DNA of 64,000 nucleotides from positions 76,228 to 140,227 of the forward strand of contig JAEUHX010000058.1 of assembly GCA_016792805.1 (NCBI GenBank). Reading direction: 5' to 3'. The notes below the pieces were generated by a model, which did not search any database, had not been told where the DNA came from, and saw only the letters and a program-made list of their open reading frames with translations. Below are positions 1 through 64,000 of this stretch, piece by piece. Position numbers and translations under genes: made by a program. This stretch comes from Planctomycetota bacterium (GTDB taxonomy: Bacteria; Planctomycetota; UBA1135; JACQFD01). Position 1 is the stretch's first letter; every line of letters begins with the position of its first letter.

Positions 1-3000
1 CCGGCGAGGGCCGCAAATAGGACATCGATCGATCCCGAGTTTCCCTTAGGCCCGAGACTCGGCTTCGAGGAGGGCAGTGCCGACTTCGGGAGGATTCGAT
101 CTGTAAGTATCCAGCTGCCGCCGCTTCCCGCGGGAACCGATGCGCCCTCCACCACGATGCGGTGAATCCCATCCTTCTTGACGAGCAGCGTCCGGACGAT
201 CGGCTTCGGCGGCTTCCCACCGGCCATGGGACTCCTCGTCGCCTTGAGGATCACTTTTCCGCTCGGATCGAGCACGCGCAGCTCGCCGCCGACGGATGGA
301 TCTCCACAGATCCAGCGAATCGGAACGCGCATGCCGGCAATGGCGTCGAATGTCGTCGCATCCGAGGCGTCGCCCACGGGCAAGGAGACGGCGACGGCGT
401 CGCCTGCCCTCGCCTCCGGCATCCCCACGGTGACCACGATTGGCACATCGCGCGCATCCCTGGGGTCCACCGAATTTTGAACTCGAATTGTGGCCGAGTG
501 TGTCCCTTCCGGGGCACCGGCGACGCTCCACTGGATTGCGGTCTCTTGCCCCGGAGCCACCACACCGGCCGTCGGCGAGATCTGTAGCCACGCGGGCGCG
601 GGCGCGACCACGCTCGCGCTCCACGGAAGGCTCGTTCCCGCGGCGCCGCCATTCCTGAAACGAATCTGTCCTCCTCCAGCCGAGACCTCGGAAAGCCACA
701 GTTTCGGCGGCTCGCGATCCGTGAGCTCGATCGCAGCTCCCTCCGCGAGGCACAGCTCCACGGGAATCTCCACAATGTCATTCTGTGCGCCAACGCGCGT
801 GACGCGAACGGCGGCGTGAAACCTCCCCACGGCATCCGGAGCAGCGCCCGCCGCAACGGTGACCGCCAGCTCCTGCCCGCGGATCGACGCATTGAGCGGA
901 CCCGCTCCCGGCGAGGCGCTGAGCCAGGCCGCCGAAGGAACAACTTCAGCCGAGAATTGTGAAACCTCACCTGCCGGTCCGCGATCCAGCAGCGACACAA
1001 CAGCGGTCCTGATCTCGGCGCTTCCCGCCGGGAGCACGACCACGATGGGAGCAGCCGAGCTAAGCGCCAGGCGCTGCGCCGCCTGCGGAGCTGCGAGGAT
1101 CAGCACAGAACCTCCGAGCATCGCGTTGTTCTCGAGGACCAGCTCGCCCGGCACAGGCTCCACCCTGAGTCCCCAATAATACACTCCCGGCTTTGCGTCG
1201 GCGGGAACCGCGAAAGCCGACGTCTTAACGCCGAATGTCTTGAGTCCGCTCAGCATCACAGTTCGATCGTCGGCATCACCCAGAATCGGATTCTGGCTGA
1301 GCCGCAGGCTGATCGCGTAGGGCCCGGTGAATGGAATCCCGACGGTGGCAGCGTGATGAGTGATGGTCACCAAAGATCCCGCCACCGCCTCCGGCGGCCC
1401 CGAGACGCCGACGGCCATCAGGTCGACGGAGGGCGGCGCAGGGCGCACCAAGACCGAGAGGCCGGGGGCCGAGACGGGAGCATCCGACAGAAGCACGAGC
1501 GCATAGATGCCCGGCTGAAAATAGTGAGTCTCTGAGAAGGACGGCGCCCCATGGCCAGCAAGCGACGGCTGCTCGGGCGCCCAGCCGGCGGCGGCGGGCG
1601 TCTTGAGCCATCGCCATCGCAGCCCCGCGGAGCCGGGAATTTGTAGTTCATAAAAACCGGCTGAAGGGATCGAGACTTCGAGCGCTCTCGAAATGGTCTC
1701 CGGGCTCCAATTGATGGGGGCTGCCGCACCCATCGATATCGCTGCAGCCGTCACAAATTCGACATCCACGCTCCCGCCGACGGAAGGGTGCAGAGTCCCT
1801 GTGCTTGCCGCCTCTCCCGGTGATCCGAACGCCACCATCGCTGAGGCGAGCCCCGCTGCGATAGGCAACACTGCTCCTCCCATCTCCAGAGTCCATGGGG
1901 CCGAGGCACGCGCGGCCAGCACCCTCCAGCCCGACGCCGAAGGAATTGTGAACGGAGTCGGCGTCGAAGCACACTCGACGTGTGCGGGCGCCGCGGCCGC
2001 CAATGGAAGCAGCCCGCACGGTGCCACATAAGGCTGGATCGCAACCGTGAGGACCGACGCGGGCCCCATCCCGCCGTCACGCGCGAGAACGACGGCGTGC
2101 CGCCCTGCCGGGAGTTGCACTCCGACCGCCGTCGTTCCATCACAAAGCCCAGAATGATCCGCGTTGGCCCTCGAGCGCCATACCACAGTTCCATCCGGCT
2201 CGAACCAGCTCCAATGAATCGCCGCAGCTCCGCTCCATGTGAGATCATACTGACCCGTCTGCGGAAGAGTAATTTCCAAGAGGATAGCCACTTCCTCTGG
2301 CGCCCAGTTCACCACACGCGTGCCTGGAGCTGTGAGCTCGAGACGAGCTGCGTGCTCCACGGTGGCGCCGCCTGAGCTGAGCGGAACCGCCAAAAAAGCG
2401 CTCGCGTCCAGAGCCCCGGCCCCCCCGTCGGCAACCAGGATCTCGGCCGCGACGCCAGGCAGCGCCGACGCCACAGATCCAGGACCTGACAGATCCCAAG
2501 AGGAGAGCGAAGTGAGCACGACGCCGTTCCACCTCGCCGCTTCGGGCGCAATACCAAGCGGCGTCTCAGTCGCCGTGCATGCCAGCATCTGCGGCACGCC
2601 CTGTACGAGCGCCACGGGATCGCATGGCGGCACATAGGTTCGGAGCGAGATCGACACCGGCCCAGGCTGTGCCGGGACTCCCTCGCGGAACAGGACGACC
2701 ACATGGCTTCCGGCGCCGAGCGGTATTTGTGAAACAGCAGACCCGCCGGCCACTCCCGACTGGAGCGCCTGGCCGCGCGTCCTCCAGCTGCCGGGAGCAG
2801 GGTCGAAAAGTGCCCATTTCAGCCCTGGGGGCCCGAGCACCTCGAGGTCGAAGAGCCCTGCGGCTCCCACGGGAATGGCCCACGCGCGGGCCACCTCCCC
2901 GGCGTCCCAGGCAAAAGTGGAGGTGCCTCCCAAGGAGCCGACTCCAACGGGCGCGTGGAAAACGGTGGCCGGCGCCGTGGCTCCCTGAGGAGTCACAATT

Positions 3001-4550
3001 CCGAGGTCGCCTCCGTTTGCCGCGGAAGCACCGTCGAATACCACAAAATTGGTCGCGCCGGCCGGCAGTGCCGACGTCGCGCCGCCTGCAGAGACGGACC
3101 ACGCCTCTTGTGAGGTCACGCCAATGACGTTCCAGCTCCCGGCGAAGGGCGGAAACTTGAGGGTCGACGGCACGCTCGTGCAGACCGCCGTCGCCGTGCC
3201 GCCTTGGGGGACCGGCAGGTTGAGCGGCGCACACCCGGGGGTGTTTGGCGCGACGCCAATCTCGATTTGTTGGTTCTGACCGAGCACGCCGCCGTCGGAA
3301 AGGACGGCGACGGCGTGCGTCCCTGCAGGCAAGGCAACTCCCGAGTGAACTGCCGGCGAGAGGATGCCCTGGAAGTTCGCCTGCGCGCGCGAGCGCCAGC
3401 CCGCGTTGGGCGCAGGGAAATACCACGCATAGGAGAATCCGGAGGGGCCATCGATCTTGAGGTCGTAGAGCCCTGCGGCTGGAATTGTGACTTCATACAG
3501 CCGAACCGCATCGCTCGCACCGAACGGATGGGCCGACAGCACGCCGTAGGGCAGCGCGGTGCGCGCCGCGTGCTGCAGGATCGCCGGAAGCGCGTTCGAA
3601 GCCACCGCGTACGCGAGACAGGGGACGGGAGGAATGCCGCCCGCATGGCCGTCGGCTACGACGAGATCTGCTCGCCCGATCGGCTCCGCAGAGGTCACGG
3701 ATCCAAAATGAAGATCCCAATTCGATGCCGATGTCAGCGAGATCGCGTTCCACCGGCCGCTCTCCGGCGTGTAGAGCGCATCGACAGGTGCCGCCGTGCA
3801 GACGAGGCCCACGGGGATCCCCTGGGTGAGCGTTTCGGACGGACATGTGGGCACAAATGGCTTCACCGAGACCACTACATTTCCGGCGACCCCCGGCCCG
3901 CCGTCGCGATAGACCACGAGTGCGTGATAGGTGCCTCCCGCGGGGATCGTCTGATTCTGAAGAACAGGATCATTGACATCTCCGCCGAATGCCGCGGAAG
4001 CGCGGCTCAGCCAACCGAGCCCGACCGAAGAGTGAAACCACGCCCACTTGAGCCCGGGCGGCCCGGTCACTTGGACGTCGAACTGCCCTGGAATGTTGAT
4101 TTGCACCTCGAAGAGCCGCGCGACATCCGTTGCCTTCCAAGCGTAGAGGACGGGGGTCGGCACTTGGTACACGGGAGTCAGTCCCGCGTGAACGACCGTG
4201 GACTGGCCGGAGCCGCTCGTGCTCGAAAGAACTCCACTGTTCGAGATGGCCGACTGGGCGTTGCCGTCCGCGACGAGTACCTCGGCTTGACTTCCAACGA
4301 AGGTCGAGCTCGTGCTTCCGAATTGAAGATCCCAATTCTGAGCAGAAGACGAGACCACACAATTCCAAAAGTTGATCTGTGGCTGGATCGTGAGCGGCGT
4401 TCCCGATGACGTGCACTGCACGGTGACGGGCGTCGACTGCGTGAGCTGCACGCCGGGGCACTGGGCGCTGGCCGTCGCGCCGAGAAAGGCTGCCGCCGCC
4501 AGCGCTTGCGCTGCGGCATTCACCCATCGAGTTCGAAGCCTGCCGTTCAT
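1..4550 (-). CDS. Giant secreted/cell-surface repeat protein. The N-terminus is in the window and the C-terminus lies beyond the left edge (at least 1516 aa visible).
   Basis: The minus-strand frame is open from the ATG at 4548-4550 to position 1. No listed minus ORF between 1 and 4550 uses this frame, and it is absent from the track because no stop codon falls inside the window. My translation starts MNGRLRTRWVNAAAQALAAAAFLGATASAQC (signal peptide). It continues with five tandem repeats of about 203 aa, then a CARDB-like segment (GSLVTITHHAATVG...PGVYYWGLRVEPVPGELVLENN) and further Ig-like segments. Confidence 0.8.
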   Translation of the reverse strand, partial: MNGRLRTRWVNAAAQALAAAAFLGATASAQCPGVQLTQSTPVTVQCTSSGTPLTIQPQINFWNCVVSSSAQNWDLQFGSTSSTFVGSQAEVLVADGNAQSAISNSGVLSSTSGSGQSTVVHAGLTPVYQVPTPVLYAWKATDVARLFEVQINIPGQFDVQVTGPPGLKWAWFHSSVGLGWLSRASAAFGGDVNDPVLQNQTIPAGGTYHALVVYRDGGPGVAGNVVVSVKPFVPTCPSETLTQGIPVGLVCTAAPVDALYTPESGRWNAISLTSASNWDLHFGSVTSAEPIGRADLVVADGHAGGIPPVPCLAYAVASNALPAILQHAARTALPYGVLSAHPFGASDAVRLYEVTIPAAGLYDLKIDGPSGFSYAWYFPAPNAGWRSRAQANFQGILSPAVHSGVALPAGTHAVAVLSDGGVLGQNQQIEIGVAPNTPGCAPLNLPVPQGGTATAVCTSVPSTLKFPPFAGSWNVIGVTSQEAWSVSAGGATSALPAGATNFVVFDGASAANGGDLGIVTPQGATAPATVFHAPVGVGSLGGTSTFAWDAGEVARAWAIPVGAAGLFDLEVLGPPGLKWALFDPAPGSWRTRGQALQSGVAGGSAVSQIPLGAGSHVVVLFREGVPAQPGPVSISLRTYVPPCDPVALVQGVPQMLACTATETPLGIAPEAARWNGVVLTSLSSWDLSGPGSVASALPGVAAEILVADGGAGALDASAFLAVPLSSGGATVEHAARLELTAPGTRVVNWAPEEVAILLEITLPQTGQYDLTWSGAAAIHWSWFEPDGTVVWRSRANADHSGLCDGTTAVGVQLPAGRHAVVLARDGGMGPASVLTVAIQPYVAPCGLLPLAAAAPAHVECASTPTPFTIPSASGWRVLAARASAPWTLEMGGAVLPIAAGLASAMVAFGSPGEAASTGTLHPSVGGSVDVEFVTAAAISMGAAAPINWSPETISRALEVSIPSAGFYELQIPGSAGLRWRWLKTPAAAGWAPEQPSLAGHGAPSFSETHYFQPGIYALVLLSDAPVSAPGLSVLVRPAPPSVDLMAVGVSGPPEAVAGSLVTITHHAATVGIPFTGPYAISLRLSQNPILGDADDRTVMLSGLKTFGVKTSAFAVPADAKPGVYYWGLRVEPVPGELVLENNAMLGGSVLILAAPQAAQRLALSSAAPIVVVLPAGSAEIRTAVVSLLDRGPAGEVSQFSAEVVPSAAWLSASPGAGPLNASIRGQELAVTVAAGAAPDAVGRFHAAVRVTRVGAQNDIVEIPVELCLAEGAAIELTDREPPKLWLSEVSAGGGQIRFRNGGAAGTSLPWSASVVAPAPAWLQISPTAGVVAPGQETAIQWSVAGAPEGTHSATIRVQNSVDPRDARDVPIVVTVGMPEARAGDAVAVSLPVGDASDATTFDAIAGMRVPIRWICGDPSVGGELRVLDPSGKVILKATRSPMAGGKPPKPIVRTLLVKKDGIHRIVVEGASVPAGSGGSWILTDRILPKSALPSSKPSLGPKGNSGSIDVLFAALA
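1431..4460 (-). repeat. Five tandem intragenic repeats of about 203 aa (about 610 nt) in the giant protein
   Basis: Repeat units start at Cys31, 236, 440, 643 and 845. Each unit has C-x14-16-C, then W(N/D)L..(F)G, (L/V)V(A/F)DG, (Y/F)(D/E)L.(I/V)..G(P/S).G(L/F).(W/Y)(A/R)(W/L)(F/Y/L), and a G.H(A/V)(L/V)(V/A)V motif. The period was read directly from my translation. Confidence 0.7.
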
Positions 4551-4608
4551 CGCCGGAATTCGCCCGTGCGCGCGGCCCGCGCGCCGTTCAGCCGGAGTGC
4601 CCATGAGG

Positions 4609-5781
4609 CTACCTCTGCGCGCTCTCGCCCTCCAACAAGCCAACCCGCGGGTCGGCGCGCAGGCTCGAGCGCCCAAAGGCCTGGGCGATTCGCTCGGCGG
4701 CGCGATGCCAGCCAAAGTGCTGCAGAACCCAGCGTTGCGCCGCGAGCCCAGCCCGATCGAGCCGATCGCGATCGGAGAGCCAATCGACGATCGCCTTTGC
4801 CAGAATCCGCGGCTCGGGCTCGGCGATCCGCTCGCCATGTTCCCCCGAGACGAAGATTTCGCGGGCCGCGCCGCGATCGAGCGAGATCACGGGGCATCCG
4901 GCCTGCATCGCCTCGAGGAGCGCGATTCCAAAGGGCTCGAACCGCGAAGGCGCCACGAGCAGCGACGCCGTCGAGAAGAGCTCGGCAAGCTTGCTCTGCT
5001 CGGGGCCGTCGAGCGGGCCGAGCCACTCGACCCCGTCGGCGCGGGAGCCGCGCATGGGCGGACCGACGACGATGAGCCGAAGCGAGGGAATCGAGCGCTT
5101 CGCCAGATGGAACGCATCGACGACGAGTGGCCCACTTTTACGCGCCCAATCGCGTCCGACGAAAAGTAACGTCGCACCGTCATGATGGCGGCGCAGGCCG
5201 GGACTGATGTCGAGATTCGGCCCCGCACCGGTCACCACAATTCTCCGCCGCGGAATGCCGTAGTCATCTTCGAGAGACTGCGCGCACCACTCAGTGCGAG
5301 GAAACAGCCAATCGCAGCGCTCGAAGACGCGCCGCTGACTCTCGATGCAGGTCTCGACCTCGAGCGGCGTCAAATCGTCGAAATGCCACTCGGAGGATCG
5401 CGCGAGCTGCGCAAAAGTGCAATCGAGCCCGGCTCCGACCGGGACGCCCGGCGACTCTCCCGGCCGCGCCGGGAAGAAATCCGTTCCGTACAAAAGCACG
5501 GCCTGCGCCGTCGGCACTTTGCGAAGCAGATGGCGCGCCCTCTCCGACCGGCGCTCGATCTCGAAGGCGGTCCATCGCGAAAGCAGACGCGCCGCGCGCG
5601 TTCGCCGACGAAGTCGAATCTGCCCAAGGACGGAGCGCCAACGCCAGGGCCGTCCGCGGTCGACGTCCATCGCAGTCAACAGATCTCCGCGCGCGTCGAG
5701 CGCGGAAAGGAGCCGCCGCAGCGATCCGGAGTAGGACCGCGGGCTTTGCGGGTCTCCGGCGCAGAGACCGAGGATCTTCAT
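4609..5781 (-). CDS. Glycosyltransferase family 4 (GT-B fold)
   Basis: 390-aa ORF. The C-terminal region has the typical GT4 pattern: LLFVGRDWARKSG...ASLLVAPSRFEPFGIALLEAMQAGCPVIS...GEHG. Confidence 0.85.
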   Translation of the reverse strand: MKILGLCAGDPQSPRSYSGSLRRLLSALDARGDLLTAMDVDRGRPWRWRSVLGQIRLRRRTRAARLLSRWTAFEIERRSERARHLLRKVPTAQAVLLYGTDFFPARPGESPGVPVGAGLDCTFAQLARSSEWHFDDLTPLEVETCIESQRRVFERCDWLFPRTEWCAQSLEDDYGIPRRRIVVTGAGPNLDISPGLRRHHDGATLLFVGRDWARKSGPLVVDAFHLAKRSIPSLRLIVVGPPMRGSRADGVEWLGPLDGPEQSKLAELFSTASLLVAPSRFEPFGIALLEAMQAGCPVISLDRGAAREIFVSGEHGERIAEPEPRILAKAIVDWLSDRDRLDRAGLAAQRWVLQHFGWHRAAERIAQAFGRSSLRADPRVGLLEGESAQR

Positions 5782-5805
5782 GCGCGGGGTGAGCGAGTTC
5801 GGCTG

Positions 5806-7770
5806 CTAAGACGCGCTCTCCCCTGCGCGTTGTGCCACCGCATTTGCACCGAACTGCATGTCGTGGAGCCGTCGGTAGACGCCCCCCGTCGCAAGAAGCT
5901 GGTCGTGCGTCCCCATCTCGACGATGCGCCCTCGGTCGACGACCAGCAGCCGGCTTGCGTTGCGCACCGTGGAGAGGCGATGAGCGACGACGAGCGACGT
6001 GCGCCCCACCATGAGCTTCTCCAACGCGTCGCGCACCGCGGCCTCGCTCTCGCTGTCGAGGGAACTCGTCGCTTCGTCGAGGAGGAGGATCGGCGGATTC
6101 TTGAGCAGCGCGCGAGCGATCGTCAGCCGCTGGCGCTGGCCGCCCGAGAGGCGCGCACCGCGGTCGCCCACCTCCGTGTGGATTCCCGCCGGGAGCGACT
6201 CGACAAATTCCAACAAATTCGCCGCGCCGAGAGCAGCCCGAACCTCCGCGTCCGTAGCATTCGGTTTCCCGTACGCGACGTTCTCACGTATGGACGCATG
6301 GAACAAAAAGGGCTGCTGATCGACGAGCGCCCACGCGGCGAACCACGCGTCGGGGGCGAGTTCGCGCACGTCGATTCCGTTCACAAGAATTGCGCCCGAC
6401 TGCGGGTCGTAGAAGCGCGCGACGAGATCGAGAAGTGTAGATTTTCCGGCGCCCGACGGCCCAACGACGGCGATCGTCTCCCCCGCTTCAATGCGGAACG
6501 AAACGTGGTCAAGTACCGGCTCCTGGTCGTAGGCGAAACTCACATCGCGCAGCTCGACCTCGCGGATCGGTCCATCGAGGCGGCGCCGCCCGGAAGGCTG
6601 CGTCGCCGCAGCCGGACGAATATCAAAAATCTCAAAGAGACGCTCGGCGGCGCCAAGCGATTCTTGAACGGTTTGGTAGCCTTTCGAAATGCGCCGGATG
6701 TGCTGATACATCGTGGCGAATCCGACGAACCAGACGCTCATGCTGCCGATGCCGGCGAGCACGCCCCACTGCAGGTGCGCCAGGCCAATTCCGCAGATGA
6801 GGAGCGCAAATCCTGCATTCGTAAGAAGGTGCGTGGAGCTCTCCGTGAGGGCCTTGGCGCGGACGACCGTCATCGACCTGTCGATCCACCGCTCATTGGT
6901 CTCGCGGAACTCTTGCAACTCCCGCTCTTCCATGCGGAAGGCCTTCACCACGCGAATTCCGGCGAACATCTGGGACATCGCTTCGGTCGACTCACCGAGG
7001 GCAGCGAGCGACTTGCGGGCGCCCTTTCGCACGCGCCGCCCGAAGATGGCGAGCGGAATCCCAACGATCGGCACAAGCACCAGGACGAGAATCGTAAGCT
7101 TCGCGTCGCCCACCAGCGCGAGGACGACGTTCCCGAGAAGCTGGGCCGGCTCGAGAATGAGATCGTCGAAGAAGAGTGCCAGCGCCGTCAGCACAATGCC
7201 GACATCGGTCGTGGCGCGAGATAACAGATCGCCTTTTCGCGCCGATGTGTGGTATTGCATTCCGAGGCGCAGGATGTGGGATGCCAGATCCTGGCGCAGG
7301 TCGGCGAGGATCCGCAGCGACAAGCTTCGCGACGCCGCCTGGAATGCATACTGGCAGAGCGCGCCGAGAAGCGTGAAGACGACGACGCCGCCTGCGATCG
7401 CCACGAGCAGCGCTGTCTTCTCCCCTTTCTCCATGTCCGTGGGCGCCGCGCTGACACTTCGCAACAAATCGGCGATGGCCGGCAGCCACGCGCGCAGCGC
7501 CTCGTCGAGGCGGGCCAGCACGGCGGATTTCGCAGTCTCGGCTCCGGCTCCTCCGGCTTTCAGCTCGAGGATGGAGTCAATAAAGGGCGCCAGAAAGAAA
7601 AAGGGCGCCTTCACCAGGACTCCCGTGAGGAGTCCCAAGAAAAGCACGAGGGTGGCGCGCGCCCGGTAGCGCCAGACGTAAGGTCCGAAGCGCTGGAGCG
7701 CGCGCCCGAGAGAAACTTTCGGAGGAGAGCGACGCTCTGCGTGTCCGGTCTGGCCGGGCACGGCCTCCAA
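5806..7770 (-). CDS. ABC transporter, fused permease/ATPase (MsbA/lipid exporter-like)
   Basis: 654 aa. N-terminal six-TM-type domain. Walker A GPSGAGKSTL, signature LSGGQRQRLTIARALL, Walker B ILLLDEATSSLD. Confidence 0.9.
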   Translation of the reverse strand: MEAVPGQTGHAERRSPPKVSLGRALQRFGPYVWRYRARATLVLFLGLLTGVLVKAPFFFLAPFIDSILELKAGGAGAETAKSAVLARLDEALRAWLPAIADLLRSVSAAPTDMEKGEKTALLVAIAGGVVVFTLLGALCQYAFQAASRSLSLRILADLRQDLASHILRLGMQYHTSARKGDLLSRATTDVGIVLTALALFFDDLILEPAQLLGNVVLALVGDAKLTILVLVLVPIVGIPLAIFGRRVRKGARKSLAALGESTEAMSQMFAGIRVVKAFRMEERELQEFRETNERWIDRSMTVVRAKALTESSTHLLTNAGFALLICGIGLAHLQWGVLAGIGSMSVWFVGFATMYQHIRRISKGYQTVQESLGAAERLFEIFDIRPAAATQPSGRRRLDGPIREVELRDVSFAYDQEPVLDHVSFRIEAGETIAVVGPSGAGKSTLLDLVARFYDPQSGAILVNGIDVRELAPDAWFAAWALVDQQPFLFHASIRENVAYGKPNATDAEVRAALGAANLLEFVESLPAGIHTEVGDRGARLSGGQRQRLTIARALLKNPPILLLDEATSSLDSESEAAVRDALEKLMVGRTSLVVAHRLSTVRNASRLLVVDRGRIVEMGTHDQLLATGGVYRRLHDMQFGANAVAQRAGESAS

Positions 7771-7771
7771 G

Positions 7772-9703
7772 CTAATTCACCACCTCGATCTTGGCCTTCG
7801 CGATCGCGTCGTTCACGAATGCGATGAACTGATGATTGATCATGTCGTCGACAGCAAGTTCGCGCGAGGCGGTTTCCTTCAGCTCGAAGACCTTGCCGCC
7901 CGGAGTGCGATTCTGCACTCGTGCAATGTAATATCCTTCGGCGCCACGGAACGGACCGACGACCTCACCAATCGGGGCGCGGAAGAAAAGCTCCTCGCCG
8001 ATCGAGTAGCCCTGGAGCAGCGTCACGAGCTCGCTCTCGTGGAGCTTCTCAACCATCGGATTGCGCTGCTGCGGGCCGAATCGGCCGCGATTCACTTTCG
8101 CCATCGTGCCCGGCTGATTGGGATTCATGCCGTCGCGGTAGTCGGAATCGCGCTCCTGGATCTCCAGGAACGTAAACCCCTTGGCCGCATCGATGGCTGC
8201 CGCCTCGGCCTCTGCGGCCGTCTTGCCTGCGTCGATCGCCGCTTTCTTGGCCTTCTTCGCGAGCTCGGCGCCTTTCTTGAGGTCGGCGATGGCCTGCTCG
8301 GCGCGCTTGCGCGCCGCGTCGAAGCCGTCCTCGTGGGAGCCTTTTGTAGTATCGCTATGATAGGCGTACCAGATCACTTCGGCTTCCGCGGAGCCATTTG
8401 TAAAGAACAGCTTGTTGCGGTCGACGTGGCCCGCGAGCATGTCCTCCGTGCGGTCCTTTGCGGTCGCGCGACGGAACGACTCAATCATCTGGAAATGGAG
8501 CCGGTAGACCTGCATCGAGGGGAACTTGCGGAAATGCACAAGTCCCTTCAGGTCGAACGGCGGCGTCGGATATTTCTTCTTTTCGTTCTCGAACGCCTCT
8601 TTGAAAACGTCGCTTCCGTCGACGAGCCAATACACCGGGCGAGCGGGATCGGGCGCGTCCTCGCCCTTGGCGCGGCGCGCGGCGGCATCAGCTTTCTCGG
8701 CAGCCCAATCGGACTCCTCTTTGGCAATGATCGCCTGGTGCAGCGCCTCGCGAGCCGTCATGAATTCGATGGCCTTGAGCGCTTCCATGTAGCCGCCAAG
8801 TCCCATGCCCTTGTCCTGGAGATCTCGCGACTTGAAGGGCATTTCGCCGACGACGAGCCCCACATCCTTCGGAATGCCGTCGAGCGCGTCCTGCACTGGC
8901 ACCGTCTCAAGGAGTTTTGTGATGAGCTGGCGCTTCACCAGGAACGTCGCGACGCCGACGTTCTGGTCGGTATTATTGGGATCCCGCGACTTCTTGATGG
9001 CTTCCTTGATGCGCGTAATCGTGTCGGCGCGCATCTTGGCGTCGGTTCCCTGGTAGAGGCTCGCAGCAGCTTCCTCGGACTGGGCCGGCCATTCGGTCTC
9101 GTCGGCCGGGAACCAGACCGAATCAAAGACGGCCTGCGATCGGAACGACCAGGCGAAGCTCGCCGGTGTCTGCTTTTGCCCCGAGAGAAACTGCTCCCAG
9201 GTCATGTCCGGTTTCATTTCCTCGACTCTTCGCTGGAGCAGCGAGAACTGCTCCTGGAACTTCGCGTCATCGATCCGGTACTTGGAGACATCCTTCCCGG
9301 CCTTGGCCTGGCGCTCGATCTCGCGCTCCGTGGCGACGTAGAGCCGAAGCCCCTGGATCACCCCCTCACCCGAGAAGTAGAGCGCCGCGCGCAGGAGTGC
9401 ATCGGGCTCGACGGCGACGCCATTCACCTTCATCGTCGGCCAGGCCCCCGCCCGATCGGGAAGGGCGTTGAGCCCCTGGCGAACGCTCGCCGCCTGACGC
9501 GCCAGCTCCGTCAGATCGGGCGCCGGCTTCTCGTCGATCTTCTTCGCGTCGGCCTCGGCGGGGTTGGCCTTCCCGGCCTCGGCAGCGCCTTGGAATGCCG
9601 CTCCATATGCGGAGGGCAGGCGCAGGCTCGTCGGGGCGAGCCCGGCGATCAGGGACGCCAGAGGAATCCAAAGAAGAAGCGTACGGATGCGAGGCATGGT
9701 CAT
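7772..9703 (-). CDS. Secreted SurA/PpiD-like chaperone with a degenerate parvulin-type PPIase C-terminus
   Basis: 643 aa with a signal peptide (MTMPRIRTLLLWIPLASLIAGLAP). The C-terminus, ELFFRAPIGEVVGPFRGAEGYYIARVQNRTP, resembles the end of a parvulin domain. There is a 1-nt gap to the ABC gene downstream. Confidence 0.65.
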   Translation of the reverse strand: MTMPRIRTLLLWIPLASLIAGLAPTSLRLPSAYGAAFQGAAEAGKANPAEADAKKIDEKPAPDLTELARQAASVRQGLNALPDRAGAWPTMKVNGVAVEPDALLRAALYFSGEGVIQGLRLYVATEREIERQAKAGKDVSKYRIDDAKFQEQFSLLQRRVEEMKPDMTWEQFLSGQKQTPASFAWSFRSQAVFDSVWFPADETEWPAQSEEAAASLYQGTDAKMRADTITRIKEAIKKSRDPNNTDQNVGVATFLVKRQLITKLLETVPVQDALDGIPKDVGLVVGEMPFKSRDLQDKGMGLGGYMEALKAIEFMTAREALHQAIIAKEESDWAAEKADAAARRAKGEDAPDPARPVYWLVDGSDVFKEAFENEKKKYPTPPFDLKGLVHFRKFPSMQVYRLHFQMIESFRRATAKDRTEDMLAGHVDRNKLFFTNGSAEAEVIWYAYHSDTTKGSHEDGFDAARKRAEQAIADLKKGAELAKKAKKAAIDAGKTAAEAEAAAIDAAKGFTFLEIQERDSDYRDGMNPNQPGTMAKVNRGRFGPQQRNPMVEKLHESELVTLLQGYSIGEELFFRAPIGEVVGPFRGAEGYYIARVQNRTPGGKVFELKETASRELAVDDMINHQFIAFVNDAIAKAKIEVVN

Positions 9704-9961
9704 GGACGAAGGGGCCGTCTGCGGTTGGAACGAGGCTCTCGAATCGGCCGCGCGAGGTCGCGGGGTCGAGGATCTCTTGCCGTTCCGCAGGAGGGATCGG
9801 CGCGAAGGATGAGTTGGGGGGCAGTCTATCGGGCGCGGATGGGCTCGGAAAACCCTGCGCGCCGGCGACCTACGGACGGCGCACGTCCCCCGTGGGCCTG
9901 GGGCGCTGCGGGCCGGCCCCCCGGTTCCTCCCGCGTGCGTGCGCAGCTACTCTGCTCCCGG

Positions 9962-10669
9962 ATGCTCTACGACCCGAGAACGATCGCGTTCGTGACCGAG
10001 GCCTACTTCCCGCCCATGCAGCAGGACGGGCTTCGGGTTCAGCAGGTGCACCACGAACTCTTCGGAAGCACCCGCGCCGGCTATCGCAACTTCAACCTCG
10101 TGGCGGGCGGAGCGATGCTTTCGAATCCGCACATCAACGGTGCGGCGAATTCCTCGGTGACGGTGCTGCAGGACCGGGTGCGCATCGCGGAGGAGCTGAC
10201 AGACACCTCCCTGGACGATTTCTTGGCGCGTCAGGAGATCGTGCTCCGTTTGCTGGCCCAGAAGCTCGAAATCCCCGTATTTGTGGCGTGCCAGGTGGCG
10301 ATCCGATCTCTGGTGAGTTCGAGGCAGTACCGCGACGCGCGGGAGTTCCTCGCACGCGGCGTCCTGCGATTCGGCGACGACGGGCTCGCTCCTTTCGGCC
10401 GGGCGCCCCACACTCTCGGGCTGCGATTTGTGTTTCCGCAATCGGCGGACGAGCGGAATGTATATCAAGTAAGGATCGAGTCGTACACCGGCGACGTGCG
10501 GTCGGTTTTTCTTGAAAATGTGGGGATGTTTCCCGGCGTCGTGCTCGCGGGCGACGTGGAGAAGCTCGGGGAGCCGGTGCGGCAAACTTACAATTTTCTG
10601 ACGGAGCGCGTGCTGGAGTTCTTGGCCCGCTTCGATCAGCGGACGTCGATCGACGGGCTCGAGCGGTGA
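9962..10669 (+). CDS. Conserved hypothetical protein (235 aa)
   Basis: This is the C-terminal part of track ORF 7832..10669; the upstream part of that ORF is antisense to the chaperone gene. Balanced composition begins at MLYDPRTIAFVTEAYFPPMQQDG (ATG at 9962). Confidence 0.65.
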   Translation: MLYDPRTIAFVTEAYFPPMQQDGLRVQQVHHELFGSTRAGYRNFNLVAGGAMLSNPHINGAANSSVTVLQDRVRIAEELTDTSLDDFLARQEIVLRLLAQKLEIPVFVACQVAIRSLVSSRQYRDAREFLARGVLRFGDDGLAPFGRAPHTLGLRFVFPQSADERNVYQVRIESYTGDVRSVFLENVGMFPGVVLAGDVEKLGEPVRQTYNFLTERVLEFLARFDQRTSIDGLER

Positions 10670-11394
10670 CACGGCTCCGCGGAGTGATGGCCATCGCGGC
10701 CGCGGGGGCAGCTCTCTGGAGCGCGGGCTGCGGCGATGGCGGCGCGCCGGCTGCGGCGCTTCCCGCGGATGCAATTCTTGAGATCGACGGTGCGGTGGTC
10801 ACGGAGCGCGACGTCGAGGAAGTGTTGCCTTCGCTCATGGCGTGGCATCCCGAGCGCGGTGAGGAGTCGGTGCGCAGCGAGATCCTGACGGCGGCGGCGA
10901 TCCCGCGCGCCTTTGCCCGGCATGATTTTCCCCAGGGCGTCGCGCGCGCGCGGGAGCGCGCGGCAGTCGCCATGTCGATGCTGCGCGCGAAGCAGCCGTT
11001 CGAGGATGTGCAGAAGGCCATGTCGGAGGCGCCGATTCCGGACACGATGGTGAAGGCGTCCCGGCGCGTGATGGACGCGTACCTCGGAGCGGCCGTGTTC
11101 GGACACCCGGCTGGAACGGTGACGGAGCCCGTGGAGACGACCTATGGGGTCGTGATTGCCCGCGTCGAACTCCCGCTTCCCGAGGCTTCCCCGCAGCAGG
11201 ACGGCGTGATCCTGAGCGCGATCGAATTTTTGTATGATCCGTCGCTTGCCGACGCCGACCTCCGCGTGCCCATGTTTCAGGAGCGGATGCTGCGCTCGAA
11301 GATTTTCGTGATCGATCCGCGCGCCAGCCGGTGGATCGCGCCGGTGCTGCAGTCGCGGATTGCGGGCGGTTCCGGCGGAAAGAGTTCGAAATAA
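10666..11394 (+). CDS. Lipoprotein, parvulin/SurA-like
   Basis: Lipobox AALWSAGC. The segment GHPAGTVTEPVETTYGVVIARVE resembles the end of a parvulin domain. The start overlaps the upstream stop codon (GTGA). Confidence 0.65.
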   Translation: MTRLRGVMAIAAAGAALWSAGCGDGGAPAAALPADAILEIDGAVVTERDVEEVLPSLMAWHPERGEESVRSEILTAAAIPRAFARHDFPQGVARARERAAVAMSMLRAKQPFEDVQKAMSEAPIPDTMVKASRRVMDAYLGAAVFGHPAGTVTEPVETTYGVVIARVELPLPEASPQQDGVILSAIEFLYDPSLADADLRVPMFQERMLRSKIFVIDPRASRWIAPVLQSRIAGGSGGKSSK

Positions 11395-11422
11395 CTTTTA
11401 AAAAATATCAAATCCCAACTCC

Positions 11423-12274
11423 ATGGCCGCAGTCTCGATCTCGCTGCTTTGCGTTCTCGCCGCCGTCCAGGCTCCCGCCGCGTCGAAGCCGGCCGCGGCG
11501 GCGTGGCCGAAGCTCGACGGCAACCGGATGAAAGAATTCGGGCTCGCGCTCGATTCGTTGAAGCGGACGCTCACGCCCGAGGGCGTCGAAGAGATGGCGA
11601 CGAAAGTGGCGAGCTTCGGGAAGGGCGGCGTACCGCTTCTGTATGAATCGCTCTCGAGGCAGAAGTCGGTTCCCGAGGAGGACGAGCCGGAGGACGTGAA
11701 GCGCGTGAAGCGAGCCCTCGATCGGATCGTCACGAAAGAGGATGTTCCGCGCCTCTCGGGCGACGTGGTGCACAAATCGGCCTTTGTGCGGCGCTTCGCG
11801 CTGCGCAAGCTCGCCGAGTATCAAGACCCTGGCGCGCTCGCTGCGGCGCGCAAGGCGCTGACCGACCACGACGAGGAAGCGCGGTTCGAGGCGACGCTCA
11901 CCTGCTTCGCGCTCGGGTCGATCGATGGAATGCCGGTGATGATCGAGGCGGCGCGCGATCGCTGGCCCAAGGTCGGCGTGAGGATTCGGGCGGCCCTCGA
12001 GAAGCACCGCTCCGACGAAGCGACCGACAGACTGCTGCCGCTGCTGTCGTCAAAGGAGTGGCAGGAGGTGTGCGCAGGGCTGCGGCTTCTGGCGGGAATA
12101 GGCACAAAAAAGAGCATCTTTGCGGTGTCGAAGCACCTCGACTCCACGGACAACCGCATTAAAGAAAATGCTATCAATGCTCTGCGTGGCATCGTCGACA
12201 ATGAGAAGCCGATCGAAAAGCTCTCCGCGTTCGATCTCGCCGAGCAGGCCAATGCGTGGAAAAAGAAACTATGA
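11423..12274 (+). CDS. Secreted HEAT-repeat protein
   Basis: Signal peptide MAAVSISLLCVLAAVQAPAAS. Repeated HEAT-like helices (VRRFALRKLAEYQDPGALAAARKALTDHDEEARFEA...; WQEVCAGLRLLAGIGTKKS...NRIKENAINALRG). Confidence 0.75.
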   Translation: MAAVSISLLCVLAAVQAPAASKPAAAAWPKLDGNRMKEFGLALDSLKRTLTPEGVEEMATKVASFGKGGVPLLYESLSRQKSVPEEDEPEDVKRVKRALDRIVTKEDVPRLSGDVVHKSAFVRRFALRKLAEYQDPGALAAARKALTDHDEEARFEATLTCFALGSIDGMPVMIEAARDRWPKVGVRIRAALEKHRSDEATDRLLPLLSSKEWQEVCAGLRLLAGIGTKKSIFAVSKHLDSTDNRIKENAINALRGIVDNEKPIEKLSAFDLAEQANAWKKKL

Positions 12275-13563
12275 GGCTCGACGTGACGACGCAACGGTCC
12301 CTGTATCCATCGCCCCGGAGGCGATGGTCCTTGCCGCGCTGGATTCTCTTGGCGGCGATGGCGACGGTGGGCGCACTGGCGGCCACGGCCGGCGACGCGG
12401 CGGCGAGCGCGCCGACGGCGGCATCGGCAGCGGAGCCCCAAGGGAAGAAGGGCGAGCCGGTCTGTCCGTATTGTAAGAATGACGAGAAGGTGCTGGAGGG
12501 AGCCGCACTCAAAGGGCACGGGAAGATGCCCTTCGGTAAGAACAATTCCGATGAGATCAAGAGATTTCTGAGCTACACGAATCCGCTGTTCATCGAGTCG
12601 AAGCACTTCCGGATCGGCTCTCTGCTGGAGTCGTACACGATCCCGGAGTCCGACTGGAAGGCTTACGCCGCGGAGTTCGCCGAGCTGCGCAAGGTGCTCC
12701 CGGCGGTGCCGGCGAAGCCGAAAGTCCTCGACCCGTGGCTTCGGCTTCATCTGTATGCCTTGCGCTGCGAGAAGCGATACGAGCGGTTCTTGAAAATCAT
12801 TCAGCGCAAGGAAGAAGATTTCCCCGACAAGCGCATCTTCGGCGCGCCCTACATGGGCGAGGGGCGCTACCTCGGGATGCAGGATAAGTACGAGGTGTTC
12901 CTGCACAAGGATCTGCGCACTTTCACGGATCTGCTCCGCGAGCACTCGGGAAGCACGACAAAGAAGACGAAGCGCGAGCACTACGTCGAGCGCGGCGCGC
13001 TCGGAGTTCACATCCCGATGACCGACGAGGTGCGCGCCGACCTCGACCTCTACGCGCACCTGACGCACAACCTCGGCCACCTGTTCCACGTGGGGTACAA
13101 GCATTACACCTACGAGCCGCCGAAGTGGCTCGAGGAGGGCTTCGCCCATGTGTTCGAAAAGGAGGTGAACCCCGAGTACAACTCCTTCGACAGCGAGGAG
13201 GCGGCGACGGCCGACATGTACGAGGGCGATGATTGGTATGGCGCGGTTGTGAAGGTGATCGACCGTGGAAGGGCGGCGCCGCTGGCCGATCTCGTGCACC
13301 GCAGCAGCTTCTCGTCCTTCGGCAAGGAGGACCACCTGATCATCTGGTCGAAGGTGGAGTTCCTGATGTCGAAGCCCGACTTGATGGCAAAGCTCTTCGA
13401 CTCGCTCGCCGGAAGACTCAATAAAGAGGGGTTCGGCGACGGGTCGAATCTCCAGGGCGTTCAGCGCGATTTCTTCAAGAAGGAGGCGGGCTGGACGTTC
13501 GAGGAGTTCGATCGCGAGTGGGAAAAGTACGTTCGCAAGACGTACATCACGAAGAAGCCGTAA
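12271..13563 (+). CDS. Secreted DUF1570/peptidase-MA-like protein with an HNLGH-x18-E motif (catalytic Glu replaced by Asn)
   Basis: The ATG at 12271 overlaps the upstream TGA (ATGA); the track start is 12256. Signal-like segment WILLAAMATVGALAATAG, CPYCKND motif, and THNLGHLFHVGYKHYTYEPPKWLEEGFAH at 13066-13149. Paralog of the next gene. Confidence 0.8.
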   Translation: MRLDVTTQRSLYPSPRRRWSLPRWILLAAMATVGALAATAGDAAASAPTAASAAEPQGKKGEPVCPYCKNDEKVLEGAALKGHGKMPFGKNNSDEIKRFLSYTNPLFIESKHFRIGSLLESYTIPESDWKAYAAEFAELRKVLPAVPAKPKVLDPWLRLHLYALRCEKRYERFLKIIQRKEEDFPDKRIFGAPYMGEGRYLGMQDKYEVFLHKDLRTFTDLLREHSGSTTKKTKREHYVERGALGVHIPMTDEVRADLDLYAHLTHNLGHLFHVGYKHYTYEPPKWLEEGFAHVFEKEVNPEYNSFDSEEAATADMYEGDDWYGAVVKVIDRGRAAPLADLVHRSSFSSFGKEDHLIIWSKVEFLMSKPDLMAKLFDSLAGRLNKEGFGDGSNLQGVQRDFFKKEAGWTFEEFDREWEKYVRKTYITKKP

Positions 13564-13599
13564 CAGGACCAGGCCGCCACGATTCCCGGAGCTCCCCGC

Positions 13600-14784
13600 G
13601 TGCGCACACTCCTCGCTGCGGTTCTGTTGGCCTCCAGCGCGATAGCACAGAAGTCCGCCAAGGAGGAAATTTGCCCCTGGTGCAAGAACGACGTCAAGAT
13701 TCTTGCGGCCGCCGGCTGCGTGAGTCACGGCCCGATGCAGATCGGGAAGAAGGGATCCTCGGAGCATTCCCACGATTACCCGGGGAAGCCCTGGATCTAT
13801 CTCGAAACTGCACATTTTCGATGGGCAACGAGCATGGGCTCGGAGCCGGTGTCGCTGAAGGACCGGCCGCGCGTGGAGGCGGAGCTGGCGCGCCTGCGCA
13901 AGGCGATGCCGTCGATCCCGACGCGCGTCGCGACTTTGGATCCGCACCTTCGACTGCATCTCACGGCGATGAAGGCGGAGGAATTGTACACTCGATTCCA
14001 GGCGATCCTGGCGGTGCAGGATGGCGACTTCCCCGATTCGCGCCAGCCGACCGGACCGTACATGGGCGATGGACGCTTTCTGGGGGAGAAAGAGAAGTTC
14101 GAAGTGGTGCTCCACTCGAACCGCAAGACTCACCATATGTTTACGAAGGAGCAGATGGGCGTGCTGGTGACGGACGCCCTTCGGTGGCATTTCCCAAAGA
14201 TTCACAAGATGTGCGCGTCGCTCCCGGCTGAGGACGGCGACCTTCGGCAGGACACATTTCTGTTTCCGCACATCGCGCATTGCACGGCGCACCTGCTCTT
14301 TTGTGCGTACAAGCATTTCTCGTTTGATCCGCCGATCTGGCTCGACGAGGGTTTGGCCCATGCACTGGAGTTCGAGGCCGGCAAAGATTTTAATGTAACT
14401 TACTGCTCCGAGGAGGGCGCTGCACCCGACCGCGAGTCGTCGGGCAATTGGGCAGGCAAGGCGAAGGAGCTGCTGGAGAAGGGCAAGGCGACGTCGTTGG
14501 CAGAACTAATGCATCGGAAGACCTTCGGCGAGCTGACGAAGGAAGATCACGTCACGGCGTGGAGCAAGGTGCGCTTTCTGTTGGATACGCGGGCGGTGGA
14601 GACGGCCAAGTTCCTCGGGCTGATCAAGGGGCAGTTGGATGAGCAAGGCTATCCGTCGAACAAGGATCTCCCGGGGCTGCAGCGCCGCAGCCTGAAGGAA
14701 TGCTACTCTTGGACGCCGGAGCAGTTCGACGACGCCTGGGCCGCATGGGTGAAAAAGCCCCCGGCGACGGAACCCAAGAAGTAA
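13600..14784 (+). CDS. Secreted DUF1570/peptidase-MA-like paralog with an HCTAH-x18-E motif (catalytic Glu replaced by Cys)
   Basis: Signal peptide MRTLLAAVLLASSAIAQ, CPWCKND motif, and IAHCTAHLLFCAYKHFSFDPPIWLDEGLAH at 14278-14361. Confidence 0.8.
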   Translation: MRTLLAAVLLASSAIAQKSAKEEICPWCKNDVKILAAAGCVSHGPMQIGKKGSSEHSHDYPGKPWIYLETAHFRWATSMGSEPVSLKDRPRVEAELARLRKAMPSIPTRVATLDPHLRLHLTAMKAEELYTRFQAILAVQDGDFPDSRQPTGPYMGDGRFLGEKEKFEVVLHSNRKTHHMFTKEQMGVLVTDALRWHFPKIHKMCASLPAEDGDLRQDTFLFPHIAHCTAHLLFCAYKHFSFDPPIWLDEGLAHALEFEAGKDFNVTYCSEEGAAPDRESSGNWAGKAKELLEKGKATSLAELMHRKTFGELTKEDHVTAWSKVRFLLDTRAVETAKFLGLIKGQLDEQGYPSNKDLPGLQRRSLKECYSWTPEQFDDAWAAWVKKPPATEPKK

Positions 14785-14810
14785 GCTTGGCGCGGCAGCG
14801 GACAGTCCAA

Positions 14811-14969
14811 GAGGCCATTCCAGGATTCCTCCGACCTGCGCGCGGGCCTCGGCGCCCAGCGCGGCGTTGCGCGTCCTCGGCGTAGCTTCTCGCTACGCCT
14901 GCGGCGCGCGCCTTGCTCTGAGCGCCGATTCCTCGCGCTCGCTTTGCGGAGGAATCCTGTCATGGCCTC
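14811..14969. repeat. 159-nt element bounded by 23-nt imperfect terminal inverted repeats (MITE-like or structured RNA)
   Basis: The left arm gaggccatTCcaggattcctccg (14811-14833) pairs with cggaggaatcctgTCatggcctc (14947-14969), 21 of 23 bp. An internal hairpin ggcgtagc-ttctc-gctacgcc lies at about 14879-14899. Confidence 0.6.
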
Positions 14970-14993
14970 CCGACGCTCGGCGGCCCAATGGCT

Positions 14994-15036
14994 GCGCAAA
15001 ATCCGACCGGCGCTTCGCGCCAGTCGGATTTTGCGC
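14994..15036. repeat. Strong palindromic hairpin (14-bp perfect stem plus a 5-bp inner stem)
   Basis: gcgcaaaatccgac (14994-15007) pairs with gtcggattttgcgc (15023-15036). The loop contains ggcgc-ttc-gcgcc. The hairpin is followed by catggcctc, the same 9-mer that ends the preceding element. Confidence 0.7.
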
Positions 15037-15310
15037 GCGCCATGGCCTCGCGTCTGCGGAACTCGCCGCGCCAAGACCGACCCACGCCCCATTCCTAGCC
15101 GTCACTTATTTGTGAAGACCTGGGGAGCTCGAAGCTGGAAAGGCTGCCGTGCGACCCGAGACGGGCTCGAAGTTGTAAAGAGCGCTGTGGGGCGCGTGCG
15201 CGCGCGGATAATTATAATGAACGCTGGGGAGCCCACGCGGGCTCGCTCAATTATACTGGATGCCGTGGGGCGCGGGCGTCGCCCGCGCCGATCTCGCGCG
15301 CACGCGCGCT

Positions 15311-16066
15311 CTACGATGCAAATCCGCCGGAACCTTTCAGAAGCCAATTATTCCCAGGGCTCCACGCAATAAATCGGTACAGCGGGGCGAGCTTGCGCAT
15401 GCCTTCGACAAGGGTGCCGAGGAACTCCGCGCTAGTCGAAGCGGGGTCCGCCTTCGGGATGGCGCGGTAGCAGCGCAGCTGGTGTTTTCCCGGCTGGAAA
15501 TACTTCAACACTTCCTCGACGCCGTCGCGGCTTATCGACTCCGTCGGGTAGCGCTTTTCCCAATCATGGATTCTCAATAAGAACCCAGGGGCGCTTCGCA
15601 GCAGCTCGACCAACGCGCGCCGCTCAGGGTCGCTCTTGCCGCACCGATTCGTAAGGTTCTGTGCGTCGTACCATGCCTCCACGCCAACGCGCAGCCCGAC
15701 GGTGATGCCCTCGTCATCGATGGATGCGAAGAGCGCCGCGTTGGCGTGTCCGGGGTCGACGTCCTTCCCGAGATCGGGACCGACGGCGCGTGCGAACTCT
15801 TTGCGGGCCTTCGCGTCGCGGAAAAGTGAGGTCCACTGGGCCACAACACGGAAGTGATTCACGGAAAACGGATGGTGCAGGCTCTCACGCCGCTCGAACC
15901 CGAGCCCCTCCTCCGCCAGCGCTGCCTTCGCCGCCTCGCCGATCGCCTGCAGCCGCTGCCGCACGACGAGGCGCTTCGGATTCAGCGTCTCATCGGAGCG
16001 GTTCTGCGGCTCGTAGAGGCGGAAATCCTCGGGGCGAAACGGAGAAAACTGCGGAGACGCGGGCAT
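15311..16066 (-). CDS. Conserved hypothetical protein
   Basis: Track ORF 15311..16102. I prefer the internal ATG at 16066 (MPASPQFSPFRPEDFRLYEPQ) because it avoids overlap with the divergent rluA-like gene. Composition is balanced. Confidence 0.65.
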   Translation of the reverse strand: MPASPQFSPFRPEDFRLYEPQNRSDETLNPKRLVVRQRLQAIGEAAKAALAEEGLGFERRESLHHPFSVNHFRVVAQWTSLFRDAKARKEFARAVGPDLGKDVDPGHANAALFASIDDEGITVGLRVGVEAWYDAQNLTNRCGKSDPERRALVELLRSAPGFLLRIHDWEKRYPTESISRDGVEEVLKYFQPGKHQLRCYRAIPKADPASTSAEFLGTLVEGMRKLAPLYRFIAWSPGNNWLLKGSGGFAS

Positions 16067-16088
16067 CGCGCGGCAGCATACGGACCTC

Positions 16089-16997
16089 GTGCCTGAACAC
16101 ACCGTCCCCGCGGACCTCGACGGCGCTCGCCCCGAAGCGATCCTGCGTCATTTCCAACCGGAACTCTCGCGGCGCGATGCGCGTCGACTCGTCGATTTCG
16201 GAGCCGTCGCGCGCGGCGCCGACGACGACGCCCGTATCGCGCTTCCCCTCGAGCGCCTTCGCACCGGCGAACCGGTCTCCTGGGAGAATTCACTTTTCTC
16301 ACTCACGCTCGCGCTGCGGCTCCCCGTTTTGTGGGGAGATTCCAACGCGCTCGTCGTCTCGAAGCCGCCGGGGCTTGCCTGCCATAGCGGTCCGCTCGTC
16401 GACGACCATGTCGCGGCGCGCCTCACGGCGCTCGATCCGGGCGCCGGGCTCGCCCATCGCCTCGATCGCTCCACGTCCGGGGCGCTGCTCATCGGGCGAA
16501 ACGCGGCCGCGCTGCGCGCGCTCGCGGAAGCCCACGGCGAGAGCGGGCGCACTTACTGGGCGATCGCCACGGGAGAGCCGCCGGAGGAAGCCGTGCTCAC
16601 TTTTCCGCTCCGCGTGACCGACGAGCCGATGGGTGACCGCCCAAAGGTCGTCGTCGGCGAAGCGGGCGGCCAGCCCGCCACCACGCGCGTCCGCGTGCTC
16701 GCGCGGCTGCGACGCGCGGCGCTGGTCGAGCTCCGCCTCGAAACCGGCCGCACGCACCAGATTCGCGCCCATCTGCGCGCGCTCGGAACCCCACTCCTCG
16801 GCGATCCGCGCTACGGCGACGCCGAGGCCAATACCCGCGCCCGCGCGACCTTCGGTGTTCGACGTCCGATGCTTCACGCGGTCCGTATCCGGTTCCGACC
16901 GCCGGAGGCCCCCGCCGAAGTCGAGATTCGGGCGCCTCTTGCGGCGGACTTCGCGTCGGCGCTCTCCGCCCTCCGTGGGCGCGCCGACGGCCGATAG
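16089..16997 (+). CDS. RluA-family pseudouridine synthase
   Basis: LVVSKPPGLACH, catalytic motif HRLDRSTSGALLIG, and GRTHQIRAHLRALGTPLLGDPRYG. Confidence 0.85.
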   Translation: MPEHTVPADLDGARPEAILRHFQPELSRRDARRLVDFGAVARGADDDARIALPLERLRTGEPVSWENSLFSLTLALRLPVLWGDSNALVVSKPPGLACHSGPLVDDHVAARLTALDPGAGLAHRLDRSTSGALLIGRNAAALRALAEAHGESGRTYWAIATGEPPEEAVLTFPLRVTDEPMGDRPKVVVGEAGGQPATTRVRVLARLRRAALVELRLETGRTHQIRAHLRALGTPLLGDPRYGDAEANTRARATFGVRRPMLHAVRIRFRPPEAPAEVEIRAPLAADFASALSALRGRADGR

Positions 16998-17016
16998 CCG
17001 CGCCGTCGACGGCTGC

Positions 17017-17048
17017 GAGAACGTTTCAAAAGTCATCCGAGCTGCGCG
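17017..17048 (+). promoter_or_regulatory. Conserved 32-nt motif, copy 1 (possible ECF-type promoter or operator)
   Basis: gagaacgtttcaaaagtcatccgagctgcgcg lies about 150 nt upstream of the FAD-oxidoreductase gene. A 30/32-identical copy is at 45385-45416 on the minus strand. Confidence 0.35.
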
Positions 17049-17196
17049 AGGAATCGTCGCGCTCGCTCTGCGGAGCACTTTTGAGACGTCCTCCTGCCGG
17101 GCACCCCGCCAGGGCGCCATCTTGCCAAGCGATTGTCCAGGTTCTATTCTGCACACTCCTTGGTGCGGCCCTCCCGTTTCGGGGCCGCCTGGTTCC

Positions 17197-18525
17197 ATGC
17201 TCCACCGTTCCGTCGGCGCTCTGGCGCCGAGCCGTCCTCAGCGCCCCACGGTTGCCGTGGTCGGCGCGGGTATCGCGGGCCTTGGCTGTGCCCGAGCCCT
17301 CGCGCGCGAATTTCACGTCGAGGTCTTCGAGGCGCTGCCGCGTGCCGGCGGGCATGCGAATACGGTCGACGTGCCGACGGCCTCGGGGCCGCTCCCAATC
17401 GACACAGGATTCATCGTCTATAACGAGCGCAATTATCCGCGGCTCACGCGCCTGTTCGGCGAGCTCGGAGTGAAGACAACAGAAACATGCATGTCTTTCT
17501 CCAGCGCCTGCGAGGCGTGCCGCTTCGAACTCGGAAGCAACCGCCTGAGCTCACTTTTTCCTTCTGTTGGCGCTTGGCTTGAGCCGTCGCGCTGGCGCCT
17601 TCTGGCGGGATTGATGCGTTTCTTCCGAGTTGCCAAGGCCGACCTCGCGGCCGGCACCGACCTCAGCGCGGTCACCATCGGCGAGTATTTGCGCGAACAT
17701 CATATTTCGGAACTCGCCGCTCGTCACTTCGTCCTGCCGATGGGCGCAGCCGTCTGGTCGATGTCGGCTGAACGGATGCTCGATTTCCCAGCCGAGAGCT
17801 TCCTGCGTTTTTTTGATAATCACGGAATGCTCGGCGTCCGCGAGGCTCCGCAGTGGCGCACGGTAGTCGGCGGAAGCCGCAATTATGTTGCAAAGCTCAT
17901 CGAGAGCTCCGGGTTCAGCATGCACCTGTCTGCGCCGATCGCACGCATCCTGCGGCGCTCCGACGGCGTACACCTCGAGACGGCCGCAGGCGAGAAGCAC
18001 CTATTCGACAGCGTCGTCCTCGCGACGCACGCGCCGACGACGCTGCGTATGCTGGGCGATGCAACCGAAGAGGAGCGAGCCATCCTTGGGAGTGTCGGCG
18101 TGACTCGAAACGAGGCATACCTACACTCGGACTCCTCCCGCATGCCGCGAGCGAGGGCAGCGTGGGCGTCGTGGAACCATCGCGTCGAGAGTTGCACAAA
18201 CGCGGGCGCCGAGGTCGAGGTGACCTACTGGATGACCCGGCTGCAGCCGCTGCCGAGTAGGCCCGACTATTTTGTGACACTCAATCCTACGAGCGAGATC
18301 GCCGAATCGAGCCTGATCCAACAAATCACCTATGCGCACCCGCGGTTCGACCTCCCAGCGCTGAAGGCACAGAAACGGCTGCCGGAGATCCAAGGGACGC
18401 GCCGAACGTGGTTCTGCGGCGCCTGGACGAGCTTTGGCTTCCACGAGGACGGGCTGCGCTCGGGAGAGCTCGTCGCAGAGCAGGTTCGCGAATCGCTCCG
18501 CGCCGGCGTCGAGGTGGCCGCGTGA
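17197..18525 (+). CDS. FAD-dependent oxidoreductase (amine-oxidase/phytoene-desaturase-like; UfaD-like)
   Basis: Internal ATG at 17197 of track ORF 16633..18525. Dinucleotide-binding motif VAVVGAGIAGLGCARALA...VFEALPRAGGH. Confidence 0.85.
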   Translation: MLHRSVGALAPSRPQRPTVAVVGAGIAGLGCARALAREFHVEVFEALPRAGGHANTVDVPTASGPLPIDTGFIVYNERNYPRLTRLFGELGVKTTETCMSFSSACEACRFELGSNRLSSLFPSVGAWLEPSRWRLLAGLMRFFRVAKADLAAGTDLSAVTIGEYLREHHISELAARHFVLPMGAAVWSMSAERMLDFPAESFLRFFDNHGMLGVREAPQWRTVVGGSRNYVAKLIESSGFSMHLSAPIARILRRSDGVHLETAAGEKHLFDSVVLATHAPTTLRMLGDATEEERAILGSVGVTRNEAYLHSDSSRMPRARAAWASWNHRVESCTNAGAEVEVTYWMTRLQPLPSRPDYFVTLNPTSEIAESSLIQQITYAHPRFDLPALKAQKRLPEIQGTRRTWFCGAWTSFGFHEDGLRSGELVAEQVRESLRAGVEVAA

Positions 18526-19427
18526 GATCGGCTCTCTACCGCGGAACGCTGACGCACGCGCGATGGCGCCCGGTCCACCATCGGTTTCGTTATCCCGTCT
18601 ATCTGTGGCTTGTCGATCTCGACGAGCTCCCGGAAATCCACAAGCGGCTTCGCCTCTTTAGCTACAACCGCTGGAACATCGTCTCCTTGCATGACCGGGA
18701 TTACCAACAAACTTCCGGTGGCTCGCTTGCCGAGTCGGTCCGGCGCTTCTGTGTCGAGTCGGGAGCGCCACGCCCCGCGCGCATCCTGGCGCTGACCCAT
18801 GCGCGCGTCTTCGGTTACGCCTTCAACCCCGTGACGTTCTTCTACGCGCTGGATGAGCAGGACCGCGTCCAGTCGATCGTCGCCGAGGTCAATAATACTT
18901 TCGGAGACACGCACCGATACCTTCTCGATGGCCGGCGCCGCACCTCCTCGGCTCATGTGTATGAGCACGAGAAGCTGATGCACGTCTCTCCCTTCTTTTC
19001 TCTGCTCGGCCGGTACCGGTTTGACTTCTCTCAGCTTCCACAGGCTGAAGATGGTTCGCCGCTCGAAGTTGCAATGGATTACGAGGACGAGGGCCACCCC
19101 GCCTTCCATGCGCAGCTCTCCCTGCGGCGCAGCCCCCTCACCGATCGGACGCTCGCCGCGTGCCTCGTCCGGTTCCCGCTGATGACCGTACAAGTAATTG
19201 CACTCATCCACTGGGAAGCGCTGAAGCTCTGGTGGAAGAAAGCACCTTTCCATTCCTGTCCCCCCTACGATCCCCAAGCCGCTCAGTTGTTGCATGAACG
19301 AGAGTCCGCTCTCCGTCACCGCTCCGATTCCGATGGAACGCCCGTCGAGCCGCCCGTGGCTGCGAAGCCTCGTGCTGAGCGGGCTTCGCCGGTGGCAGCA
19401 CGGCCACCTCACGCTGCGGTTTCCTGA
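18522..19427 (+). CDS. DUF1365 family protein (UfaO-like)
   Basis: The GTG at 18522 overlaps the upstream TGA. VRSALYRGTLTHARWRPVHHRFRYPVYLWLVDLDEL and FGYAFNPVTFFY are typical of DUF1365. The 3' tail overlaps the next gene. Confidence 0.75.
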   Translation: MRSALYRGTLTHARWRPVHHRFRYPVYLWLVDLDELPEIHKRLRLFSYNRWNIVSLHDRDYQQTSGGSLAESVRRFCVESGAPRPARILALTHARVFGYAFNPVTFFYALDEQDRVQSIVAEVNNTFGDTHRYLLDGRRRTSSAHVYEHEKLMHVSPFFSLLGRYRFDFSQLPQAEDGSPLEVAMDYEDEGHPAFHAQLSLRRSPLTDRTLAACLVRFPLMTVQVIALIHWEALKLWWKKAPFHSCPPYDPQAAQLLHERESALRHRSDSDGTPVEPPVAAKPRAERASPVAARPPHAAVS

Positions 19428-20544
19428 CGGCGATCTTGCCGCCTTCGGAGACGCGAATGCAACGGATCGCGCGACGGTATTTGTTCGCGACGACGCCATC
19501 GCACGCCGGCTGATCCTCGGCGGCGAGATCGCGCTCGGAGACGCCTACGTGGAAGGGCTCTGGGATGCCGACGACCTCGTCGCACTCCTGCGCCTCTTCG
19601 TGCGCAATCGGGCATCGTTGAAGTTCAATTCACCGCTCGCCCGCATCGCGCAGCTCGGAAGCTGGATCGACGAGCGCCTGCGCTCGAACACCAAAGATGG
19701 CGCGCAGCGTAACGTCCACGCCCACTACGACCTGGGCAACGATCTATATCGTTTGTTCCTCGATCCGCCGACCATGGCGTACTCCTGCGCGGTGTATGGC
19801 TCCCCCGAGGAGACACTCGAGCAAGCGCAGACGCGCAAGCTGGAGCTCGTCTGCTCGAAGCTTGAGCTGGCGGCCGGCGACCATCTCGTCGAAATCGGCT
19901 CGGGCTGGGGCGGACTCGCCATCCATGCGGCGCGCACGCGCGGCTGCCGTGTCACGACGGCCACAGTTTCCCGTGAGCAGCTCGCACTCGCGCGCGAGCG
20001 CATCGCTGAGGCCGGGCTCAGCGATCGCATCGAAGTCGTTTATTGTGACTATCGCGACTTGCCGGGGCAGTACGACAAGCTCGTTTCTATTGAAATGTTC
20101 GAGCAGGTCGGTCACCGCTTTTATGGTGACTTCTTCGCCACCTGCGCGCGATTGTTGAAACCAAATGGCATCGGCGTCATGCAAACGATCGCCATGCCGG
20201 ACCAGGACTACGCGGCCTACCTAAAGAGCGTCGATTGGATGCAGCGGCGCATTTTCCCGGGGACGTGCCTTCCGTCGCTGCGGGCGATGCTCGAAGCCAT
20301 GACAAAGCGCACCGACCTCGTGATCCGCCATGTCGAGGACATTGGTCCGCACTACGCGCCGACACTGCGCGCGTGGCGAGAGCGGTTCCTCGCACGCCGC
20401 GAGGACGCCGCGCGCCTCGGCTACGATCGCGCCTTCGCGCGCACGTGGGAATTGTATCTTGCCTTCTCGGAGGCCTCCTTCGCCGAGCGATCCTTGCAAG
20501 ATTATCAATTGACCTTCGCCCACGTCGGAGCGCGCAGCGAATGA
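19294..20544 (+). CDS. cfa: Cyclopropane-fatty-acyl-phospholipid synthase family SAM methyltransferase
   Basis: HYDLGNDLYRLFLDPPTMAYSCAVY, and SAM motif HLVEIGSGWGGLAIHAA. An alternative start at 19333 is possible. Confidence 0.85.
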   Translation: MNESPLSVTAPIPMERPSSRPWLRSLVLSGLRRWQHGHLTLRFPDGDLAAFGDANATDRATVFVRDDAIARRLILGGEIALGDAYVEGLWDADDLVALLRLFVRNRASLKFNSPLARIAQLGSWIDERLRSNTKDGAQRNVHAHYDLGNDLYRLFLDPPTMAYSCAVYGSPEETLEQAQTRKLELVCSKLELAAGDHLVEIGSGWGGLAIHAARTRGCRVTTATVSREQLALARERIAEAGLSDRIEVVYCDYRDLPGQYDKLVSIEMFEQVGHRFYGDFFATCARLLKPNGIGVMQTIAMPDQDYAAYLKSVDWMQRRIFPGTCLPSLRAMLEAMTKRTDLVIRHVEDIGPHYAPTLRAWRERFLARREDAARLGYDRAFARTWELYLAFSEASFAERSLQDYQLTFAHVGARSE

Positions 20545-21371
20545 TTTCGCTCGGAGCCGCTGCTCTGCTTGGAGCCGCCTGCGTGAGCGCCCTCATGGGC
20601 GCTCTGTGGGTGCTCGGTCGGCGCATCGCCAATATGGCGGTCGTCGATCTTGGGTGGACACTCGGCCTCGGCTTCCTCGGCGTTTTGTATGCTTGCGCAA
20701 GCGATGCACCCGACGCGCGGCGCCTCCTGATCGGCGGAGCGGCCGCGCTCTGGAGCGTGCGCCTCGCCATCCATCTTCTCCGCGATCGAGTGCTCGGCCG
20801 CGAAGAGGAAGGTCGCTACCGCGAGTTGCGGCGTCGCTGGTCGCCTGGAGCGGATCGCGCCTTCTTTTGGTTCTTCCAAGCGCAGGGGCTGCTCGACGTC
20901 GTCCTCTCCGCGCCGTTCTATCTCGCAGCGCGCAACACGACGCCCTCACTTTCACTTTTCGAAATCGGCGCCCTCGGGCTGCTCCTCGTTTCTGTTGCAG
21001 GAGAGGGAATCGCCGATCGGCAGCTTGCACAATTCAAGGCCAATCCCGCAAACCGCGGAAAAGTGTGCCGCACCGGCCTCTGGGCCCTGTCGCGCCATCC
21101 CAACTACTTTTTCGAATGGCTCGTCTGGTGCGCGTTCGCGCTCCTGGCTTGGCCGGCCCCGTGGGGAGCTGCGGCGCTCGTCTGCCCGGCGATGATGCTC
21201 TACTTCATTCTCCGCGTGACGGGGATCCCCGAGACCGAAGCGCAGGCGATCCGCTCGCGCGGAGAGGAATATCGGCGATACCAACGCGAGGTGAGCCCGT
21301 TCTTCCCATGGTTCCCGCGCTCCTCGGCGGCCACATCCAGCCCCTCTCTCGTTTCGCAGGCACGTCCATGA
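20541..21371 (+). CDS. DUF1295 membrane protein (steroid 5-alpha-reductase/ICMT-like fold)
   Basis: The ATG at 20541 overlaps the cfa stop codon (ATGA). Multi-TM protein. GLWALSRHPNYFFEWLVW is typical of DUF1295. Confidence 0.8.
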   Translation: MISLGAAALLGAACVSALMGALWVLGRRIANMAVVDLGWTLGLGFLGVLYACASDAPDARRLLIGGAAALWSVRLAIHLLRDRVLGREEEGRYRELRRRWSPGADRAFFWFFQAQGLLDVVLSAPFYLAARNTTPSLSLFEIGALGLLLVSVAGEGIADRQLAQFKANPANRGKVCRTGLWALSRHPNYFFEWLVWCAFALLAWPAPWGAAALVCPAMMLYFILRVTGIPETEAQAIRSRGEEYRRYQREVSPFFPWFPRSSAATSSPSLVSQARP

Positions 21372-21455
21372 AGACTCCGACGGCACGAGTTGTTCAGAAT
21401 CCTTTTGTTGGAATCACCATTCCGCGACCGGCGCCGAAGCCGGCGCCCGTTTAAC

Positions 21456-22559
21456 ATGTCGACGGCGACAGCAACTCAAACGGCTTCCGCGAGCGCGCGG
21501 CGCTCGGCAGACTCGGGGCTGCTCGGAGGCGCCATGCAGCTCGTAGAGCGCGGCCTCGTGCCCGATGCGCTCGTGCGCGCCGCGATTCGCCAGATCTGTG
21601 CAGCGCGACTGCGCGAGGAGAGCCGCGGCGGGGAAGCCGCTATGGAGCGGCGAATCCGTGCTTTCCTCGCGGCACGACGCGCGGGGCCCGTGGCGCTCGA
21701 GACGGGAGCGGCCAATGAGCAGCATTACGAGGTGCCGACCGATCTGTATCTACAGATGCTCGGACCGCGGCTCAAGTATTCGAGCGCCTGGTGGCCCGAG
21801 GGCGTCGTGACGCTCGCGGCGGCGGAGGAGGCCATGCTCGAGCGCACCTGCGCGATGGCACAGATCGAAGACGGCCAAACGATCCTCGATCTCGGCTGCG
21901 GCTGGGGATCGCTCTCTCGCTGGCTCTGCGAGCGCTACCCGAAGGCGCACGTCGTCGCCGTGTCCAATTCTCGCACGCAGCGAGAGTACTTGCGGGAGCA
22001 AGCCAAGCGGCGCGGCTTTGCGAATTTTGAGGTTCACACGATCGACGCCAATGTGCTCGAGCCGGCGCAGCTCGCTCGCTTCGACCGCGTGATGTCGATC
22101 GAGATGTTCGAGCACTTGTGGAATCACGAGCTGCTGCTCGAACGCGTCGAGCGAGCGCTCACGCCGGGAGGAAAAGTGTTTCTCCACGTCTTCTCGCACG
22201 CGCGCTTCGCCTATCCGTTCGAAGACAAAGGATCGAGCGATTGGATGGCGCGACACTTCTTCACGGGCGGGACGATGCCCTCCGATGATTGGTTTGAGCG
22301 CGCGCCCGGCCCGTTCCGCGTCGAGGAGCATGCGCGGATCGACGGCACTCACTACGAGCGCACGGCGAACGCGTGGCTTTCGAATCTCGACCGCAACGCG
22401 GCGCTGGCGCGCCCGATTCTGGCACGCACGTACGGCGAGGCGGAGGCCGGCCGGTGGCACCAACGCTGGCGCGTCTTCTATATGGCGTGCGCCGAAATGT
22501 TCGGTTTCGACGAAGGCAAAGAGTGGCTCGTCACCCACGTGCGCTTGTCGCGCCCGTGA
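21456..22559 (+). CDS. Second CFA-synthase-like SAM methyltransferase
   Basis: ATG at 21456 (MSTATATQ). NEQHYEVPTDLYLQMLGPRLKYSSAWW, and SAM motif ILDLGCGWGSLSRWL. Confidence 0.85.
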   Translation: MSTATATQTASASARRSADSGLLGGAMQLVERGLVPDALVRAAIRQICAARLREESRGGEAAMERRIRAFLAARRAGPVALETGAANEQHYEVPTDLYLQMLGPRLKYSSAWWPEGVVTLAAAEEAMLERTCAMAQIEDGQTILDLGCGWGSLSRWLCERYPKAHVVAVSNSRTQREYLREQAKRRGFANFEVHTIDANVLEPAQLARFDRVMSIEMFEHLWNHELLLERVERALTPGGKVFLHVFSHARFAYPFEDKGSSDWMARHFFTGGTMPSDDWFERAPGPFRVEEHARIDGTHYERTANAWLSNLDRNAALARPILARTYGEAEAGRWHQRWRVFYMACAEMFGFDEGKEWLVTHVRLSRP

Positions 22560-22563
22560 TCCG

Positions 22564-23577
22564 CTAGCGTCCCCATTGGGGAGTCACATGCCACGATTGC
22601 AGGAGTGACATGTAATTTCCTCGCTCGTAGTGGGACGCGTCGGGGCAGCGCTTCAGGTTCATCGAACCCTGGAGCTGCTCGATCGAAGTGTACTCATGAT
22701 CGGCGAGCCAATGGTTCATCTCGGCCAACATGACGGAGATGTGAGCCGGCCCGCGCATGAGCAGCGCCGAGACGACTTGCACCGCATGCGCTCCTGCCAT
22801 GAGCGCCTTGAGGGCATCTGTGGCTTCGTGCACGCCGCCGCTCGCCGCGAGCGAAATCGAGGTCGTTGGCGAAAGGATCGCGAGCCAGCGAAGTCGCAGT
22901 GGCAGCTCCACAGGATCTGAAAGCCGCAGCGCTCTGTGAACTTCAAGATTCTCGATGTCGATGTCGGGCTGATAGAAGCGATTGAACAGCACCGCGCCTT
23001 GGGCACCGATCCGCTCGAGCTCGCGAATCATGTTCGGCAGCGAGGAATAGAAAGGAGTGAGCTTGACGGCAACCGGCAGCTTCACCGCCTCCCGAATCCC
23101 GCGGACGACCTCGAGCTGGCGGAGCTCGACGTCGAGGGCGTTGGCGTCGGGATTCGTGGGAATGTCATACAGATTCAGCTCAAGCGCCGCAGCCCCCGCC
23201 TCCTGGAGAAAACCCGCATACTTGGTCCAGCCTCCCGGCGTCGTGCCGTTGAGCGACGCGATCACGGGAATGGAAATAGCCTCCCGAGTCTTGCGGACAC
23301 GCTCGAGATACTCCTCCGGTCCCAGCGAGAACACGTCGGTCTCGGGAAACCACGATTGAGCCTCGGCGGACTCCGCGTGACCATACAGATGTCGATGCGC
23401 GCCGAGCTGGTCTCCCGTGATCTGCTCCTCGAAGAGCGAGCGCATCACGAGAGCCGAGGCGCCGGCATCCTCGAGGCGCCGCACGGCGTCGAGGTCGTCG
23501 GAGAGCGGCGACGCTCCCGCGACGATCGGATTCTTGAGGTCGAGTCCGAGATATCGCGTTCGAAGCTGCGCGCTCAT
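22564..23577 (-). CDS. Dihydroorotate dehydrogenase-like TIM-barrel protein (PFOR-associated)
   Basis: This is the C-terminal 337 aa of track ORF 22564..24906, starting at MSAQLRTRYLGLDLKNPIVAGASPLS. The start overlaps the nifJ stop codon (ATGA). Confidence 0.85.
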   Translation of the reverse strand: MSAQLRTRYLGLDLKNPIVAGASPLSDDLDAVRRLEDAGASALVMRSLFEEQITGDQLGAHRHLYGHAESAEAQSWFPETDVFSLGPEEYLERVRKTREAISIPVIASLNGTTPGGWTKYAGFLQEAGAAALELNLYDIPTNPDANALDVELRQLEVVRGIREAVKLPVAVKLTPFYSSLPNMIRELERIGAQGAVLFNRFYQPDIDIENLEVHRALRLSDPVELPLRLRWLAILSPTTSISLAASGGVHEATDALKALMAGAHAVQVVSALLMRGPAHISVMLAEMNHWLADHEYTSIEQLQGSMNLKRCPDASHYERGNYMSLLQSWHVTPQWGR

Positions 23578-26500
23578 CGTCCGGCTCCTTGCATCTGTTG
23601 TGTCTCGTTGGCGACCTTGAGTCCTGCGAGCTGCTCGTGGAACGCACGCCGCTCGCGCACAAATCGCTCCGCATCGGCGACGAGCCGTGCGTAGCGTTCC
23701 TTGTCGCGCAGCTCGACGGCGCGGAAGCGCCCCTCGCGCGACATGTAATCGGCGACGCGCGCCTTGATGGGGCCCGACTCGATTTTGAGTGGAGTCTCGC
23801 CCTCGGCAAGGCGCCTCGGATCGAACCGATAGACGGGCCAGATCCCCGACTCGACGGCGAGCTTTTGTTGATCTCCACTCTTCGAGAGATCGTATCCGTG
23901 GGCAATGCATGGCGAGTGGGCGATCACGAGCGAGGGACCGGGGTAGCTCTCGGCCTCCTGAATCGCCTTCACGGCCTGGGCGTCGCGCGCGTAGAGGGCG
24001 ATGCTCGCCACATAGACGTGGCCGTAGCTCATGGCGAGCAGGCCGAGGTCTTTCTTTCCGATTCCCTTGCCGGCGGCGGCGAACTTCGCGGCGGCACCGA
24101 TGGGCGTCGCCTTCGATTGTTGACCTCCGGTATTGGAATACACTTCCGTGTCGAGCACGAGAATATTGACATCGGCAGTCGTCGAGAAAAGGTGATCGAG
24201 CCCGCCGAAGCCGATGTCGTACGCCCAGCCATCGCCGCCGACGATCCAAACACTCTTCTTCACAAGAGCATCGGCGGCCTCGTCGAGCGCCTTCGAAAGC
24301 GGTCCGGGAATGTCGCGAAGCAAACGCCTGAGCGCCACGACGCGATCGCGCTGATCGGTGATCCCTGCCTCGGTCGACTGGTCGGCCAGCAGAAGTCCGC
24401 TCACGAGCGCTTCGGGGAGCTGCGCGGCAAGCCCGTCGAGAAGTGTGCGCGCGCGCAGCGTGGCCGCGTCGGCGGCAAGCCGGAATCCGAGGCCGAATTC
24501 TGCATTGTCCTCGAAAAGTGAGTTCGCCCACGCGGGTCCGCGCCCGGCGGCATCCTTTGCCCACGGCGTGGTCGGCTGGTTCCCGCCGTAAATCGACGAG
24601 CAGCCGGTGGCGTTGGCGATGAGCGCGCGATCGCCGAAGAGCTGCGAGACGAGCTTTAAGTATGGAGTCTCGCCGCAGCCGGCGCAGGCGCCCGAGAACT
24701 CGAAGAGCGGCAGCAGAAGCTGCGAGCCCTTCACGTCGTTTTTCACGGTGCGGCGGTCGACCTCGGGTAGATTCTTGAAGAACTCCCAATTCACCCGCTC
24801 GCGGTCGCGAAGGCCGTCGACCGGCTCCATGTTGATGGCCTTGTGCTTGGGCGACGATTTGTCTTTCGCCGGGCAGATGGCGACGCAGAGGCCGCAGCCC
24901 GTGCAATCATCGGGCGCGACCTGAAGAGTGTATCTCTGCGTCGCGCCGTCGGAGGCGCGCCAATCGGTGGAGGCGAAGCCTTCGGGAGCGCCGGCGAGCT
25001 CTGCGGGATCGTACACTTTCGCGCGAATGACGGCGTGCGGACAGACGAGCGCGCATTTATTGCATTGAATGCAGAGATCCGAATCCCACTCCGGGATCTC
25101 GCGCGCGATGGCGCGCCGCTCCCACTGCGTCGTGGCGGTGGGCCACGTGCCGTCGACGGGGAAGGCCGAGACCGGCAACAAATCGCCCTTGCCGGCGATC
25201 ATCATGGAAGTGACGCGCTGGACGAAATCGGGCGCCTCCGCAGGCACAGCCGCCGGACGCCTCGCTGTGGTCGCCGCCGCAGCGGGCACGGCCACTTCGC
25301 GCAGCGCCTTTGCCGCCAGCTCGATGGCAGCAATATTGCGTTCCACCACTTCGGCGCCGCGCTTTCGGAACGTCTTCTCAACGGCGCGGCGAATCGCCGC
25401 CATCGCGCGCTCGCGCGGGAGCACGCCGGAGAGTGCAAAGAATCCGCTCTGCATCACCGTGGAGACGCGTCCCGGCAATCCCACCTCGTCGGCGACGCGG
25501 TGGGCGTCCATCACAAAAAATCGCAGCTTTCTTTCGACGATCGCCTCGGCGACTTCCGCCGGGAGACTTCCCCACACTTCGTCGGGACCAAAAGGTGTAT
25601 TCAGCAGGAATACGCCGCCCGGAGCCGCGAGCTCGAGGACGTCGAGGCGATTCACAAGCTGCGGCTGGCTTACGGCAACGAACCCAGCGTGCCGCACAAG
25701 GTAGGTGGAGTGAATCGGACGGGGCGAGAATCGCAGGTGCGAGACCGTCGTGGAGCCCGATTTCTTGGAATCGTAGACAAAGTAACCTTGGGCGTAGAGT
25801 TCAGTCTCCTCACCCACGATCTTGATGGTGTTCTTGTTCGCACCGACCGTACCGTCCGATCCGAGCCCATAGAAAACGGCTCGCACCACATCGGGCTCTT
25901 CGATGTCGAGCGAGGCATCCCAGTCGAGGGAGCGATGTGTGACGTCGTCGCGGATGCCGACGGAAAAGTGATTCTTGGGGTTCTCGCGGGAGAGCTCGCT
26001 GAGCACAGAGAGCACCATCGCCGGAGTGAATTCTTTGGAGGAGAGCCCGTAGCGTCCGCTGACGACGCGCGGCGCGCGCGCAAGCGGGCTGCGTCTCTCG
26101 GCTTCCGCCTCGGAGAGTGCACAGATCACGTCGAGGTAGAGCGGCTCGCCGGGCGCGCCGGGCTCCTTGGTGCGATCGAGAACGGCGATCGTTTTCGTGG
26201 TCTTCGGCAGCGCGGCGAGCAGCGCTGCGCCATCGAAGGGGCGATAGAGCCGCACTTTGACGAGACCGACGCGCTCCCCGCGCGCCACGGCCCACTCGAC
26301 GGCCTCCTGCGCCGCCTCAGCGCCGGAGCCCATGAGCACGAGCGCGCGCTCGGCCTGCGGGTGGCCGACGTAATCGAAGAGCCGGTAGCGCCGTCCGGTC
26401 ACCTCCGCGAATCGCTCGAGCGCCTTCACCACAATTGCGGGACACGCGTCGTAGAAGACGTTTGCCGCCTCACGCGCTTGAAAATAGGTATCGGGGTTGT

Positions 26501-27149
26501 GAGCGGTGCCGCGCACGACGGGCCGATCGGGAGTGAGCGCGCGCGCGCGATGGGCGGAAATGTGGGCTTCGTCGATGAGCTGGCGGAGATGATCGTCGGT
26601 CAGCTCCTCGACGCGCTGGAGCTCGTGGGAGGTGCGGAAGCCGTCAAAGAAGTGGATAAATGGGATCCGCGACTCGAGCGTGGCCGCGTGGGCGACGGCG
26701 GCGAGATCGTGGGCTTCCTGCACCGACGAAGCGCACAGCATCGCGACACCGGTCTGACGGCATGCCATCACGTCGCTGTGATCCCCAAAAATCGAGAGCG
26801 CGTGGGTCGCCACTGTGCGCGCCGCCACATGCAACACAAATGGCGTCAGCTCGCCGGCGATTTTGTAGAGATTGGGGATCATCAGCAGAAGCCCCTGCGA
26901 CGCCGTGAAGGTCGTGGCGAGGGCGCCCGCCTGGAGCGCGCCATGCACCGTGCCGATGGCGCCCGCTTCCGACTGGAGCTGCTCGACGCGCGGCACCTGC
27001 CCCCAGAGGTTGCGCCGACCGGCGGCCGACCACTCGTCGCAGCTCTCCGCCATGGGCGACGCGGGCGTGATCGGATAGATGGCAATGACTTCGGAAAGGC
27101 GGTGGGCGACCGAGGCGACCGCTTCGTTCGCGTCGAGAATGTGGGACAT
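23574..27149 (-). CDS. nifJ: Pyruvate:ferredoxin (flavodoxin) oxidoreductase, single-polypeptide type
   Basis: 1191 aa from MSHILDANEAVASVAHRLSEVIAIYPITPASPMAE. Two ferredoxin-type Cys clusters (CIQCNKCALVCPH, CTGCGLCVAICP) and the TPP domain motif GGDGWAYDIGFGGLDH. Confidence 0.95.
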   Translation of the reverse strand: MSHILDANEAVASVAHRLSEVIAIYPITPASPMAESCDEWSAAGRRNLWGQVPRVEQLQSEAGAIGTVHGALQAGALATTFTASQGLLLMIPNLYKIAGELTPFVLHVAARTVATHALSIFGDHSDVMACRQTGVAMLCASSVQEAHDLAAVAHAATLESRIPFIHFFDGFRTSHELQRVEELTDDHLRQLIDEAHISAHRARALTPDRPVVRGTAHNPDTYFQAREAANVFYDACPAIVVKALERFAEVTGRRYRLFDYVGHPQAERALVLMGSGAEAAQEAVEWAVARGERVGLVKVRLYRPFDGAALLAALPKTTKTIAVLDRTKEPGAPGEPLYLDVICALSEAEAERRSPLARAPRVVSGRYGLSSKEFTPAMVLSVLSELSRENPKNHFSVGIRDDVTHRSLDWDASLDIEEPDVVRAVFYGLGSDGTVGANKNTIKIVGEETELYAQGYFVYDSKKSGSTTVSHLRFSPRPIHSTYLVRHAGFVAVSQPQLVNRLDVLELAAPGGVFLLNTPFGPDEVWGSLPAEVAEAIVERKLRFFVMDAHRVADEVGLPGRVSTVMQSGFFALSGVLPRERAMAAIRRAVEKTFRKRGAEVVERNIAAIELAAKALREVAVPAAAATTARRPAAVPAEAPDFVQRVTSMMIAGKGDLLPVSAFPVDGTWPTATTQWERRAIAREIPEWDSDLCIQCNKCALVCPHAVIRAKVYDPAELAGAPEGFASTDWRASDGATQRYTLQVAPDDCTGCGLCVAICPAKDKSSPKHKAINMEPVDGLRDRERVNWEFFKNLPEVDRRTVKNDVKGSQLLLPLFEFSGACAGCGETPYLKLVSQLFGDRALIANATGCSSIYGGNQPTTPWAKDAAGRGPAWANSLFEDNAEFGLGFRLAADAATLRARTLLDGLAAQLPEALVSGLLLADQSTEAGITDQRDRVVALRRLLRDIPGPLSKALDEAADALVKKSVWIVGGDGWAYDIGFGGLDHLFSTTADVNILVLDTEVYSNTGGQQSKATPIGAAAKFAAAGKGIGKKDLGLLAMSYGHVYVASIALYARDAQAVKAIQEAESYPGPSLVIAHSPCIAHGYDLSKSGDQQKLAVESGIWPVYRFDPRRLAEGETPLKIESGPIKARVADYMSREGRFRAVELRDKERYARLVADAERFVRERRAFHEQLAGLKVANETQQMQGAGR

Positions 27150-27370
27150 CGTGCGTGGGTGGCCCGCCGGGCGGCGAGCGCAATGGGCAGCCCCGGTGCG
27201 AATGGCGCGCCAAGCCACACCGCGCGCGTAAGTCGTGAAACGAACGGCGCCTGCGGCGCCGCACGCCGCCGCCGACTGTCCCCCTGCGTTCCGCCGCTGT
27301 GTCGTCCCTGTCCCCTAGGGTGACGGTTGACAGATCCCCGGCCCCGGCTACGCTCCCCATCGCCTTCTGA

Positions 27371-27446
27371 GCGGGCGTAACTCAGTTGGTAGAGTGTCAG
27401 CTTCCCAAGCTGAATGTCGAGAGTTCGAACCTCTTCGCCCGCTCCA
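27371..27446 (+). tRNA. tRNA-Gly (anticodon CCC), with encoded CCA
   Basis: Manual cloverleaf fold. Acceptor stem gcgggcg/cgcccgc, D stem actc/gagt, anticodon stem tcagc/gctga with loop ttCCCaa, and T arm gagag-ttcgaac-ctctt. Confidence 0.95.
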
Positions 27447-28094
27447 ACGCTTGACGAAGCTCTTCATTACTTTTTCTGGTACCTGGAGTCGATTAATGTG
27501 CTTTGAGAGTGTTGATTCGGCCGAGGTTGCTCGGCTCGCGGTCGCTTCGCTTAGTCTCCCCCCCGGCCCTAACTCTGGGTTCCCCGTCGGTGTAGATCCC
27601 CAAGCGCCAGGATTTGGTGCAACACAGTGGCTATTAAGAAACGGATTCGCGCCTATGCCACAACAAATGCCAACAGGCCAATCACTTTGGTCTCATCCAA
27701 GTCCAATTGGAGTCGACAGCCAAGATTTCACCGGAGCTTTGGTTCGCACCCCGCTCGATGTGCCATCGATTTACGTCTTGGACGAATCCGGAGCGTCGCC
27801 GCGACTCCAGCGAGTGGGCCGAGTGAATGACGATGGTAGCCTTTCTTGAACTCCATGCCTGCAATGCCGCATCAGCACAATTCGCTATTGGTGACCGGAG
27901 ATCCCAAACTGAGTATCGCGGGCTCGAGCCTCTTGACGCGCTCCAAACATCAGTAGCAACGCGGGTGCCACCAACCGCCCTAAAATCGCCCGCCTTTCAG
28001 GTTACGGCAGCTCAGGGATAGTCGTGGACACGAGTGACCACATTCCTTGTGATGGCCCATCGATCTTTTCCCATCCGTCGGGAAGCGGCGTTCG

Positions 28095-28817
28095 ATGAGC
28101 ATTTTGATCGTCCACAGCGATTCCAAGTATGCCGTTAGCGCCTCCTTCCGTCGGCCGCGCGAGGGCCCAGAGCTGGACCTCTTGGAGTCGTTCCTTCGGG
28201 CGATGCCGCTAGAGATCCCAGATGGTTGCCGCGCGACCGTATTTCGGGAGCCGCGCCTAGAGTCGGGCTTCCCGGACTTGGTGATCGTCGTGTGGCACCT
28301 CGCGACAGCCAAAGCGTGGAGCGCTCAGAGGAAAGCAGTTGAGCCCCGCGACTTGCGGTTGATGCACTACCTGCATCAGGTGCGCTGGGCGACGACAGCG
28401 GACCTGGAAGAACGCTTCAGCCGGCGCGCAGCAGCCGGCGGTTTGGAGCGCTTGCAGCAAGCGAACATGATCCGACGCGCCGGAGATTCGTGGACACCGC
28501 GCGCGCTGAGGGCTTCGTTCGCTGCGACCAAGATCATCGCCATCGAGGCAAAGGTAGATCGATGGTCCGACGCGATCGCACAGGCGGTTCTCAACACCTG
28601 GTTCGCGTCGAAGTCCTACGTGCTCGTTCCGAATGCACCGTCGTCCGAGCTTCTCCATGCGGCGAAGCGCTTTGGTCTCGGTGTTTGCTCGCTCAACAAG
28701 GAGTCAGTCCGAGAGGTCGCGACCCCTAATGGCGGTCTCCCGCGATCGTATGCCTCCTGGCTATTGAACGAGTGGGCTTGGCAAGCATGGAGAGGTGCCA
28801 AGGACTCGCCTGAATGA
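28095..28817 (+). CDS. PD-(D/E)xK nuclease-fold protein with an inserted winged-helix domain
   Basis: 240 aa. GFPDLVIVVW (Asp at 28275-28277) and IIAIEAKVDRW (E-x-K at 28545-28553). Between them lies a wHTH-like segment, DLRLMHYLHQVRWATTADLEERFSRRAAAGGLERLQQANMIRR. Confidence 0.7.
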   Translation: MSILIVHSDSKYAVSASFRRPREGPELDLLESFLRAMPLEIPDGCRATVFREPRLESGFPDLVIVVWHLATAKAWSAQRKAVEPRDLRLMHYLHQVRWATTADLEERFSRRAAAGGLERLQQANMIRRAGDSWTPRALRASFAATKIIAIEAKVDRWSDAIAQAVLNTWFASKSYVLVPNAPSSELLHAAKRFGLGVCSLNKESVREVATPNGGLPRSYASWLLNEWAWQAWRGAKDSPE

Positions 28818-29677
28818 ACGGAGCTTCCCAAGTCACTTCGGCATGGCTCGCAATCAACTTCCCTGACCTCCAGGGCATTCAACCGCTATCGAGAGGAGGT
28901 CAAAAGGAGGTGTTCTCCGCGAAGCACAATGGGAACGGCGAAGTTGTGCTGAAGCTGATGCACCCGAACTCCGATGTCGAGCGAACGAAGCGCGAACTCC
29001 TGGCCGTCGCGAAAGTCAGGTCCCCGCGTGTGCCCGTGATCTTTGACCAAGGCAGCATCACCACGCCCGTCGGCGATTGCTTCTGGTTTCGCGAACAACG
29101 CGTCGCCGGTCAGTCGGTTAGAGCACGACTTGCGGGTGGTGCGATGTCCACCGCGGAAGTGCTCCGCCTTGGCCTTCACATCTCGGAAGCACTGCTCGCC
29201 GCAGAAAGCGTCGGGATCGTCCATAGGGACGTAAAACCCGACAACATCATTCTCGACCCGCACGGAGCATTCTGGCTCATCGACTTTGGACTCGCGCGGC
29301 ACCTGGGCCTCGAGTCACTGACCGCGACCGCCAACGCCTTCGGTCATGTAACGTGGGGATACGCACCGTTGGAGCAGTGCAGGAACCTCAAGCAGGAGAT
29401 CGATTCAAGGGCTGACCTGTTCGCGCTCGGAGTGACGCTGTACGAGTGCGCCACAGGTGCCAATCCGTTCCGAGTCGGCGCTGGAAACGTCCTCGACATT
29501 CTGAAACGGGTTGAGCAGGGACAACTCGCGAGACTGAACCTGAGCTTCCCTTCGTCGAGCACCTTCGCGGATCTTGTGTCGGCTCTGACTCAGAAGCAGA
29601 GGGTGCATCGCCCTCAATCGGTCAAAGATGCGTACGACTGGATCAAGGACATCTGCGCAGCGGAGGGAGTGCAATGA
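28814..29677 (+). CDS. Stand-alone Hanks-type Ser/Thr protein kinase (catalytic domain only)
   Basis: VVLKLM (catalytic Lys), HRDVKPDNIIL, DFG (LIDFGLAR), YAPLEQ, DLFALGVTLYE. The start overlaps the upstream stop codon (ATGA). Confidence 0.9.
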   Translation: MNGASQVTSAWLAINFPDLQGIQPLSRGGQKEVFSAKHNGNGEVVLKLMHPNSDVERTKRELLAVAKVRSPRVPVIFDQGSITTPVGDCFWFREQRVAGQSVRARLAGGAMSTAEVLRLGLHISEALLAAESVGIVHRDVKPDNIILDPHGAFWLIDFGLARHLGLESLTATANAFGHVTWGYAPLEQCRNLKQEIDSRADLFALGVTLYECATGANPFRVGAGNVLDILKRVEQGQLARLNLSFPSSSTFADLVSALTQKQRVHRPQSVKDAYDWIKDICAAEGVQ

Positions 29678-29678
29678 A

Positions 29679-30965
29679 ATGGAACTGTATCTGCACGTCG
29701 GGATGTTCACGGTGCGCCGCCGTGCGCGTCTACTGGCGCGAACGAGGTCTCGACTAATGGAGCTGTACCTTCAGTTCGGATACGGAATGATGGAGCACTG
29801 CCGACACCTTCTCGAATCATGGGACGGGGGAACGGCCATCCTGAGTCCGCGCGATCTAAGCGACGGCCAGTTGCGCAAGATTTCGTCCACGATTCACGAC
29901 ATCGAAGGAGGTCGAGTGCTCCTAGATCCGCAGTTCTATCTCCCGCACGCGGATCATGAGCGCCTATGCTCTCACGACTATTGGCCCGCCGACTTTGAGA
30001 GTGGCACGTTCTTTCAGGGCGCCGCGCTTCGGACTTTGCTCACCAAGCTCAAGGTGCTGAATGACGCGCTCGACGCCGACGCGATCATTCTGCCGGGGCT
30101 GCTCGCGAGCGAGATCGGCGACGCTTGGCTCGAGACGCAGCGCGCAATGATCGAGGCATCGCGTGAGACGTTCAAAGGGCAATCTGTCTTGGCGACGATC
30201 GCTCTCAGTGCGGACGCCACGAAGAATCTCGAGCAGGTTGCGACTCTCTTGGAAGCTGCACCAGGTTGGAAGGCCGACGGGTACTACGTCGTGTGCGAGC
30301 ATCCGAACGGCGACTACCTCGTGAAGGACCCCAATTGGATTGCTAATGTACTGGACCTGGCAGCGGGACTTCGGCTCGCAGGAGCGCAAGTCGTTCTTGG
30401 ATACTGCAACCATCAGATGCTTGCAGCGTCCGTCTCCAAGGTAAATGCGATTTGCTCCGGGACCTGGATGAACGTCAGATCGTTTCCTCCGGACAAGTTC
30501 CGCAGCGCATACGATGAGGAGATCAAACAGCGTGCGACTTGGTACTACTGCCCGCAAGCCCTCTCGGAATACAAAGTGCCATTCCTAGATATCGCGCAAC
30601 GGCAAGGTGTCTTACAACGGATGGCACCGCCCGAGCATCTGGATGGTGGCTACGCCTCTCACCTGTTTAGCGGCCCTCAACCCACCACAGTTGGCTTCAC
30701 CGAGCAGGCCGCATTTCGACACTACTTGCACTGTCTCCGTGCGCAGGCCCAAGCCGCTAGCGCTGCGACATACGATGAAACTCGGGCGAATCACGAAGCC
30801 CTGCTCGATGGAGCAGAGACGCTCCTCAGCACTTTGGTTACCGCCGGAGTGAGAGGTCAGCAGCGCGACTTCACAGAGAGCCTCGACGTGAATCGGGCGG
30901 CGCTCGCCGTTCTAGATTCGACGCGCGGACCCATTATGCGGCGGCGGTGGGGCGGAATTGAATAA
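29679..30965 (+). CDS. Uncharacterised protein of about 400-430 aa, with an alternating beta/alpha pattern (possibly TIM-barrel-like) and a helical C-terminus
   Basis: The first ATG lies 1 nt after the kinase stop codon. A second in-frame ATG at 29757 repeats the same MELYL start. I recognise no family motif. Hydrophobic strands recur: LYLQFGYGM, GTAILSPRDL, RVLLDPQFY, AIILPGLL, VLATIAL, GYYVVCEH, VVLGYCNHQ. Confidence 0.7.
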   Translation: MELYLHVGMFTVRRRARLLARTRSRLMELYLQFGYGMMEHCRHLLESWDGGTAILSPRDLSDGQLRKISSTIHDIEGGRVLLDPQFYLPHADHERLCSHDYWPADFESGTFFQGAALRTLLTKLKVLNDALDADAIILPGLLASEIGDAWLETQRAMIEASRETFKGQSVLATIALSADATKNLEQVATLLEAAPGWKADGYYVVCEHPNGDYLVKDPNWIANVLDLAAGLRLAGAQVVLGYCNHQMLAASVSKVNAICSGTWMNVRSFPPDKFRSAYDEEIKQRATWYYCPQALSEYKVPFLDIAQRQGVLQRMAPPEHLDGGYASHLFSGPQPTTVGFTEQAAFRHYLHCLRAQAQAASAATYDETRANHEALLDGAETLLSTLVTAGVRGQQRDFTESLDVNRAALAVLDSTRGPIMRRRWGGIE

Positions 30966-30977
30966 TTGCGGATGTCC

Positions 30978-30998
30978 ACACGGCGTTGGCAACCGTGT
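30978..30998 (+). terminator. Hairpin just after the stop codon of the 29679..30965 gene
   Basis: acacgg-cgttggcaa-ccgtgt, 13 nt downstream of the TAA. There is no U-tract, so the call is weak. Confidence 0.3.
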
Positions 30999-31541
30999 TA
31001 ACAACGAACGCCCCCGCACAGAAGTGTCCGGTGCGAAGGGGCTGTCAAGGGACGCGAAGTCTTGCACACTTAGGGGACGTCTAGTTTTACGCACTGGGGA
31101 TTGATGGGGAGGTCCAGTGGCCTGGGGGATTCGGGGAGATTTGTGTTCTCCGGAGCGTGGGGCAGCCGCAGGCGCCCTCATGGGGCGCCTTGTAGTGCTC
31201 CCCTGGAGTCAAGCCGGGTGACACCGAACGTTCACTGATCAGCCTCCTCGGCGTCCTCGGGGCCGAGACCCCGAGGATGCCGAGCTCACGGGTCCTGCAA
31301 TTCTCTGCGACTTTGCGCTCGCTGGGCACTCCCGAGGTTGCCTCACGGGCGACCCAGGAACTTAGAGGAGCGGTATAAGATTCGACATTTCCACGGGCGT
31401 CTCCTCTCCGAATACGGAGGGACGGGATTACGCCCGACACCTGCGTGGAATGGATGGCCGGAACCCGTGGAATGAAGCGTCGCGCAGGCCGAAGAGTCAC
31501 AAAATTTAACGAGCATCTCAAGCTGACATCTTCACTCGCAA

Positions 31542-31925
31542 TTACGCAACTTCTTTGCAGGTCACGGGCCCGACGGGACAGTCCGTTGGCCGGTTCCGGT
31601 TCCAGGTCGCGATAAGGGTCGCGCGATTCTGTTTATGCCATTCGCGAATCGTCTTAGTCCACTTGCGTAGTGCCCCGCCGACGAGAGGATTGCCGCTGCA
31701 GATCTCAAAGGAAGCGTCCTCCCCTTGGTACTCAACGTGGAAGTGTGGAGGACCGTGCTCCCTCGAGCGAACAGTGATGCGGAGGCCGTCGACCTGATCG
31801 ACAAGCTCTTTTTCGGTAAGCGTCGACTCGCGCTCCTCGATAGGACCGCTACGGAATTCGAGGTCGAGCGATTGAAGCGCGACACCTGCCACTTGAAAAA
31901 CGAGGTCAGTATTGTGGTCACACAT
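31542..31925 (-). CDS. DUF4160 domain protein
   Basis: LRITVRSREHGPPHFHVEYQGEDASFEI...REWHKQNRATLIATW matches the DUF4160 signature (H.PPHFHV). Confidence 0.75.
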   Translation of the reverse strand: MCDHNTDLVFQVAGVALQSLDLEFRSGPIEERESTLTEKELVDQVDGLRITVRSREHGPPHFHVEYQGEDASFEICSGNPLVGGALRKWTKTIREWHKQNRATLIATWNRNRPTDCPVGPVTCKEVA

Positions 31926-31966
31926 AGAGGGTCAACTTGGAAGATCTAATCGAGATTCTAGCGATA

Positions 31967-32551
31967 CTAATTCGACGACGCCGGAGCGTGCCGCCACAGA
32001 ATACGAGCAGCGGCACGGCGCCGGGCGCGAACCTGATCATCCGGTGATGTCGCGTTTGCGCAGGCATCGAGTTCGGACTCAAACTCCTGCTCCAATAGCC
32101 GGGCCGCGCGGACAACAGTTCTTACACTCGGGTGGACTCCCAGGCTACGCGTGAGTAAGTCGTGAGCAAATTGGGCGAACGGCCAGATTCGAACATTGAC
32201 ACTTAGCACGTGGGCCGCAAGGCTCTCTGCGGACCCGTCACTATCCGACACAGAATCGCGCTCGAATTCTTGGCGTAGTGCAGCCACGTCATCGACAAAC
32301 TCGCCAAACCTCCGCGGGGCGTCGTCATCAGCAGGCCCCGTCAATAAGGGTGACTCAGCTTTCAGTCGGCGCAGGTAATGAACGAACGCGTTCAGAATTA
32401 TCTCTCGCGCGCGCTCGGCGTCGATCTGACTAGATGGAATCGAGAGAGCGTTGAGAAGTCGGGTCAGTACGTGGTTTGGATTTGTATGTAGCGGCATGGC
32501 ATTTCCTTGCATTGTGGATATAGCGTATCTGCTTATTTGCTTCCCAGTCAC
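31967..32551 (-). CDS. Hypothetical all-helical protein (start uncertain: 32551, 32512 or 32497)
   Basis: 194-aa ORF between the NTPase and DUF4160 genes on the same strand. Composition is helix-rich and there is an acidic linker. I recognise no motif. Confidence 0.55.
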   Translation of the reverse strand: MTGKQISRYAISTMQGNAMPLHTNPNHVLTRLLNALSIPSSQIDAERAREIILNAFVHYLRRLKAESPLLTGPADDDAPRRFGEFVDDVAALRQEFERDSVSDSDGSAESLAAHVLSVNVRIWPFAQFAHDLLTRSLGVHPSVRTVVRAARLLEQEFESELDACANATSPDDQVRARRRAAARILWRHAPASSN

Positions 32552-32623
32552 GATCAGTCACTGATATCTGTGATAAATATTATGGGGGAAAAGACAGAAC
32601 CAGTTCGCGCTCTTGCGAATTCG

Positions 32624-34903
32624 CTAGCGAAGGCGCGCTCCAACCTCTCGGATGGCGTCTTCGACTTCCCGAATGACCTCCATTACGAACTCATTTCGAC
32701 CTGGCGATGGAGTAACATTCGGGATCGGGGCGGCTGGATCGTAGATATCGATGCCAATAATGTGCGCACGTATGTAGCTCGAGCCTTTGCCTCGCTGGTC
32801 GTACGCTGTTGTCCACTTGCCAGACTTCTCTTCCCAAACTCTTCGGCGAGCAAGTCGGAGCATTCTCTGACTGATATTCTCGGCCAAAGCATTGTACATA
32901 TTCTGCTTCTCGTCGTCAGTGGGACTTCCGCCTTCCCATTGCCGTGGACTCTGCAGAAACACAAATATCTTGTCAAGGAGGTCTTTGCGCAGGCTCGCAA
33001 CCGGCCTCAACGAATCGTACTCGTCCGCGACCCCTGTCGCGAGGCGCCGAGCAAGCGCCTTGATTCTCGTCCAGTGCTCTTTGAGGATGCCAGCTTTTTG
33101 TTGCAATCCAAGCAGCGGAAACCAGGAGTCGTGGAAGGCCTCCGCCGCTGCCTTCACGGCAAGTACAAGATTGATGCGGTCATAGACTGGTCTGGCGTGT
33201 CCAGGCTCTGTCGGTTCACTGACCGCCTCAATCGAAGCGATTAGTTTCTCGATTTGCTTAATCGTGCGCACACCGTCTTTTTCGTTGGAGGAAAGTGGCC
33301 TGTTAATCCCACCCAGGAATACACGTGCCGATTCAATTCGCTGACGCAGAGCTCGTTCTGCAAACGGTCCGAGCTCCTCACCAATGGCAGCAAGGACATT
33401 TTCGGCAGATGCGAGGACGTGCTCAGTCTTGGCCGTGGCGGTAGGAAGATTGTCTCCCATGACTTCGTCAAAGTGAGTAAATGCGACGACGAGCTTTCGT
33501 GCGTTTCCCGAGGAGACTATTTCGCGCATTGCGGCAATGGGTGCCGCCTGCATCGGCTGCTTCGCGCTATCTACAAGCACGATCGCGTCAGTCTCATTGA
33601 TCCGCCTCATCAGCGACGTTGAAAGTGCCGTGGATGGGTTAGGTACGTGACCTAATCCTTCTCCGTCGAGCAAGACAAACCGAGGCTGCGCTCCATGGGC
33701 CCATTTCGGCGAGAACGGACCGGCAACGCGAACTCCGCTCACCAGTGGCGTCATCAAGTAGCCGAAAAGCGGAGCATAGTTGCTCGAAAAGCAGGCGATG
33801 GCTTGCATGAACTCCTCGCGTTCGTGAGTCGGCCATCGTGAATGCCAGGCGATTGGCCAGCCTTGTCTGCTTCGCGTTACTTTTCCCTCTGGAAGCACGT
33901 CAAATCGCTTTTCAATTTCGTCTATTAGTTCATCCGCTAGTGAGTGTGCAACCTCATTGTCTCTGAGGCGAGAGTCAAGTTCCTCTTCGAACATCTCGTC
34001 GATGATACGTTCATCACCTCCCTGCGCATCCAATTCAGCTCGAGCATTCGAGCCCAGCTCCTTGGCAAGTGCGCGGATTTCCTGAACTGCGCGATCGAGC
34101 AACGAGTTGGTAGCATCGAGATTGATAGAAACTTGAGCTCTTCGGAGGTAGTGATCAGTTGGACCGGCCGAGGACGTCGCGCCAACACATTCGTCATCCT
34201 CGAAATCATTACCCGCCTTGGTAGAGCCGTTCCCGAGAACATAGCTGAAGCGAAATCGCTGATTCACATGGTTGAGGAGCCTACGCAGAATCTCCGCATC
34301 GCGCGCGCCCCGGTAAGCCGTGAGCACCGCGGCCGAGATGCACTCGTTCATGTATTCACGAACCTCATCGATCGAAACAAATGTTACGACGGCGCGCCAT
34401 TCATCCTCGTCCAGGATGATTTCAGTATCGTGTACTGTCGTTTTCGCAGTCGATGTAGAGGGAAACCGTTCTGTTTCAGGGTCTGTTCCTATGAGTTGAC
34501 GGACTAGGGTCGTTTTTCCTGCGCCGGTTGTCCCAATGAGTAGGACTCGGCGATAACCAGTGGCTTCACCCGGTAGTGGTATTAGGAGCTCTCGGAGTGC
34601 CGCATGATCGTCTCCGTCTGGCTCGACGCCGTCGTAGAAGATCTCAACAACACGTGAGTCGAATCTGTGGGATGCGTCAGCGCGCGCTGCTGCGCTGTGG
34701 AAGGACTTATCCTCGAGGATCTCGTTGAGCTGTCCGACTAGGCGTTCAGCCTCTCCACGATCTCGAGTCCCGAGTCCGCGTCTTACTCGGAGCCCGAGCT
34801 TGCCGGTGGCGCGGTCATGCCTCAGGGGATGTCTAAAGATGATTGACCAGCCAGCGCGTCCTTGCGATTGGCTGAGACTTGCTTCGTGTGTCGTTCGTGC
34901 CAT
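32624..34903 (-). CDS. 759-aa P-loop NTPase with an integrase Arm-like N-terminal domain and a long helical insertion
   Basis: Walker A LLIGTTGAGKTTL at 34511-34534. A distal RFVLLDGEGLGH (Walker B or G3-like) is preceded by PLVSGV at ABC-signature-like spacing. VVAFTHFDEV is G4-like. The N-terminus GWSIIFRHPLRHDRATGKLGLRVRRGLGTRDRGEAERLVGQLNEIL resembles arm-type DNA-binding domains. Confidence 0.8.
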   Translation of the reverse strand: MARTTHEASLSQSQGRAGWSIIFRHPLRHDRATGKLGLRVRRGLGTRDRGEAERLVGQLNEILEDKSFHSAAARADASHRFDSRVVEIFYDGVEPDGDDHAALRELLIPLPGEATGYRRVLLIGTTGAGKTTLVRQLIGTDPETERFPSTSTAKTTVHDTEIILDEDEWRAVVTFVSIDEVREYMNECISAAVLTAYRGARDAEILRRLLNHVNQRFRFSYVLGNGSTKAGNDFEDDECVGATSSAGPTDHYLRRAQVSINLDATNSLLDRAVQEIRALAKELGSNARAELDAQGGDERIIDEMFEEELDSRLRDNEVAHSLADELIDEIEKRFDVLPEGKVTRSRQGWPIAWHSRWPTHEREEFMQAIACFSSNYAPLFGYLMTPLVSGVRVAGPFSPKWAHGAQPRFVLLDGEGLGHVPNPSTALSTSLMRRINETDAIVLVDSAKQPMQAAPIAAMREIVSSGNARKLVVAFTHFDEVMGDNLPTATAKTEHVLASAENVLAAIGEELGPFAERALRQRIESARVFLGGINRPLSSNEKDGVRTIKQIEKLIASIEAVSEPTEPGHARPVYDRINLVLAVKAAAEAFHDSWFPLLGLQQKAGILKEHWTRIKALARRLATGVADEYDSLRPVASLRKDLLDKIFVFLQSPRQWEGGSPTDDEKQNMYNALAENISQRMLRLARRRVWEEKSGKWTTAYDQRGKGSSYIRAHIIGIDIYDPAAPIPNVTPSPGRNEFVMEVIREVEDAIREVGARLR

Positions 34904-35130
34904 GCTGAAATCCGTTGTTCAGGTGTTGTTCCGGAGCATATACCTCGGCCGAACGCGTGTCAAGGGAGTTTGGAACAACCGCAGAACAACAGCAGCGTCG
35001 GGAATTAGTCCGGCTTTCGAGTTGGCTCGCAACCAGAGCCGAGACCCCGCCTGCCGTGGAAGTGAATCGGGTCCTGGGTCCAATTACCGCAGTGGAGGCA
35101 TCGATCTACATGTCGAAATCTAGGCAGTTC

Positions 35131-35158
35131 TTGACAAATTCCGCCAAGTATTTATGCT
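35131..35158 (+). promoter_or_regulatory. Sigma70-like promoter for parDE
   Basis: TTGACA (35131-35136), a 16-nt spacer, then TATGCT (35153-35158). This would give a near-leaderless parD transcript (ATG at 35166). Confidence 0.35.
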
Positions 35159-35165
35159 TTTGCCT

Positions 35166-35447
35166 ATGGCAACCGACAAGAACATCACGACGCTCAACAT
35201 CTCCCTGCCTGAATCCATGAAGTCCTTCGTCGAACACGAGGTCTCTGAGGGAGGCTACACCTCGGCCAGCGAGTATGTGCGCGAGCTCGTTCGTCGTGCC
35301 AAGCGAGAGCGCGAAGAGCAGGAGAACTTGGAGAAGCTGATTCTCGAGGGCCTCGGTTCTGGGCCCGCGACCGAAGTCACCCCGGAATATTGGAAGCAGC
35401 TCAAGGGCAAGCTCGCTGCGCGACACGCGAAAAGGCAGGGCCGATGA
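35166..35447 (+). CDS. parD: ParD-family (RHH) type II antitoxin
   Basis: MATDKNITTLNISLPESMKSFVEHEVSEGGYTSASEYVRELVRRAK is typical of ParD/CC2985-type antitoxins. Confidence 0.85.
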   Translation: MATDKNITTLNISLPESMKSFVEHEVSEGGYTSASEYVRELVRRAKREREEQENLEKLILEGLGSGPATEVTPEYWKQLKGKLAARHAKRQGR

Positions 35448-35761
35448 GGTTGCGCTCTGTTATTCGGCCGCGCGCGCAAGCCGATATCGAGGAAGCGTTC
35501 GATTACTATGTTCGAGAGGCGGGAATCGAGATAGCCGACCGATTCGTAGACTGCGTCGCTAAGACGCTTGAATTGATCTCGTCCAACCCGTCGATCGGTT
35601 CGCCTCGCAGATGGATGAACCCGAGTCTTTCAAATCTCCGGTCTTGGCATGTGGGCGAGTTCGACAAGTTTCGCGTGTATTACGTGATCCAACCCGAGAC
35701 GATCGAAGTTGTCAGAGTTCTTCACGGCGCACGTGAAGTGCGGGAGTTGCTCAGCGAATAG
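35444..35761 (+). CDS. parE: ParE/RelE-family type II toxin
   Basis: The ATG overlaps the parD stop codon (ATGA). MRLRSVIRPRAQADIEEAFDYY...FRVYYVIQPETIEVVRVLHGARE. Confidence 0.85.
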   Translation: MRLRSVIRPRAQADIEEAFDYYVREAGIEIADRFVDCVAKTLELISSNPSIGSPRRWMNPSLSNLRSWHVGEFDKFRVYYVIQPETIEVVRVLHGAREVRELLSE

Positions 35762-35928
35762 TAATATGCGGTGTCGAGCTCCGGTGATTCGGGATTTGAG
35801 CGGACCTCGACCCACTCGAGATCGGCTGAAATCGGGGAAGCCCGGTGAAATGCGCAGATCGCATCCCGATTCATGAGGGCCTATCCGAAACAGTCCTCAG
35901 AAATATTGGCAAATTGAGCCCGCCCGCC

Positions 35929-36912
35929 TCACCTCACCTTTGCCATCCACGCCCGCAACGCCGCGAGGTACTCGATGGGCCGGTCATAATTGGCAACGTG
36001 GGCCGCGCCGGCGATCACCACACATTCCGAGTTCGGCGTCAGCGCCGCATAGCCGCGCGTCGACTCCGGCGTCGCTTCATCGTGTTCACCACAGATGTAG
36101 AGTACAGGCACGCCGAGGTTGGCGAGCCGCGGCGTGACGTCGACAGACTTGAGCGACCCCGTGACCGTAAACTCCGTCGGCCCATTCATAGTACTGTACA
36201 CTTCCTTGCCGAGGCCAGCGAAGGCGCGGTTGAGTGCATCTGGCCACGGCTCGCTCCGACAAATGTGACGCTTATAGAAAGCCTCGGTCGCGTCGAGGTA
36301 CGCCTTCGAGTCGGTCTGCCCCGTACGCTCGCCTTCGAGAATCGCGCTCGCCACAGGCTCGGGCAGGGCCGCGATCAGCCGGCGCGAATCGTCGTGCCAT
36401 CGCGGGATCGAGAGCGCAGGACCGGCAAGGATGACGCCGCGAATGCCCGACGAAGGCGCGCCGGCCATTCCCGTGATGGAGTCGACGGCCAGGATCGTCC
36501 CCCACGAATGGCCACAGAGAATGACCTCGTCGAGCCCCAGCGCGCGACGAACCATGTCGACCTCGCGGGCGAAGCGTTCGCGCGTCCAGAGCTTCGGATC
36601 CTCGGGGCGGTCCGACTTGCCGCAGCCAAGCTGGTCGTAAAAAACCACAGGGCGCTCGTCGCCTAGGAGCGCGAGATTCTCGAGGTCGTCGTGCGGGACG
36701 CCTGGGCCACCGTGGAGGACCAAGAGCGGCGTGCGGGTGCCGGTGCCGTGAATCCAGTACGCGACTTTTCCTCCTTCAACTGTGACATATCCTGTCGCGG
36801 GCTTCGCGAGAACAGCGCGCGCGGACGGGCTCACCGTCGACGCACAGCCAACGACGGCGGCGGCCAAAGATATCGATGCGAAGGCGTTACAGATCGAGCG
36901 CTTGCGGGTCAT
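35929..36912 (-). CDS. Alpha/beta hydrolase lipoprotein, proline iminopeptidase (S33)-like
   Basis: Internal ATG at 36912 (MTRKRSICNAFASISLAAAVVGC, with a lipobox). LVLHGGPGVPH, and the nucleophile elbow GHSWGT. Confidence 0.85.
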   Translation of the reverse strand: MTRKRSICNAFASISLAAAVVGCASTVSPSARAVLAKPATGYVTVEGGKVAYWIHGTGTRTPLLVLHGGPGVPHDDLENLALLGDERPVVFYDQLGCGKSDRPEDPKLWTRERFAREVDMVRRALGLDEVILCGHSWGTILAVDSITGMAGAPSSGIRGVILAGPALSIPRWHDDSRRLIAALPEPVASAILEGERTGQTDSKAYLDATEAFYKRHICRSEPWPDALNRAFAGLGKEVYSTMNGPTEFTVTGSLKSVDVTPRLANLGVPVLYICGEHDEATPESTRGYAALTPNSECVVIAGAAHVANYDRPIEYLAALRAWMAKVR

Positions 36913-37269
36913 GGGCGAGCTCTTGGGGGGACGCGATCGAGCCAGAGGATACCCGCCCTGGCCCAGAGAGTCTGCTTCGTTGGTGTCCTCGACTCGAGAT
37001 GGACGGCATGCACACACAAATCCGATCCAATCGCAAGCATCGGGATCTGAACACTCCGCCATCTCAAATCCCATCGCCATGCATCCGTAGCGGCTCGCTC
37101 GGTTTCAACGTGACGAAGCCTCATGAAGCGATCCGTCCGCGCGACGTGCCCCAGGCCGAGCCCCCACGCGCCGCAGAGGAAGCATGTAATTCGCCGACAT
37201 GTCGCCGCATGGAGCAGGAGTCCAGGCAGCGGCGGATGCCCGCTGCCTCAATCCCCTCGGAGGACCCTC

Positions 37270-39249
37270 ATGGATCGCCTTCACATCTTTGGCGCCGGCA
37301 TGGTTGTATCGCTGGCGCTCCTTCCTGCGGGACTCGCAGCGCAAACCACGTTCACGCCGTCCACATATGTGAGTTCGACGCAATGTAACTCCGTGACGTT
37401 TGGAGACCTCGGAGGCGGCCCGCTTCCAGAAATGGTGAACACCAATCTGCTCAGCCCTCGAGTGAACTTCTGGCCGAATCTCTCGGGATGTCAATTCAAC
37501 CCGGAGACTCCCATCCCGATGTCTGATCCTCGGGACGCGATCGTCGTGGATGTCAATCAAGACGGCTTGAACGACATCGTCGTAGCGCAAGGGACGCTCA
37601 ACCGCGCCACGGTGCTGACTGCTCCATCGTTTGCGGCCACGCCGTACACGACAACGGGGACGGCTCTTCAAGTGCTCGCGCGCGATTTCGACCTCGACGG
37701 CGATCCCGACCTCGCGGTGCTGAGCACAAATGGCGCGACCGGCACCATGATCGATCTCTTCAAGAATGCTGGGGGACTCTTCACTTCGGACCCATCGGTA
37801 ACCCTCGTGGGCTTGCCGCTTCCGTACCGCTTCGCCTCGGGCTCGATGGATCGTGGCAATTGGGGAACAGCGCTTCCCGACCTGGTCGTCACTCGCGCCG
37901 ACAGCACGGCTACAGTTCTTCTGAATACAACACCTTTTCCAGGCGCGGCGATCGCATTCACTGCGGCTCTCCCGATTCCGGTTGGTCTTGATCCGAAGGG
38001 AGTGGCCGTCGGCGACTATGACGGGGACGGCTACGACGATGCCGTCACCGCGAATGCCACAAGCAACACCATCTCGCTGCTCACCAATTCTGGCCCAGGT
38101 GGTTCATACACCTTGTCCGTGACGGCGACAACGGCCGTCATCGCGCTGCAGCCGTCATCGGTCGCCTCCGGCGACCTCGACTGCGACGGTGACCTCGACC
38201 TCGCCGTGACATGCTCCCAGAGCACGCAAGTCGTCTGCCTGTGGAACGAATTTGTGAGCGGCACCGTTTTCTCGTCGGGCGGCGGGGCACAAATGGCGAT
38301 GCTGAGCGGCCAGATTCCCGTCGACGTCGAGATGGCGGATGTGAATGGCGACGGTTCGCTCGACCTGGGTGTCGCAAGCCTGAACGGCAGCATGTACCTC
38401 ACCGTTTATTGCAATAACATGGTGGTCGGACACTGCTGCCATCACATGAACGGAGGAATCAACGATGCCTACGACAACTCGAGCGCGCCGGTACCCGAGC
38501 ATGCCTGCCCGCGAGCCGATCTGGAGAACTACATCACGTCGCTTGGCGCGCCGCTTCGGGATTTCGACGAGGACGGGTGCAACAAGCACTTTGGTTACTC
38601 ATTCGAGAACCTCCCCGAGCATATCGTCTCCGCGGAGCTTACAGTTCGACTGAAGGCCGCATGCACCAACGTGAATGACGGATTCGCTCTCGACTTCGCG
38701 GGAACCACGTTCACCTATCATTCCTTCCTATCCGTCTTCACGCCTCCCAGCTCCACGGATGCCACTTTTACGATCGACCTCGCGAACATGCCTGGCGGTG
38801 GCAACCTCCTTCCGCGGCTCAATAAAACGCGTACGCTCGATGTCTTCATTCAGGACGACACCGTCGTCGACTATTTATTCCTTCACATCGAGTCGTGCTG
38901 CCCCTTCGCTGAGCAAAAGATCGACTACTCGCACACGCCCTTCATTCAGGGCCAGACGACGACGTTCACCATTTCGAACGCGCCCGTCGGCTCCGTGACC
39001 GCCATCCTCGTGGGCGACGAACTCGGCTGCGCAATGCTGCCTCAGGAGTACGCCGGCCTGTGCCTGACGGGTGGCCTTTCAAACCTCGGGCTCCTTACGA
39101 CGGATGGCACCGGCACGGCGACGTTCTCGGTGCCGATTCCCCTTGCGTCCTTCCCGCATTGCTTCGTTGTACATACACAAGCAATCGCCCTCGACTTCAT
39201 TACAGGCAAAGTTCTGTGGTCGTGTACGGAGACGGACCAAGTCTACTAA
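37270..39249 (+). CDS. Secreted FG-GAP/VCBS-repeat protein
   Basis: ATG at 37270 (MDRLHIFGAGMVVSLALLPAGLAAQ). Repeats: VDVNQDGLNDIVVAQ, DFDLDGDPDLAVLS, GDYDGDGYDDAVTAN, GDLDCDGDLDLAVT, ADVNGDGSLDLGVAS. Confidence 0.85.
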   Translation: MDRLHIFGAGMVVSLALLPAGLAAQTTFTPSTYVSSTQCNSVTFGDLGGGPLPEMVNTNLLSPRVNFWPNLSGCQFNPETPIPMSDPRDAIVVDVNQDGLNDIVVAQGTLNRATVLTAPSFAATPYTTTGTALQVLARDFDLDGDPDLAVLSTNGATGTMIDLFKNAGGLFTSDPSVTLVGLPLPYRFASGSMDRGNWGTALPDLVVTRADSTATVLLNTTPFPGAAIAFTAALPIPVGLDPKGVAVGDYDGDGYDDAVTANATSNTISLLTNSGPGGSYTLSVTATTAVIALQPSSVASGDLDCDGDLDLAVTCSQSTQVVCLWNEFVSGTVFSSGGGAQMAMLSGQIPVDVEMADVNGDGSLDLGVASLNGSMYLTVYCNNMVVGHCCHHMNGGINDAYDNSSAPVPEHACPRADLENYITSLGAPLRDFDEDGCNKHFGYSFENLPEHIVSAELTVRLKAACTNVNDGFALDFAGTTFTYHSFLSVFTPPSSTDATFTIDLANMPGGGNLLPRLNKTRTLDVFIQDDTVVDYLFLHIESCCPFAEQKIDYSHTPFIQGQTTTFTISNAPVGSVTAILVGDELGCAMLPQEYAGLCLTGGLSNLGLLTTDGTGTATFSVPIPLASFPHCFVVHTQAIALDFITGKVLWSCTETDQVY

Positions 39250-39277
39250 AATGGCGTCGAGCCGAGGAGTGAATCGA

Positions 39278-39309
39278 GCGGCGGCGCGTGCCTCGGCGCG
39301 CGCCGCCGC
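39278..39309 (+). terminator. GC-rich hairpin after the FG-GAP gene
   Basis: gcggcggcgcg-(10 nt)-cgcgccgccgc, an 11-bp stem. There is no U-tract. Confidence 0.3.
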
Positions 39310-39492
39310 GATAACCGGCTGGAGCGTGTAGCTTCCATGGCCACAAATGGGAACTGGAAGCACGAGTCGAGGCCGCTGAGGCTCGGCGCCCCGGATCAGC
39401 AAGAGTCATCCGAGCTGCTGCAAAAGTGCAATCCGATCCGGTCCGCTGTCCACAGTTGGCTTCCAGCGTTCCATGTCCGGATTTTCTGGCGG

Positions 39493-40857
39493 CTATCGAC
39501 CCCCGATGTAGCCGATCGACTGCAATCGCTCGGCGTCACCGATCCCAAGCTCCACGATACGGCCTTCCCTCACCGTCATCGTGTTCTTGGCGCGCTGCAT
39601 GTCGGCGCGGATGGCCTCGACGATCCCTGGAAACTCGCGTGCGAGATTTGTGCGCTGCGTGGGGTCAGCAGATCGATCGAAGAGCATGGCGGGCTCCGCG
39701 TCGCTCTCGGACTCGATGAAGTGCCAGCGCAGATCGGTCCAAGACCCCTTTGCGTACCCGTAAGCGATGGAGCCGCCGAGTTGGCCGCGTGGCTCCAGTC
39801 GCTGGCCCCGAATTGCGGGGAGAAGCGAGCGGCCGTCCATCTCCTGGGGAACGGGTCGCCCGACGAGATCGAGGATCGTCGGAGCGATGTCCACGAGGCT
39901 CACGGGATCGGAGATGCGACTCGCAGGGATTCCCGCTCCGACGAGCACGAGCGGGACCCTCAATAGTTCGGCGAAAAGTGTGTGGCCGTGACCAATCCCC
40001 TGGAGCCCGCGCGGGTCGAAGCGCGGAACGTCGGCGTGGTCGAGGATCTCCTCGCCGTGGTCCGACGTGATGACGAGAATGGTTGGGCGTCGGTTGGCGC
40101 TTTCGGCGGCGGCGCGAGCGATCTTTCCGATCTGTCGGTCGACGTAGTGGATCGAGCCGTCGTAAGCGTGAAGGCGCTCTCTTCGGAATCGCTCCCGATC
40201 CGGAAAGGCCGAGGAGTCGAGCGTGCGGGCCCAGAACTCAGGAATCCGTCGAGGTTCGTGTTCTCTGGAGACGGCCATGAGGTCCTCGTCGGGAGCGAGG
40301 ATCGGGTCGTGGCACTCCATGAAGTGCGCGTAGAGGAAGCGCGGCACGTCGGAGTGCGACCGCAGGCGGCTTGTCGTGAAGTCCGCGACGTCGGATCCGT
40401 CCTCCACTCGGATGACTCTCTCCCGGAACGAGGAGAGGAGGTCTCGAACGTACGGATTCGTCACGAAGGCGTCGCATTGGTACCCAAGCGCTTGGAGTCG
40501 CTCGGCGAGCGTCTGGACTCCCGCCGCGAGGCCGGTCGGAGTCGTCGTGTCGAGGTGGGTGGGCGACTTGCCGAGTTTCCCGGCTCCATGCGAGATCGGG
40601 TGAAGCCCGGTGAGGATGCTGGCGACGCTCGGAACCGTCCACGGGGCGGGACTCCAGGCGTCGGTGAAGATCGCACCCTCGTTCGCGAGCGCTTCCAGGT
40701 TGGGGGACGTGGGGATCGTGCACCCATAGGCGCTCAGCCGGTCGACACGAAGGGTGTCGATCACTACCAGGACGACGTTCGGCGTCCTCGAAGCTGCGGG
40801 CGTGCACGCCCCAACGAGGAGGAGGGCTGCGAAGCTGGTGAGAAGCCGGAAGAACAT
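39493..40857 (-). CDS. Sulfatase-fold (alkaline phosphatase superfamily) enzyme with Thr in the nucleophile position
   Basis: Signal peptide or lipobox (LLLVGAC). VVLVVIDTLRVDRL. The motif TVPSVASILTG (40606-40638) aligns with the sulfatase signature CTPSRASLLTG. Confidence 0.85.
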   Translation of the reverse strand: MFFRLLTSFAALLLVGACTPAASRTPNVVLVVIDTLRVDRLSAYGCTIPTSPNLEALANEGAIFTDAWSPAPWTVPSVASILTGLHPISHGAGKLGKSPTHLDTTTPTGLAAGVQTLAERLQALGYQCDAFVTNPYVRDLLSSFRERVIRVEDGSDVADFTTSRLRSHSDVPRFLYAHFMECHDPILAPDEDLMAVSREHEPRRIPEFWARTLDSSAFPDRERFRRERLHAYDGSIHYVDRQIGKIARAAAESANRRPTILVITSDHGEEILDHADVPRFDPRGLQGIGHGHTLFAELLRVPLVLVGAGIPASRISDPVSLVDIAPTILDLVGRPVPQEMDGRSLLPAIRGQRLEPRGQLGGSIAYGYAKGSWTDLRWHFIESESDAEPAMLFDRSADPTQRTNLAREFPGIVEAIRADMQRAKNTMTVREGRIVELGIGDAERLQSIGYIGGR

Positions 40858-41309
40858 GCGCGATCGCGTCGACGACCCATTGGGGCTGCGCTGTACCTAC
40901 CTCTAACCGCGCCCCGCGGTTCGTGGCATCTCGCAAATTTCCCGGGAGCTACCGCGGTCGGCCTCGAAGGCGCGCTCCCCCGGTGTCAGGGTCGATGCCG
41001 CCTGCGACCCCGCAGCGCCGCGATAGGCACAAGCCGATCTCGGAGATGCAGTTTGGATAACTCTTGCTACGAGCTCTTCAGGCCATTCGAGCACCTGCTC
41101 GTGGATCGGGACACGGGCTCCCGACTCGCCGACGATGTGCAGCATGCCAAAACTCAGGAGAACGATCGGCGCTCTTCGCTCGACGAGGAGCGAAGCCATG
41201 CACATAAATGGCACGCTTTTCTTATAGAATGCCGCGACCATCTGGAGCGGTTGGCGGAGCACTCGCTGAACCACGCGTCACGCGAATGATGAACTACGCC
41301 CCGTGTCCA

Positions 41310-44060
41310 TCACGGCAGGATCTGAACTCGAAGCCCACGCGAGGAGACCAGATCGGCAATCGCGTCGCTGCAGGTCAGGGCCGGAGGCTCAATGAACATT
41401 GACTGTGCGTAGTAGATGGCACCGATGAGAGCCGGGCTGTTGGGAATCGGAGTAGACACATATCCACATCCGGCCGCATCTGTTCTGATGTCAAGATCGA
41501 TGATCTCCGCCGATGCGAACAGATCAACGTGAAGCAATAGCTGGATACCAAGGGAATCGGAACCGGGAATATCGCCGCCGCTCGCGACAACGCATAACCC
41601 AAGCGATTCACTCGGTGCATTCGTACACACAAAGCCGAATGCAGTGCTTCCCAAGTGAGGAACAGCGCTCGCATTCATGCCGAGAGTTCCCATGCATCCC
41701 GGCGTACCACTGCCGTAGCGCAGGAGACCTGGCGAATAGTCGAGCTGATTGCGCAGCACAGAGACGCTGCTCTCACCTCCGCTCGTGGCCGCCAGATCGG
41801 GTCTTCCATCGGCATCGAAGTCCGCGAGGGCAAGTGACTGCACGTCACTGCCGACGGGAAAGTGAACAAAGGGAGCGAAGGTCCCCTGCGGGTCACGGAC
41901 GAGAACAGCAACTGCGCTGACGACCGATCCCACTCCCACTGCGACGATGTCGGGCCAACCATCGGAGTTCACGTCCCCGATCTCGGAGTCTCTTGGATTG
42001 AGCCCCAATGGGAAATTGTTCGGCGCTCCGAATGTACCGGCTCCATTGCCGAGGAGCACTGAAGCGGCCTCCCCGGAGGATTGCGCAACTGTGAGATCAC
42101 GATTCCCATCGCCGTTCATGTCGCCGATTGACACAGATCGCGGCGAAAGCGGCGTACCATAGGCGGTCGCAGGAGAAAACCCACCAGCCCCATTGCCAAG
42201 GAGAACTGAAACAGAAGAGCCGAGGGAATCCGCAGTTGCGATATCCGCTTTTGTGTCATTGTTGACATCACTGATATCAATGGAAACGGGCAATAGGCCA
42301 ACCGCATAGCTGGTTGCGGGGCTGAATCCCCCCACTCCGTCGGCAAGCAGCACGACGACCGATCCCGGCGGCCTCACAGTCGCTGCCAGATCGGCCTCTC
42401 CGTCATTGCTCAGATCCGCCATAGCGACATCGGTCGCGTCGCCAACTGCCAGAATTGAGGAGGATCCAAAGCCTCCCAGCCCGTCGCCGATGCGTATCGA
42501 AATGCCGTCCGCACCGACAGAAACGAGATCAACCACCCCGTCGCCATTCAGATCGCCGAGCGCGGCGTTGACTGGACTGGTCGGCGCAGAGAGGTTCAGG
42601 GAGGCGCCGAAGTAGCTGTCTCCATTGCCCAAAAGAATAGAAATACTTGCAGAAAGGCTCGGAAGTCCCCGATTCGCCGTTACGAGATCGAGCGCGCCAT
42701 CTCCATTGAGGTCGGCAGTGGCAATCCCATCGGAGTTGATGCCGATTGGAAAACTAGGAACAGAAGCGAATCGGCTCTGGCCAATTCCTATCAGTATTGT
42801 TGCATCATTCGAGGCGCTGTTTGCAGTGATGCCGTCAGGACGGCCATCGCCGTTCAGATCCGCCAGGACCACCGACTCCGGAGAACTCCCTGTGGCGTAG
42901 CCGTTTGGTGTTCCAAATCCGCCGGCCCCATTGTTCGTAATCATCCATACATCGGATGCGAACGCGTCGGCCGCTGCCAAGTCTCGGTCGCCATCGCCAT
43001 CCAGATCCGCGATTGCAATCGATCGCGGCGCAAGGCCAATGGGAATCGACTGTGCACTCCCGAGCCCTCCTGCCCCGTTTCCAAACAGCACAGCCAACCC
43101 GATATGACTCTGTGGCCCGCCGCTGATCGCAACCGCGACGTCAAGATTGCCGTCTCCATTCAGCTCTCCGAGGGCGAGACCTTGGGGATAGAGACCCGCC
43201 GCGAAGGTCGCTGGAGACGAGAAACCCCCGGTGCCGTTCCCAAGGAGGACCGCGACATGCCCCGTGATGAAGGCACCGATTCCTGCGACGAGATCCATGT
43301 TCCCGTCACTATTGAGGTTTCCAGCGGCCACCGAGCTGGGAGGAGCAGCGAGTGCAATGGAGAGGGCAGCGCCAAGTCCGCCGGCTCCATCGCCCAAGAG
43401 AATCGAAAGGTCGGACGAACTCATATTTGCCGTCACGACGTCCAGATCTCCGTCGCCGTCCAGATCGCTTCCCACAATTGCGACCGGTTCCAGTCCCACG
43501 GGAAACGTCGCCGAGGCACCCAGTCCGCCCGAGCCGTCGTTGCACAGTAATGAGACGTTATTTGAGCCTTGGTTGGCTGTTGCAACATCGAGCTTCCCAT
43601 CGCCGTCGAAATCGCCTAGCGCAATGGACCGAGGCGCGACGCCTGTGGGAAAGACCGTCATCGTTCCGAGACCGCCGAGACCATCTCCAAACAGTACCGA
43701 AACGTTATTTGAGCCTCGATTTGCTGCAACGACGTCGAGCTTGCCATCACCATTTAGATCTCCGGTTACTGCAGAGGTCGGCGCCTGTGCCAAGGCGAAG
43801 GCTGGAGCAGGAGTTGTGAAGGACGCTGCCTGACCGAAAGCCACAGAATCAACCATCACAATCGCGACAAGAGAGGCAATGATCTGCCATGGGGCGGCTG
43901 CGACACCGCTGCCACAATGAGAGGGCCGGTTCGCCTTCGGCGTCCGGACTGGGCAGTAGCTCTGCTCCACACGTCGATCCGTTACCGACTCCAGGCAGCC
44001 GAATGGAAGGGCTTGAGTCATGTGCGAGCGAGTAGGATCGAACCCAAGGATGGTGATCAT
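41310..44060 (-). CDS. Large secreted FG-GAP/VCBS-repeat protein (916 aa)
   Basis: GGAGG lies 7 nt upstream of the ATG at 44060. There are about 20 repeats of the type GDLNGDGKLDVVAAN...VSVLLGNG. Confidence 0.85.
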   Translation of the reverse strand: MITILGFDPTRSHMTQALPFGCLESVTDRRVEQSYCPVRTPKANRPSHCGSGVAAAPWQIIASLVAIVMVDSVAFGQAASFTTPAPAFALAQAPTSAVTGDLNGDGKLDVVAANRGSNNVSVLFGDGLGGLGTMTVFPTGVAPRSIALGDFDGDGKLDVATANQGSNNVSLLCNDGSGGLGASATFPVGLEPVAIVGSDLDGDGDLDVVTANMSSSDLSILLGDGAGGLGAALSIALAAPPSSVAAGNLNSDGNMDLVAGIGAFITGHVAVLLGNGTGGFSSPATFAAGLYPQGLALGELNGDGNLDVAVAISGGPQSHIGLAVLFGNGAGGLGSAQSIPIGLAPRSIAIADLDGDGDRDLAAADAFASDVWMITNNGAGGFGTPNGYATGSSPESVVLADLNGDGRPDGITANSASNDATILIGIGQSRFASVPSFPIGINSDGIATADLNGDGALDLVTANRGLPSLSASISILLGNGDSYFGASLNLSAPTSPVNAALGDLNGDGVVDLVSVGADGISIRIGDGLGGFGSSSILAVGDATDVAMADLSNDGEADLAATVRPPGSVVVLLADGVGGFSPATSYAVGLLPVSIDISDVNNDTKADIATADSLGSSVSVLLGNGAGGFSPATAYGTPLSPRSVSIGDMNGDGNRDLTVAQSSGEAASVLLGNGAGTFGAPNNFPLGLNPRDSEIGDVNSDGWPDIVAVGVGSVVSAVAVLVRDPQGTFAPFVHFPVGSDVQSLALADFDADGRPDLAATSGGESSVSVLRNQLDYSPGLLRYGSGTPGCMGTLGMNASAVPHLGSTAFGFVCTNAPSESLGLCVVASGGDIPGSDSLGIQLLLHVDLFASAEIIDLDIRTDAAGCGYVSTPIPNSPALIGAIYYAQSMFIEPPALTCSDAIADLVSSRGLRVQILP

Positions 44061-44494
44061 GGATTTGCCTCCGGGAGACCACCGCCGACGTCGTCAAACA
44101 ACGTGCCACCGATACCCCCGGACATTGCGTAGCTGCCGTTGCCAAATGTCAACCAAGCCGCGCACGGGGCTCTTTCGCGAACTCCTCGTCGGACCGCCTC
44201 GCCGTAACTTCCTACTGCGCCTTGCGCCGTCCTTCTCGACCTCACGAAAAACCCAGGCGCTCGCTCTGGGAAGCAACTCTGCCACGGGCTGCGAGCCCAC
44301 AGGCGCTTCCTTGGGTCCCAATATTGCGATATTGTTGCCAACGGAGCCTAGGGTGATTCGCAAAGCGACAGCCCGATGAGAAGTGTGGCCGGAGTGCGCC
44401 TCCGGGCTCAGGCTCGCGGAGGATGTCTGTAATTCGGCGGGGCGTCACCGAATGGACTGAGCGTCCAATCGGCGGCGGCCGGCCGTTCAGTCCA

Positions 44495-44600
44495 GAGCCC
44501 CCGCCCCCATGCTCGATGCTCAGGACGCGATCGTTGTGGATGTCAATCATGACGGCTTGAACGACATCGTCGCGGCGCAGGGCGCGCTCAACCGCCTCAG
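44495..44600 (+). pseudogene. Fragment of an FG-GAP gene, paralogous to 37515-37610
   Basis: By eye, about 85-90% nucleotide identity over about 75-90 nt (caggacgcgatcgttgtggatgtcaatcatgacggcttgaacgacatcgtcgcggcgcag against 37531 onward). It encodes DAIVVDVNHDGLNDIVAAQGALNR with no surrounding intact ORF. Confidence 0.55.
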
Positions 44601-44710
44601 CGTACCGAGCTCTCCGTCGAGACGAGCCACGGGCGGGAACGCGCGGCGGCGGAGGTCCTCGACCGCTTCGCGCAGTGGGGCGTCTGCGTCTCCCGTTCCA
44701 AGCGGCCCAC

Positions 44711-45036
44711 CTATTGGTGATAACGGTCAGCGATCGGCAGAATTTCGACGGCCGAGCCGCGATGTTGTCCAAGAGGCGCGCCCTCGTCCATCGGGGCTAT
44801 ACGAATCGACTCCTCGAGATCGAGAGCCTCAATCATCCAATGGTCTCCGACCATCTCCCTCGATTCAATAAAGGGCGGTCCGTCAACATCTGAGTTCCGA
44901 TCCGAATGCGAATTGTGGTCATCGCCGACTCGAGGCTCGCGTTCATCACGACCTGCCCCGTGCGGCGCACCTCCCCGTCCACCGGGCCGCACTTCGCCAC
45001 GAGCGCTCCGAACTCGGCCTTGGTCAGGGCCTCCAT
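44711..45036 (-). pseudogene. Frameshifted YCII/DGPF-domain gene
   Basis: The N-terminal part (MEALTKAEFGALVAKCGPVDGE...TTIRIRIG) is in the frame of ORF 44833..45036. The C-terminal part (VDGPPFIESREMVGDHWMIEALDLEESIRIA...SAVEILPI) is in the frame of ORF 44711..44992. The frame switch falls at about 44880-44900. Confidence 0.6.
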
Positions 45037-45384
45037 TTCTGTCTGTTCAGCTTCGGCGAGACGCAGCTACTTCACGGGATGAGCCGCAGGGATTGGGTGG
45101 GGAAACGCATCTGGTCCTGCGCTGGTGAACGCGATCGACATCGAGCTCCCAGCCCAAGGGGTCCTGCTCGCCGGAGTTCGCTCCCGGCGACCACCACCCC
45201 GTCCGGAGGCGAAGCCCTCGGGGAAACGACTGCACCGTCGCCTCCTGTTCCAAGCCGGACGATCTTCAAACTCGCTTCTCCGCTCGGCGGCCGCCGATGG
45301 GGGCGGCTCCCAACAAGACCCTTGCGCGGCAGCCCAATGCGAGCGATGGAAGGGTCCGCGCGCGACCCTGGAGAACGAGCCCCG

Positions 45385-45416
45385 CGCGCAGCTCGACTGA
45401 CTTTTGAAACGTTCTC
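45385..45416 (-). promoter_or_regulatory. Conserved 32-nt motif, copy 2
   Basis: The reverse complement reads gagaacgtttcaaaagtcagtcgagctgcgcg, 30/32 identical to 17017-17048. It lies about 350 nt upstream of the YCII pseudogene on the minus strand. Confidence 0.35.
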
Positions 45417-45458
45417 CACCGCCGCTCCCCCACGTCTCCCTCCCGTTCCAGGCGAATC

Positions 45459-64000: not shown

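Follow-up and report, generated by a model that had tools for sequence, protein, structure and literature searches.

PD-T4-6, recovered in a screen of the E. coli pangenome, is a defence system based on a Ser/Thr kinase, and together with Stk2 it sets a precedent for kinase-based defence (PMC9519451). In PglW of BREX type 2 and in some DndF proteins, a restriction-endonuclease-fold domain (a NERD nuclease domain in PglW), a Ser/Thr kinase and winged helices are joined in one polypeptide (PMC12839542), and in Dpd systems the DNA is modified by a homolog of tRNA-guanine transglycosylase, TGT (PMC10164549, PMC12839542). PglW, at roughly 1400-1600 aa, also carries a pseudokinase and sensor domains and has PglX, PglZ, BrxC and others as partners. 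MADS comprises eight genes and includes a methyltransferase. Stk2 is a staphylococcal Hanks-type kinase that is activated by phage, phosphorylates cellular proteins and acts through abortive infection. Here we describe a locus in a 64,000-nucleotide stretch of Planctomycetota DNA (hereafter the window) that draws on a related set of domains in a different arrangement, with the following features:

28095..28817, + strand: gene 1, an open reading frame of 240 aa; predicted PD-(D/E)xK fold with an inserted winged helix-turn-helix
28814..29677, + strand: gene 2, an open reading frame of 287 aa; stand-alone Hanks-type Ser/Thr kinase, catalytic domain only
29628-30965, + strand: gene 3, full open reading frame
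29679..29756, + strand: gene 3 leader, 26 in-frame codons from the kinase stop to the core start
29757..30965, + strand: gene 3 core, 402 aa; predicted (β/α)8 TIM barrel with a C-terminal three-helix bundle

The three genes are co-oriented and tightly coupled, as the original prediction had stated: a 4-nt overlap (ATGA) joins genes 1 and 2, and an in-frame ATG at 29679 allows gene 3 to begin 1 nt past the kinase stop codon (29675-29677). The start common to all homologs, and the one chosen by GenBank, is the ATG at 29757; GAGG lies 9 nt before it (29744-29747), and an AGGAGG-like Shine-Dalgarno sequence is found upstream of the core ATG. The leader between the two starts codes for MELYLHVGMFT..., followed by an Arg-rich tail, and its beginning repeats the first strand of gene 3 (MELYLQFGYGMM). 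About half of the related loci have it in frame; in many others it is absent, with a gap of about 0-20 nt, and in one (L008) stop codons break it. Changes in its first ~11 codons are mostly synonymous, and no conserved RNA structure was found in it. The locus lies in a region of low G+C (0.54-0.61 over 27-36 kb, against 0.63-0.68 in most of the 20 kb on each side), which bears out one half of the claim of a low-GC island flanked by tRNAs. The other half has to be amended, since a single tRNA, tRNA-Gly(CCC) at 27371-27446, is present, and the island is thus tRNA-adjacent rather than tRNA-flanked; a search for att-like direct repeats at the island found none. The neighbouring NTPase gene and ParDE module of the same claim are both there, as a P-loop NTPase gene and a ParD/ParE pair near the three genes. 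The adjoining 759-aa NTPase gives a marginal match to the PADLOC mad8 model (E 3.9e-05), and a DUF4160 gene in the window has weak, sub-threshold similarity to the DhiT toxin.

The kinase is the only one of the three proteins to match PADLOC models, namely those of PD-T4-6 and also mad6. It matches Pfam Pkinase (PF00069) at E 5e-23 (82.2 bits against a cut-off of 31.7, over profile positions 7-253 of 263) and the PHROG serine-threonine kinase family at E 1.9e-34, with scores far under the cut-offs of the NCBIfam kinase families. The earlier description of a minimal kinase with intact K, HRD and DFG motifs agrees with the alignment of 68 homologs, in which the Gly-rich loop (G28/G29), the VAIK Lys (K47), the αC Glu (E61), HRDxKxxN (H137-R138-D139, K141, N144), DFG (D157-F158-G159) and the APE-like E187 are at least 97% conserved; T170 in the activation loop is also conserved. 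PADLOC would probably label this kinase PD-T4-6: PDLC04042 matches at E 1.3e-41 (positions 16-271 of 292), as do more than 20 further models of the PD-T4-6 set (PDLC04039-04064), and PD-T4-6 is likewise a kinase with little outside its catalytic domain. Because these models are broad kinase-domain profiles, the match denotes kinase homology rather than identity of the system. PD-T4-6 is filed in PADLOC, and presumably in DefenseFinder too, as a lone kinase gene, whereas the present kinase has gene 1 and gene 3 on either side, neither with a PADLOC match, in every locus examined; a single-gene PD-T4-6 identity was rejected on this ground.

PglW and the kinase-bearing DndF proteins share the domain vocabulary of genes 1 and 2, but here the nuclease fold and the kinase are separate small proteins, the winged helix sits inside the nuclease fold, and the remaining partner is a TIM barrel. 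The kinase scores 54 bits against BREX_PglW (NF033442, E 5e-15), where the cut-off is 990; Pfam gives no NERD match in gene 1, the three genes include no pseudokinase, methyltransferase or PglZ, and PglX, PglZ and BrxC are not conserved in the flanks, so that we rejected BREX type 2. MADS was set aside in the same way, as the kinase matches PADLOC mad6 at E 5.7e-34 and antiphage_MADS6 (NF047741) at E 7.5e-28 with 97 bits, far under the cut-off of 460, no other mad genes belong to the triad, and its flanks are not conserved. Stk2, compared by the shared Pkinase domain only, differs in acting as a single gene, with neither nuclease nor TIM-barrel partner. The statement that no described system has this composition needs to be qualified in that PD-T4-6 models match the kinase and that PglW and some DndF proteins use the same domains; for the triad as a whole, our literature search found no paper that describes it.

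Gene 1 encodes a basic protein (pI 9.7) with no match in Pfam, NCBIfam, PADLOC or PHROG, and an hhalign comparison with E. coli Mrr gave a probability of 0.2%. Its AF2 model (pLDDT 93.9, pTM 0.91) has the topology α1-β1-β2-[wHTH]-β3-α2-β4 (H25-36, E45-51, E62-68, insert 69-141, E144-152, H157-167, E173-178), which is the α-β-β-β-α-β order of the PD-(D/E)xK core with a winged helix-turn-helix inserted at about residues 69-141 between core strands β2 and β3. The catalytic signature of the fold, with D at β2, (D/E)xK in β3, E in α1 and Q in α2, is represented by D61 (the PD in GFPDLV), E151/K153 (the ExK in IAIEAKV), E26 and Q163; these five candidate residues reach at least 97% conservation among 63 distinct homologs and are invariant in an alignment of bacteria and archaea that reaches from Planctomycetota to a haloarchaeal plasmid. 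The C-terminal motif P216-x-S218-x-x-x-W222-x-x-N225 is conserved as well. Foldseek matches are statistically weak, the best in the PDB being the uncharacterised protein SPO1766 (3dnx; E 0.012, TM 0.28/0.42), with Cdn1, Can2 and Cas4-family (Cas4-ACE1) nucleases ranking lower (E 0.06-0.4). Motif invariance and model topology together nevertheless indicate that gene 1 is a PD-(D/E)xK nuclease-fold protein, its core split by a winged helix as first proposed. The GenBank call is shorter, at 179 aa, and starts at V63.

For gene 3, the description as a protein of ~400 aa with alternating α/β structure and no nameable family can be refined to a TIM barrel. The AF2 model (pLDDT 88.1, pTM 0.90) has eight β-α units, with strands at 2-7, 25-29, 52-56, 114-117, 144-150, 175-180, 211-214 and 231-234 and invariant residues after each, consistent with a (β/α)8 fold, followed by a three-helix bundle at about residues 316-400. 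The conserved strand-end residues are Q6, P31(R32 D33), D57-P58-Q59, P113, T147, Y177(E181), G215-Y216..Q220 and S234-G235..N239-x-R241-x-F243, and E271 is conserved too; model confidence is low in the invariant loop 238-249. Gly/Ser residues are conserved after strands 7 and 8, which we take to be the standard position of the phosphate-binding site in TIM barrels. No family match was found in Pfam, NCBIfam, PADLOC, PHROG or the PDB sequences. Foldseek against the PDB and BFVD returned generic TIM barrels only, at E about 1e-4 (62 PDB TIM barrels at E up to 1e-3), a fold search that does not separate hydrolase, transferase and lyase. Modelled fold and conserved residues thus point to a new family of TIM-barrel enzymes with an intact-looking active site.

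The likeness of gene 3 to TGT and DpdA, which also combine a TIM barrel with a C-terminal extension, deserves separate mention. The top TM-scores (0.43-0.48) belong to tRNA-guanine transglycosylases, at 0.44-0.48 for 6rkt and 2pwu in the PDB, and a viral BFVD model of a putative queuine tRNA-ribosyltransferase reaches 0.43/0.56. TGT has a zinc-binding CxCxxC...H subdomain, and in gene 3 no cysteine is among the family-wide conserved residues. Pfam TGT gave no match at E up to 5 with 34 diverse members of the gene 3 family, hhalign with E. coli Tgt gave a probability of 0.3%, and membership in TGT/DpdA was rejected for want of profile membership and of the zinc cysteine cluster.

The same three genes stand in the same order in all of the 72 related loci with enough upstream DNA, across more than 12 phyla, which places the triad far beyond chance. 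Carriers include Acidobacteriota, Planctomycetota, Desulfobacterota, Myxococcota, Gemmatimonadota, Bacteroidota, Chloroflexota, Clostridia, Coriobacteriia, Verrucomicrobiota, Nitrospira, Armatimonadota and Proteobacteria, and the order recurs on plasmids of Bacillus and on one from the archaeon Natribaculum, with a gene 3 identity there of only 25-30%. Across phyla the identity is 45-70%; compared with the window proteins, gene 1 averages 41% identity, gene 2 49% and gene 3 55%, the first evolving fastest and the last being most conserved, and the identities of the three co-vary over the loci (Spearman 0.89-0.91). The three genes are inherited together as a unit. About 100 of 185,579 species-representative genomes carry them (0.05% of species), a patchy distribution that resembles horizontal transfer. 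Judging from the alignments, the catalytic residues of all three proteins, invariant or conserved to at least 97%, are kept under strong purifying selection in bacteria and archaea.

Closeness to defence genes was assessed in about 14 annotated contexts and by aggregate counts. The flanks hold integrases, IS elements, conjugation genes, toxin-antitoxin pairs, AbiE, Thoeris TIR, restriction-modification and SNF2/DUF1156 genes, in combinations such as an integrase with IS21, an island with SNF2, AAA_21 and DUF1156, IS3 elements beside glmS, AAA_15/21 with HNH genes, a mobilisable element of Flavobacteriaceae with relaxase, integrase and AbiEi/AbiEii, an island with ThsB-TIR, a TGT-like gene, QueC, MmeI_N and a type I S subunit, conjugation genes with a PIN toxin-antitoxin pair, a Fic/MazE pair and, on the archaeal plasmid, a type IIG-like methyltransferase. 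Matches among the 134 immediate-neighbour ORFs include N6_Mtase, AbiE, Eco57I, XhoI, AriA, mad2/3, HKD+Snf2 and DDE transposases, and several neighbours are ordinary housekeeping or metabolic genes. Apart from one element shared by eight Flavobacteriaceae, the flanks have no further gene family in common, and no phosphatase partner was detected in the bacterial flanks examined, one being seen in a single archaeal locus only. From these mobile-element or defence-island surroundings, the anti-phage or other conflict role suggested at the outset is well supported. Gene 3 falls in no housekeeping family by Pfam or NCBIfam, the triad is kept as a unit and the PD-ExK residues are conserved, in each case the opposite of what the original prediction had named as speaking against it.

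As the triad is a fixed unit across distant bacteria and archaea, usually on mobile DNA or beside anti-virus genes, it is probably an undescribed conflict system, and we put a probability of roughly 0.6 on its being a self-contained, horizontally mobile conflict module, most probably for defence against phages or plasmids. Another reading, in place of host immunity to phages, is that a toxic nuclease or kinase is restrained by another component, in addiction or toxin-antitoxin-like stabilisation of mobile elements or in exclusion or counter-defence between them, to the benefit of the carrier element. This would suit the plasmids, the conjugative or mobilisable elements, the adjacent IS elements and integrases, and the classical toxin-antitoxin pairs that often adjoin the triad, as well as the decayed copies, with gene 1 and the kinase truncated in L089, gene 3 frameshifted in L076 and IS insertions in L004 and L006. 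Context alone does not separate it from defence, because many defence systems share such surroundings, but three enzymes are atypical of toxin-antitoxin pairs and the purifying selection on all of them is strong, and we regard stabilisation or exclusion as unlikely.

We think it quite unlikely that the locus resembles restriction-modification, in which gene 3, for example a base-exchange enzyme like TGT/DpdA or a glycosylase, would mark or attack DNA, gene 1 would be the nuclease that recognises the mark by its winged helix, and the kinase would set the balance. The Dpd precedent, the rank of TGTs in both the PDB and viral models, and the conservation of gene 3, the highest of the three and typical of a modification enzyme, would fit such a scheme. 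The TGT resemblance is unspecific, however, because FMN-dependent oxidases, pyruvate kinases and glycosidases reach equal Foldseek E-values (~1e-4); the comparison with Tgt and the lack of a conserved cysteine cluster also argue against it, and gene 3 is acidic (pI 5.4 for the core, median about 5.8 over loci), which is unusual in a DNA-binding enzyme. Improbable, in our estimate, is a mobile signalling or metabolic operon outside any conflict, in which gene 1 would be an AsnC/MarR-type regulator modulated by the kinase and gene 3 would serve catabolism or biosynthesis for a niche substrate. It has in its favour that gene 1 homologs carry the RefSeq names 'AsnC family protein' or 'MarR family transcriptional regulator', that the gene 1 insert has weak Lrp/AsnC and MarR-type winged-helix similarity (the latter by Foldseek), and that metabolic genes are among some neighbours; yet the five invariant residues of gene 1 would be needless in a pure regulator, no transporter or further pathway gene is co-conserved, each lineage has different flanks, and the distribution is extremely patchy.

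Returning to the conflict module, we infer a mechanism that couples a nuclease, through the kinase, to an enzyme whose substrate would be a small phosphorylated molecule. Gene 1, basic and fastest-evolving, would be the DNA-contacting part, its winged helix positioning the PD-(D/E)xK site on DNA. The sensor-less kinase, probably autophosphorylated on T170, would turn the state of its partners, or a trigger from the phage, into phosphorylation. Its substrate may be gene 1 or gene 3, with the exposed invariant P-x-S218 of the former and the flexible invariant loop N239-V-R-S242-F of the latter as candidate sites. Gene 3, acidic and most conserved, would be a true enzyme whose substrate is a small molecule, probably with a phosphate, and not DNA. 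It could be the effector, depleting or converting a metabolite or nucleotide, or it could produce or remove a signal by which the kinase and nuclease are gated. We would expect the invader's DNA to be degraded or the infected cell to stop growing. That phosphorylation licenses the nuclease, as originally suggested, is one of several wirings compatible with the data. A bolder and more doubtful version, which we offer tentatively, is an undescribed immune system spanning bacteria and archaea, in which a new TIM-barrel family consumes or produces a phosphorylated small molecule and is wired by Ser/Thr phosphorylation to a DNA-bound PD-(D/E)xK/winged-helix protein. If that were true, a eukaryote-style kinase cascade would link DNA sensing to a metabolic effector.

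The nuclease-fold gene (gene 1), the kinase gene (gene 2) and the gene for a predicted TIM barrel (gene 3) form a triad of co-inherited genes, each with its catalytic apparatus intact and strongly conserved, and this triad moves as a cassette on mobile DNA. In the Planctomycetes MAG from which the window comes (locus tags JNJ88_14010 and JNJ88_14020), it lies on an island where G+C is 0.54-0.61 over 27-36 kb, against 0.63-0.68 across most of the 20 kb on each side. The features of the island and its far border are the following:

28095-28817, forward strand: gene 1, an ORF of 240 aa
28814-29677, forward strand: gene 2, the kinase ORF of 287 aa, overlapping gene 1 by ATGA and ending in TGA at 29675-29677
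29757-30965, forward strand: gene 3 core of 402 aa, from the start used by GenBank and common to all homologs
31542-31925, reverse strand: DUF4160 protein whose similarity to the DhiT toxin is weak and sub-threshold
31967-32551, reverse strand: 194-aa protein without matches
32624-34903, reverse strand: P-loop NTPase of 759 aa, Walker A around residues 118-140
35154-35761, forward strand: ParD-like antitoxin (97 aa) and ParE toxin (Pfam E 2.7e-17)
35929-37080, reverse strand: ORF described by its size as α/β-hydrolase-sized, at the point where G+C returns

The three ORFs are present as the original prediction had described them, including the ATGA overlap of genes 1 and 2, and so are the ParDE module and the neighbouring NTPase. 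The expected tRNA-flanked, low-G+C island was found with its low G+C but with only one tRNA in the window, tRNA-Gly(CCC) at 27371-27446, directly after which the island begins; this tRNA was also the only match in an Rfam scan of the window. At the border of the island, direct repeats of the tRNA 3' end of the att type were sought, and short chance repeats alone turned up; no integrase was found in the island. The promoter and terminator scan of 27.3-31.7 kb says little, the planctomycete promoter type being outside its models: it gave no sigma-70-like site and a single terminator-like hairpin (31608-31623), fewer than shuffled sequence gave. The 759-aa NTPase had only marginal matches to GTPase, dynamin, LeoA and mad8 profiles, and the minus-strand trio of NTPase, 194-aa and DUF4160 proteins may make up another conflict module, likewise uncharacterised, on the island. 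The ParD/ParE pair stands at its far end, just beyond which G+C is back to ~0.65.

The start of gene 3 had been placed 1 nt past the kinase stop; an in-frame ATG does exist there, at 29679, but the homologs and GenBank use the ATG at 29757. Between the two lies a leader of 26 in-frame codons (29679-29756), found at the same position in about half of the related loci L005-L084 from other genomes, while in other lineages the leader is missing and the gap between kinase and gene 3 is ~0-20 nt. The ~11 codons at its start (M-[DE]-L-[YF]-[LV]-H-x-G-M-F) are conserved, vary mainly at synonymous sites and encode residues that mimic the opening β-strand of gene 3 (MELYLQFGYGMM), and its Arg-rich tail overlaps an AGGAGG-like Shine-Dalgarno sequence of the core start. 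In one locus (L008) the leader is interrupted by two stop codons, and RNAalifold predicted no conserved pairs in it. Possible explanations of the leader are a second isoform, a coupling uORF or what is left of a partial duplication.

That the triad is conserved across genomes as a unit is borne out by the comparison of loci. Carriers amount to ~100 of 185,579 species scanned at one genome per species, and the order gene 1, kinase, gene 3 on one strand was found by tblastn in 72 of the 72 loci with enough upstream DNA. The fact that carriers of gene 3 span more than 12 phyla, yet retain 45-70% identity to the window protein, is the pattern expected of horizontal transfer. The same order is kept on two Bacillus plasmids at 30% identity and on a Natribaculum breve plasmid (CP095393.1, L092) at 25%, where the genes encode 230, 285 and 400 aa. 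The identities of the three genes co-vary over the loci (Spearman 0.89-0.91), with means of 41% for gene 1, the fastest diverging, 49% for the kinase and 55% for gene 3. Decayed copies also occur: an IS (DDE_3) is inserted between kinase and gene 3 in L004 (6710-7873), ~1.7 kb of extra DNA with a 402-aa ORF separates gene 1 from a truncated kinase in L006 (7750-9421), gene 3 is frameshifted in L076 (10001-11200), and gene 1 and kinase are fragmented in L089 (8478-9712). Such copies fit an accessory module that the host can do without and that at times carries a cost. When ~1,460 flanking ORFs were clustered, no other conserved flank family or fourth gene emerged, except for an element common to eight Flavobacteriaceae. 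The archaeal Natribaculum plasmid offers a single example of a calcineurin-like metallophosphoesterase (Metallophos_2, E 3.7e-27) directly after the triad on the same strand (8201-8890), which in that lineage could be the kinase's phosphatase partner; upstream of the triad are a TBP-like gene and one for a 1,339-aa type IIG-like methyltransferase/endonuclease.

The AlphaFold2 model of gene 1, built on a 51-sequence alignment (pLDDT 93.9, pTM 0.91), has the topology α1(25-36)-β1(45-51)-β2(62-68)-[insert 69-141]-β3(144-152)-α2(157-167)-β4(173-178), which is that of a PD-(D/E)xK core whose β2 and β3 are separated by a helical, winged-helix insertion. The catalytic positions lie as the fold would have them, E26 on α1, D61 before β2, E151-x-K153 on β3 and Q163 on α2, and all five keep at least 97% conservation over 63 homologs and are invariant in an alignment across Planctomycetota, Ralstonia, Flavobacteriaceae, Clostridia, Chloroflexota, a Bacillus plasmid and the haloarchaeal plasmid; the PD and ExK motifs first noticed in the sequence are thus present and conserved. 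Foldseek matches were weak, the top one being the uncharacterised protein 3dnx (E = 0.012), followed by Cdn1, Can2 and Cas4-family nucleases (E = 0.06-0.4), and MarR-type winged helices matched the insert. The protein is basic, with a median pI of 9.7. Searches of PDB by sequence and profile gave only noise (mitoribosomal bS21m, Lrp/AsnC) at E > 0.01, and a Mrr-like type IV enzyme was rejected by hhalign against E. coli Mrr (probability 0.2%). Conservation begins at about residue 5 in the homolog alignments. The GenBank model (JNJ88_14010, 179 aa) lacks the catalytic E26 and D61 because it starts at V63; the stretch concerned is 28095-28281 of the window.

Gene 2 is a complete, ordinary Hanks-type kinase domain and nothing more (Pfam Pkinase, E = 5e-23). 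In agreement with the minimal Ser/Thr kinase first described, the Gly-rich loop, K47, E61, HRDxKxxN (137-144), DFG (157-159), the activation-loop T170 and the APE-like E187 reach at least 97% conservation across 68 homologs. Among PADLOC models it matched PD-T4-6 (E = 1.3e-41) and mad6 (E = 5.7e-34), and it scored far under the cut-offs of the NCBIfam equivalogs PknB, MAD6 and PglW.

For gene 3, the AlphaFold2 model (pLDDT 88.1, pTM 0.90) shows a (β/α)8 barrel of eight strands, with a three-helix bundle after it. Conserved residues stand at the C-terminal end of all strands, which in the model would be the signature of a functional TIM-barrel active site; in the widest alignment Q6, P31, D57, Y61, P113, G175, Y177, G235, R241, F243 and E271 are invariant and P58, Q59, G215, Q220 and N239 nearly so. 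The position after strands 7 and 8 is the classical phosphate-binding site of TIM barrels, and from this general knowledge we infer that the Gly/Ser residues found there occupy it. The loop 238-249 (MNVRSFPPDKF) is the sole low-confidence segment of the model yet invariant, as a mobile loop for a substrate or partner might be. Foldseek against PDB and BFVD returned generic barrels only (nitronate monooxygenases, pyruvate kinases, glycosidases; E ~1e-4). The best TM-scores (0.43-0.48), in PDB and among viral models, belonged to tRNA-guanine transglycosylases, a family rejected by hhalign against E. coli Tgt (probability 0.3%), by Pfam TGT matching 0 of 34 diverse members and by the lack of the conserved cysteine cluster. 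The impression that gene 3 matches no nameable family held across Pfam, NCBIfam, PADLOC, PHROGs and PDB sequences, where sequence and profile searches gave noise (antibody chains); gene 1 likewise had no match in the first four libraries, and for both genes the library scans took in all members of diverse alignments, at E values of up to 5. No gene 3 homologs were found in phage genomes. The relatives of gene 3 number more than 1,376 in a 90%-clustered collection, and its 871 representatives at 50% clustering are all single-domain proteins of ~400 aa; gene 1 has 405 relatives. The acidic median pI of gene 3, 5.8, argues for a small-molecule or protein substrate over DNA.

Mobile-element and defence genes dominate the annotated neighbourhoods of the triad. 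In Desulfosarcina widdelii there are a phage-type integrase and IS21, and transposases occur near the triad in further loci; on the L004 island, SNF2/NOV_C, AAA_21 and DUF1156 genes accompany the IS-split triad. In Ralstonia solanacearum MAFF211479 (L085, AP024099.1, 8419-13433) the triad is ~400 bp from the 3' end of glmS, a classical Tn7-type insertion hotspot, with IS3 copies and a 716-aa SEC-C/NERD-like protein upstream, and in another Ralstonia AAA_15/21 and HNH genes are nearby. A mobilisable element of Flavobacteriaceae carries a relaxase, an integrase, a PRTRC ubiquitin-like system and AbiEi/AbiEii; on another island are a pair of ThsB-TIR genes, one TGT-like gene, QueC, an MmeI fragment and a type I S subunit; one locus has conjugation genes with a FitA-PIN pair and another a Fic/MazE pair, and a Bacillus plasmid has recombinases. 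By raw counts, families with more than one match among 134 immediate-neighbour ORFs include N6_Mtase, AbiE, Eco57I, DDE transposases, AriA-like ATPases and mad2/mad3, and these ORFs comprise several housekeeping genes as well.

Taken as a whole, this context points to a conflict or defence module with a probability of roughly 0.6. The anti-phage or conflict role originally proposed is therefore likely, but the context does not settle the mechanism, and any particular wiring is much less probable than the reading as a whole. The originally proposed licensing of the nuclease by phosphorylation is one of several wirings with which the data would agree. It can be hypothesized that gene 1, basic and fast-evolving, would bind DNA through its inserted winged helix and be able to cut it, that the sensor-less kinase would link its partners by phosphorylation, and that gene 3, the acidic and most conserved TIM barrel, would have a small, probably phosphorylated molecule as its substrate and serve as the effector or else as maker or breaker of a signal. 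Candidate phosphosites would be T170 of the kinase, the P-x-S218 of gene 1, whose motif is invariant and exposed, and S242 of gene 3, in its invariant flexible loop.

An addiction module, or one for competition between mobile elements, seems an unlikely reading of the triad. More doubtful is a restriction-modification-like scheme in which gene 3 would be the DNA modifier, which is weakened by the acidic pI of that protein and by the failure of its TGT test. A regulatory or metabolic operon outside any conflict would have to account for the invariant nuclease residues of gene 1 and for the total lack of conserved neighbours, and we regard it as improbable.

Returning to a conflict or defence module, the nearest named system is PD-T4-6, whose kinase profile matches the kinase of the triad; PD-T4-6 is a single-gene kinase, which the triad is not. 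In PglW of BREX type 2 and in some DndF proteins, a NERD nuclease, one or more kinase domains and winged helices are fused (PMC12839542). Their domain vocabulary resembles that of the triad, but architecture and partners differ and no specific homology was detectable; with Stk2 and MAD6 the kinase domain alone is common. Apart from the PD-T4-6 match of the kinase, gene 1, gene 3 and the triad are undescribed in PADLOC 2023, Pfam 2025 and NCBIfam 2026, and literature searches by system vocabulary and accession numbers found no description of them. The supposition that no described system has this composition thus stands for these libraries and the papers searched, with the qualification that PglW and DndF share its domain vocabulary. 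Candidate defence systems of such a kind now turn up often; the kind, kinase-containing defence or conflict modules, is known, and what is new here is two undescribed protein families.

The triad also exposes problems of annotation. PADLOC-type tools would probably label only a 'PD-T4-6' kinase at this locus, RefSeq names gene 1 homologs 'AsnC family protein', 'MarR family regulator' or 'hypothetical', the regulator names being one such problem, and the N-terminally shortened gene 1 of this MAG in GenBank is another. The cassette, which includes a new enzyme family, has clear limits, occurs widely, lends itself to cloning and is so far uncharacterised; it is directly testable because it is present in culturable hosts: Ralstonia solanacearum, R. 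pseudosolanacearum, Maribacter, Flagellimonas, Desulfosarcina widdelii, Thioalkalivibrio denitrificans and, on plasmids, Bacillus mycoides. If it is a defence system, it would be a compact (~2.9 kb) three-enzyme module with two protein families absent from the databases, and gene 3 would bring a new TIM-barrel enzyme chemistry into immunity. Ser/Thr phosphorylation would then carry the signal within a prokaryotic immune system of several proteins, of which, to our knowledge, there are few known cases (Stk2, PglW and the KKP module).
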